Source: an uncultured Gammaproteobacteria bacterium
GTDB lineage: Bacteria; Patescibacteriota; Microgenomatia; UBA12405
Direction of reading: 5' to 3'
Assembly (NCBI GenBank): GCA_964448465.1
Contig: CAYUVY010000005.1
Span: forward strand, 2,105 to 46,639
Length of the DNA: 44,535 nucleotides
Position 1 is the stretch's first letter. Each line of letters opens with the position of its first letter. Shown here one piece after another: positions 1-44,535 of the stretch. Made by a program: the position numbers and the translations under genes. The notes under the pieces were generated by a model that was not told where the DNA came from, made no database searches, and saw only the letters and a program-made list of their open reading frames with translations.

Positions 1-1
1 T

Positions 2-889
2 TTATTTGCAGTAAAGACTTTTGCCCAAAGTACCACTCCGGTCGAATCTCCAACTGTTGCACCAACTCCCACCGAAACATCGGCAACCTTACCCACCAAC
101 ACTCCCACCAACACGCCTACTCCAACCAATACTCCCATCCCAGCGCCAATTACTGGCGTATATCTTAACGAAATTTATCCAGCACCAGATGGCTCCAATT
201 CTGAATGGATAGAATTTTACAATTCAAATAATTTTTCTGTAGGCCTATCTGGCTGGAAGTTAGACGATATTGAAAATGGTGGTGGAGCTGTTAAAGACTT
301 AAATAATTTACCAATTCCTGCCAATAGCTTAGCTGTATTTGAATTTTCCTCTGGCTATTTAAACAACGATACCGATAGTGCCAGACTAATTAACAACCTG
401 GGTCAACAAGTCGATATCTTTTCTTACACCACAACTTCCTCTGGATTATCCTGGTCTAAAAATGGTTCCACTTGGTGTCAAACTAATTCCTCTAAAAATT
501 CTACCAACGCAGGCTGTCCTGTTACTCCAACCCCGTTCCCACCTACCAATACACCAACACCAACAAACACACCGGTTCCAACGGCAACCCTTACTCCCAC
601 CGCTACTCCTACCAAAACCCCCACCCCAACTCTAAGCCAAACTCCCACGCCAACCGTAACCATTTTACCCACAGCAACCGATTCGCTTACCGAAACACCT
701 GCCAATGATCCTACCATTCCAATTACCGACCCAGTTCTCGAAGTTCTAGGTACTCAAACCACGGCAGAAAATAAAACCCAAGAACTCGAAAAAAACTTTG
801 CCAAACCAAGTCTGACCCCCATTGTTTTTCTAGTTGCCGGAGGCCTGCTATTATTAAGTCCGCTACTCATTTCTAAATTCAAAAAATGA
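2..889 (+). CDS. Lamin-tail-domain (LTD) surface protein, 5'-truncated by the window edge, with Pro/Thr-rich linkers and a C-terminal TM anchor
   Basis: Frame 2 is open from base 2 to TGA 887-889. It is missing from the ORF track because there is no in-frame start in the window. The translation has [40 protein letters not shown]...[13 protein letters not shown] (LTD-like), flanked by [15 protein letters not shown] and [30 protein letters not shown] linkers. It ends in the hydrophobic tail [22 protein letters not shown]. Confidence 0.75.
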
Positions 890-1254
890 TCAAATCTCTT
901 TTACACATCTTTCCAGCCATGTTTTGGATGCTACTAATTTATTATTTTTCCGACAATCCTACCACTGGTGTACCACTCTCTGGTACTTCTCGCTTTTTCT
1001 TTTTTAAAACCATCCATTTCTTTTCCTATTTCATTCTTGGTTATTTACTACAATATGGATTAAACAAAAATAAATCTTTAGCCCTATCCTTTGGCATATT
1101 TTATGCTCTTTTAGACGAGTTTCACCAAGGCCAAACTCCTGGGCGAACTCCGCGTCTTACCGATGCCTATTTGGACACTTTTAGCTTATTGGTCGCAATT
1201 CTTAGCTATCAATCCTTTCCAAAATTTTTAAAAAAGTTTATACTAAATTTGTGA
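886..1254 (+). CDS. VanZ-like membrane protein
   Basis: 122 aa with about 4 hydrophobic segments and the motif LLDEFHQGQTPGRTPRLTD, typical of the VanZ family. Its ATG overlaps the upstream stop (ATGA, 886-889). Confidence 0.6.
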   Translation: MIKSLLHIFPAMFWMLLIYYFSDNPTTGVPLSGTSRFFFFKTIHFFSYFILGYLLQYGLNKNKSLALSFGIFYALLDEFHQGQTPGRTPRLTDAYLDTFSLLVAILSYQSFPKFLKKFILNL

Positions 1255-2171
1255 AACACTGGATCCTGCCTACAGAAAAAAATAATCATCACGCCAAGTT
1301 ACTAAAACCCTTTGGTCTCGTCCTTCTGCTTGTTTTGTATATGGCCAACCAGGTGGCCCTCAAAACCCTCTCTAAACTTGAGCCAGGAGTCTTGGGTTAT
1401 GCAAGTGAAATTACCGTCGACAAAGTCTTGGCCCAAACCAATAGGGAGCGCGAAAAAGCAGGACTTTCTGATTTAACTTATAACGGCAAACTTTCCCATT
1501 CGGCCTCAAGTAAGGGTACCAACATGTTTGCCGAAAATTATTGGGCCCACAATAGTCCCTCAGGTCGCTCGCCCTGGAGCTTTTTCAAAGATGCTGGATA
1601 TACCTATCAAGTAGCTGGTGAAAATTTAGCTAAAGATTTTTATGATACAGAAAGTCTCGTGTCCGCCTGGATGAATTCCCCTACACACAGGGCAAATATT
1701 CTTGATTCTCGCTATAAAGAAATAGGTATAGGTGTCGTCAATGGTACTTTAAATGGCTACAAAACTACTTTAGTAATACAGCACTTTGGCACCCCGCTAG
1801 CTGGTAAAATTGCTGACAAACCCAACCAACTGCCAGTTGCTGCTAAAACAGTACCAGCCCAAATAGATGAACCCGCCGTCCAAGCGCCGTTGGCTGAAGT
1901 TCCCAAGGATGTTGTCGTCCAAGTTCGCGGAGAGTCTGTTACGCCCACTATCCAACCAGTTAATCCACACACCATTAGCAAAATTGTCGGGAGCATCATC
2001 TTTATTTTATTGGTGGGAGTCATGTTTATCGATGGTTATGTAGTTTTACATCAACAACACCAGCGTCTAACCGGTTCTCGTCTAGCTCACATTTGTTTTC
2101 TTATCGTTATTTTTATTTTGTTGGTCTTAAGCCAACAAGGAGTCATTGGCCAATATGCAGCTGCTCTTTAA
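1251..2171 (+). CDS. CAP/SCP (PR-1-like) domain protein, membrane anchored
   Basis: GTG start overlaps the VanZ stop (GTGA, 1251-1254). It has an N-terminal TM segment and CAP-domain landmarks NREREKAGL, YWAHNSP, AGENLAK, WMNSPTHRANIL and EIGIGVV. A Pro/Ala-rich linker and two C-terminal TM segments follow. Confidence 0.7.
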   Translation: MKHWILPTEKNNHHAKLLKPFGLVLLLVLYMANQVALKTLSKLEPGVLGYASEITVDKVLAQTNREREKAGLSDLTYNGKLSHSASSKGTNMFAENYWAHNSPSGRSPWSFFKDAGYTYQVAGENLAKDFYDTESLVSAWMNSPTHRANILDSRYKEIGIGVVNGTLNGYKTTLVIQHFGTPLAGKIADKPNQLPVAAKTVPAQIDEPAVQAPLAEVPKDVVVQVRGESVTPTIQPVNPHTISKIVGSIIFILLVGVMFIDGYVVLHQQHQRLTGSRLAHICFLIVIFILLVLSQQGVIGQYAAAL

Positions 2172-2421
2172 ACGCCTCCATAGTTATCGATTGGAATATT
2201 CTCTAATTGGACTTATCTGTTTGGTATTTTTGATTGTTTTACTATTTGTACACAACCAAACTAACTTATTTATTACTGGCGTTTTAGCCTTGTGCGTTAG
2301 CTATTTAGCTTGGGGAATTTTTCACCATTCCCGCAAACAAGATTTACACCCAAGTATTATCTTGGAATATATTGTTTTTATTCTTTTTGCCCTCTCCATC
2401 CTATTTCTTTCCTCGTTTTAG
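2155..2421 (+). CDS. Small integral membrane protein (hypothetical)
   Basis: The ORF track gives 2146 (TTG). The ATG at 2155 is more likely. Three hydrophobic helices. The 3' end overlaps the trmD 3' end by 21 nt (convergent). Confidence 0.35.
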   Translation: MQLLFKRLHSYRLEYSLIGLICLVFLIVLLFVHNQTNLFITGVLALCVSYLAWGIFHHSRKQDLHPSIILEYIVFILFALSILFLSSF

Positions 2422-3084
2422 CCAATTTTTCTTCCATTCTTCAATTTTTTTATGATCCCCGGAAATTAATTCTTCTGGAACTTTCCAACCTTTATATTCT
2501 CGTGGTCTAGTGTACTGCGGGTATTCTATTTGTCTTTTACCCTCAATTTTGGAAAAACTTTCCTCTCCCGAGGATTCGTCCTTGCCCAGTACCCCTTTTT
2601 GTAAGCGAATTACACTATCCATAATTACCATCGCCGGTATTTCTCCTCCGGTTAAAACATAGTCGCCAATAGATATGCATTCATCAGCTAGGTTGTCTTC
2701 AATCCTTGCATCTAGGCCCTCGTAGTGGCCACAAATTAAGGTAATTTGTTCGTAATTAGCCAATCGTTCAGCGTCTGCCTGGGTGTATCGCTTACCACGT
2801 GCACTTAAGGCAATAACTCTAGACTTATTTTTAGCTATTTTTTTAGCTACTACCTCTTGCCTAATATATTCTAGTGCTCGGCTAATCACATCCACTTTCA
2901 TCACCATGCCCACCCCACCGCCAAAGGGCTTATCGTCCACCGTCCCATATTCATCCTCGGCCCACTGTCTCAGTTGGCGATATTTAATTTTTACCAATCC
3001 TTTGACCAAGGCTCGACTAACCATGCTCGAAGCAAAAGGGGATTCAAACATCTGGGGAAACAACGTAATCACATCAAATCTCAT
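2401..3084 (-). CDS. trmD: tRNA (guanine37-N1)-methyltransferase
   Basis: MRFDVITLFPQMFESPF..., DDKPFGGGVGMVMKVD, LICGHYEGLDARI and IGDYVLTGGEIPAMVIMDSVIRL are classic TrmD motifs in the correct order. 227 aa. Confidence 0.93.
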   Translation of the reverse strand: MRFDVITLFPQMFESPFASSMVSRALVKGLVKIKYRQLRQWAEDEYGTVDDKPFGGGVGMVMKVDVISRALEYIRQEVVAKKIAKNKSRVIALSARGKRYTQADAERLANYEQITLICGHYEGLDARIEDNLADECISIGDYVLTGGEIPAMVIMDSVIRLQKGVLGKDESSGEESFSKIEGKRQIEYPQYTRPREYKGWKVPEELISGDHKKIEEWKKNWLKRGKK

Positions 3085-3089
3085 CCCAA

Positions 3090-3095
3090 ATTATA
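3090..3095 (-). promoter_or_regulatory. -10 hexamer TATAAT, 5 nt upstream of the trmD ATG (leaderless-type arrangement)
   Basis: The minus strand reads TGCTATAATttgggATG. No Shine-Dalgarno sequence fits in the 5-nt gap. Confidence 0.4.
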
Positions 3096-3193
3096 GCATT
3101 TTGCTCAATTTTGTGGCTAATTTCAATAACTATTGAAAATTGAAAATTAGATTTTAAAAATTTTCTAGTTTAGCGTGATATCATAAACTATTC

Positions 3194-4429
3194 ATGACCG
3201 AAAAAAAGAAAATTGCGGTAGTGGTCATCCCTACCTACAACGAAGCCGACAATATTGGCAAAATGCTAGATTATCTAGCAACAAACACCTTTCCCAAGAT
3301 TAAAAATTGGCAAATGCACGCTCTTGTTGTGGATGGAAATTCTCCTGATGGTACGGCCAAAGTTGCTCAAAAATATGTGGACAAATATCCATCTGTCCAT
3401 CTTTTGGTCGAGACCAGCAAAGATGGCATTGGTGCAGCTTATTTAAAGGGTTTTCGACTTGCCAAAGAACAATTCAAAGCAGATGTGGTTTGTGAATTTG
3501 ATAGTGATTTTCAACATCCTCCAGAAGCCATCGAGCCACTATTGCAAAAAATAGAGCAAGGTTACGACTATGTCTGTGGTTCACGCAAAATCGCCGGTGG
3601 CTCTAACCCCAAGGGTTGGGGGTTTAAAAGACTATTTTTTAGTGAAGCTGGTGGTTTTACTGCACGGTTTATGATGTTTTTCCCTACCAAAAACTTTTTT
3701 AAAGTCACCGATCCTACTACTGGTCTAAAAGCCACCCGGGTCAACCCCTATATTGATGAAAAACTACTAGATTTTAAGCATCTTTATTCCCGAAGTTTCG
3801 GCTATAAATTACAACTACTTTTTGAAACAATTAAATCAGGTGCCAAATACACCGAAATTCCTTTACAATTTGGACTTCGCACCCAAGGAGAATCCAAGAT
3901 AGAACCCCAAACCGCCAAAGAAATTTTCAAGGTCGCCCTACGCCTCCGCTTAAACGACCCTGGGACCAAAAGCTTCCTTAAGTTTGGCACTGTAGGCACA
4001 ATTGGTTTTTTGGTTAATTCCCTTGCACTTGAGTTCTTTCGAAGTTTGCCTCTCTCTCAAACCTTAGCCGACTACATGCAACAACATCCGCAAATTCCTC
4101 TATATAATTTGTTTAATAATCCCAATTCTTGGGCCGGTGCCTTGGCTGCCGAAGTCTCTATAGTATCTAATTACTTGTTAAATAACTTTTGGACTTTCCG
4201 ACACCAAAAGCACAATAGTATTTTTAAATTTATCGGCAAGTTTTTTCAATTTAATTTAACCTCTATTGGCGCTATTGCTATTCAGTTTTTAGTAATTGGT
4301 TCTGCTACTCATCTACTCGGTGACACTATTCGCATACGCCAATTTGCCTTAATCTTTTCCATAGTCTTTCTCATACTTCCCTACAACTGGTTCATGTACA
4401 ACACTTTTATCTGGAAAAAAAAGAAATAG
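3194..4429 (+). CDS. GT2 polyprenol-phosphate glycosyltransferase (Dpm1-like) fused to a GtrA-like C-terminal membrane domain
   Basis: N-terminal part: VVIPTYNEADNI, VVDGNSPDGT and EFDSDFQHPP (GT-A DxD region). C-terminal part: FLKFGTVGTIGFLVNSL...VSNYLLNNFWTFRH (GtrA-like, 4 TM). An extended -10, TGaTATCAT (3176-3184), lies upstream. Confidence 0.8.
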   Translation: MTEKKKIAVVVIPTYNEADNIGKMLDYLATNTFPKIKNWQMHALVVDGNSPDGTAKVAQKYVDKYPSVHLLVETSKDGIGAAYLKGFRLAKEQFKADVVCEFDSDFQHPPEAIEPLLQKIEQGYDYVCGSRKIAGGSNPKGWGFKRLFFSEAGGFTARFMMFFPTKNFFKVTDPTTGLKATRVNPYIDEKLLDFKHLYSRSFGYKLQLLFETIKSGAKYTEIPLQFGLRTQGESKIEPQTAKEIFKVALRLRLNDPGTKSFLKFGTVGTIGFLVNSLALEFFRSLPLSQTLADYMQQHPQIPLYNLFNNPNSWAGALAAEVSIVSNYLLNNFWTFRHQKHNSIFKFIGKFFQFNLTSIGAIAIQFLVIGSATHLLGDTIRIRQFALIFSIVFLILPYNWFMYNTFIWKKKK

Positions 4430-4436
4430 TCTTCAA

Positions 4437-4814
4437 CTAAAATTTCAGCGCAATTGTCTTAGTTGTACTTACGCCCTTGGCATCTTTAAATCTCACTGTC
4501 ACAGTTCCCTTGGTTATATTTCGATGTGCGGTGCAAGCTTTTTTGGAACAAGTTCCCATAAAGAAGGTTCTAGTTGCCGAGGTAGTTTTTGGTTTGCGAA
4601 TTACCCCAGAAATTCCTTCTTCTTTCCCTCTACTTACATACACCACATCATAAGATACCGATTGCAATCCTCGCAGGCCTGACAATCTCAAAATGACATT
4701 CCTTTTGTTGGCCGTGACCACTGCACTAGCCCCAGGTGCCGCCCAAACTGGTTTGTTTAGTCCCAAACTAAGTAATAAGAAACTTAACACTAAAACCAGT
4801 TTGTTTATTTTCAT
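4437..4814 (-). CDS. Small secreted protein (hypothetical)
   Basis: Signal peptide MKINKLVLVLSFLLLSLGLNKPVWA/AP, then a beta-rich-looking body with a CSKKAC pair. It starts 18 nt downstream of the dsbA-like stop. Confidence 0.5.
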   Translation of the reverse strand: MKINKLVLVLSFLLLSLGLNKPVWAAPGASAVVTANKRNVILRLSGLRGLQSVSYDVVYVSRGKEEGISGVIRKPKTTSATRTFFMGTCSKKACTAHRNITKGTVTVRFKDAKGVSTTKTIALKF

Positions 4815-4832
4815 TTATTTTTCAATAAATAA

Positions 4833-5615
4833 CTATTTAAGAGCGTTTTCAATGTAAGTTTTAACTTGATCATAAGGTAAGGCACCAGGAATTAATTCTT
4901 TTCGTCCACTCTTGGAAATGACAACTGTTCCTGGAGTACCGTTTATTCCAGCAGCCGAACCTCCATTTTGTTGGGCAGTAATTGTGGCAGCCATTTCTCC
5001 ACTATCCACACAAGTCTTCATTTGTGCAGTATTTACTCCAAAAGTTCCAGCAACCTTAATAAGATTATCCACCGCTAAATATGTGTCATTACCATTTGAT
5101 GCTTTGGCGTAAACCTCATTTGAATATTTCCAAAACTTATCATTGCCTCCAAGCTTAGCTACGCATTCTGAGACCTCAGCTGCCTTTTGAGCATATGGGT
5201 GAAAGGGGAGCGGATATTGTCGCAAAACCCAAGCTACTTTAGGGCCATATTCTTTAACCACTTGTTCCATAGTTGGGTGAAATCTTTGACAAAAAGGACA
5301 TTGATAATCCGAATATTCCACCATTACTACTGGAGCGTCCAAACTACCTAGCACGTGATCGCTGTTGGTTACAGCCGGCATTTTACCCAAATCTGGGGTT
5401 GGCTCTGGTGCTTGTTGTGGTTGAGTACCCACAGCTGCTGTTGGTGCTCCCGTATTCGCCTTCTCTAAATTTTGCACTTTAAAAAATAAATATCCGCAAA
5501 AAAACGACAAGGCAATTAATGGTAAGGTCAACAAATTTACATTATTGCCACCTCCATACATTGGGGCTTGGTAAGAATTTTCAACAGGAGCTCTAGATAC
5601 TTTTTTAGAAGGCAT
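4833..5615 (-). CDS. DsbA-family thiol:disulfide oxidoreductase, membrane anchored
   Basis: N-terminal TM segment, a Pro/Ala/Gln linker, then a thioredoxin fold with YSDYQCPFCQRFHP (CxxC) and a DsbA-like helical insertion. Confidence 0.8.
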   Translation of the reverse strand: MPSKKVSRAPVENSYQAPMYGGGNNVNLLTLPLIALSFFCGYLFFKVQNLEKANTGAPTAAVGTQPQQAPEPTPDLGKMPAVTNSDHVLGSLDAPVVMVEYSDYQCPFCQRFHPTMEQVVKEYGPKVAWVLRQYPLPFHPYAQKAAEVSECVAKLGGNDKFWKYSNEVYAKASNGNDTYLAVDNLIKVAGTFGVNTAQMKTCVDSGEMAATITAQQNGGSAAGINGTPGTVVISKSGRKELIPGALPYDQVKTYIENALK

Positions 5616-5731
5616 TATATTTTAAGGTTAAATTACTAATAATTTGACTAATTAAAACTTTACCAGGCTTACAGTTCACTTACAACAACCAATATTTGAC
5701 AAGATAAAAAATACTTGCCAAACTAATATCT

Positions 5732-6205
5732 ATGTCTAAACAAAAAATTTCGCTAAGCATCGCAATTGTTCTCTTTTCAACCTTATTTTTTTCCTCAACT
5801 ATTCTAGCTATTGAAGATGGTACTACTTTGCCAAATAGCTATGTTGGTACCACCAAAACTATTGAAGATAACCATGATTATTTGCAAATTTATCGCCAGA
5901 TGAAGCAAAAACTTTTTGAAAAAGATTTAAAACAAAAAACAGAAGTAGTTGGCCAACAACGCAAATCCTGCACACAAAACATTCTTACTTATCAACAGTC
6001 TCGCCAGAGGCAACAAGTCGAACTTCGCAAGTCTTGCTATCCAGCAGAATCGGCTACTTCTTCAGCTCTTCGCAAACCCTTGCTCGATGCCTGCAAACAA
6101 AAAATGCAAGCCTTTGAGCTTGAAACTAAGGCCAAAATAACTCAGATGCGCTTATCATGCAAGCAAATAGAAAAGAAAGTTCTAGGCATTACTGACTCGA
6201 TGTAG
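5732..6205 (+). CDS. Secreted helical protein with four Cys (hypothetical)
   Basis: Signal peptide MSKQKISLSIAIVLFSTLFFSSTILA. A Q/K/R-rich body with 4 cysteines. Divergent from the dsbA-like gene. Confidence 0.5.
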   Translation: MSKQKISLSIAIVLFSTLFFSSTILAIEDGTTLPNSYVGTTKTIEDNHDYLQIYRQMKQKLFEKDLKQKTEVVGQQRKSCTQNILTYQQSRQRQQVELRKSCYPAESATSSALRKPLLDACKQKMQAFELETKAKITQMRLSCKQIEKKVLGITDSM

Positions 6206-6484
6206 TCTAGGTAATACGACAGCCAAAAGGCTAACTAAAATTACTCCGAAGCTAATCAAATATATATTGCCATAATAATCGACCAATCTATAATAAAATC
6301 CCATACATCGGTCAAAAGTTGGGGTAGTTCCATAGTTAGCGTTACAGTTTTCCAAAAAAATATTTTTTGACCAAGGCGAAGTTTGGTAATAACCGTATAT
6401 AATTAGAAATATGCCTGATGCAATCAAGACCAAAAAATTAGTATTGTGTTTAAGTAAAAACTTGTGCATAACTAATTTTAGCAT
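6182..6484 (-). CDS. Small membrane protein (hypothetical, uncertain)
   Basis: Two hydrophobic helices. It fills an otherwise empty 200-nt gap, but its 5' end overlaps the PAP2 gene 5' end by 74 nt and it has no convincing promoter or SD. Confidence 0.35.
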   Translation of the reverse strand: MLKLVMHKFLLKHNTNFLVLIASGIFLIIYGYYQTSPWSKNIFLENCNANYGTTPTFDRCMGFYYRLVDYYGNIYLISFGVILVSLLAVVLPRLHRVSNA

Positions 6485-7082
6485 CCTCAGCCCACTTGTA
6501 TTATTTTTACTCCTAACCTATTTAGTGGTTACCCAACACCCAGATCACTACATTTTCGAGTTATCTTTTAGTCAATACCTCCAATCTTTTCAAACGCCAG
6601 CACTTACTGGTTTCATGCAGTTTGTTAGTTTTTTTGGCCAAATACCCATAGTTGTCCTTGTTGTTATACTTTTTTTCCCGATTTTTCACTTTCTTGGCCA
6701 AAAACGTGAAGCTATTTACATTTTAACCGTTGGCGGGGGAAATATTCTAGCTCTCTTAATTAAAAATATAATCTTGCGCCCCAGGCCATTTTCCCCGGAC
6801 GTTAAAATATTAGAACAAGCGGGAGGCTATAGCTTTCCCAGCAACCATGTGGTGCACTATGTCTTATTTTTTGGGCTCTTATCCTACTTGCTCAATCAAA
6901 AAAAACATTTTTCCCCAACAATTAGATTAATTGGTCACATAATTCTATACTCCCTAATCATACTAGTTTCCTTTTCCCGAGTCTATTTGGGTGCCCATTG
7001 GCTTTTAGATGTTACCAGTGGCTATCTTTTGGGTTTATTTTTACTACAACTAATTCTCTTGTTACCAAATTTGTTAAAATAG
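6411..7082 (+). CDS. PAP2-family phosphatase (undecaprenyl-diphosphatase/phosphatidate phosphatase-like)
   Basis: The three PAP2 motifs are present: KNIILRPRP, SFPSNH and SRVYLGAHWLLDV. Multi-TM. TATAAT at 6398-6403 lies 7 nt before the ATG. Confidence 0.75.
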   Translation: MPDAIKTKKLVLCLSKNLCITNFSILSPLVLFLLLTYLVVTQHPDHYIFELSFSQYLQSFQTPALTGFMQFVSFFGQIPIVVLVVILFFPIFHFLGQKREAIYILTVGGGNILALLIKNIILRPRPFSPDVKILEQAGGYSFPSNHVVHYVLFFGLLSYLLNQKKHFSPTIRLIGHIILYSLIILVSFSRVYLGAHWLLDVTSGYLLGLFLLQLILLLPNLLK

Positions 7083-7085
7083 CAT

Positions 7086-8162
7086 ATGAATAACGCCTTG
7101 CTAAAACGGTTTATGGACATAGTTCAAATAGACAGTCCGTCAGGTGAAGAGCAAGCCATGGGAAGATATTTATCCAACTGGTTAACAGAAATGGGCTATA
7201 CCTATACCACTGACAAACTTGGATCTATCCTTACCACTAATTTTGAAAACCCAAAATTACTACTTTGTGCACACACAGACACAGTTGAGCCCGGAAGGGG
7301 AATAAAACCAATTTTGGAGAACAATTACATAAAAAGTGAGGGTAAAACAATTTTAGGTGCAGATAACAAGGCTTCGGTTTCCGCTATTATGACCGCCATC
7401 GAAGAATATAAAGAAAAGTATAAAACTTTGCCCAATCTTGAAATTTTATTCACCGTGAAGGAAGAAACAGGTGGTGGTGCAGAATTTTTCCCATTTAATC
7501 TTATAAAGTCTAAAAGAGGATTAATTTTTGACTACTGTCGACCACATGGAAAAATTATTATTTCTTCTCCTTTTATCTATAATTTTAAAATTAACTTTAA
7601 GGGCAAAGCCGCGCACTCCTCTCGGCCAGAAGATGGCAAGAACTCCTTATTGGCGGCAGTAAAATTTATCAGCGAAATCCCTATGGGTAAATTGGATAAT
7701 GGCGACACCACCATTAATGTCGGCCAAGTTAACTCTGGGACTGGCATCAATGTGATTCCCGAGAACACCACTGTTTGGGGCGAAGTCAGAAGTATCGATG
7801 AAAAATTATTTAAAAAATATTTAGCACAAATTGAAAACAAAGCCAAAGAAATAGCAAAAAATAGTGATATTACGCTTGAATACAAGTTGGATGGATATTG
7901 TCCTGGTTACAACTATTCCCCAGAAGATAAATATATCAAGGAAATAGTCTCAGTCTATAAAGCACTCGGAATCGAAGCTACTTACGACCGCAGCACAGGT
8001 ATCAGCGACGCCAACCCCCTCGTTGGTGCAGGAATAGAAACAGTTAATTTGTCTGATAGTGGTGAAAACCCCCACTCCACCGATGAATGTATTTCTATTG
8101 ATAACCTAAACAAACTTCAAGAAATAGTCCTGAAAATGATCGAAACTTTTGCTCAGAATTAA
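7086..8162 (+). CDS. M20-family metallopeptidase (peptidase T/tripeptidase-like)
   Basis: LLLCAHTDTVEP, GADNKASVSAIM, VKEETGGGA and a C-terminal ENPHSTDE. This is the order of the M20 metal ligands. Confidence 0.7.
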   Translation: MNNALLKRFMDIVQIDSPSGEEQAMGRYLSNWLTEMGYTYTTDKLGSILTTNFENPKLLLCAHTDTVEPGRGIKPILENNYIKSEGKTILGADNKASVSAIMTAIEEYKEKYKTLPNLEILFTVKEETGGGAEFFPFNLIKSKRGLIFDYCRPHGKIIISSPFIYNFKINFKGKAAHSSRPEDGKNSLLAAVKFISEIPMGKLDNGDTTINVGQVNSGTGINVIPENTTVWGEVRSIDEKLFKKYLAQIENKAKEIAKNSDITLEYKLDGYCPGYNYSPEDKYIKEIVSVYKALGIEATYDRSTGISDANPLVGAGIETVNLSDSGENPHSTDECISIDNLNKLQEIVLKMIETFAQN

Positions 8163-8180
8163 TACTTAATCTTGTGCTGA

Positions 8181-8516
8181 CTAGGGTCTAAACAGTATAC
8201 CATTGTCGTCAATTTCAATGATCTGATCATCGCCAATACTATCAGTGTATCTACGATAAGTAAGTCCATTGACATCTACAAATCTCCTGTGTGCACCTGG
8301 GAACTCCTCGCGAACGATCTTGTCACCTGCTTTTAATGCTTCTGTAGCTAGGCCTTTACCTCTAAACTTACCATTAATGTCAACTCTGGCTCCTAATACT
8401 CCTGGTTCGTCACCTTGTTCAAAAAAAATAGCTTCCCCAGCCCTTTTCCCATCAACTTTAACTTCTACGGAAAACTGCTTATCTTTAATTTTACGTTTAA
8501 AAAGATCTATCGCCAT
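8181..8516 (-). CDS. Short GNAT-like protein (hypothetical)
   Basis: 111 aa. ARVDINGKFRGKGLATEAL resembles GNAT motif A (R/Q-x-x-G-x-G/A). It is too short for a full GNAT fold. Confidence 0.35.
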   Translation of the reverse strand: MAIDLFKRKIKDKQFSVEVKVDGKRAGEAIFFEQGDEPGVLGARVDINGKFRGKGLATEALKAGDKIVREEFPGAHRRFVDVNGLTYRRYTDSIGDDQIIEIDDNGILFRP

Positions 8517-8546
8517 ATCTTATAGTATAGCACATTTGTAATGGTG

Positions 8547-8617
8547 TTACCCTGCATGGATTCGAACCACGATTTACTGGTTCAGAGCCAGTAGTCCTAC
8601 CATTAGACGACAGGGTA
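8547..8617 (-). tRNA. tRNA-Gln (anticodon CUG)
   Basis: The reverse complement folds by hand into a cloverleaf: TACCCTG TC GTCT AATGGTA GGAC T ACTGG CTCTGAA CCAGT AAAT CGTGG TTCGAAT CCATG CAGGGTA A. 71 nt, U33 present, T-loop TTCGAAT. CCA is not encoded. Confidence 0.85.
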
Positions 8618-8629
8618 ATATGGTGTATT

Positions 8630-9238
8630 TTACAACAAAAAGCTCTCACCGTGGCCAGGCAGGACCTCTGTACCTTCGGGTAGTTTATGTAATAACCCCA
8701 GACTCGCCACTAGCTCCTTACGATCACTATAATCATGTTCTGTGGAACCTACTCCATCCGCAAACAGTGTATCTCCTGTAAATAACAATAAGTCTTCCTC
8801 GCTGTAAAAACTCAGACTACCGGGGGTATGGCCAGGTGTAGGTATGATTTTTAGTCTAGAATTTCCCAATTTTATTTCTCCTACCTCCAACAGATCTACT
8901 TGAATTTTCAATTTTTCCGCCAAATCCATATTTCTTTTGCTAAAAAATCTAGCTGTATGGTTTATTCGATTAATCAAAAAATAGTCCTTACTATTGGCAT
9001 AAAATGGTACTCTATACATTAATTGTAGGTCATACGCAGCTAGCAGATGGTCATAATGACCGTGTGTAGCCACAATTCCCTTAATTATCAAGTTGCGTAC
9101 TCGAACCTCCTCCGAAATGGCCACCGCATCATCTGCCGGGTCCAATATAATGCATTTTTTGCTTTCCTCTTCCCACAATAAATAGCAGTTCGTGGAAAGT
9201 TCCCCCAAACATAGACTAGTGTATTTAAGCATTGCCAT
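8630..9238 (-). CDS. MBL-fold metallo-hydrolase (glyoxalase II-like)
   Basis: ILDPADD, VATHGHYDHL (HxHxDH), TPGHTPGS, FTGDTLF and LPGHG. Confidence 0.8.
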   Translation of the reverse strand: MAMLKYTSLCLGELSTNCYLLWEEESKKCIILDPADDAVAISEEVRVRNLIIKGIVATHGHYDHLLAAYDLQLMYRVPFYANSKDYFLINRINHTARFFSKRNMDLAEKLKIQVDLLEVGEIKLGNSRLKIIPTPGHTPGSLSFYSEEDLLLFTGDTLFADGVGSTEHDYSDRKELVASLGLLHKLPEGTEVLPGHGESFLL

Positions 9239-9252
9239 AGTATAATCAATAC

Positions 9253-9873
9253 ATGACCAAGACCCAAGTCCTAACTATCAGTACACTTATACTATTCTCT
9301 CTAACTCTCTCTGCTTGTGGTAAGGCCACACCTAAGGCCAAATTTAGCTCTGACTCCGACATTCAAGCTTTTCCGACTTTAAGCGATACCGCTGCTAAAG
9401 TAAAAATTAACTCCACTAAACAATTTAAATTAAACCAGGCTGTGCCTGTAGTTTATAAAACTACCGAAGGACAGGGAACCGTGGAATACAAAGCCAAGAA
9501 AATGACCGAAGTAGCCAGTATTGATGGCCGTCTCCCAGAAGATGGTAAAAAACTAGTTTTATTGGAATTTTCCTACAAGGGTAGTGCCAAAAACAAAGGA
9601 CAGCCGAGTACTGTCAACCAGATTGGTGACACACCTGCTCCTCAATTTGTTTTAGTTGATAAAAATAAAAACGAGTCTTTTGTGGAAGAAACCGTCTATT
9701 CCGATGCTTATGCTGCTTCAAAAAAACTTTTTGAATTATATAAATTAACCTTAGACAACGAAAAAGTTGTTGACACCGCCCTGGTTTTTCAAGTCGACAA
9801 AGCCCTACCGCTAAACTTAGCTGTTAGATTTACCAATTTAGAGGGTAAAACTGAATTTTACGATGTCCAATAA
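9253..9873 (+). CDS. Lipoprotein (hypothetical)
   Basis: Signal peptide with lipobox LTLSAC. A beta-rich body. TATAAT at 9241-9246 lies 6 nt before the ATG. Confidence 0.6.
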   Translation: MTKTQVLTISTLILFSLTLSACGKATPKAKFSSDSDIQAFPTLSDTAAKVKINSTKQFKLNQAVPVVYKTTEGQGTVEYKAKKMTEVASIDGRLPEDGKKLVLLEFSYKGSAKNKGQPSTVNQIGDTPAPQFVLVDKNKNESFVEETVYSDAYAASKKLFELYKLTLDNEKVVDTALVFQVDKALPLNLAVRFTNLEGKTEFYDVQ

Positions 9874-10402
9874 ACGTTTATACGTAGGCGGTATTCCCTT
9901 TACCACTACCGAAGGTGAACTTTTAAAGCTTTTTGTTGGCGATGGTAAAGTCATTGATGTCGTTTTAATGCTCGACGATCATCGCCGCAGTAAGGGCCAA
10001 GGTTTTGTGGAATTTGAAAGTGAAGATGATGCGATTCGGGCCAAAGAAAAATATCATAATTCCGAATTCATGGGTCGTCGTATGATTGTCGATTATGCCA
10101 AGGCCGATCCACTTCAAACACCCGAAGGTAAGGCAAAATTTGAAGATGCTCTCGTTCGTCGTGGACCACGATTTGAAAAATTTAATCGCCGTATTGAGCG
10201 CAAACAAGGTCGCAAATTTGGACCAGAAGTCAAAAAAAGTGCTCCAGTTGGTAGTTTTAGTACTTTTAACCACTCCCCACACCCAGATCAAGATAGTAAT
10301 GCCTACAAGCCTGCTTACCAAAGTCCACAGCGTCCTGGCTATTCTAGCTATAAAAAGCCCAAAAACTACAAGCCTTCCAAATTTAAGTCTCGCTATCAAT
10401 AA
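9863..10402 (+). CDS. RRM-domain RNA-binding protein with a disordered basic/Tyr-rich tail
   Basis: RNP-2 LYVGGI and RNP-1 KGQGFVEF are correctly spaced. The C-terminal ~90 aa is rich in K/R/P/S/Y. The start overlaps the upstream gene by 11 nt. Confidence 0.8.
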   Translation: MSNKRLYVGGIPFTTTEGELLKLFVGDGKVIDVVLMLDDHRRSKGQGFVEFESEDDAIRAKEKYHNSEFMGRRMIVDYAKADPLQTPEGKAKFEDALVRRGPRFEKFNRRIERKQGRKFGPEVKKSAPVGSFSTFNHSPHPDQDSNAYKPAYQSPQRPGYSSYKKPKNYKPSKFKSRYQ

Positions 10403-10407
10403 CTTGT

Positions 10408-10416
10408 TGATACAAT
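10408..10416 (+). promoter_or_regulatory. Extended -10 (TGaTACAAT), 7 nt upstream of the ATG at 10424
   Basis: Sequence TTGTTGATACAATacttctcATG. There is no SD in the gap. Confidence 0.4.
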
Positions 10417-10423
10417 ACTTCTC

Positions 10424-10723
10424 ATGAATCCTAATGTTGTATATCTTAGTTACGGTCGTAATCCTTGGGGAGGAACAGACCAAATAACAAAAATTGTTAA
10501 CTTAGAAGCAGGGCCAGTAACTCATCAGTTACAAAGAGGCGATACAATCCAAGTAAGTCTACGGGGAAGTGAAAAAGTAGTTTTAATTTGTGATAAAACA
10601 GGAAGATCTAAAGAATTAGTTCCAGACGAAAAAAATGATTTGGCATATACACTTGAAGATGGTCGAATCATAGAAATATCAAATACTAAATTAGAAAAGG
10701 TAGATAAGTTTAGAAGAATCTAA
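10424..10723 (+). CDS. Hypothetical protein (orphan, 99 aa)
   Basis: The ORF has its own extended -10 and a protein-like composition. I recognise no motif. Confidence 0.45.
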   Translation: MNPNVVYLSYGRNPWGGTDQITKIVNLEAGPVTHQLQRGDTIQVSLRGSEKVVLICDKTGRSKELVPDEKNDLAYTLEDGRIIEISNTKLEKVDKFRRI

Positions 10724-10736
10724 TGAATACAGATTA

Positions 10737-11819
10737 TTGTTTAATGGGCTTTTTGTCGGTATGACCATTGTCGGCCTGGCACCCATGGATGGGGTGACCA
10801 ACGAACCCTTTCGTCTTACTCAAGTCCAACTTTGTCGCCCAGACATAATTTTTACGGAATTTGTCAGTGCCGAAGGCATTACTCGTGGTGGTGTCAAGCT
10901 TTTTCAAGAATTATTTTATTCCCCAGAAGAGCGCCCCATCGTTGGTCAAATTTTTGGCAAAGACCCAGATGCTTTTTACCAGGCTGCTATTATTTTGTCC
11001 CACTTGGGTTTCGATCGTATCGACATTAATATGGGCTGTCCAGCCAAAACAGTCACTGAGCATGGCAGCGGCGCGGCTCTAATTGCCAATCCAGCTCTAG
11101 CCACAGAGTTAATTAATGCCACCAAATCGGGCATAAGTGATTATCAAAAAGGCATCAAAACCGCTTTTGATGTAGCCTACAACCAAAAAACCAAGGACGC
11201 TATCTCCGAAAATCTCGCTTTTTCCAAATTCGATCCAACCCAAGACCATCGCCAGTCTATACCCATATCTGTTAAAACCCGAGTGGGCATCCAAGATCCT
11301 AGCTTAGAAGTTTGGGTCGAACACCTACTAAAGCACGACTTGGACTTTATTACCATTCATGGTCGTACCTTAAAACAAATGTATTCAGGTCTGGCCGACT
11401 GGGAACTTATTGCCAAAGCAGCACAAATTGCCCAGGGTACTAAAACCAAAATTTGGGGTAGCGGTGATATCAAAACCCGTGCTCAGGCCCAAGAGTATGG
11501 TCAAAAGTATGCAGTGGATGGGGTCCTAATTGGCCGGGCTGCCATGGACAACCCCTGGTGCTTTGAAAATAGAGTAGGCACATCCGCAGAGCGGTTTCAG
11601 GCTATGTATCAACATGCCCAAAACTTTATGAAAACCTTTCCCGAGCGTCGCTTTGACCCTTTGCGCAAGATATTTCTAGCCTATACTTCCGGTCTTCCCA
11701 ACGCCAAAGAACTACGTAGCAAACTAATCTTTGTTTCTAACCTAGAACAATTATCCGAAATGAAACCAAGTTTTACCCAGGCTAGTTCACCTATATTAAG
11801 TAATAAATTCTTAGTATAA
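10737..11819 (+). CDS. tRNA-dihydrouridine synthase
   Basis: LAPMDGVTNEPFR, VGQIFG, IDINMGCP, SVKTRVG and ITIHGRT (Dus TIM-barrel landmarks). The start could be TTG 10737 or ATG 10761. Confidence 0.85.
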   Translation: MFNGLFVGMTIVGLAPMDGVTNEPFRLTQVQLCRPDIIFTEFVSAEGITRGGVKLFQELFYSPEERPIVGQIFGKDPDAFYQAAIILSHLGFDRIDINMGCPAKTVTEHGSGAALIANPALATELINATKSGISDYQKGIKTAFDVAYNQKTKDAISENLAFSKFDPTQDHRQSIPISVKTRVGIQDPSLEVWVEHLLKHDLDFITIHGRTLKQMYSGLADWELIAKAAQIAQGTKTKIWGSGDIKTRAQAQEYGQKYAVDGVLIGRAAMDNPWCFENRVGTSAERFQAMYQHAQNFMKTFPERRFDPLRKIFLAYTSGLPNAKELRSKLIFVSNLEQLSEMKPSFTQASSPILSNKFLV

Positions 11820-11826
11820 TATTTTA

Positions 11827-13218
11827 GTGTCTATCAGGCTTACTAATAAGTATAATTTCAGAAATAAAAAAGTCCTAATTTTTGGACTGGGTCTAAATGA
11901 CGGAGGACTAGGTATGGCTAAATTTTTTGCCAGTCAGGGTGCTATTCTAACGATTACCGACAATAAGACTGAGGAAATCTTGGCACCGACTATTCGTAAG
12001 TTAAAAAAATACAAAACCATAACTTACCACCTGGGAGGACATTTGGAGCAAGATTTTATCGACACTGACTTTGTTGTACGCAATCCCTCCGTAAAACCAA
12101 GTAGTCCTTATTTACAATTAGCCCAAAAGCACAAAAAACCTATTTTGATGGAATTGCCTCTTTTTATGAAACTAGCTCCATGTAAAATAATTGGGGTTAC
12201 GGGTACAAAAGGCAAGTCCACTACTAGCAGCCTAATTTATCAAATACTAAGAAAAAATAAGCAACATCGCGTATTTCTTGCAGGTAATATAGGTAAATCA
12301 GCCATTGCTCTTCTGCCTAAAATAAAAAAAACTGATTGGGTCATTTTAGAGCTATCTAGTTTCCAGCTAGACAGCTTTGATTTCTCTCTAAAATCACCAC
12401 ATATTTCCGTTATAACAAACTTGAAAAACGACCATGTTGACTGGCATGGTAGTTTAGAAAACTATCATCAGGCGAAGCTGAATATCTCTAAATACCAAAC
12501 ACCAAAAGACTTTACAATTATTAATCTAGACGACCCCAACTCTCTTAAGGCTAAAGTAGAAATACGAGGCAAGGTTGTTACCATATCTACAAGTCAAACC
12601 AAAGCCAATTTTTATTCTGATGGCACGTGGATATTTGAAAACCAAAAAAAATTATTTCAGCTGAAAACTAAGCTTTTTTTACACACAAATTTGTCCAATA
12701 TTCTGCAAGCAGTCGCCGTTGCCAGACTTCAAAACATATCTTTAAAAATTATTTCTAGCATAATTTCAAGATACAAAAATCTACCTGGTCGTTTAGAATA
12801 TTTGGGCAAAAAGAATGGCGTGGATATCTACAACGACACCACTGCGACAAATCCTGAGGCAGTTGCAAATAATCTGGAATCACTCTCCCTCAAATACGGC
12901 TCAAATATTATTCTATTAGCGGGTGGTATGGATAAGTTATTTGATTATTCAATACTTAAAGAACCGATATTAAAATACACCAAAGGTGTTGTACTATTTG
13001 AAGGTACAGGTAGTGAAAAAATCAAGCAGAGTATTATTGAGACGAATCATCCAATTTATTCTTTTTATGGCACTATGTCGACAGCCTTTACCAAGGCAAT
13101 AGAGATTTCTCGACCGGGGTATTGTTTAGTTCTGTCTCCCGGAGCCACTAGTTTTAATATGTTTCAAAACGAATTTGATCGAGGAGCACAATTCAATGCT
13201 GAATTTAAAAAATCTTAA
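11827..13218 (+). CDS. murD: UDP-N-acetylmuramoylalanine--D-glutamate ligase
   Basis: N-terminal Rossmann segment KVLIFGLGLNDGG, P-loop IGVTGTKGKSTTSSLI, NLKNDHVDWHG and YNDTTATNPEA. GTG start, 6 nt after TATAAT at 11815-11820. Confidence 0.85.
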   Translation: MSIRLTNKYNFRNKKVLIFGLGLNDGGLGMAKFFASQGAILTITDNKTEEILAPTIRKLKKYKTITYHLGGHLEQDFIDTDFVVRNPSVKPSSPYLQLAQKHKKPILMELPLFMKLAPCKIIGVTGTKGKSTTSSLIYQILRKNKQHRVFLAGNIGKSAIALLPKIKKTDWVILELSSFQLDSFDFSLKSPHISVITNLKNDHVDWHGSLENYHQAKLNISKYQTPKDFTIINLDDPNSLKAKVEIRGKVVTISTSQTKANFYSDGTWIFENQKKLFQLKTKLFLHTNLSNILQAVAVARLQNISLKIISSIISRYKNLPGRLEYLGKKNGVDIYNDTTATNPEAVANNLESLSLKYGSNIILLAGGMDKLFDYSILKEPILKYTKGVVLFEGTGSEKIKQSIIETNHPIYSFYGTMSTAFTKAIEISRPGYCLVLSPGATSFNMFQNEFDRGAQFNAEFKKS

Positions 13219-14527
13219 AAAAGTACACTTTATTGGCATCTCCTCCCCGTATGCAAGTTTTTGTGCTCAAAAATTAATCCACCTAGGTATTGAAGTTACT
13301 GCCTCTGAATTGATTCAAAATAATAACAATGCTCAACACTGGCTTGAACAAAAGATTCTATTTCCAGGAGGACATGACGCAAAATACATCACTCCTGATT
13401 TAGACTTAGTAGTCTATCCCAATGGTCCTATTCCCGGCAATCCAGAGTGCTCCCGTGCCCAAGAACTCAAACTAAGCACAATAACTTTGCCAAAGTTAGT
13501 TGGTGAATTATCCAAAGATTACCAAGTTATTGCCATAGCTGGTACTCACGGTAAAACTACTACTACGGCATTAATTGTTTGGTTGTTACACACCCTACAA
13601 ACGACCCCCAATTTTATTATTTCCGATGCCTCCGATGTAATATTTAAGTTAAATCAAAACTACAATCTTAATCCCAATAGCCCTTATCTAGTTCTTGAAG
13701 CATGTGAATATAAGCGCCAATTCCTAGATAGAGCTCCACATCCCAAGTATTCTCTTATTACCAATATCGATCTAGACCACACTGATTACTACCACGACCA
13801 GCAAGACTACAATAGTGCCTTTGCCCAGTTCACTGCTAACACCACAGGCCAAGTATTTCTTAATTTACAGGGAAAAAACGAACAGAGTCTTAATCTTCAA
13901 AGTTGTATAGATTATTCAAACTATTTGACTTATACAAATAAAATTCACAACCCTGTTCTCCCTGGTCTTCACAATCAGCAAAATATGGCTTTGGCTATCT
14001 CCTTGGGGGTACATTTGGGTTTTTCAGTAGAGGACACACTAAGTGCTATCTCTAAATTCCCCGGTGTTTCACGACGCTTTGAGCTTTTGGGTAAAACGGA
14101 ACATGGCAACATCGTATACAGAGACTATGCTCACAATCCAAGTAAATTAAATTCGCTATTATCAGCTGTAAAGGAAACTTATCCGAATAAAAAAATAGTC
14201 TTAATATTTCAACCTCATAGTCGAGAAAGAAGTCATACTTTCCAGAATGATTTTGCAAATAGTGTTGTTGGGATAGATTATGTTTACATACCCAATATCT
14301 TTATACCCACCAGAGAAAAAACACTCTTCTTGGACCTCATCTCTGATTCGGATTTTGTAGAAGTGCTAAAAACCAAAAACAAAAATTGCTTTTACACAAA
14401 CGGTTACGAGAAGCTAAGTCTGTTTCTACAAAAGCACGATATAGAGCCAAACACCATATTCGTTTTTGCATCCGCTGGAGATATGCAAGACAAAATTAAA
14501 GACATATTGCCATATGAGAATCTATAG
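13196..14527 (+). CDS. murC: UDP-N-acetylmuramate--L-alanine ligase
   Basis: VHFIGISS, IAIAGTHGKTTTTALI, TNIDLDHTDYY and YRDYAHNPSK. ATG 13196 is preceded by GAGGAG (SD). It overlaps the murD 3' end by 23 nt. The ORF track extends to 13175. Confidence 0.85.
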   Translation: MLNLKNLKKVHFIGISSPYASFCAQKLIHLGIEVTASELIQNNNNAQHWLEQKILFPGGHDAKYITPDLDLVVYPNGPIPGNPECSRAQELKLSTITLPKLVGELSKDYQVIAIAGTHGKTTTTALIVWLLHTLQTTPNFIISDASDVIFKLNQNYNLNPNSPYLVLEACEYKRQFLDRAPHPKYSLITNIDLDHTDYYHDQQDYNSAFAQFTANTTGQVFLNLQGKNEQSLNLQSCIDYSNYLTYTNKIHNPVLPGLHNQQNMALAISLGVHLGFSVEDTLSAISKFPGVSRRFELLGKTEHGNIVYRDYAHNPSKLNSLLSAVKETYPNKKIVLIFQPHSRERSHTFQNDFANSVVGIDYVYIPNIFIPTREKTLFLDLISDSDFVEVLKTKNKNCFYTNGYEKLSLFLQKHDIEPNTIFVFASAGDMQDKIKDILPYENL

Positions 14528-15584
14528 ATATATTAATTTACAGAACTTAAATACCTTAAAAATTAAGGCTTATGCTGATTATTATCTAAGTATAAAAGAC
14601 GTTTCTCAACTTATAACTATCGACCCAGACGTATATAAGTTACCCAAACTTATTTTGGGTGGCGGAAGTAACATTCTCCTTACAAGAGATTGGAAGGGTC
14701 TGATAATTAAACTAGAAAATCGTGGTATCACTAAAGTATCCGAAAGTAATATCTCGGTGAAATATCAAGTTGCAGCAGGCGAAAATTGGCATAAATTTGT
14801 CAAAACAATGGTCAATCTTGGGCTTGGGGGTGTTGAAAATATGGCCTTAATCCCTGGAACAGTAGGTGGTGCTGTAGTGCAAAATATCGCTGCTTATGGT
14901 CAAAACCTTGAAGATATTTGTGAAAGTGTCGATTATTGGGACTGGGAAAAGAAAAAGACAATTAGCATTTCAAAGAATGAATGTAAGTTTACCTATAGAC
15001 ACAGTATCTTTAAAGACAAATTAGCAGGCAAGGCGATGGTAATCTCCGCCATCATTAAACTACATAAAAAACCAAAAATTGAAGATAATTATTACTCACT
15101 TGCCATTAAGCACGAGTCAATAAAAAACGAGCTAGCACATCGAAAAATATCCAAAGCAACCGTTAAAGATATCTATTTATCTGTAATCTCCATACGAAAA
15201 AGACAATTACTTGATTGGAAAAAAAGTCCTACAGCAGGTTCATTTTTCAAAAACCCAGTTGTTTCTATGGCCAAATACATTGAGCTTTCCAACCAAATAT
15301 CTGAGCTTCAACAATATCCAGCAGATAAGCTTAGTTATAATTACTCGTTTGAGTTTAAACCAGATGTTCAATACGTTAAAATTCCTGCAGGCAGGCTCTT
15401 GGACTACTTGGGTTGGAGAGGGAAGACTGTGAACCATTGTTTTAGCTCCCCAAAACATGCCCTAATTGTTACTCACGATGGCAAAGCAACTGGTGTAGAT
15501 TTACTAAATTACGTAAATCTAGTAAAAAAGGATGTTAAAACAAAACTCGGAATCGACTTAGAAACCGAAATTGTAATAGTTTAA
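14514..15584 (+). CDS. murB: UDP-N-acetylenolpyruvoylglucosamine reductase
   Basis: LILGGGSNILL, AAGENWHKFV, IPGTVGGAVVQNIAAYG and AGSFFKNP. ATG 14514 overlaps the murC 3' end by 14 nt. The ORF track extends to 14466. Confidence 0.8.
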   Translation: MRIYRYINLQNLNTLKIKAYADYYLSIKDVSQLITIDPDVYKLPKLILGGGSNILLTRDWKGLIIKLENRGITKVSESNISVKYQVAAGENWHKFVKTMVNLGLGGVENMALIPGTVGGAVVQNIAAYGQNLEDICESVDYWDWEKKKTISISKNECKFTYRHSIFKDKLAGKAMVISAIIKLHKKPKIEDNYYSLAIKHESIKNELAHRKISKATVKDIYLSVISIRKRQLLDWKKSPTAGSFFKNPVVSMAKYIELSNQISELQQYPADKLSYNYSFEFKPDVQYVKIPAGRLLDYLGWRGKTVNHCFSSPKHALIVTHDGKATGVDLLNYVNLVKKDVKTKLGIDLETEIVIV

Positions 15585-16396
15585 GTTTGAACAAATTCCT
15601 CATTTTCCAAAAAGATTTTCTCAATCGCGTCTTCTAGTTTTTGGTCTTTGCTAGTTTTTACCGTGCCAATGTCTCCGTCAAAGACAATTTTCCCATGATT
15701 AATCACAATCACCCTATCGCAAATATGTTCAATGTCATCCATGTCGTGTGAAGTAAGTATCACTGTGGTTTCCGTCTCTTTGTTTAAATATCGAATAAAA
15801 TTTCTAATGGCCTTTTTACTAGTAATATCCAAGCCAATTGTCGGCTCATCTAAAAACAATACTCTTGGTTGATGTAAAACAGCGGCAATTAATTCCATTT
15901 TCATTCTTTCTCCAAGAGACAATTTTCGCACTTGTCGATTTACTAATTGTTCCCAATTCCCCGTAAATAACACTTTTGCTAATTTATCCAGACTGTTCTT
16001 GTAGACTTTATCCGATAATTCGTAAATTTCTTTGTAAATTGTAAAAGATTGCTTGGCAGTCAAATCCCAATTTAAGCCATTTTTATTACCCATCACTAAA
16101 CCAATTTGTTTTAAAAATTTTTCCTCTCGATCTTGTGGTGTATATCCCAAAACCTTTATTTCCCCGCTAGTGGGGTAAACCAAGCCTGTCAACATTTTTG
16201 TGGTGGTAGTCTTACCAGCTCCATTTGGTCCCAAAAAAGCCACACAATCACCCGACTTTATTTCAAATGAGATATTGTCCACCGCCTTGGTATATTCCCA
16301 TTTTGGCTTAAATATCTTTTTAACCCAATTTTTTTCTACGTTCGACTTGTAGTGCTTAGATATATTTATAACTGAAACTGCTAAATTATTTTTCAT
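15581..16396 (-). CDS. ABC transporter ATP-binding protein
   Basis: Walker A GPNGAGKTTTT, signature LSLGERMKM, Walker B LFLDEPT and H-loop TSHDM. A strong SD, AGGAGG, lies upstream. Its stop shares the sequence TTAA with the murB stop. Confidence 0.85.
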   Translation of the reverse strand: MKNNLAVSVINISKHYKSNVEKNWVKKIFKPKWEYTKAVDNISFEIKSGDCVAFLGPNGAGKTTTTKMLTGLVYPTSGEIKVLGYTPQDREEKFLKQIGLVMGNKNGLNWDLTAKQSFTIYKEIYELSDKVYKNSLDKLAKVLFTGNWEQLVNRQVRKLSLGERMKMELIAAVLHQPRVLFLDEPTIGLDITSKKAIRNFIRYLNKETETTVILTSHDMDDIEHICDRVIVINHGKIVFDGDIGTVKTSKDQKLEDAIEKIFLENEEFVQT

Positions 16397-17191
16397 TTAT
16401 CCTCCTGCCGACGAATAATGTTTAAGCGAGATTTTCCAAATATAATATCGAATAAATTGAAAAGAGATAAAAACACCCGTAGCTAATATAGAGTAATAAA
16501 CGGGGTCTGACTTTCCCAATATCACCGAGGCAGGCACAATTGACATTAAGCCAATGGGCAGAATAGTCGATAAACCCATTTGCAGAGCAGGTGAATAGCC
16601 TTGCAATGGGGTACTAGAAGCGTTTAGGATACTATCTTGTATTCTGTAAATTTTTTTTAAATCAGGGTTAAAAAATGATGCACATGACATTATAAAACCA
16701 GTTATTTCAAACAAGGACAAGCCAAGCAAGAGAATGTATGATCCAAGTAATATATTTAGATTATCAAGACCAAGCTCAGTCCAATTAATTCTTGTAAAAA
16801 TCATAGATAAAGGTATAACTGTCCAAGTAATCGTAGCCAGTAGTTGAATCTTGGAAAACATCATTTGCATTAATGCTGAATAAGGTCTCAATAAAAGAAA
16901 GTCTAAATTTCCAGTACTAACTAGTAATTGGAATTTTTTTGTTGACGGCTGCACTGATATCCAGGTTAAGTAATAGGTTACTTGGGTAATAAAAAACAAA
17001 AATACGGATTCATTTTTGGTATAACCTGCAAAAACTTTTATTTTATTAAATATTACTTCAATAAAAGCTAAGTAAAATATACTATAACCAATACTAGTCA
17101 TTAATGTCGCAAAGTTTTTTGAAAAATAGGCTGTATCAATCATCCAGTCATATTTAATTTGTAGCCATATAATTCTAACTATTTTCTTCAT
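16397..17191 (-). CDS. ABC-2-type permease subunit
   Basis: About 6 TM helices, immediately upstream of the ATPase (abutting), with SD GAAGGA upstream. Confidence 0.6.
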   Translation of the reverse strand: MKKIVRIIWLQIKYDWMIDTAYFSKNFATLMTSIGYSIFYLAFIEVIFNKIKVFAGYTKNESVFLFFITQVTYYLTWISVQPSTKKFQLLVSTGNLDFLLLRPYSALMQMMFSKIQLLATITWTVIPLSMIFTRINWTELGLDNLNILLGSYILLLGLSLFEITGFIMSCASFFNPDLKKIYRIQDSILNASSTPLQGYSPALQMGLSTILPIGLMSIVPASVILGKSDPVYYSILATGVFISFQFIRYYIWKISLKHYSSAGG

Positions 17192-17946
17192 GCGCCAATT
17201 CCTTCATATTTTTTTAACCCTATGTGCCAAAATTTATTTGTAATAAATATCAATACTATTACCCACAAAACAGGCATTATAATATGATTTGTCATATTTA
17301 TCTCCTTACCTTGTAGTAACTCTATTGGTGTTGCAATCATGTGTCGAAATGGCAGTAAGCTAAATACCCCCTGAGTCTTTTCAGAAAAAAAAGTTAAAGG
17401 AACAAGATAGCCTGAAATTAGCATTATGACTTGGCGGGATATTAAACGTATCTGCTCTCCTACGGGTCCCCAAAAGCTAAAAGTAGCTACAATAATAGAC
17501 AGACAATCCGTGATTATGGAGCCGAAAATACAAAAAGTTATAAAAAGTAAAATTTGTAGAAAACTTGGTTTTATTAACCATACTGCCAAAGCTAAGCTTG
17601 GAATACCTGTGGTAACTGTGTAAAACAAGTATCTGCCATAATCTTCAAAAAGTATTTTCAGCGCAGGATTAAGTGGGCGAATTAGATAATTGTTTAAACT
17701 GCCATTGTGAATTGCGTCCTCAATATTATGTGCTGGACCCAAATCTGGAGAGATTAAGTCATCCAAAAAACTTACTAGCAAGAAATATGAAACGATATTG
17801 GTTTCAAACTTCCCATATATAGCCGACCAAAAGCAAACTAAAAAACCCATCCTAATCAATTTTGCCAAGGTACTCATTAGTCTGTCTGCCGGCAAATTCA
17901 AATAGAAAATAAAATATTGCCAGGATATCGTCAAATATGGCCTCAT
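17188..17946 (-). CDS. ABC-2-type permease subunit (paralogous partner)
   Basis: About 6 TM helices, with a 4-nt overlap on the next permease. The ORF is open to 17988, but the ATG at 17946 follows a -10-like CATACT at a 6-nt gap, and the extra 14 aa look non-native. Confidence 0.55.
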   Translation of the reverse strand: MRPYLTISWQYFIFYLNLPADRLMSTLAKLIRMGFLVCFWSAIYGKFETNIVSYFLLVSFLDDLISPDLGPAHNIEDAIHNGSLNNYLIRPLNPALKILFEDYGRYLFYTVTTGIPSLALAVWLIKPSFLQILLFITFCIFGSIITDCLSIIVATFSFWGPVGEQIRLISRQVIMLISGYLVPLTFFSEKTQGVFSLLPFRHMIATPIELLQGKEINMTNHIIMPVLWVIVLIFITNKFWHIGLKKYEGIGA

Positions 17947-18006
17947 GTTCCAAGTATGGCAGGAAATATTTTCTCTGCAACTTGACAAAATATATCAATT
18001 TAGCAC

Positions 18007-18035
18007 TCGACAAAATTCTGTGCCAAGTGTATATT
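18007..18035 (+). promoter_or_regulatory. Putative sigma70-type promoter of trxA (TCGACA-N17-TATATT), with the -10 ending 6 nt before the ATG
   Basis: TCGACA at 18007-18012, a 17-nt spacer, TATATT at 18030-18035, and the ATG at 18042. There is no SD. Confidence 0.45.
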
Positions 18036-18041
18036 TATTAA

Positions 18042-18356
18042 ATGACCACAACCAACGCTACCAAACAAAGTTTCCAAGCAGAAGTTTTAGATTTCAAAGG
18101 TAAGGTCTTAGTCGACTTTTGGGCCCCCTGGTGTGGACCTTGTCAAATGCTTGGGCCAGTCTTAGAAGAACTAGAAAAAGAAAATGCCGGCAAATTTAAA
18201 TTAGTTAAAGTAAACGTGGACGACGAGCAAGAACTAGCCATGAAATATCAAATTAGCTCCATTCCTGCCGTACATGTTTTTGACTCTGGTAAGCATACTG
18301 GCCAAATCATTGGCTTCAACCAAAAAGATACCTACAAGCAAGCGCTCGGAATTTAA
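18042..18356 (+). CDS. trxA: Thioredoxin
   Basis: VDFWAPWCGPCQMLGP active site. 104 aa, with thioredoxin length and layout. Confidence 0.9.
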   Translation: MTTTNATKQSFQAEVLDFKGKVLVDFWAPWCGPCQMLGPVLEELEKENAGKFKLVKVNVDDEQELAMKYQISSIPAVHVFDSGKHTGQIIGFNQKDTYKQALGI

Positions 18357-18369
18357 GGTAAAATAGGCC

Positions 18370-19311
18370 ATGTTAGTCGATGATGTAGCCATTCAAATTA
18401 AAGCCGGCAACGGTGGTAAGGGCTTTTTACACTTCTTGCGCACTCGCAATGCTCCCAAAGGTGGACCCGATGGTGGAGACGGTAGTAATGGTGGCAATAT
18501 CTATTTTCAGGCCGTTTCCGATATCACCAAGTTAAGTCAATTTCGCTATGCCAAAAAATTCAAGGCACCCAATGGTATGCAAGGCGAAGAAAACAACCGT
18601 CGACCCAAAGATGGGGAAGATCTAATTTTAGAAATACCCGTAGGTACCGTAGTTTCTTATGATAATGGCACGGGCTATGAGATGACTGAAGTAGGTCAAA
18701 AAATTATGGCTGCCCGTGGAGGAACAGGTGGTTGGGGTAATTCTCACTTTAAGGCTCCAGATAATACTACCCCCATGGAAACAACACCCGGTTTTCTTAC
18801 AGAAATCAAAAATATTCATCTTACCTTAAAACTAATTGCCGATATTGGTCTTATTGGTTTACCTAATGCTGGCAAGAGTTCTCTCTTAAACGAGTTAACC
18901 CGGGCTCACGCTAGAGTTGCCAATTACCCCTTTACCACCCTAGAACCTAATTTGGGCGTTACCATCACCGACAAGGTCTTAGCCGACATCCCTGGGCTTA
19001 TTGAGGGGGCCAATTTGGGCAAAGGGTTAGGAGCCAAATTCTTAAAACATATTGAGCGCACCAAGCTTCTGGTACATTGTGTCAGTTGTGAAAACGAGGA
19101 TGTGCAAAAAGCCTACCAAACCGTGCGCAAAGAACTCTCCGACTACAGCAGTCAGTTGGCCAGTAAACCCGAATTAATTCTTTTGACCAAGTCCGACCTG
19201 TGCAACGAAAAAGAATTAAAAATCAAAGTTAAAGAACTCAAACCAGATTTAGTTGTCTCCATACTCGATGAAAATAGTCTTAAACAATTACTCAAGCTTT
19301 TTTCGAAGTAG
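18370..19311 (+). CDS. obg: GTPase Obg/CgtA (short form, no C-terminal extension)
   Basis: Gly-rich Obg fold (KAGNGGKG...GGPDGGDGSNGGNIYF), G1 GLPNAGKSSLL, G3 DIPGLIEGA and G4 TKSD. TAAAAT at 18359-18364 lies 5 nt before the ATG. Confidence 0.9.
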   Translation: MLVDDVAIQIKAGNGGKGFLHFLRTRNAPKGGPDGGDGSNGGNIYFQAVSDITKLSQFRYAKKFKAPNGMQGEENNRRPKDGEDLILEIPVGTVVSYDNGTGYEMTEVGQKIMAARGGTGGWGNSHFKAPDNTTPMETTPGFLTEIKNIHLTLKLIADIGLIGLPNAGKSSLLNELTRAHARVANYPFTTLEPNLGVTITDKVLADIPGLIEGANLGKGLGAKFLKHIERTKLLVHCVSCENEDVQKAYQTVRKELSDYSSQLASKPELILLTKSDLCNEKELKIKVKELKPDLVVSILDENSLKQLLKLFSK

Positions 19312-19744
19312 TTTCCGTAGCCATCACCGCATTTTTTACTTTTTCCCAGTCTTTCTTAAGATATTCACTTAGTTTAACTACGCTACCCTTGGTTGTAGTG
19401 ATATCGCTTTTTAGGTCGTTGGCCACATTATCCACGATTTTAAAATATTTTTCTTTATCAAGCTCTTTGCCGGTTTTTTTTAAATCAGCAACTCGCGAAA
19501 ACACTTCTCTGCGCACTGTTTTATAAAGTAATCTTGCCTTTTTTGTACTCTTACCAAAAATCGCAATCACTCTTTTTTCCGATTCTTTGGTGGTATGTCG
19601 CAAGTCCTTGGCAATTGTGTCTACCACTCTAATTACATCTTCTCTCGTTTCTTTGCCTGATTTTGGAGCCATTAATAAACCTGCCAAAGCGCCAAGCCCT
19701 GCAGCTAGTAACCCGGTGAAGAAAAAACCATCTTTTTTAGACAT
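19292..19744 (-). CDS. YtxH-like protein
   Basis: N-terminal GFFFTGLLAAGLGALAGLLMAPKSGKETREDV is the YtxH signature, and the rest is helical. Its 3' end overlaps the obg 3' end by 20 nt. Confidence 0.6.
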   Translation of the reverse strand: MSKKDGFFFTGLLAAGLGALAGLLMAPKSGKETREDVIRVVDTIAKDLRHTTKESEKRVIAIFGKSTKKARLLYKTVRREVFSRVADLKKTGKELDKEKYFKIVDNVANDLKSDITTTKGSVVKLSEYLKKDWEKVKNAVMATETTSKKA

Positions 19745-19752
19745 GTTAGAGT

Positions 19753-20571
19753 CTAGTTGGTTTTAGGCACACTTGTCAACAAGTCAAATAAGCCTTTATC
19801 CAATTGCCAAAATTCACCTTTGACTTTAGCCACATAAATTACTTGCTTATTTTTTATCCCAATACCAACTTCGTAATTACTAGTTTCATTTTCCGACTTG
19901 ATTTCCACGCTTACCAAGGGCTGCCAATTATCTAAAATTGTACCAACATACCCAGTAGTCTCCAAATACGCCAATTTATTTACCAAGTCTTTCTCTTTCC
20001 AAGCACCGTTTTCGGGGCTAATCTTGATTACATGTGCTCCATATTTTAGGTTTATTTCTTTAATTTGAAAAACAGATATATTGTTAATAAATCTAATTTT
20101 CCAATATTCCGGTTTTACCAAATCTTTAGTGCCCCAAACAGACTTAATCAAATAAACTTTATTTTCATCTCCTGGTTTAACATAAGTTGATTCCAAATCA
20201 TCACCCAGATTACCCAACACTAATTCTTGGCCATTTACCATAATTTTTGCCGAACTAGTGGCAATTCCAAGATCAGCAAATCTTTCTGGGTTATTAGAAA
20301 CTACGTCAATTAAGGTCAATTCCGACAAATCTTTAACAAATTTATTAACAATATTTTCTTCTGCCGGATTTTGTATATTTTTCTCACTCCACCACCAGCG
20401 TCCAATCTTGTTTTCTAAGCAAATTTCACTCACGCAAAACTTGTATATTTCTCCTTTTACCCAAGTGGCGGCTGGTTTATTGCTCTGGATCTTTTGAAAC
20501 ACTAAAAATCCAATAACTAGTATCACCAAAATTCCACTTACCCAATATGCTTTATCTGACTTGGTAAACAT
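19753..20571 (-). CDS. DUF4340-like protein (membrane-anchored partner of GldG-like proteins)
   Basis: One N-terminal TM segment and a beta-rich body, overlapping the GldG-like gene by 20 nt. The assignment rests mainly on this typical gene context. Confidence 0.4.
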   Translation of the reverse strand: MFTKSDKAYWVSGILVILVIGFLVFQKIQSNKPAATWVKGEIYKFCVSEICLENKIGRWWWSEKNIQNPAEENIVNKFVKDLSELTLIDVVSNNPERFADLGIATSSAKIMVNGQELVLGNLGDDLESTYVKPGDENKVYLIKSVWGTKDLVKPEYWKIRFINNISVFQIKEINLKYGAHVIKISPENGAWKEKDLVNKLAYLETTGYVGTILDNWQPLVSVEIKSENETSNYEVGIGIKNKQVIYVAKVKGEFWQLDKGLFDLLTSVPKTN

Positions 20572-22027
20572 TTTCCTTTTTTTTGGCTAATTGATTACGA
20601 TAAACCCCAATTGCTAAATAAAACAAGGCCAACAAGAGCACGGGCAACCCAATACCTAAGTATCTAAACATCACTCTGGCTTGATCAGATATTTGTCTTA
20701 GGTTTGGTAAATAAATTTGTTTACCTCTAATCGTGCTCAAGGACTCGTCGGCCCGTGCCAAATCAATCAAGTTAAGAGAAAAAGCCAAGTTTTGTTGATT
20801 GTTCATCACAAATTGGTCTTTCAAAAAGTCTGCATCAGCTACCAAAATAATTTTGGGGTCCGACTTACTCATTGCGGCTAAAACAAATTCTCCTCTCTCT
20901 TCCGTTGGTCTTGCTACTTGATTTGTTGGATTTAAGCTATCCGTATCCTTTGCCTTCCAGGCCTGATTCGAAGTTTTTATTAAAGTAATATTGTCAACAC
21001 TTTTTATCGACCCAGTCCACGGCAAAACCACGCCAGATAAAGACGAAATCGCCGCAACGGTTCTATTGATTCCCTCACCTCCAATCTTTGGCCAGTATGG
21101 GTAGCGTACAACGAAACTTCCCTTGCCAGTATCAAAATTCGCCACTGCCCCATTTTCTTCTTCTATAAAACCACTATCCAGTTCCAAGCCTTTACTTGCC
21201 AATAGTTTCTCCAGACCACTTTCAACTTTTTTTATTCCCAAATATTCATCCACCGTATTTGTATCTTGCAAAACAATTAGTGGTTTATTACTTTTTAGCC
21301 AGCCTTCCACCAAAGCAATTGCCGAATCTTTGTACTTTGCCTTGGGCCCTGCAATTAAAAGCACCGTCGCCACGGCATCCAGATCCTTGGTCGAATTTAA
21401 ATCAACTTTTTTAACCGTATAGTCGGCATTTAAATATTGATAAAACAAACTAGCTTCATTCTGAGTTACTTCCCCATTACCATCGGCTACTAAGACTAAT
21501 GGTAAAACTGGACTTGTTAACTTCTGTATCTTGGATACTAGTAAATATTCCAAATTACCAATATCACTAATAATTGGTACCACCTCCTGTTTTTGACCAT
21601 AGCGAATAACCATACCAAAATAACCAGTCTGCACTTGGTATTTATCCGATCCAACCGTAGAAAACTGTAGGGGTTGAATACCGGCCTTATTGGCTTCATC
21701 TAGTGCCACAGGATTTGTGTTTGGATCTTGGTAAACCACCTTCAGCTTATTTGTGTCAATCTTAGCAAAATGTTCCATTATCGGCGCCAAATTCTTAGTT
21801 AGGGGTTTAACTTGTTCCGGTAAACTTTGAGTAGCATAAATAGTCACAGTTACTAAATCGGGCAAGTTCTTTACTACTTTTATCGAAGCAGGAGATAAGC
21901 TATTAATCTTGTTAATACTCAAATCTAGCCCGACCCTCGGGCTTATAATCGCCAAAATAACTAATCCTACTAAAAATACTAAAATATTAAAACTGGTAAA
22001 AATATAATTTATTTTATCTTTAAGCAT
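20552..22027 (-). CDS. GldG-like ABC-transporter auxiliary protein
   Basis: 491 aa with an N-terminal and a C-terminal TM segment flanking a large periplasmic-type domain. It lies directly downstream of ABC-2 permease and ATPase genes (8-nt overlap). Confidence 0.6.
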   Translation of the reverse strand: MLKDKINYIFTSFNILVFLVGLVILAIISPRVGLDLSINKINSLSPASIKVVKNLPDLVTVTIYATQSLPEQVKPLTKNLAPIMEHFAKIDTNKLKVVYQDPNTNPVALDEANKAGIQPLQFSTVGSDKYQVQTGYFGMVIRYGQKQEVVPIISDIGNLEYLLVSKIQKLTSPVLPLVLVADGNGEVTQNEASLFYQYLNADYTVKKVDLNSTKDLDAVATVLLIAGPKAKYKDSAIALVEGWLKSNKPLIVLQDTNTVDEYLGIKKVESGLEKLLASKGLELDSGFIEEENGAVANFDTGKGSFVVRYPYWPKIGGEGINRTVAAISSLSGVVLPWTGSIKSVDNITLIKTSNQAWKAKDTDSLNPTNQVARPTEERGEFVLAAMSKSDPKIILVADADFLKDQFVMNNQQNLAFSLNLIDLARADESLSTIRGKQIYLPNLRQISDQARVMFRYLGIGLPVLLLALFYLAIGVYRNQLAKKKENVYQVR

Positions 22028-22733
22028 GTCGTGTTTTCAGGCTCAAAACCGATAAACATAAAAAGACAACCACAGATACCATCAAGATTACGCTAGCTTG
22101 TATTGAGACATAACCGGAAAAAAATTCTACCATCAACCTGTTCCAGGACAACTTTTCCAGATAAAAAGCAATGCTGTTGGGCAATCTACTTAAAAACTGA
22201 TCTTGTCCAACCAGGTTAGATAACATCAAAATGGTGGCGCTTATTACAAAGGCAATTACACTTTGGTTACTTAAACTAGAACCAAAAATAGATAGACTTA
22301 TGTAAACCCCAGATATTAAGACTACTCCAGCAAGCGTTGCTACCAACAATCCCCAGTCTGGTTTTCCCAGTAGCCCAATTATTAATGCGTTTGGTGCTAA
22401 GCATAGTATATAAACGGCAATACTCATCCAAGCTCCCAAAAATTTACCCAAAACCAATTGCACTTCGTTTACCGGCAAAGTGAGTAAGACCTCCCAGGTT
22501 CCTTGTTTTTTTTCTTCTGCCAGGCTTCCCATTAACAAGGCCGGAATAAATATAGTTAATAAAAACACAAAACTGGTCAGTAGGGCTTCCAAGCTAGCCA
22601 CGTTAGACAAAAAAATATTCTGCCAAAACAGCCAAGACGAAACTAACAGTAAAATAAAACCAAAAATAAAACCAATTGGATTATATAAATAATTCCCAAA
22701 TTCCTTTTTTGCAATTATCAGTATTTTGTTCAT
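22020..22733 (-). CDS. ABC-2 permease (GldF-like)
   Basis: Six hydrophobic helices, with a 4-nt overlap on the ATPase gene. Confidence 0.65.
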   Translation of the reverse strand: MNKILIIAKKEFGNYLYNPIGFIFGFILLLVSSWLFWQNIFLSNVASLEALLTSFVFLLTIFIPALLMGSLAEEKKQGTWEVLLTLPVNEVQLVLGKFLGAWMSIAVYILCLAPNALIIGLLGKPDWGLLVATLAGVVLISGVYISLSIFGSSLSNQSVIAFVISATILMLSNLVGQDQFLSRLPNSIAFYLEKLSWNRLMVEFFSGYVSIQASVILMVSVVVFLCLSVLSLKTRHA

Positions 22734-23416
22734 GCAGTTAGTTCCACAAACTTTTTTTCCAAATTTTTAACTTTGCTCATTTCTCCCTTAAATACTATTT
22801 TTCCTCTATTAATAATGTAAAGAGTTTTGCACATAGCTTTGGCTTCTGGCAAAATATGCGTGGATAATAAAATCGATTTTTTCTTACCCAGTTTTTTAAT
22901 TAATTCCCGTACCTCTAAAGCCTGGTTAGGATCCAAGCCTGAAGTGGGTTCATCTAATATTAATATTTCTGGCTCTCCCAACAAGGCTGCAGCTAAACCT
23001 ACTCTCTGCTTATAACCCTTAGATAAGGTCTCAATCTTTTTGTTAAGTACTTCTACCAGTCCACACTCTTCTACTACTCCTCTGATTTGTCCAGACAAAC
23101 TAGTTACTGATTTTAAACTAGCTACATATTCCAAATATTCTATTACTTTCATATAACCGTACAACGGATTGTTCTCCGGTAAATATCCAATCTTTTGCTT
23201 ATACATTGAATGCTGAGTGTTTACCATCTTATCCAAATACAAAACACTGCCAGTATTAGGAGTCAAAAACCCAGTCAATATACGCATTAAAGTTGTCTTA
23301 CCAGCTCCGTTTGGTCCCAGCAAGGCCACAACTTGTCCCTTTTTCAATTCCATCTCCACCCCATCCAAAGCAGTTACTATCCCAAACTTTTTAATTAGAT
23401 TAATAGTCTTTAACAT
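22730..23416 (-). CDS. ABC transporter ATP-binding protein (GldA-like)
   Basis: Walker A GPNGAGKTTLM, signature LSKGYKQRV, Walker B LILDEPTSGLD and H-loop STHIL. Confidence 0.85.
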   Translation of the reverse strand: MLKTINLIKKFGIVTALDGVEMELKKGQVVALLGPNGAGKTTLMRILTGFLTPNTGSVLYLDKMVNTQHSMYKQKIGYLPENNPLYGYMKVIEYLEYVASLKSVTSLSGQIRGVVEECGLVEVLNKKIETLSKGYKQRVGLAAALLGEPEILILDEPTSGLDPNQALEVRELIKKLGKKKSILLSTHILPEAKAMCKTLYIINRGKIVFKGEMSKVKNLEKKFVELTA

Positions 23417-23477
23417 GATCTTAATAATATACTACAAATATTTAATAACTAGTCAACTGATCTACTTGTCAACTTTT

Positions 23478-24371
23478 TTATAGCTCTATGTTTTCCATCC
23501 AGTGTCTGTCCGTTTCGACTCGTAGTTCCAAAAATACTTTTCTGGCACTCATCAACTCCAATTCTTTTCTGGCTTGGCTACCAATTTGTCTTATCTTTTT
23601 AGCCCCAGCACCAATAATCATTCTTTTATAGCGATCCGCTGTTGTAAACAAAACAGCTTTAATCACAATAATATTGGCCTTGTCTTCAATACTTTCAACC
23701 TTTACGTTTACTGAATAAGGTACCTCACGGCGCAGATTCAAATATGCCTTTTCTCGGATTAGCTCACTTACGTATTCGTAAGAATCAATACTGATTTTTG
23801 GCCCTTCACCTAAGCCATTTTCCTCCATAAATTTCTTTACATCTTCTTCTTCCACTTCTGGAAGATATTCAAAAATTACTTCCAAGAGATGCTTTTTGTG
23901 TGTACCCTTTAAGGCCGACATCCTTACTACCGAATCAAATTCGCTTTCCAAATAAGAATATTCAGGAGTATGGTCCGATCTGCCAATCGCCTCGTCAATT
24001 TTGTTATATACTAAAACCTTTTTGGCCTTCACGTTACGCACAATCCCTACCACTTTGTTGTCTTCCTCATTTTTAGGTCGAGAAATATCTACCACACAGA
24101 CCACAACATCCACCCCTCCTAGTGACTTAGGAGCCTCAGCGTTAACCTTTCTACCTATCAAGTCTTCTACTTTGCTAAATACTCCCGGCGTATCCCACAA
24201 TAAAAATTTGCCCACTTCATCTTGGTACAAAACTTGCAAATTTCGACGTGTTGTTTGGGGTAGGGGAGAGGTAATACTGACCTTCTGGTTCATCAAGGTA
24301 TTAATCAAGGTAGACTTGCCTGTATTAGGTCTACCCAGAAGCACTACTTTACCAAATTTTATTTTACTCAT
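23478..24371 (-). CDS. era: GTPase Era
   Basis: G1 GRPNTGKSTLIN, G3 WDTPGV, G4 NKID and a C-terminal KH domain (VESIEDKANIIVIKAVLFT...KRMIIGAGAKKIRQIG). TAGAAT lies 6 nt upstream of the ATG. Confidence 0.9.
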   Translation of the reverse strand: MSKIKFGKVVLLGRPNTGKSTLINTLMNQKVSITSPLPQTTRRNLQVLYQDEVGKFLLWDTPGVFSKVEDLIGRKVNAEAPKSLGGVDVVVCVVDISRPKNEEDNKVVGIVRNVKAKKVLVYNKIDEAIGRSDHTPEYSYLESEFDSVVRMSALKGTHKKHLLEVIFEYLPEVEEEDVKKFMEENGLGEGPKISIDSYEYVSELIREKAYLNLRREVPYSVNVKVESIEDKANIIVIKAVLFTTADRYKRMIIGAGAKKIRQIGSQARKELELMSARKVFLELRVETDRHWMENIEL

Positions 24372-24393
24372 GTCTCTATTCTAACATCCCCCC

Positions 24394-24423
24394 TTGACAC
24401 TTTAGCAATGATACTGCTAGACT
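24394..24423 (+). promoter_or_regulatory. Putative lon promoter (TTGACA-N18-TAGACT)
   Basis: A perfect -35, TTGACA, at 24394-24399. TAGACT at 24418-24423. The ATG is at 24433. Confidence 0.45.
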
Positions 24424-24428
24424 GCTAA
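24402..24428. promoter_or_regulatory. CIRCE-like inverted repeat (possible HrcA operator)
   Basis: TTAGCAATG-N9-GACTGCTAA, compared with the CIRCE consensus TTAGCACTC-N9-GAGTGCTAA. The arms match 7/9 and 8/9. It spans the spacer and the -10 of the lon promoter. Confidence 0.45.
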
Positions 24429-24432
24429 AACT

Positions 24433-26817
24433 ATGACTGAAACTATCATTATTCCCCCCGCAAATAAAACTCTCGAAACAATTAAAAAAATCCTTCCAAT
24501 TGTGCCACTTCGCAACGTGGTTCTTTTTCCTTCTGTGGACACCTCAATTTTTGTTGGTCGAAAACAATCTTCTCGTGCAATTATGGAAGGATACGATAAA
24601 TATAATAAACTAGTTATTGTCACTACTCAGCGAAATCCCAAAACCGAAAACCCCCAAATGGCTGATCTATATAGCGTTGGAGTACTTTCTCGCATTGAGC
24701 ATATTTTGCAAACTGATGGTAGTCTCCATGCCATTGTGCACGGAATTTCTCGTGTCAACATCGTTAAGATTAATCAATATGAGCCATTTATGACTGCCGA
24801 ATTTGTGGATTTACCTCAAATATCTGAGTCTGTCACCGACATTCAGCAATCTGCTGATGCATTGTTGAGCCAATTGAAAAAAGCTTTTGCTATGGGTCGC
24901 CAGTTTGATCTTCCGGCCGTCATGCAACTGGGAACCGGAGTCTCTTCTAGTGATTTAGCTGACCAGGTCGCTTTTGCCGTGGAAGGAAAATTATCCGAAA
25001 AACAAGCAATATTAGAAACACTATTGGTCAGCCAACGCATCAAAGTCGCTACTGAACTATTAATTCGAGAAATGAAAGTAGCCGAGCTAGAAAAAGACAT
25101 TGAGGCCAAGACCCAGGAAAAATTCAATACCGGCATGAAGCGCAATATACTAGAAGAAAGAAAGCACCAAATAGAAAAAGAACTAAAACGTTTGGGCAAG
25201 TCCTCTGGCGATAAAGACAGTGATGCCAACGAACTAGCTACTAAATTGAAAAAAGCTAAAATGCCACCTGAGTTAAAGAAAAAAGCCCTTAAGGAGCTCA
25301 ATCGCCTGGAGGAAATGGGCTCCATGGCTCCGGAATCTAGCTATATTCGAACCTACTTAGAAACACTTGTCGATCTTCCTTGGGGTAAGTATACAAAGGA
25401 TAACTTAGACCTCAAAAAAGCCGAAAAAATTTTAAATGACGATCATTACGGCTTACAAGAAGTCAAAGAAAGAATTCTGGAATATTTGGCTGTTATGAAC
25501 CTCCGAGGCAAACAGAAAGAGAACGGAGAGCACCACAATACCAACATCTTGTGCTTTATTGGTCCTCCGGGCGTAGGTAAAACCTCCTTAGGAAAATCTA
25601 TTGCCAAGGCTTTGGGACGTGAATTTGTAAGAATATCATTGGGTGGCGTACGCGATGAAGCCGAGATTCGTGGCCATCGTCGCACTTATGTGGGCGCTAT
25701 GCCCGGTCGGATTATTAAGGGTCTAAAAGATGCTAAATCTTTCAACCCGGTTTTTATGCTAGATGAAATCGATAAACTTGCCTCTGACTATCGTGGCGAT
25801 CCAGCCTCAGCTCTTCTGGAAACTCTCGATCCCGAGCAAAACAAAGAATTTACCGATCATTACATCGATTCTCCGGTGGATCTTTCCAAAGTTTTCTTTA
25901 TTCTCACCGGTAACGATTTGGCCGGATTGCCTGGTCCACTTTTAGATCGTGTGGAAGTCATCGACTTTACTGGTTATACCCTAGAAGAAAAATTTCATAT
26001 CGCCAAAAAATATTTGTTACCAAAGCAACTTAGCTCCAATGGCTTAGTCGCCAAAGATGTTGGTGTCTTCAAAGACGATACTATTCGCTATTTAACCGAA
26101 AAATATACTCGTGAAGCAGGAGTCCGTAATCTGGAAAGATTATTAGCCAAATTATTTCGAAAAGTCGCCAAACAAATTGTCACCAAGGCAGACAAGGTGG
26201 AAATAAACAATACTAAAGTTGTTCAAAAACTGCTTGGACCAGAACGTTACTCTTCCCCTGTTAAAGGCAAAAAAGATGAAGTAGGTATTTCTACTGGCTT
26301 AGCCTGGACTTCCGTGGGCGGAGACGTTTTATTTATCGAAACCAACATTATGAAAGGTCGTGGCAGTCTAATTCTTACTGGCAAATTGGGCACAGTCATG
26401 AAAGAGTCTTGTCAAGCTGCGGTTTCCTACATTCGTAGCCAAGCCGATAAGTTTGGTATCACTCAAGACTTTCATAAAACCGATATTCATATCCATTTTC
26501 CCGAAGGAGCCACACCCAAAGATGGCCCTTCTGCTGGCTGTGCCATTACCACTTCTTTAATTTCAGCTCTAAAAAATGTCCCAATTCCCAAAGACATAGC
26601 CATGACCGGAGAGATTACTATTCGCGGTAATGTTTTACCTATTGGTGGACTCAAAGAAAAAACTATTGCAGCTCACCGTGCCGGTATTAAAACTCTAATC
26701 ATTCCCAAAGAAAATGAAAAGAATATGGTGGATGTTCCCGAGGAAGTACAAAAAGATATCAAGTTTATCTTTGCCGAGCATTACTCCGAAATCTATAAAA
26801 TAATCTTCAAAAAATAG
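24433..26817 (+). CDS. lon: ATP-dependent Lon protease
   Basis: Lon N-domain ([13 protein letters not shown]), AAA+ Walker [16 protein letters not shown], Walker B FMLDEIDK, and a protease domain with KDGPSAG (catalytic Ser) and a downstream Lys region. 794 aa. Confidence 0.95.
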
Positions 26818-26819
26818 GC

Positions 26820-28532
26820 CTACAACTTTTCAATTGCAGTTATTCCCAATAACTGCAATAAAATAGCCAAGACTTCTTTTGTTTTTGTTGTCAGATAAAT
26901 TCTCCGTGCTGATTTTGGATTATTCAAAATTGGCAAACTACCATACATTTGGCTAAAACTTCTAGCCACTTCCAGGGCATAAGTTGCCAACACACTGGGC
27001 GCATATCTCTCGGCTGCTTCTAAAATTTTTGATTCCAAACATAACAATTTGTTAACCAACTCCATTTCCACTGGTTTTTGGTCTTTCCAGTCCAACCCAA
27101 CTTCCTCTTTATTTTCTTTGGCTTTTTCCATTAAACTTACACATCTGGCATAAGCATATTGTAAGTAAGGACCAGAGTCTCCTTCCAAACTCATAATTCT
27201 CTCCCAGTCAAAAATAATATCCCTCTTTGGCTCTGAAGATAAATCTGTAAACTTAATTGCCCCAATTGCCAATTGGTCTATGACTTCTTGCTTATCTTCA
27301 CTTTTGCTTCTACTAATTTCTGCCGATTCCACAACTTTTTTTGCTTCTAGTCGAGCCCTATCAATAATTTCAGAGAGATGGATAGTTTCACCTTTTCTTG
27401 TAGAAAATTTCCTATCTTTCCATCGAATCATTCCATGAGCCACATGAACCATTCCGTATTTTGGCATGTACCCCAATATTCTGGATGTTTCGAATACTTG
27501 TTTTAAGTGAAGTGTTTGGTCCGCTCCCACTTCGTAAATAACCAAATCAGGGTTCCATTTTCTTTTGCGATACAAAGCTGTTGCCAGATCGCGGGTAAAA
27601 TAAATAGTAGTTCCATTACTCTTTATTAATATGGCGGGGGGCATGCTGGGAAATTCAATTATCCAGGCTCCACCCTCGCCAATTTTAGCCAACTTTTTCT
27701 CTTTACAAACGTCAATCACTTCCTGCATCTTATCTTCATAGAAAGATTCGCCATTGACCACATCTATTTTGACTTTTAATAGGTCATACATTTTATTGTG
27801 TTCCTTCATGGAAACATCTATACAAAGTTGCCAAATTCTTCTTGCTTCTGCATCTCCCTTCTCCAACTTGGCAAACCATTCTCTTCCTTCTTCCACTAAT
27901 TTTTCGTCAACTTCTGCTTTTTTATGAAATTCTACATATAACCTTTCCAACTCTTCAATTGTCAAATCCTCAACTGGCTTAGTGTTAAATTTTTTAATTG
28001 CCACAATTAGCTTTCCAAACTGTGTGCCCCAATCTCCAATATGGTTATCTCCAATAGTTTTCCAACCTAAAATTTTATATATATTATAAATTGCTTGACC
28101 AATATTAGTAGAACGCAAGTGGCCAATCCCAAAAGGTTTGGCAATATTTGGCGCTGAATAATCAATGACCATGGTTTTGCCTTTACCATTGGCCGCAATT
28201 TCTTTTAAAAAAGCCGAAGTTGCCAATTTGTCTAACTGTGCAAGTTTGAATTTTTGTTTTAAATAAATATTTATAAAACCAGGTCCAGCTACTTCCACCT
28301 TTTCAATAATTTCGTCTACTAGTTCACCTTTAATTTCCTCCGCCAAGTCTTTGGGATTTTTCTTTAAACTTTTTGCCAAAAGCATGGCAATGTTCGTACT
28401 ATAATCACCAAATTGATATTCTTTGTTGGTTTCTACTTTGACTTGGTCTGTGGGCATTTTCAGTTTCACCAAAGCAACAGAAACTGCTTTTTCCAAGCTG
28501 GCAATTAGATTAGTTTTATAGATTAGTTCCAT
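26820..28532 (-). CDS. argS: Arginine--tRNA ligase
   Basis: Class I landmarks PFGIGHLRS (HIGH-like) and KFSTRKG (KMSKS-like), plus an ArgRS N-terminal add-on domain and a DALR-type C-terminal domain. 570 aa. Confidence 0.92.
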   Translation of the reverse strand: MELIYKTNLIASLEKAVSVALVKLKMPTDQVKVETNKEYQFGDYSTNIAMLLAKSLKKNPKDLAEEIKGELVDEIIEKVEVAGPGFINIYLKQKFKLAQLDKLATSAFLKEIAANGKGKTMVIDYSAPNIAKPFGIGHLRSTNIGQAIYNIYKILGWKTIGDNHIGDWGTQFGKLIVAIKKFNTKPVEDLTIEELERLYVEFHKKAEVDEKLVEEGREWFAKLEKGDAEARRIWQLCIDVSMKEHNKMYDLLKVKIDVVNGESFYEDKMQEVIDVCKEKKLAKIGEGGAWIIEFPSMPPAILIKSNGTTIYFTRDLATALYRKRKWNPDLVIYEVGADQTLHLKQVFETSRILGYMPKYGMVHVAHGMIRWKDRKFSTRKGETIHLSEIIDRARLEAKKVVESAEISRSKSEDKQEVIDQLAIGAIKFTDLSSEPKRDIIFDWERIMSLEGDSGPYLQYAYARCVSLMEKAKENKEEVGLDWKDQKPVEMELVNKLLCLESKILEAAERYAPSVLATYALEVARSFSQMYGSLPILNNPKSARRIYLTTKTKEVLAILLQLLGITAIEKL

Positions 28533-28864
28533 TAGAATATTTTAGCACCAGCTGGCATATCCGTCTCGGGGATCATAATTGTAATTTTCCCCTCTACTTC
28601 TGCCGCAAAAATCATGGCCTCCGATAATTCGCCCATAATTTTTCTAGGTTCAATATTTACCACAAATGCCGTCTTTTTGTTTATTAAATCTTCAGGCGCG
28701 TAATATTTGGCAATTCCGGAAAATATAGTTTTGACACCCAACTCTTCTCCAAAATCTACCTTAAATTTCAATAATTTTTCTGACCCTTCAACCTTACCCG
28801 CTTCCACAATCTGACCCAACCTAAACTCCACCTTGGCAAAATCTTCGTATTGAATTGTGTTCAT
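28532..28864 (-). CDS. tRNA-binding domain protein (CsaA/EMAP-like OB fold)
   Basis: FAKVEFRLGQIVEAGKVEGSEKLLKFKVDFGEE...VVNIEPRKIMGELSEAMIFAAE. The ATG at 28864 sits 1 nt after the upstream stop. The ORF track's 28918 start would overlap the upstream gene. Its stop overlaps the argS ATG. Confidence 0.75.
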   Translation of the reverse strand: MNTIQYEDFAKVEFRLGQIVEAGKVEGSEKLLKFKVDFGEELGVKTIFSGIAKYYAPEDLINKKTAFVVNIEPRKIMGELSEAMIFAAEVEGKITIMIPETDMPAGAKIF

Positions 28865-28865
28865 A

Positions 28866-29285
28866 TTAAGCAGGCAACCTTCTTGGTAAAATCGGTCCTG
28901 TATAGCCTCCCTCCTCAAGTGCTTCCATTACATTTAAATCGCGCAACATACGTCTCAAGTATGGCTGAGCTTTGTGCATCTCGGGTTGAACTAAAGACAA
29001 CCTGTCAACCCAATTCAGATATGTACTATAAGGACGAATTAAGTCAGGTAAAACCAGTTCAGCAACTACATTCCATTTTTCACCACACACATCTTCATCA
29101 CTACTTAGTACCTCGGGCAGTAACTCAGCAAGCATAACTCTCAAAGGTTGATCAAATTGGTCCGCAAAAGGGAACCCACGGTTTACAGCATAGAGCCCCC
29201 ATGCTTCTCTTCGAACATCAAAATTGTCAGGATCTTCATTGGTAATAATATCAACAAACCTCTGTTGTTCTTTTTTATTTATCAT
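28866..29285 (-). CDS. Hypothetical acidic protein (orphan, 139 aa), first gene of the csaA-like/argS operon
   Basis: Protein-like composition, tight coupling to the downstream genes, and its own TATAAT 5 nt upstream. I recognise no motif. Confidence 0.5.
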   Translation of the reverse strand: MINKKEQQRFVDIITNEDPDNFDVRREAWGLYAVNRGFPFADQFDQPLRVMLAELLPEVLSSDEDVCGEKWNVVAELVLPDLIRPYSTYLNWVDRLSLVQPEMHKAQPYLRRMLRDLNVMEALEEGGYTGPILPRRLPA

Positions 29286-29290
29286 ATCTA

Positions 29291-29296
29291 ATTATA
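29291..29296 (-). promoter_or_regulatory. -10 hexamer TATAAT, 5 nt upstream of the ATG at 29285
   Basis: The minus strand reads GATATAATtagatATG. Confidence 0.4.
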
Positions 29297-29380
29297 TCAC
29301 TTTCGTTTAAAGTGAAAGACTAGTTCCACCAAACAATATTAAGAAAAGACAGTGTTTATATATATTTTATTATATAAAGT

Positions 29381-30232
29381 GTGTTGACACAGAAATTCCT
29401 ACTGCCAGATGACCCCTATTGCTACTCTGTGATATTATTTCAAAATATGATTATAGATATCGGTTCAGGTCATAAGCCAGATAAGAAAGCAAATATTTTA
29501 CTTGAGTACACAGAGGCTGGAAATGAGCATCGTTGGAATCAGGAATTGAAAATAGATCGTCCTATTGTTTTTTATAATACAAGCAAAATACCATTTAAGG
29601 ATAAAGTCTTTAGTAAAACAATTTGCAAACATGTACTCGAGCACGTAGATGACCCTAAATTATTTTTAAGCGAACTAGAACGAATATCTTTGGGAGGGTA
29701 CATAGAGACCCCTTCAGAAATAGCTGAACTAGTATTTACCCCATATGACCAACACAAATGGGTAATTAATCTTGACTCAGATAAACTATTGATCAAAAAG
29801 AAGACCAACGATAATATCTCTAAGTTAAATAGACTTTTTGATTTTTTGTGTGATAACGAACAAGGTTTTGAAAAAAACTTTTACTGGAAGAGACGGGCCT
29901 TATTCTTTATTGAATACTATTGGAACGACTCTATTCATTTTAAAATAATTTCCAGTTCCAAAAACACCGAACTTGATTTATGGTCAGATAGAGTTTTGAA
30001 AAAGCTTTGTGTATTAAACAAGGTAAATGCTCGACGAAATACCTCTTTTCGTAATATTAAATACCGAACAAATGATATATTCTTGTTTTTAGAGGAGAAT
30101 ATCGAATCTCCTTGTTGCCATGTTAATGTGTCAAATATCAACAACTCCTTTGTATGCAAATCGTGTAACATGTCATTTCCTATACGAGGCAACAAAATAG
30201 ATCTATCTCTTCCCTTAGTAAAACATAAGTAA
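29381..30232 (+). CDS. Class I SAM-dependent methyltransferase with a C-terminal Trm112-like zinc-ribbon
   Basis: Motif I IIDIGSGHKP, then IPFKDKVFSKTICKHVLEHVDDPKLFLSELERISLGGYIETP (Methyltransf_11/23-like). The C-terminus has CCHVNVS...FVCKSCNMSFPIRGNKIDL (CxxC pair). The start is uncertain: GTG 29381, or TTG 29384, which lies 5 nt after TATAAA. Confidence 0.65.
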   Translation: MLTQKFLLPDDPYCYSVILFQNMIIDIGSGHKPDKKANILLEYTEAGNEHRWNQELKIDRPIVFYNTSKIPFKDKVFSKTICKHVLEHVDDPKLFLSELERISLGGYIETPSEIAELVFTPYDQHKWVINLDSDKLLIKKKTNDNISKLNRLFDFLCDNEQGFEKNFYWKRRALFFIEYYWNDSIHFKIISSSKNTELDLWSDRVLKKLCVLNKVNARRNTSFRNIKYRTNDIFLFLEENIESPCCHVNVSNINNSFVCKSCNMSFPIRGNKIDLSLPLVKHK

Positions 30233-30325
30233 ATTTACTTCACATCTTGGTGCAGTGACAACAGCCTAGTGTTATGTGATACGTATTTTTGTATCTGTAA
30301 TTATTTCTTACAAACAAGTAAATAT

Positions 30326-32287
30326 TTAAGCTGGTCCAAACCTAAAACTTTGGCTCGGTTGTGTACCTTTGTTGTTTTCTAGAAATTTTTTCCTGCCAAA
30401 AAAATTACGACTTATCAATGACTGCATGACTGGTTCTATATATTTACATTCGATATCGAAAGGTATTGTTTTAAGAATATTTAAAATATCATTTTCTACA
30501 AGCAAATTTTTATGGAACTTTTCACGTATCTCTTGACCAATATCATTTAAAGATAGATCAGATAAATAAGTCTCTATTAATCGCCTTGAGTTTGTCTGAA
30601 ATAAGCTTAACCATTCTCCAGGTATATTTTCTGGATGTACTATCGCCAACTTGGCATGAGAGAGAGCATGTGCCCACAACACAGAATCATAAACTTCGGG
30701 CTTGTTCTGAGTACTAAACAATTTTATTGTCGGAAGTACACCTAGAGAATTCTCAAGTTCTTCAAATGTCATAATTTCTGCTGGATAGATAAAATCAGGA
30801 ATTTTTCCAAAAAATTCTGATATTGAAAAAACCCAATTTATATATTCATCAATCTGCTCCCGTTTTCTTTCTTTAATACAGATGAAAGTATCAATATCAC
30901 TATAATTTTTACTCCTTCCACGGGCAAGGCTTCCAAAGATAAAGGCAAACCTTAGGTTTGAATTGAATATTCTTGTGACAGTCTCGATAAAGCTATTTGA
31001 TACTAAATCCTGAATGGTTTTGGCCAAGGACTTATTTTTAGATATTAAGCTTGAGTAGCTTTCTGCAGGACGCAATAAGTAATTATAAATTTCTCTAGGC
31101 ACAAGAACAGGCTTACAAATTGTAATACCAGACTTGCAGACGAGTGATGCGCCGTAACTGTAACCACCGTACTCCTCAGTGCCACGCTCTACATCATGTA
31201 TTATTAAATCCTTTAAAACTATAGTGCCCAAAACTTTACTTGTCACAAAGTTGCTAGCACCAAAAACAGAAACATACATTTGCTCTTGTGTGTAGCGGTT
31301 TTCTGGATCATGAAAATATTCAGATAATTCATCATCTGAATCGTATTCGGATACAAGAACTACAGGGCTATACAGCTCCTTATAGTTACGAAAATTTTTG
31401 ATATGAGAGTGGCAAACTGTTGGGAATACAATATTTTTTTTAAAATCCAGTGTACCCCCAAATACTATCTGACCTTTACTATTTTGGACACGGTCTAACA
31501 TCTCGGCCGTTGAGAGTAACGAAGAAGACTCTGCCAAAGGCCCTATCAAGGATCCATCTTTGTAAGAAGGTCCAACCTTGACATTGTATAAACAATTTTT
31601 TAACTCATCAAGAAAAGGACCTATTATATCCTTGTGGACAAGCACCATGTCCGCACCAGCACAGTCTTGTCCGTTATTAAAAGTTTTTAAAAAAGCGACC
31701 TTTTCAGCTGCAAGTGAAATATTTGCGCTTGGCGTTACAACAACAGGGTTGTGGCCAACACCGTTATAGAGGAAAAGTGTCTTTTTGGAAAGCTGGTCTT
31801 TAATTTTAAGAAAGTTATTATATCTACCAGTAAACACAACTACATCACTCGTTTTACATTCGTCTTGGACAAAGGCTTCTCTGTGTATATCTTTAACCAG
31901 TGTATTCGGATATAACTTATCTAAAGAAATAGCTTTTGCCAACTTATTAAGGGTCGTATGTAGTAATTCTGGTGCTCGCACAACAACATACTCGGACTGA
32001 TATGAAGGTATTAGAGCAAACAAAAACAAGGAATAAAAGGGCAGATTCAAAGGTAGAAATGTTGCAACCTTAGAAACTTTTTCGTGTACGAAGTATGTTT
32101 TGTTCTCGTGTAGTGAGTATAGTAGATCAGTTACCCTACTAATTTCATCCTCTGCAACAACCAGACTTTCGATCTCTGTCAGAATTTCAATGAGAACATT
32201 CCGCTGTTTTGATATAGAATCGGCGACGATTTTTGCGTGATTGATTACATAGAGCTGGCGAGATTCATCTTCTTTGGACTTATTCAT
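30326..32287 (-). CDS. Fusion protein: aldehyde-dehydrogenase-like domain plus a Pol-beta-superfamily nucleotidyltransferase domain
   Basis: ALDH-like landmarks in order: FLPLNLPF, VVVFTGRYNNF, LYNGVGHNPVVV (in place of ELGGK), FNNGQDCAGADMVLVH, KELYSPVVLV and EEYGGYSYGAS. Then the NTase core FIFGSLARGRSKNYSDIDTFICI (GSxxRG..DxD) and a ~170-aa helical tail. It is a single open frame of 653 codons. Confidence 0.6.
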   Translation of the reverse strand: MNKSKEDESRQLYVINHAKIVADSISKQRNVLIEILTEIESLVVAEDEISRVTDLLYSLHENKTYFVHEKVSKVATFLPLNLPFYSLFLFALIPSYQSEYVVVRAPELLHTTLNKLAKAISLDKLYPNTLVKDIHREAFVQDECKTSDVVVFTGRYNNFLKIKDQLSKKTLFLYNGVGHNPVVVTPSANISLAAEKVAFLKTFNNGQDCAGADMVLVHKDIIGPFLDELKNCLYNVKVGPSYKDGSLIGPLAESSSLLSTAEMLDRVQNSKGQIVFGGTLDFKKNIVFPTVCHSHIKNFRNYKELYSPVVLVSEYDSDDELSEYFHDPENRYTQEQMYVSVFGASNFVTSKVLGTIVLKDLIIHDVERGTEEYGGYSYGASLVCKSGITICKPVLVPREIYNYLLRPAESYSSLISKNKSLAKTIQDLVSNSFIETVTRIFNSNLRFAFIFGSLARGRSKNYSDIDTFICIKERKREQIDEYINWVFSISEFFGKIPDFIYPAEIMTFEELENSLGVLPTIKLFSTQNKPEVYDSVLWAHALSHAKLAIVHPENIPGEWLSLFQTNSRRLIETYLSDLSLNDIGQEIREKFHKNLLVENDILNILKTIPFDIECKYIEPVMQSLISRNFFGRKKFLENNKGTQPSQSFRFGPA

Positions 32288-32459
32288 ACAACATTTTCAA
32301 GAGAAACTATTATTGATAACTGTTTATTTAATCTATTAGCACTGCTCATAATTAAGTGTGCAAAATTAGGTGCCAATACGACAATATAAAACATAAATTT
32401 TACACCACAATTATACTTAAATTAGGATTTATTGCAAAACAAAGTGACAATCCCCTTTG

Positions 32460-32531
32460 TGACGCTACGGGGAATCGAACCCCGATTAGCAGGATGAGAA
32501 CCTGCTGTCCTAACCGTTAGACGATAGCGCC
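32460..32531 (-). tRNA. tRNA-Glu (anticodon CUC)
   Basis: The reverse complement folds by hand: GGCGCTA TC GTCT AACGGTTA GGAC A GCAGG TTCTCAT CCTGC TAAT CGGGG TTCGATT CCCCG TAGCGTC A. 72 nt. CCA is not encoded. Confidence 0.85.
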
Positions 32532-32571
32532 AAACTTTGCCTATTTTAACAAATTTAGTTAAACTAATTTA

Positions 32572-33678
32572 GTGAAAAAATTACTTTTACTTACATTAGC
32601 CTCAATTCTCGGTTTCTGGCTTCTTTTTTACCTCAATATCCCTAAACATTTTGGCTACCCAAATACATCTCTGTTGACCATTTTTGCCAATTACGACGGA
32701 ACCAACTATTTGGCTATTTCTAAGTGCAATTACGACTTAACTTGTATCCGCACACACTTCTCACTACCGCTACCAGTTGAGTATTATCCAGCTCATTTTC
32801 CTGGGTTCCCGGTTATGATCAAAATTCTAGATCAGTTTACCACCGGCCCCAAGGCCATGCTTTTGGCCAATTTACTGGGAAGCCTTGTCTTGTGTATCTA
32901 CTTTTATAAATTTGCCCAGCAACATGTCAACCAAAAGGTCGCCCTTTGGCTTTCTGTGGTCTTTATTTTTCTGCCAGCTCGTCTCTTTGTTCTACGTCTT
33001 GTGGGAGCTCCAGAAACCTGGTTCATTGCCGCCGTGCTAGCCTCTTTATATCACTTTGAAAAACGCCAGTATTTATTTTCTGCCTTATTTTTGGCCTTAG
33101 CCCAATTTCTGAAAACTCCAGCCATTTTACTTTTTGGCGCTTACTTCCTCTTTCTATTAAAAACTTGCAAAACCAAGAAAATTTTCATGCAAACTTTTTT
33201 ACCCTTTTTACTAGCACCTCTAGTTATTTTAGCCGTCTTTTATTATTACCAACTCCAAACTGGCGACTTTCTTGCCTATTTTCACAGCGGAGACAATCAC
33301 CATCTAAACCTTCGACCTTTTGCTGCCTTTAATAAATCGGATCGTTGGGTAGGCGACTTTTGGCTAGAAGATATTATTTATGTTTACTTTTTGGTGGGGG
33401 CGGGGATGATCGCCTTTATCAAAAACCAAGAACGCCTTTCACCCTCCTCCATTTTCGCCGTACTCTACTTTTTGGCTAATCTTACCCTCAATCACCGCGA
33501 TGTCTCTCGCTATATTTCTCCACTTTATCCTTTAGCGTTAATTGGTTTAAGTCCATATTTAATGAAAAAAGAATTTAAAATCTTATTTGTCTTGCTTCTG
33601 CCTGCCATTCTCTTATACTCCATCAACTTTGTTATTGGCAATACCACTCCCATCGCCGACTGGAGCCCCTATTTTTGA
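32572..33678 (+). CDS. Polytopic membrane protein, PIG-V/GT-C-like mannosyltransferase candidate
   Basis: About 9-10 TM helices. The N-terminal loop NYDGTNYLAISKCNYD...YPAHFPGFPVMIKIL resembles the WDxxxYLxIAxxGY...FPxYP signature of PIG-V-type enzymes. GTG start, 6 nt after TAAACT. Confidence 0.45.
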   Translation: MKKLLLLTLASILGFWLLFYLNIPKHFGYPNTSLLTIFANYDGTNYLAISKCNYDLTCIRTHFSLPLPVEYYPAHFPGFPVMIKILDQFTTGPKAMLLANLLGSLVLCIYFYKFAQQHVNQKVALWLSVVFIFLPARLFVLRLVGAPETWFIAAVLASLYHFEKRQYLFSALFLALAQFLKTPAILLFGAYFLFLLKTCKTKKIFMQTFLPFLLAPLVILAVFYYYQLQTGDFLAYFHSGDNHHLNLRPFAAFNKSDRWVGDFWLEDIIYVYFLVGAGMIAFIKNQERLSPSSIFAVLYFLANLTLNHRDVSRYISPLYPLALIGLSPYLMKKEFKILFVLLLPAILLYSINFVIGNTTPIADWSPYF

Positions 33679-33728
33679 GATATTTTAAATACTCTTGAAA
33701 TAATAAGTACTAGTTGTATACTAACCGT

Positions 33729-34163
33729 ATGACAGAAAAAAGTAGACCTCGCACAGCAATAATTTTTGAAGGAGATCCTCAAAAAATAGAAACCATAAAA
33801 GAAGATCTGAAGCGTTCTAGAATTGAACTTGTAACTAGGCCGGTAACTGTTATCGAGGAGGTTGAGCAAACTATTGATTTAATGAAATTAGGATTTTCAC
33901 CAGATCTGAGTCAAGCTAGGTATAGTCTTGCCATTATTGGAAGAAACTTAAGTTCACCTGGAATATTAAACTCCTTGAGCGATGCTGAACTAGTAACAGA
34001 TCTAGTTCGTCGAACAAATCCTGGTGCACGAATATTGGCTCTCGGTGGTTCACGTTTATTAACAGAACAAGAAACTTATATATTCCCAAGAGTCTCATAT
34101 TTTGAACAACTTCCAGAAGCAAGAGTAGCCATAATCAAGAAAGCACTTTCATACAATAAATAA
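33729..34163 (+). CDS. Hypothetical protein (144 aa)
   Basis: The ATG at 33729 lies 6 nt after TATACT (33717-33722). The ORF track starts at TTG 33714. The sequence has an alternating beta/alpha-like pattern. I recognise no secure motif. Confidence 0.45.
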   Translation: MTEKSRPRTAIIFEGDPQKIETIKEDLKRSRIELVTRPVTVIEEVEQTIDLMKLGFSPDLSQARYSLAIIGRNLSSPGILNSLSDAELVTDLVRRTNPGARILALGGSRLLTEQETYIFPRVSYFEQLPEARVAIIKKALSYNK

Positions 34164-34175
34164 CAGTAAACTTTA

Positions 34176-35063
34176 TTATCGGCGAGTGCTTAATTTGAAC
34201 ATTCCTCCCACTTCTTCCACTACGCCTTTAAGTGACATCATTGACAAAGTAGAGGCCAAATATCCAGCCGACATTCCAGTTTCTTTGCACAACAAATCCA
34301 AAGAAAACGGTTCTCTTTCCAATATTTTAGCCAATTTTAATTCTTGTTCATTTAAACTTTCAAATAAAGTTAGCCGGCCTTCTTCTGATTCTGTACTTGG
34401 CAAATTTAATATATCCTCTGCACATGTGGCAATTTGCGCTCCATTGGACAATAAATAATTGCATCCCTTACTTGTTGGCGAAAAAATCGATCCAGGCACC
34501 GCATACACCTCTCTACCCATTTCCACAGCCAGTCTGGCGGTAATCATACTTCCCGATTTTATCCCTGCCTCCACTACTAACACACCCATAGTAGTTAAAC
34601 CTGCCACAATTCTATTCCTTGCGGGAAAGCTCCACAAAGTCGCTTGAAACTTTGGCTCAAATTCGGATATAACTAGTCCTCCGCTTTCTAAAATTTCTGT
34701 GTACAATTTATCGTTTTCACTGGGATAACACACATCTAGCCCACTACCCAAAACCGCCACTGTTTTGCCACCTAGCTCCAAACATTTCTTGTGCGCCAAG
34801 GTATCTACCCCATACATAAATCCCGATATTATGGTTATTTTGTTACTTACCAATACTGGCATAAATTTATCCACCACCTCTGCCCCATATCTAGTAGACT
34901 TTCTACTTCCCACAATTGCCAAAGATTTATTAAATATATTTTTGTCCCATTCTCCACGATAAAATAACTTTTTTACTGGTTTATTAATCGTGGATAAACT
35001 TTTTGGCCAGCTTTTGTCTAGATCGGCTATGGTTTGAATAGGATAATCACGCCAAGTTTTCAT
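34176..35063 (-). CDS. dprA: DNA-processing protein DprA (Smf)
   Basis: IVGSRKSTRYG, ITIISGFMYGVDTLAHKKCLELGGKTVAVLGSGLDVCYPSEN, VISEF and RNRIVAGL, plus a C-terminal winged-helix segment. Confidence 0.88.
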   Translation of the reverse strand: MKTWRDYPIQTIADLDKSWPKSLSTINKPVKKLFYRGEWDKNIFNKSLAIVGSRKSTRYGAEVVDKFMPVLVSNKITIISGFMYGVDTLAHKKCLELGGKTVAVLGSGLDVCYPSENDKLYTEILESGGLVISEFEPKFQATLWSFPARNRIVAGLTTMGVLVVEAGIKSGSMITARLAVEMGREVYAVPGSIFSPTSKGCNYLLSNGAQIATCAEDILNLPSTESEEGRLTLFESLNEQELKLAKILEREPFSLDLLCKETGMSAGYLASTLSMMSLKGVVEEVGGMFKLSTRR

Positions 35064-35448
35064 AGTGAGTAATTCTGCTAATCGAGTGATCTGGGTTTAA
35101 AACCACACACACCGCCTCAATATTATGTTTTCTATAACGTGTGTATTCTGGTTTTAGTACCAAAAATGCCTGCGCTATTCTTTTTACTCTAGCAATCTTG
35201 CTTTTGTTAATCATTTCTTCGGGAAGTCCAAATCTATCCCCAATTTTCAACTTCACCTCCACAAACACCAACACTCCTGATCCACTAGTAAACTGATCTA
35301 CTGATTTACTTGGTGCTGCCATAATAATATCTATCTCCCCTAAGTAATTTTTATGATTACTTTCAATCCACAAATATCCCTTTTGCTCCAAATACTTCCT
35401 GGCAATCTCTTCTCCCTCTCTACCTTTGGTAAAGTTAAACTGTTTCAC
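35047..35448 (-). CDS. yraN: YraN-family (UPF0102) endonuclease-like protein
   Basis: GREGEEIARKYLEQKGY, GEIDIIM and VFVEVK (PD-(D/E)xK-like). The GTG at 35448 lies 7 nt after TATAGT. The ORF-track start at 35490 would overlap the divergent gene. The 3' end overlaps dprA by 17 nt. Confidence 0.72.
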   Translation of the reverse strand: MKQFNFTKGREGEEIARKYLEQKGYLWIESNHKNYLGEIDIIMAAPSKSVDQFTSGSGVLVFVEVKLKIGDRFGLPEEMINKSKIARVKRIAQAFLVLKPEYTRYRKHNIEAVCVVLNPDHSISRITHYENLA

Positions 35449-35465
35449 TATAATTACTATACAAC

Positions 35466-36158
35466 ATGAAAAATATTTTGCTTTTTCCAATAAATATATT
35501 TCTGGAATTTTGTACGAATATCAAAAATTACCTAAAATATTTTGCAAAACTAACGCCTCCAATTGCATGGAAGCAGGGAGATAAGTCAATCTTACTGATC
35601 CAAGGACTAAATGAAAAATATACCTACATGTCCAAAATTGCCAATGTTTTAAATAAGCAGGGTTATCAAATTCATTTTTTACCCTTAAATACCCATCTAC
35701 TTATAAAAGATATTAGTCTGCATGTTGCTAAATACATACAGACAAACAATCTAAAGAATTTTTCTATAATTTCCCATTCCAAAGGCGGCCTAGTAGCCAA
35801 ATATCTTGTTGATAACTATCCAAAAATAAGCAATGAAGTTCAAAAAATTATTACTATTGCTACACCATGGTCCGGAATGATTTTTGGCATCTTACCCTTT
35901 TGGGGTTTACCAGAAATTAGATATAAGTCGGAATCCCTAAAAAGGCTATGTGAGCCAAATACAAAAAATATTTTTAATCTATATCCTATTTACGACAATC
36001 GAGTTATTCCCCAAAGTTCTCTCATCTTACCTTGCGCCAAAAATATACAAATTAATACAGTCGGTCACAATCGTATATTGGATTCTAATGAAACTATCCA
36101 TACTATTCTTTCTATTCTTAGCAAGCCTAATTTCTCAATATCAAATTCGTCAAAGTAA
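35466..36158 (+). CDS. Alpha/beta hydrolase (lipase/PGAP1-like)
   Basis: Nucleophile elbow IISHSKGGLVAKY (GxSxG-like), preceded by ILLIQGLNE. A His near the C-terminus (TVGHNRILD). Confidence 0.55.
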   Translation: MKNILLFPINIFLEFCTNIKNYLKYFAKLTPPIAWKQGDKSILLIQGLNEKYTYMSKIANVLNKQGYQIHFLPLNTHLLIKDISLHVAKYIQTNNLKNFSIISHSKGGLVAKYLVDNYPKISNEVQKIITIATPWSGMIFGILPFWGLPEIRYKSESLKRLCEPNTKNIFNLYPIYDNRVIPQSSLILPCAKNIQINTVGHNRILDSNETIHTILSILSKPNFSISNSSK

Positions 36159-36606
36159 CTCTGCTTAACCCCGTTAGCTGGTCAGTATCTGTAATATGTG
36201 GACGATAAGGAAATAAAAATCTATAAGCAGGCTTTGATAATAATTCATCTCTCGAAACCCCCGCACTTTCGCAAGTCATAATTAAGTCGTCAACCAGTCT
36301 GTTTCTTGCTTGAATAACACTTGGTTCTAAGATAACCCTTCTAACCAGTAGCGGTTTTCCAGGCTCACCAAAATCTTCAACTTCTCCAAGTTCTACTGTT
36401 TCAAGTTTAATTTCTTTAATACAGTCGGAAGCTCTTGCAAACAACTTATTAAGGACACGAACACCATTGCTTAGTTCTGAGTCGCGAGATAACATTGTGG
36501 CCAAACTTGTTCTTTTACCATAAAATAAAAAGGTCAGATGTGCGTTATTTCCTTCGACCACGTCAGCGGCAATATATGTTGGTTTCTCGCTTGCGATTGG
36601 TATCAT
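36127..36606 (-). CDS. 2H-phosphoesterase-superfamily protein (LigT/cyclic phosphodiesterase-like)
   Basis: Two HxT/S motifs at the expected spacing: NNAHLTFLFYG (residue ~23) and YRPHITDTD (residue ~137). 159 aa. It starts 3 nt after the comM stop. Confidence 0.55.
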   Translation of the reverse strand: MIPIASEKPTYIAADVVEGNNAHLTFLFYGKRTSLATMLSRDSELSNGVRVLNKLFARASDCIKEIKLETVELGEVEDFGEPGKPLLVRRVILEPSVIQARNRLVDDLIMTCESAGVSRDELLSKPAYRFLFPYRPHITDTDQLTGLSRVTLTNLILRN

Positions 36607-36609
36607 AAA

Positions 36610-38141
36610 TTATTCCGCGCTCCTAACTCGGTATTGTAACGCCTCGGCGACATGATTTTCTAAGATATCTACTGAACCGGCCAAATCCGCAATTGTCCGA
36701 CTAACTTTTATTAACCTAAAATAAGTTCTCGCCGACAAATTATATTTAATTACTGCCTGTTGTAACAACAAATGCGACGGTTGGTTTAATTTACAATAAA
36801 TTTTTATGTGTTTATTTTTCATATCCGAATTGGTGTGCAAATTTGTTGAAGTAAATCTTGCTGATTGAATTTTTCTGGCCTTTTTAATTCGCTCGCGTAC
36901 AGTTACCGATTTTTCCGACATATTTTCACCGCCGCTTTCCATCAACTTCTTCACATCCACCGCTGGCACTTGTAAGTGAATATCAATCCTGTCCAAAATG
37001 GGGCCGGATAATTTCTTTTGATATTTAGCAATCTGCCAAGAGGTACATGTGCACTGTTTGGTGGGGTCTCCTAAAAATCCACACGGGCAAGGATTCGACG
37101 CTGCCACCATCATAAACTGCGCTGGATAACTCACTTGCCCATTGGCCCTCGATATTCCTACACTACCATCTTCCATCGGTTGTCTCAAAGCCTCCAAACA
37201 TGCCCGCGAAAACTCCGGAAACTCGTCTAGCATCAACACTCCCCGGTGGGCCAAAGACACCTCTCCTGGTCGCAAATTACTACCACCCCCAATTAAACCC
37301 ACTTGCGAAGTGGTGTGGTGAGGCGATCTAAATGGTCTAACTCTCACCAAGCTACTCCCTGGAGGAATATTCCCAGTAATCGAATAAATCTTAGTCACTT
37401 CCAAACTTTCTTTCTCTGTCAAATCCGGCAATATTCCAGGTAAACAGCGAGAAAGTAGTGTTTTGCCGGATCCTGGAGGCCCCATCATCAAAATATTGTG
37501 ACCGCCAGCCGCCGCAATTTCGATGGCCCTTTTGGCAAATTCCTGTCCTAATACTTCCGATAAATCAAACTCAATTTGTGCTTCCGACAATAAATTTTCC
37601 ACTTCGATTTTTTCCAGTGGCTCAATTAGTTTATCTTCATTTAAGTGCCGAATTAAATTTTTCAAATTATCTACCGGGATTACCTTCACTCCTTCTACCA
37701 CCGAAGCCTCATTGGCTGACATTCTGGGCACAAAAATTTCCTCAATACCATTCTCCTTGGCAAACAGAGCCAATAAAAATACCCCACGGGTATGTCTTAA
37801 AGTTCCATCCAGGGACAGCTCTCCATAAAACATTGATTTTTTCTTTGGGACTTTACAAAGATTCATGGCACAAAGCAGACCAATGGCAATTGGTAAGTCG
37901 TACATTGATCCATCTTTGGGCAAATCTGCAGGAGCTAGGTTAACCGTATTTTTTCGTTTGGAAACTCAATATCCGAGTTTAAAATGGCTGTTTTAATTCG
38001 CTCTTTGGCCTCTTCTACTGATTTAGATCCTAACCCCACCACTGCAAATCCAGGGAAACCCTTGTCCGCGATGTTCACTTCAATTTCTACTTCCGATCCT
38101 TTCAAACCCGTATATGCCACCGAATGCGTTTTTACTAGCAT
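36610..38141 (-). pseudogene. comM: comM/yifB (Mg-chelatase-like AAA+ protein) interrupted by a 1-nt frameshift
   Basis: The N-terminal 68 aa (38141-37935; MLVKTHSVAYTGLKGSEVEIEVNI...EFPNEKIRLT*) and the remainder (37923-36610; ...[47 protein letters not shown], CPCG...C.C) are in different frames. Adding one base near 37946-37949 restores [19 protein letters not shown]. Confidence 0.8.
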
Positions 38142-38223
38142 CTATGAAAATAATAAATCAATTTCGTGAAAATACAAAAACCAAATTTGCAATCTAGCTT
38201 TATAGTGATACTATATATGCACT

Positions 38224-38574
38224 ATGACAAATCCAGACTTTCGTTGTTCTTGGTTTTCATGTGCCCCATCATATTTAAAAACAGAAGAAGAGTTGGCCCA
38301 AGAAGCTCAAGAACTTCGAGAAGTTACTGATGGAGAAGTTACCACTGATTATTACATAGAGACTGACATGGGTTTGGAACCTTGGACTCATCAAATGCTT
38401 AGGTGCAGATTTGGTGAAATAGACTCCTCCGGCACAAGGCATAATGTTTGTGCAAGAGAAAAGCTAAAAGCAATTGGACGTATGGATCCTGATGTCACTT
38501 GTAGTCAGGAATCTAAATTGGTTCTTGGTAGTACTCTCCCTATCCTGAGCAGAAGCCTTAATGGCAAAAACTAA
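38224..38574 (+). CDS. Hypothetical protein (orphan, 116 aa, five Cys)
   Basis: ORF with -10-like elements directly upstream (TGATACTATATAT). I recognise no motif. Confidence 0.4.
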   Translation: MTNPDFRCSWFSCAPSYLKTEEELAQEAQELREVTDGEVTTDYYIETDMGLEPWTHQMLRCRFGEIDSSGTRHNVCAREKLKAIGRMDPDVTCSQESKLVLGSTLPILSRSLNGKN

Positions 38575-38684
38575 CTTAATCTGTCTCACACGAACATAAC
38601 CAAAAATAACATATTGAAAATGAACACAGTTGACACTCGTCAAACATTGTTTTACAAAATAACTACATTCAAAATCAATTACTA

Positions 38685-39018
38685 TTACCAGATCTGGGGT
38701 AGAAGGTCTTGTCTTTTACTTCTTGGAACAACATGTAGGGTACCAGGCAAATTATACATGTCTAAAACAGTTTGAAATTCATCTTGAGCAATAGGTACAC
38801 CCATAAGCTCATAAGCGTTTTAATATCTTTGAGTGCCGTAACTATCATTGAATCCGGAATATTACCGTCTCGAAAGAATGGTACTGTCAAAGCCGATTCA
38901 TATAAAAATCCTCTACCTGAAACTAGCATACCTCGCTCGCGTTCTCTTATTAATAAATCACGTGTCGATGAACCTCCGATTAAAGTTTCAATTTGCTTAT
39001 CACTCTATTATAAGACAT
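38685..39018 (-). pseudogene. Decayed gene remnant (unknown family), with at least two frame breaks
   Basis: The minus strand reads MSYNRVISKLKL*, then (shifted frame) SDKQIETLIGGSSTRDLLIRERERGMLVSGRGFLYESALTVPFFRDGNIPDSMIVTALKDIKT..., then (shifted frame) AYELMGVPIAQDEFQTVLDMYNLPGTLHVVPRSKRQDLLPQIW*. Each piece is under 60 aa and so is absent from the ORF track. Confidence 0.3.
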
Positions 39019-39086
39019 AATATCGGTTTGGTCAATATAGATAATACAAATCCAGTGTAGTAGTCAACCAAGTTCAAAAAAAGTAG

Positions 39087-39092
39087 TATAAT
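39087..39092 (+). promoter_or_regulatory. -10 hexamer TATAAT, 5 nt upstream of the ATG at 39098
   Basis: Sequence AGTAGTATAATacgcaATG. Confidence 0.4.
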
Positions 39093-39097
39093 ACGCA

Positions 39098-39373
39098 ATG
39101 TCAAAAGGAAAGGAGTTTTCTTTCTTAGTCTTTGCAGAAGAATTTGTCGAAAAACAAATTAATCGTATTATGATGGATGCTTATATCGAAGTGAAAGATA
39201 TTAACCTAAACCCCCAGGCATATCCGTTAAAAAGGAAGTTAGAAGTTAGAGACACTTTAAACTGGGGCAGAAGAATGTCGCAGACAGAAAGAGGTGATTA
39301 TTTTTCCGTCTTCTATTTGCAAGGTCAAGGTGAAGTTGACGCCGGAATTTATTTAAAACGCAGAAGCGAATAA
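39098..39373 (+). CDS. Hypothetical protein (orphan, 91 aa)
   Basis: ORF with its own TATAAT and a protein-like composition. I recognise no motif. Confidence 0.45.
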   Translation: MSKGKEFSFLVFAEEFVEKQINRIMMDAYIEVKDINLNPQAYPLKRKLEVRDTLNWGRRMSQTERGDYFSVFYLQGQGEVDAGIYLKRRSE

Positions 39374-39388
39374 ATTACCTAAACATAG

Positions 39389-39394
39389 TACAAT
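39389..39394 (+). promoter_or_regulatory. -10 hexamer TACAAT, 5 nt upstream of the uvrB ATG
   Basis: Sequence CATAGTACAATaacccATG. Confidence 0.4.
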
Positions 39395-39399
39395 AACCC

Positions 39400-41397
39400 A
39401 TGGCTTTTCAACTCGTAAGCTCCATGACTCCTGCCGGCGACCAGCCTCAGGCCATTGCCAGTCTTACCAACAATTTACAGCAGGGGATTAACAAACAAAC
39501 CTTATTGGGTGTTACTGGCTCTGGTAAAACTTTTACCATTGCCAACGTCATCCAAAACACGCAATTGCCTACTTTGGTAATCTCTCACAACAAGACTCTT
39601 GCCGGCCAGCTTTACCAAGAATTTAAAGAACTTTTTCCCCACAACAAAGTTTCCTATTTTGTCTCCTACTACGACTACTACCAGCCCGAAGCCTACATTC
39701 CCAGTAGCGACACCTATATTGCCAAAGAAGTGGACATCAACGATTTACTCGACAAACTACGTCTGGAAACCACTTCCAACTTATTTTCCGGCTCGGATAA
39801 TATTGTCGTTGCCTCTGTGTCCTGTATTTACAACATCGGCGATCCTGCCGATTTTTCGGGTAAAACAATTGAATTTACTCTAGGCAAGCCAATCACTAGA
39901 CGGCAATTATTTGAAAATTTGGTTGGTCTATTTTATACCCGCAACGAAACCGAATTTAAGCGCGGAACCTTTCGTGTACGTGGAGACACCACCGAAATCT
40001 GGACTGCTTATTCCGACTGGATTATCGAGCTAACCACCGAAAACGAACTTCTCAAAACTATCACCATGCGCAATCCCTACACCGGCACTCAAATTCCCAG
40101 TGAAAAGTTCACCCTCTTTCCGGCCAAACAATATGTGGGTGGCCGCACCGACCAGGAAATATTTGAAAAAATCAAACAAGACACCGAAGTCCAGGTAGAA
40201 AGATTCAAACAAAAAGGCAAAATTCTCGAAGCCCACCGTTTGCGCCAACGTGTGGATTACGACTTAGAAATGCTCACCGAATTGGGCTATGTCAATGGTA
40301 TCGAAAACTATTCCATCTATTTTGAAAAAAATCGTGCTCCCGGCGACCCTCCTTATACTCTAATTGACTATTTTCACCATATTTGGGGCGATAATTTTCT
40401 CACAGTCATCGACGAGTCCCATGTCACCATTCCCCAGGTTCGCGGCATGTTCAATGGCGATCTGGCCCGTAAACAAAATTTAATTGACTTTGGTTTTCGT
40501 CTTCCCAGTGCTCTAGACAATCGTCCTTTAAAATTTGCCGAATTTTACCAAAAGGTCCCCAAAGCTATTTATGTCTCCGCCACTCCTGCAGACTACGAGA
40601 TACAAGACTGCAAGAAAACCGTCATCGAACAAATTATCCGTCCCACCGGTCTGGTCGACCCTCCCATTACTATTCGTCCAGCCAAAAACCAAATTCAGGA
40701 AGTTATCCAGGAGGTCACCAAACAGGCTACCAAAGGCAAGCGTAGCCTGGTCATCACCATTACCAAGCGCATGGCCGAAGATATCACTGCCTTTTTCAAC
40801 GACTCCAAAAACACCAACGGCAAACAGCTCAAAGTTGCCTATCTGCATTCCGATATTGATACCCTAGAACGCAGTAAAATCCTGGACGATCTACGGGGTG
40901 GCACCTACGATGTTTTAGTCGGTATCAATCTCTTGCGCGAAGGTCTCGATTTACCCGAAGTTACCTTGGTTTGTATTCTGGATGCTGGTAATGCCGGGTT
41001 CCTGCGCAGCCGCCAAGCCCTAATTCAAATCATGGGCCGCGCAGCTCGTAATGTGGACGGGCAGGTTATTTTGTTTGCCGATACTCTGTCGCCAGCCATC
41101 AAAGAAGCCCAGGCCGAAGTCAACCGCCGCCGTATCAAACAACTAGCCTACAACGAAAAACACGGTATTACCCCAGAATCCATCCAAAAAGCCATTCGCC
41201 CACAAATTATTAAAGCTACCGAGGCGGTCAATGCCAAAGAGCTTAGATTATCCAAAGACCCCACTCAATTAACGCCACCAGAACTAAAACGTTACCTCAA
41301 AGACCTACGTTCCGAAATGAAACAGGCCGCTATAGAATTGAAGTTTGAAGACGCCATTCGCCTGCGCGACCAAATCCTCAAACTTGAAAAACTTTAG
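39400..41397 (+). CDS. uvrB: Excinuclease ABC subunit B
   Basis: GVTGSGKTFTIANVI, YFVSYYDYYQPEAY, IDESHVTIPQ, helicase motifs (YVSATP, LLREGLDLPEV, QIMGRAARN) and a C-terminal UVR motif FEDAIRLRDQILKLE. 665 aa. Confidence 0.95.
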   Translation: MAFQLVSSMTPAGDQPQAIASLTNNLQQGINKQTLLGVTGSGKTFTIANVIQNTQLPTLVISHNKTLAGQLYQEFKELFPHNKVSYFVSYYDYYQPEAYIPSSDTYIAKEVDINDLLDKLRLETTSNLFSGSDNIVVASVSCIYNIGDPADFSGKTIEFTLGKPITRRQLFENLVGLFYTRNETEFKRGTFRVRGDTTEIWTAYSDWIIELTTENELLKTITMRNPYTGTQIPSEKFTLFPAKQYVGGRTDQEIFEKIKQDTEVQVERFKQKGKILEAHRLRQRVDYDLEMLTELGYVNGIENYSIYFEKNRAPGDPPYTLIDYFHHIWGDNFLTVIDESHVTIPQVRGMFNGDLARKQNLIDFGFRLPSALDNRPLKFAEFYQKVPKAIYVSATPADYEIQDCKKTVIEQIIRPTGLVDPPITIRPAKNQIQEVIQEVTKQATKGKRSLVITITKRMAEDITAFFNDSKNTNGKQLKVAYLHSDIDTLERSKILDDLRGGTYDVLVGINLLREGLDLPEVTLVCILDAGNAGFLRSRQALIQIMGRAARNVDGQVILFADTLSPAIKEAQAEVNRRRIKQLAYNEKHGITPESIQKAIRPQIIKATEAVNAKELRLSKDPTQLTPPELKRYLKDLRSEMKQAAIELKFEDAIRLRDQILKLEKL

Positions 41398-41398
41398 A

Positions 41399-41740
41399 TT
41401 ATCTAATTTTTTCCCAATCTTGTGGAGTTGTTTGCACAACCCTTTTAGGCTTATGGATCCTGGCGACTAAGTCTGCAATTCTATCCCAAATAGTTTCATC
41501 CTTTTTACACACTTTGGGTAATATAGCTACGGGAAAATAGTAGTTGTCTAGAGTAACTCTAGCGTTTCCCTGGCAAACTGAACACGGATTATGCTCCGAA
41601 GAAAATGATCCGTCATGTCTGATAGGCAAATATTTATTGGCACCCCTTGTAAGTTTAAACAGTGGGCATTCCACTCCGATCACGTATTCAACATCCAACT
41701 GAGGAGCTTTAGTCATGCCTTCAGGTAAATTTAAATGCAT
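41399..41740 (-). CDS. Hypothetical protein (orphan, 113 aa, C...CxxC...C)
   Basis: The ORF converges on uvrB with a 1-nt gap. Cys residues at about positions 25, 53, 56 and 78. I recognise no family. Confidence 0.42.
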   Translation of the reverse strand: MHLNLPEGMTKAPQLDVEYVIGVECPLFKLTRGANKYLPIRHDGSFSSEHNPCSVCQGNARVTLDNYYFPVAILPKVCKKDETIWDRIADLVARIHKPKRVVQTTPQDWEKIR

Positions 41741-41798
41741 GCGCTATTCTAACCCCAACCCTCAATTTGTCAACAAAAAAACTCCAAAATTATCAAAA

Positions 41799-42044
41799 CT
41801 ATTTATTTTGTTTCTCAAATCGAATATCTGTATGGTGTACTTGCAAACGATTAAAATGTGGAAAACCGCTATTTGTACAAACTAAAATATTGATACCATT
41901 GTAATCAGAGGTATAAATTTCATCTGAATCTTGTATTTCCCCGCACCGAGTCTTAATATCTCCGTTTGAAGCTTGTTCTAGGGCAACAATTTGCGGAACC
42001 CTTGGGCGTCTACACCTATACAATCTTGCTTCAAACATAGTCAC
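41799..42044 (-). CDS. Hypothetical protein (orphan, 81 aa)
   Basis: An ORF upstream of and co-oriented with 41399-41740. No motif. Confidence 0.35.
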   Translation of the reverse strand: MTMFEARLYRCRRPRVPQIVALEQASNGDIKTRCGEIQDSDEIYTSDYNGINILVCTNSGFPHFNRLQVHHTDIRFEKQNK

Positions 42045-42123
42045 AATGGAGGCATTATATACAATTTACAATAAAATTCCAATTTACCCAAATAAAACCC
42101 AAAACTTGTGATATTCTAAAAAT

Positions 42124-42507
42124 ATGCAATTACCTGCACACATCCAGAAATATGGTTTTACATTTGAGTGGGATAATCAAAAGATTTGGGAACTAGATAT
42201 TCCGACAGAATCAATAGATATTGCACAATTGGAATGGATACTAGATATGCCATTTTGGAGCAACAATGGTAATTCGTGGTCTCTTTCTGCTCGCGAATTT
42301 TTACAAAATCCTGATCTTTATCCAAAGCACCAAAAAAGATTTGAAACTGCAGACACATCCTTCCCTATAGATATAATGAAAAACGAACTAGGCCAATGGT
42401 TAATTTTAGACGGATTACACAGATTAGTTAAATTAGTCCAACTAGGTCATAAATATGTAAAAGTACGGAAAGTATCTAGAAATTTGATTCATTTAATAGT
42501 AAAATAG
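42124..42507 (+). CDS. ParB-N/sulfiredoxin-like domain protein (stand-alone)
   Basis: GQWLILDGLHRLVKLVQLGHKYVKVRKV matches the ParB N-terminal-domain core (DGxHR followed by a G and a beta-strand). 127 aa. An extended -10, TGaTATTCT, lies 6 nt before the ATG. Confidence 0.45.
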   Translation: MQLPAHIQKYGFTFEWDNQKIWELDIPTESIDIAQLEWILDMPFWSNNGNSWSLSAREFLQNPDLYPKHQKRFETADTSFPIDIMKNELGQWLILDGLHRLVKLVQLGHKYVKVRKVSRNLIHLIVK

Positions 42508-42512
42508 AGACT

Positions 42513-44535
42513 ATGGGTTTAAGCAAGATCATTATCAAAGGCGCTAGAGAACACAATCTCAAAAACGTCAACTTGGAGTTTCCAAAAGATAAAATCATCC
42601 TGTTTACCGGCGTTTCCGGTTCTGGCAAATCCTCTTTGGCGTTTGACACCTTGTTTGCCGAAGGTCAGCGTCGCTATGTGGAAAGCCTGTCTTCCTACGC
42701 CCGCCAGTTTTTAGGCAGCATGAAGCGCCCCGATGTGGACCTAATTGAAGGCTTGTCCCCCGCCATTGCCATCAACCAAAAGGCCATTTCCCACAACCCC
42801 CGCTCTACCGTTGGTACGGTCACCGAGATCTACGACTATTTACGTCTTTTATTTGCCCGCATCGGCCATCCCCATTGTCCCAATTGTGGTCGCGAGGTCT
42901 CTCCCCAAACCAGCAAACAAATTGTCGACCAAATTCTAGACATGGCCCAAAAAGGGCTAGTGGCCAACTCTCAATATCGCTTTTTAATCCTGGCCCCCGT
43001 AGTCCAAAACCGCAAAGGCGATTTTAAACAACTAATTGAAAATCTCAAAAGCCAAGGCTACAAATCTATCCGGGCCGATGGCCATATTTTAGACATTTTT
43101 GCCGATTTTAATTTGGTGCGCACCAATCGCCACACTGTCGATGCTGTTATCGACAAAATTAATCTCACTCGAGAAACCATCAAAAACGACAAAGAAAACC
43201 GCTCTCGTTTAGTTGACTCGGTAGAACAAGCTTTAAAACTTTCCAACGGTTTAGTTGTCCTGGCCGAAGTCTTCGATCCTGGCTTTGATTTGCCGCAAGC
43301 TCCCAAGGAAATGCTCGACCATCTCTTTTCCGAAAATTTTGCCTGTCCTGTTTGTAATTTATCTCTTCCCGAAATCGAACCCCGCCTTTTTTCCTTCAAT
43401 TCCCCCGAAGGTGCCTGTCCCGACTGTAAAGGTCTAGGTTCAAAGTATCAAATTGATCGCACTAAGTTTCCCGAGTGGCGCGCCAAAATGATGGAAAACA
43501 AATATTTCACCACCAATTCTGAATCCTTTCGCCAAGAACTAGAAGAGTACATGATCAAAGAATCTTGTAGCACCTGCCAGGGTTCGCGTCTCAACCCCAA
43601 TGCCTTATCTGTCACCATTCAAGGTAAGAATATTTACCAAGCCACCTGCCAAAGTGTGGACAGGTTACACCAGTGGCTGCAAGGCTTAGAAAAAGAGTTA
43701 GTCACGGCCAAGGAAAACGAAGTGATCAAGCCCATCAACAAAGAACTGCAAGCTCGAGTAGAATTTCTCTTGGCTGTTGGTCTGGATTACATGACTCTGG
43801 ATCGCGAAGCCTCCACCCTTTCTTCAGGCGAAGCCCAGCGTATTCGTCTGGCTAGTCAAATTGGTACAGGGTTAACCGGGGTTTTGTATATTCTCGACGA
43901 GCCCACTATTGGCTTGCACCCCCGCGACAACGATCGCCTCATCCAAACTCTAAAAAAACTCAAAGACTTGGGCAATACCTTGGTAATTGTCGAACACGAC
44001 GAAGACGTGATTCGCTGTGCCGACCATGTGGTCGACTTTGGACCTTTTGCAGGCAACAAAGGTGGCGAAATTGTCAGTCAGGGCACTATGGCGGAAATTA
44101 AAAAAGACAAACATTCATTAACAGGTGGCTATCTTTCTGGACGTTTAAAAGTTGCCACTACTGTTCACCATAACCCACAACAACAGACCATCTTTTTAAC
44201 CATCAAAAATTGTCAAAAATTTAATCTAAAGCATGTAGACCTTAAAATACCCCTTAATAATTTAACCGTAGTTACCGGAGTTTCTGGTTCAGGAAAATCC
44301 ACCTTGGTTCACGATTGTTTGTATCAAGGAGTCTTGCACAAACTCTATGGCAGTATCAAAACCCAGGTCGAAGGCATCGGCGAAATTAGTGGCACCAATC
44401 ATTTTACCGATATTTTACTAGTCGACCAATCTCCCGTGGGACGCACTTCTCGCAGTAACCCTGCCACCTACACCAAGGTATTTGATGATATTCGCCATCT
44501 TATGGCTCAAACCATCGAAGCCCAAATCCGTGGCT
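42513..44535 (+). CDS. uvrA: Excinuclease ABC subunit A, 3'-truncated by the window edge
   Basis: It is not in the ORF track because there is no stop in the window. MGLSKIIIKGAREHNLKNVNLEFPKDKIILFTGVSGSGKSSLAFDTLFAEGQRRYVESLSSYARQFLG, CPNCG zinc module, LSSGEAQRIRLA, LYILDEPTIGLHPRD, and a second P-loop VVTGVSGSGKSTLV. The frame is open to the last base. Confidence 0.95.
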   Translation, partial: MGLSKIIIKGAREHNLKNVNLEFPKDKIILFTGVSGSGKSSLAFDTLFAEGQRRYVESLSSYARQFLGSMKRPDVDLIEGLSPAIAINQKAISHNPRSTVGTVTEIYDYLRLLFARIGHPHCPNCGREVSPQTSKQIVDQILDMAQKGLVANSQYRFLILAPVVQNRKGDFKQLIENLKSQGYKSIRADGHILDIFADFNLVRTNRHTVDAVIDKINLTRETIKNDKENRSRLVDSVEQALKLSNGLVVLAEVFDPGFDLPQAPKEMLDHLFSENFACPVCNLSLPEIEPRLFSFNSPEGACPDCKGLGSKYQIDRTKFPEWRAKMMENKYFTTNSESFRQELEEYMIKESCSTCQGSRLNPNALSVTIQGKNIYQATCQSVDRLHQWLQGLEKELVTAKENEVIKPINKELQARVEFLLAVGLDYMTLDREASTLSSGEAQRIRLASQIGTGLTGVLYILDEPTIGLHPRDNDRLIQTLKKLKDLGNTLVIVEHDEDVIRCADHVVDFGPFAGNKGGEIVSQGTMAEIKKDKHSLTGGYLSGRLKVATTVHHNPQQQTIFLTIKNCQKFNLKHVDLKIPLNNLTVVTGVSGSGKSTLVHDCLYQGVLHKLYGSIKTQVEGIGEISGTNHFTDILLVDQSPVGRTSRSNPATYTKVFDDIRHLMAQTIEAQIRG

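Follow-up and report, generated by a model that had tools for sequence, protein, structure and literature searches.

The window analysed here, a stretch of 44,535 nucleotides, carries on its minus strand an open reading frame (30326..32287) encoding a protein of 653 aa, as the sequence-only reading had reported; the gene was delimited by ORF analysis, Pfam matches, an AlphaFold2 model and about 60 full-length homologues. A promoter-like site, TTTGCA-17-TATAAT (32410..32438, minus strand), lies upstream of it and is known from a consensus match only, at 10 of 12 positions, and an Rfam search for structured RNA found no leader or riboswitch. The gene is flanked by one for a membrane protein and by a convergent class-I SAM methyltransferase gene (29381..30232, plus strand; PF08241, E 2.7e-5), the product of which is an optional partner. 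Arginyl-tRNA synthetase (ArgRS; 26820..28532, minus strand; PF03485, PF00750, PF05746) is encoded 1.8 kb downstream of the fusion gene on the same strand, and its start is overlapped by the stop of a gene for a protein with a tRNA_bind (Trbp111/CsaA-type) domain (28532..28918, minus strand; PF01588, E 4.7e-24).

From its N terminus the 653-aa protein consists of an aldehyde dehydrogenase (ALDH)-like module, a linker, a minimal Pol-beta nucleotidyltransferase (NTase) and a helical tail. Both superfamily assignments made from the letters alone hold, with Pfam scores above their cut-offs: PF00171 (Aldedh) matched aa 34-322 (E 2.5e-24; 86.1 bits against a cut-off of 23), PF01909 (NTP_transf_2) matched aa 437-510 (31.3 bits against 21) and PF18765 (Polbeta) scored 32.1 bits against 26.9. 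The AlphaFold2 model of the whole protein had a pLDDT of 92.4 and a pTM of 0.92. The ALDH-like module (aa 1-410, about 400 aa; 31058..32287, minus strand), placed by PF00171, Foldseek and a family profile, is shorter than canonical ALDHs; ALDH structures were matched by Foldseek at E ~2e-19, with TM scores of 0.6-0.7 per target. The earlier worry that the fusion might have been made by the assembly, or by a frameshift, was ruled out by the full-length homologues, about 60 proteins (39-76% identity) from independent assemblies, and by the existence of fusions in the reverse order. The ORF encodes a genuine bifunctional protein, and its pairing with an NTase is real and conserved, being found in four configurations: fused in both orders, or encoded next to it, on the upstream or the downstream side.

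The motifs of the ALDH-like module were placed by residue-level alignment to solved ALDHs, including 3iwk and 4pxn, and their conservation was counted in 68 family members, down to about 30% identity. The ALDH landmarks found their place as follows. FLPLNLPF (32036..32059, minus strand) aligned with PwNyPF, its N81 being the equivalent of the oxyanion-hole Asn169; FTGRYNNF (31811..31834, minus strand) with FTGSsatG; the nucleophile loop G206-Q-D208-C209 (31661..31672, minus strand) with GQxC, C209 corresponding to Cys302; and KELYSPV (31361..31381, minus strand) with EEvFGPV, so that E304, on the nicotinamide-ribose side of the cofactor site, is the equivalent of Glu399 and Y306, a position occupied by Y or F among members, that of Phe401. 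C209, N81 and E304 are invariant (68/68), as is the F-T-G. The suspicion that the general base had been lost while the Cys nucleophile was retained was also borne out: the loop that begins at Y174 (Y174-N-G-V-G-H-N-P; 31745..31768, minus strand) takes the place of ELGGKSP, LYNGVGHNP aligning with LELGGKSP, which puts Tyr174 at the position of Glu268. None of the 68 members has Glu there. All of them have N175, G176, G178, N180 and P181 of a new N-G-x-G-x-N-P loop, and all have Asp208 before Cys209. The Glu268 in ELGGK that marks hydrolytic NAD(P)+-dependent ALDHs is absent, and on these residues the classical hydrolytic mechanism is predicted to be one that cannot operate in these proteins, which makes the database label 'aldehyde dehydrogenase family protein' misleading. 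No NCBIfam ALDH subfamily cut-off was reached (best 63 bits against 615), and the best sequence matches, to ALDH7, aminobutyraldehyde dehydrogenase and piperideine-6-carboxylate dehydrogenase, were far below the curated cut-offs.

Other positions bear on the substrate and the cofactor. The residue aligned with Asp208 in ALDH7 (4pxn) is Arg301, which binds the substrate carboxylate, and an Asp in its place suggests a cationic substrate. On the cofactor side Lys192 is replaced by Arg, and the GxGxxxG region is lost in this protein while the F-T-G and the Glu399 equivalent are retained; the equivalents of Ser246 and Gly250 have become Arg/Lys and Phe/Ala, respectively, so that the dinucleotide-fold glycine motif is degraded. 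The module is acidic (median pI 5.7) and contains the invariant tyrosines Y85, Y338 and Y373.

The NTase core (aa 437-510; 30758..30979, minus strand), recognised by PF18765, PF01909, profile and Foldseek matches, had been described as a textbook example and is indeed intact. Its catalytic motif G452-S ... D464-x-D466 (30890..30934, minus strand), including S453, and the third acidic residues D498 and E504 (30776-30799, minus strand) are unchanged across fused and stand-alone relatives. Profile matches of the core were to ANT(3'')/AAD(9), DrrA, KNTase and MntA, and Foldseek matches were to 2rff, MntA, LinB and ANT(4'). The proposed kanamycin/lincosamide-type layout stood only in part. The C-terminal tail (aa 511-653; 30329..30757, minus strand) is family-specific and predicted to be helical, as suggested, whereas the likeness to KNTase/Lnu enzymes reduces to a generic MNT/ANT NTase core. 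Membership of that group was not supported, with PDB profile matches confined to the core (E 4e-3 to 0.5) and Foldseek TM scores of 0.3-0.4 at an rmsd of about 16 A over the full length; the tail itself resembled KNTase/Lnu tails weakly (Foldseek E 4e-3 to 1e-2, TM 0.3-0.4), and Foldseek gave no confident structural match for aa 511-653. The stand-alone NTases (173-240 aa) have a shorter tail or none and are strongly basic (net charge +12 to +23). One of them scored 15-16 bits with NCBIfam ANT models that have cut-offs of 340-350, and 15 bits with the MntA_antitoxin model (cut-off 60).

Judged by its profile, which collected about 434 representative clusters at 50% identity (E<=1e-30), the ALDH-like module was shown to be a member of a large uncharacterised clade of the ALDH superfamily. 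The family occurs mainly in organisms that live on the surface of other cells or inside them, among them Patescibacteria, DPANN archaea, Wolbachia and other Anaplasmataceae, Babeliaceae, Holosporales, Bdellovibrio-like organisms and Micavibrio. Among the best 150 representatives, 36 are fused to the NTase, 18 to a class-I lysyl-tRNA synthetase (LysRS) and none to both, a distribution consistent with interchangeable adenylate-forming partners; 55 are stand-alone. The class-I LysRS in these fusions is complete and housekeeping-looking, and in one relative the fusion partner is a class-II LysRS-like enzyme. Other members are joined to an aminotransferase, an AstE/AspA-type deacylase, a GNAT or an AAA_33 kinase-like domain, and in P0254 the module is fused to a canonical ALDH. 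The size of the family, the LysRS fusions, and the ArgRS linkage and phosphodiesterase partner described below had not been part of the sequence-only reading. That no characterised protein has this domain order was in keeping with the literature, in which we found none, nor anything on the ALDH/NTase architecture or on ArgRS paralogues; the family is wholly uncharacterised, and the ALDH-like/NTase pairing is new and worth experiments.

ArgRS is encoded less than 5 kb away in 25 of the 36 NTase-type loci, while other neighbours vary, and the ArgRS-linked loci span Patescibacteria, DPANN archaea, Micavibrio, Magnetobacterium and others. The linked synthetases are 34-38% identical to E. coli ArgS, in proteobacterial and other types alike, and blastn gave no match. 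In 11 loci of Saccharibacteria the module adjoins a degenerate paralogue that has the ArgRS N-terminal domain only, a first indication of an ArgRS-derived pseudo-synthetase as a partner; the upstream neighbour there (373-627 aa) had no match in Pfam, NCBIfam or the PDB. tRNA-Arg is the commonest tRNA near the loci (5 of 10 non-redundant tRNAs). A PhnP/RNase-Z-like MBL phosphodiesterase recurs as a neighbour or fusion, and is found together with the NTase in only some loci. The convergent methyltransferase, for which co-occurrence had been raised as a question, does recur: orthologues with 51-87% identity lie beside the fusion or the NTase/ALDH pair at loci L001, L003 and L039, and the co-occurrence extends to close relatives and a Gracilibacteria locus. 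No relatives of it were found in the PDB. An unrelated class-I methyltransferase fills this role in six other loci, and the two could not be treated as a single family, having no detectable similarity. The reported lack of a HEPN-type partner was confirmed in the protein, the flanking genes and the neighbour census, and a classical MNT-HEPN (type VII) toxin-antitoxin system was rejected for that reason. Neither an amino-acid kinase nor a defence island was seen in the neighbourhoods examined. As the host genomes retain few enzymes, a conserved module of two to four genes that is tied to ArgRS and repeatedly fused to LysRS of both classes probably has an important task involving arginine and lysine or their tRNAs. 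This association with the two synthetases points to a chemistry of activated basic amino acids that has yet to be described. The module offers a testable entry to new thioester, aldehyde or nucleotidyl chemistry where translation meets metabolism.

Several known systems resemble parts of this arrangement. ProA reduces an activated carboxyl group via a thioester, and is fused or adjacent to the enzyme that activates it. It is likewise a Cys enzyme of the ALDH superfamily, similar in size (417 aa, against about 400 for the module), and E. coli ProA reads ITGGIGVCH at the loop in question, with no Glu and the same one-residue-longer Gly loop. However, overall likeness was marginal (hhalign E 0.002, probability 14%, in an 84-column segment only) and no adjacent ProB-type kinase was seen, so that we take the resemblance as one of mechanism and not of membership. 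The window family also differs from ProB-ProA/P5CS in that its partner is a Pol-beta NTase rather than an amino-acid kinase, in having Asp beside the Cys, and in its linkage to ArgRS and LysRS. In LuxC-LuxE and carboxylic acid reductases, adenylate formation is followed by reduction of a Cys thioester to the aldehyde. Matches to the LuxC model (PF05893) were weak and occurred in 9 of 47 relatives, with scores of 18-24 bits (24.1 in P0190) against a cut-off of 21; the window protein had none at E<=1. Unlike in LuxC-LuxE, no adenylating enzyme of ANL/LuxE type serves as the partner, and the substrate is probably cationic rather than fatty. CoA-acylating ALDHs (PduP/EutE, methylmalonate-semialdehyde dehydrogenase) belong to the superfamily too and let a non-water nucleophile resolve the thioester, but their signature loops differ, no CoA-related context was found around the loci, and the acylating sulfoacetaldehyde dehydrogenase model scored 36 bits on the window protein against a cut-off of 600.

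The links to translation have parallels of their own. In the HemA pathway a Cys attacks the aminoacyl-tRNA delivered by its synthetase, and reduction by NADPH gives an alpha-amino aldehyde that passes to an enzyme of aminotransferase fold. The window family shares with HemA/GluRS/GSA aminomutase the linkage or fusion to a synthetase and some aminotransferase fusions, but the fold of glutamyl-tRNA reductase is unrelated to the ALDH-like module and the NTase has no counterpart in that pathway. LysX (LysRS-MprF) and ErdS (AspRS-DUF2156) are synthetases fused to an enzyme that consumes their aminoacyl-tRNA (PMC9437257). Family members joined to class-I LysRS or to the class-II LysRS-like enzyme are comparable, except that the module has an ALDH fold and is not a GNAT-like aminoacyl transferase, and that the window protein itself has an NTase, not a synthetase, as its fusion partner. 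The NTase half, with its GS, DxD and third carboxylate, has the minimal Pol-beta core of MntA-HepT and ANT/KNTase/Lnu, which gave the best structural and profile matches, yet weak ones (E 1e-4 to 1e-2, TM 0.3-0.5). ANT enzymes too bear a helical C-terminal domain, although the window tail is not recognisably KNTase_C-like, and MntA-HepT differs in having HEPN where this family has the ALDH-like partner.

By analogy with these systems, we tentatively favour the idea that the module is a non-hydrolytic acyl-enzyme catalyst, most likely a reductive one, that would act on an activated basic aminoacyl or acyl group. A basic amino acid or close derivative would first have its carboxyl group activated, either as an acyl-adenylate made by the NTase or as the aminoacyl-AMP or aminoacyl-tRNA of ArgRS or LysRS. 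Cys209 would then capture the activated group as a thioester, which in the absence of the hydrolytic Glu would be spared from loss to water, and NAD(P)H would reduce it to the amino aldehyde while Asp208 held the ammonium or guanidinium group of the substrate. Fusion or adjacency of the NTase would channel the labile mixed anhydride, as in ProB-ProA/P5CS or LuxE-LuxC. This proposal is consistent with the retention of the Cys, Asn and Glu399 equivalents throughout a family in which Glu268 never occurs, with the Glu-less loop and similar length of ProA and the weak LuxC matches of relatives, and with the invariant NTase residues, the four NTase-ALDH configurations, the links to both ArgRS and LysRS and the ArgRS-N-domain paralogue of Saccharibacteria; Asp208 and the acidity of the module hint at a cationic substrate, and the aminotransferase, deacylase, GNAT and AAA_33 fusions echo pathways that activate, reduce, transaminate and deprotect. 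Against it, Pol-beta/MNT-type NTases nucleotidylate hydroxyl groups and not carboxylates, the degraded glycine motifs on the adenosine side make NAD(P) binding uncertain, and the similarity to ProA is marginal. Moreover, if the arginyl group comes from ArgRS no role is explained for the NTase, and activation of the substrate by the NTase would leave only an indirect connection to ArgRS; simple reduction leaves the PhnP/RNase-Z-type phosphodiesterase and the SAM methyltransferases unexplained, and neither argininal nor lysinal has a known physiological use in these organisms.

Another explanation, which we consider rather unlikely, is regulatory AMPylation, in which the NTase would adenylylate Tyr, Ser or Thr on the ALDH-like enzyme or on ArgRS as an on/off switch, as MntA modifies HepT and GlnE modifies glutamine synthetase. 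The ALDH-like module would then be a working enzyme alongside ArgRS or LysRS, and the PhnP-like MBL phosphodiesterase would strip the AMP. The nearest NTases (MNT/MntA, DrrA, ANT) all transfer AMP to hydroxyl groups, the phosphodiesterase recurs, the invariant tyrosines of the module could be targets, and the basic charge of stand-alone NTases against the acidic module would suit complex formation; the 55 stand-alone modules among the best 150 representatives suggest, in addition, that the core activity does not require the NTase. A regulator permanently fused to its target, in both orders and with a confident rigid interface (pTM 0.92), would be odd for a reversible switch, and its partnership with the phosphodiesterase is confined to some loci.

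An improbable but more specific form of the reductive proposal makes the module an ALDH-fold aminoacyl-tRNA or aminoacyl-adenylate reductase: the arginyl or lysyl group, activated by ArgRS or LysRS, would pass onto Cys209 and leave as argininal or lysinal, and further processing of the product or the tRNA would fall to the NTase, phosphodiesterase and methyltransferase. If true, glutamyl-tRNA reductase would have a second counterpart that arose independently, in a tRNA-dependent pathway not known before and found chiefly in CPR bacteria, DPANN archaea, endosymbionts and predatory bacteria.

The module and its partners could instead be machinery directed at tRNA-Arg or tRNA-Lys, for healing or remodelling of the 3' end or for processing of the aminoacyl ester, with the NTase, the PhnP/RNase-Z-like phosphodiesterase, the SAM methyltransferase and occasionally an AAA_33 kinase-like domain as components, and the tRNA recognised via ArgRS, the ArgRS-N-domain paralogue or LysRS. 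The degenerate paralogue is suggestive, as it keeps only the N-terminal domain of ArgRS, which contacts the tRNA D-loop; so are the ArgRS linkage itself, fusions to LysRS of both classes, the share of tRNA-Arg among nearby tRNAs, the relationship of the phosphodiesterase to RNase Z, the basic stand-alone NTases and the resemblance of the partner set to RNA-repair kits that heal, seal and methylate. We nevertheless regard this as doubtful, since such an enzyme has no known substrate in which RNA bears an aldehyde, the NTase is without the RNA-binding body of CCA-adding enzymes, the methyltransferases are optional and of two unrelated types, and the tRNA-Arg genes may be nearby simply because ArgRS is. 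The acidity of the module also counts against it, and direct RNA binding by the module draws no support from charge.

Loss of Glu268 with retention of the Cys, Asn and Glu399 equivalents is equally compatible with an oxidative enzyme, in which an amino aldehyde and NAD(P)+ would give the thioester, as in CoA-acylating ALDHs, and the acyl group would pass to an acceptor other than water (for example CoA, an amine, phosphate/AMP or the hydroxyl of a tRNA) that the NTase or a synthetase supplies or processes. Its closest sequence matches are omega-amino-aldehyde and semialdehyde dehydrogenases, and the fusions include a canonical ALDH as well as aminotransferases, which can make aldehydes from amines. 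This too seems unlikely: those matches fall far short of the curated cut-offs, no CoA-binding features were identified, and these reduced genomes have no evident source of amino aldehydes.

An ALDH fold without catalysis, serving the NTase as a ligand-binding or scaffolding domain, had been offered in the sequence-only reading. Although the module lacks the general base, has a degraded Rossmann glycine motif and is found appended to a housekeeping-looking LysRS, we consider a pseudoenzyme very improbable, because the invariance of Cys209, Asp208, Asn81, Glu304, the F-T-G and the N-G-x-G-x-N-P loop in 68 members as distant as about 30% identity indicates that an active site, and not just a fold, has been under selection. 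Least probable of all is an MNT-type toxin-antitoxin or anti-phage module in which the ALDH-like domain replaces HEPN: the NTase matched the generic MNT-type candidate models PDC-S09 and PDC-M05A of PADLOC, but the ALDH-like part matched no PADLOC defence model, no HEPN was seen, and the genes lie among housekeeping genes beside ArgRS, in tiny genomes and across phyla.

The fusion gene is an uninterrupted ORF of 653 aa (30326-32287, minus strand), preceded on the same strand by a tRNA-Glu(CUC) gene about 170 nt upstream (32460-32531, minus strand) and, between the two, a promoter-like site (32410-32438, minus strand). Pfam matched PF00171 (Aldedh) to residues 34-322 (E 2.5e-24; 86 bits, cut-off 23) and two overlapping Pol-beta NTase models to residues 437-510 (PF18765, 32.1 bits; PF01909, 31.3 bits), both exceeding their cut-offs. 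On this profile evidence the window protein is a member of both superfamilies, as the sequence-only reading had proposed. Residue-level alignment to solved ALDHs recovered every ALDH motif which that reading had named, with GQDC at the GQxC nucleophile loop, and placed Tyr174 at the position of the general base Glu268 (L-Y-N-G-V-G-H-N-P vs L-E-L-G-G-K-S-P). As Glu268 is missing, a hydrolytic ALDH was rejected; none of the curated ALDH subfamily thresholds was reached. An AlphaFold2 model built from an alignment of 61 homologues was confident along the whole length (pLDDT 92.4, pTM 0.92), and its residues ~1-420 overlaid ALDH structures in Foldseek with an E of about 2e-19. The C-terminal 238 residues, modelled separately (pLDDT 84), bore a weak likeness to minimal NTases (2rff, MntA) and to ANT/LinB enzymes (TM 0.3-0.5), just one structural match having E <1e-3, and Foldseek gave no confident match for the helical tail. 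A PDB profile search agreed with Foldseek for the NTase part, the best match being ANT(3'')/AAD(9) (1.4e-4), followed by DrrA, KNTase and MntA. Profile and structure comparison did not support membership of ProA or KNTase/Lnu, the suggested resemblance to kanamycin/lincosamide-type enzymes being generic and limited to the NTase core; nor is the protein an MNT-HEPN member, in keeping with the earlier argument against a classical pair of that kind.

A search of 5.8 billion proteins found the same architecture in about 60 full-length proteins (650-680 aa, 39-76% identity to the window protein), whose database labels go no further than 'aldehyde dehydrogenase family protein' or 'predicted nucleotidyltransferase'. 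Most came from Patescibacteria assemblies of independent projects, which makes an assembly artefact unlikely. Used alone as a profile in an exhaustive search, the ALDH-like module retrieved 434 representative clusters (50% identity) at E<=1e-30. When 68 members covering every architecture class were aligned to the family HMM, N81 (Asn169), F-T-G, G-Q-D-C, E304 (Glu399), E367 and Y-G-G were invariant, and the Lys192 equivalent was Arg in nearly all. The Glu268 position, set in an invariant N-G-x-G-x-N-P loop, held Y, F, H, L, A, S, G, V or I and Glu in no member, confirming the suspected loss of the base. In the part of the cofactor site that would face the adenosine, Lys/Arg replaced Ser246 and Phe/Ala replaced Gly250. 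This pattern indicates selection acting on a modified active site rather than decay; a pseudoenzyme, in which a degenerate ALDH fold would merely bind a ligand as had once been envisaged, is therefore unlikely. The Asp before the nucleophile Cys (Asp208) aligns with Arg301 of ALDH7, which binds the substrate carboxylate, and so the substrate of the ALDH-like module would be cationic. The module is acidic, with a median pI of 5.7. One member, P0254 (883 aa), carries a complete canonical ALDH as its fusion partner (771 bits), and others occur in fungal records (P0071, P0085 and P0088, from Pseudocercospora, Pyrenula and Neophaeococcomyces); horizontal transfer or contamination could explain these cases.

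The genomic context was surveyed in 58 loci from species-representative genomes, plus others from contig look-ups. The ALDH-NTase order of the window protein was one form among them. Reverse-order fusions of about 547 aa were found in Woesearchaeota (L027), Nanohaloarchaea (L035) and Paceibacterota (L057), and in the split form a separate adjoining NTase gene (173-240 aa) lay upstream in 13 loci and downstream in 6. Ankyrin repeats were added in Babeliaceae (L020) and in the family protein P0078. The G-S, the D-x-D, a third Asp and a Glu were invariant in fused and free NTases alike, which argues for an active transferase. The family thus combines an ALDH fold that keeps its Cys, Asn and Glu399 without the hydrolytic base with a tightly coupled, intact NTase.

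The pair is coupled in turn to ArgRS, and other family members are coupled to LysRS. Among the best 150 family representatives, 55 were stand-alone, 36 were fused to an NTase and 18 to a class-I LysRS in either order; none of the 150 had both NTase and LysRS in one protein. The LysRS of P0114 is a complete class-I enzyme (TIGR00467, 382 bits vs a cut-off of 148), and P0246 has a class-II LysRS-like enzyme (PRK00484, E 2.9e-61 vs 6.7e-9 for AspRS). Rarer partners were an aminotransferase, an AstE/AspA-type deacylase, GNAT, PLD, an AAA_33 kinase-like domain, a methyltransferase and a canonical ALDH. Housekeeping genes surround the LysRS fusions. One such fusion has an S-adenosylmethionine decarboxylase and a deoxyhypusine-synthase-family gene 4-5 kb upstream (L072:1454-1840 and 2019-3056), where a tie to lysine or polyamines is possibly coincidence.

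ArgRS was the dominant conserved neighbour, lying within 5 kb in 25 of the 36 NTase-type loci (11/17 fused, 14/19 split), and other neighbours varied. It was mostly directly adjacent, with gaps of -13 to +3 nt in DPANN and some Patescibacteria. The linkage spans Patescibacteria classes, two DPANN archaea, Micavibrio, Magnetobacterium, a Bathymodiolus symbiont, Bdellovibrionales-labelled MAGs and Acidimicrobiales, among others. Several divergent ArgRS lineages were represented, all retaining HIGH-like and MS[ST]R motifs, and tRNA-Arg was the commonest nearby tRNA gene. In the window a complete ArgRS (26820-28532, minus strand) lies 1.8 kb downstream of the fusion gene on the same strand, preceded by a 128-aa tRNA_bind protein (PF01588, Trbp111/CsaA-type; 28532-28918, minus strand) whose stop overlaps the ArgRS start, which suggests that the two are co-expressed and that the small protein serves ArgRS in trans as a tRNA-binding cofactor. 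The 'HIGH' signature reads G-I-G-H or G-V-G-H, its first His replaced by Gly, in this ArgRS and in many from CPR/DPANN (including L013, L027, L035 and L057), and H-V-G-N (L002) or S-V-G-H (L011) in divergent enzymes beside the closest homologues. The locus most closely related to that of the window, L001 (76% identity for the fusion protein, 87% for the methyltransferase), has an ArgRS (L001:8672-10351) between fusion gene and methyltransferase, where the window has no gene. As this ArgRS is only ~25% identical to the window ArgRS, two lineages are implied, together with an event in which an ArgRS gene was gained, lost or replaced.

Saccharibacteria showed a variant in 11 loci, in which a stand-alone ALDH-like module is followed by a convergent protein of 350-480 aa. 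This protein derives from ArgRS (hhalign probability 98%, E 3.9e-14), with the N-terminal domain preserved (E 1e-9 to 1e-14) and a barely detectable catalytic core; the same searches gave 1e-23 to 1e-62 for real ArgRS controls and detected no recognisable HIGH segment or DALR domain in the derivative. A literature search found no description of an ArgRS paralogue, and a review of aaRS paralogues does not include ArgRS in its coverage (PMC9437257). The search likewise gave none for the ALDH-like/NTase architecture, in line with the earlier statement that no characterised protein has this domain order; both parent superfamilies are known, and the function may be new. Stand-alone Saccharibacteria loci (L037, L041, L044, L046, L054 and others) also share a 7TM-histidine kinase, 1-3 single-domain response regulators and a conserved 373-627-aa protein that had no match in Pfam, NCBIfam or the PDB (example features at L041:1755-3959, 3996-5879 and 8972-9793). 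LysRS fusions are likewise flanked by histidine kinases.

A PhnP/RNase-Z-type MBL phosphodiesterase adjoins the family gene in L009, L014, L015, L017, L018 and L022 and is fused in L048, L053 and P0176, mostly in NTase loci without ArgRS. Both ArgRS and the phosphodiesterase were missing from only five NTase-type loci, of which four belong to bacteria that live inside cells (Wolbachia, Mesenet, an Anaplasmataceae MAG and Babeliaceae). Ten loci had class-I SAM methyltransferases, which fall into two unrelated types. The convergent gene of the window (29381-30232) represents one type, and its orthologues accompany the system in L001, L003 and the Gracilibacteria locus L039, a co-occurrence that the sequence-only reading had put forward for checking. 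The type-2 gene beside the ALDH-like gene of Magnetobacterium casense is broken up into two ORFs that overlap (L031:7729-8154 and 8106-8399, plus strand) and may be a frameshift or pseudogene.

Without the Glu, a thioester on the Cys would escape efficient hydrolysis, so that the module would have to either hand the acyl group to another nucleophile or catalyse the reverse reaction, acting as an acyl reductase. We favour the reductive direction because ProA is similar in size and, like the window protein, has a Glu-less Gly loop one residue longer (ITGGIGVCH vs YNGVGHNP), because relatives give weak LuxC matches, because adenylate-forming partners (NTase or LysRS) interchange, and because fusion or adjacency is typical of channelling a labile mixed anhydride. 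The NTase, or ArgRS/LysRS, would activate a basic amino acid, or a derivative of one, at a carboxyl group; a thioester would form on Cys209 with the cationic group held by Asp208, and NAD(P)H would reduce it to an amino aldehyde. However, MNT-type NTases are known for modifying hydroxyls, NAD(P) binding by the module is putative, and the reductive scheme accounts poorly for the co-occurrence of NTase and ArgRS and leaves the phosphodiesterase and methyltransferases without a role. Serious alternatives are an NTase that regulates by AMPylation, its modification being removed by the phosphodiesterase; a complex for tRNA-directed processing; and an acyl-transferring ALDH working in the oxidative direction. 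A defence system is unlikely.

Several other neighbours were recorded. An IleRS of 1150-1200 aa with a PF00300 His_Phos_1 domain inserted between the halves of its class-I catalytic domain neighbours the ALDH-like gene in seven loci (L007, L021, L013, L026, L038, L051 and L057; for example L007:3107-6589 and L021:1876-5484, both minus strand). NUDIX hydrolases (4), GNAT acetyltransferases (4), arginase-family proteins (2) and cyanophycinase-type S51 peptidases (2) were infrequent in NTase-type loci, and are suggestive of a thematic link.
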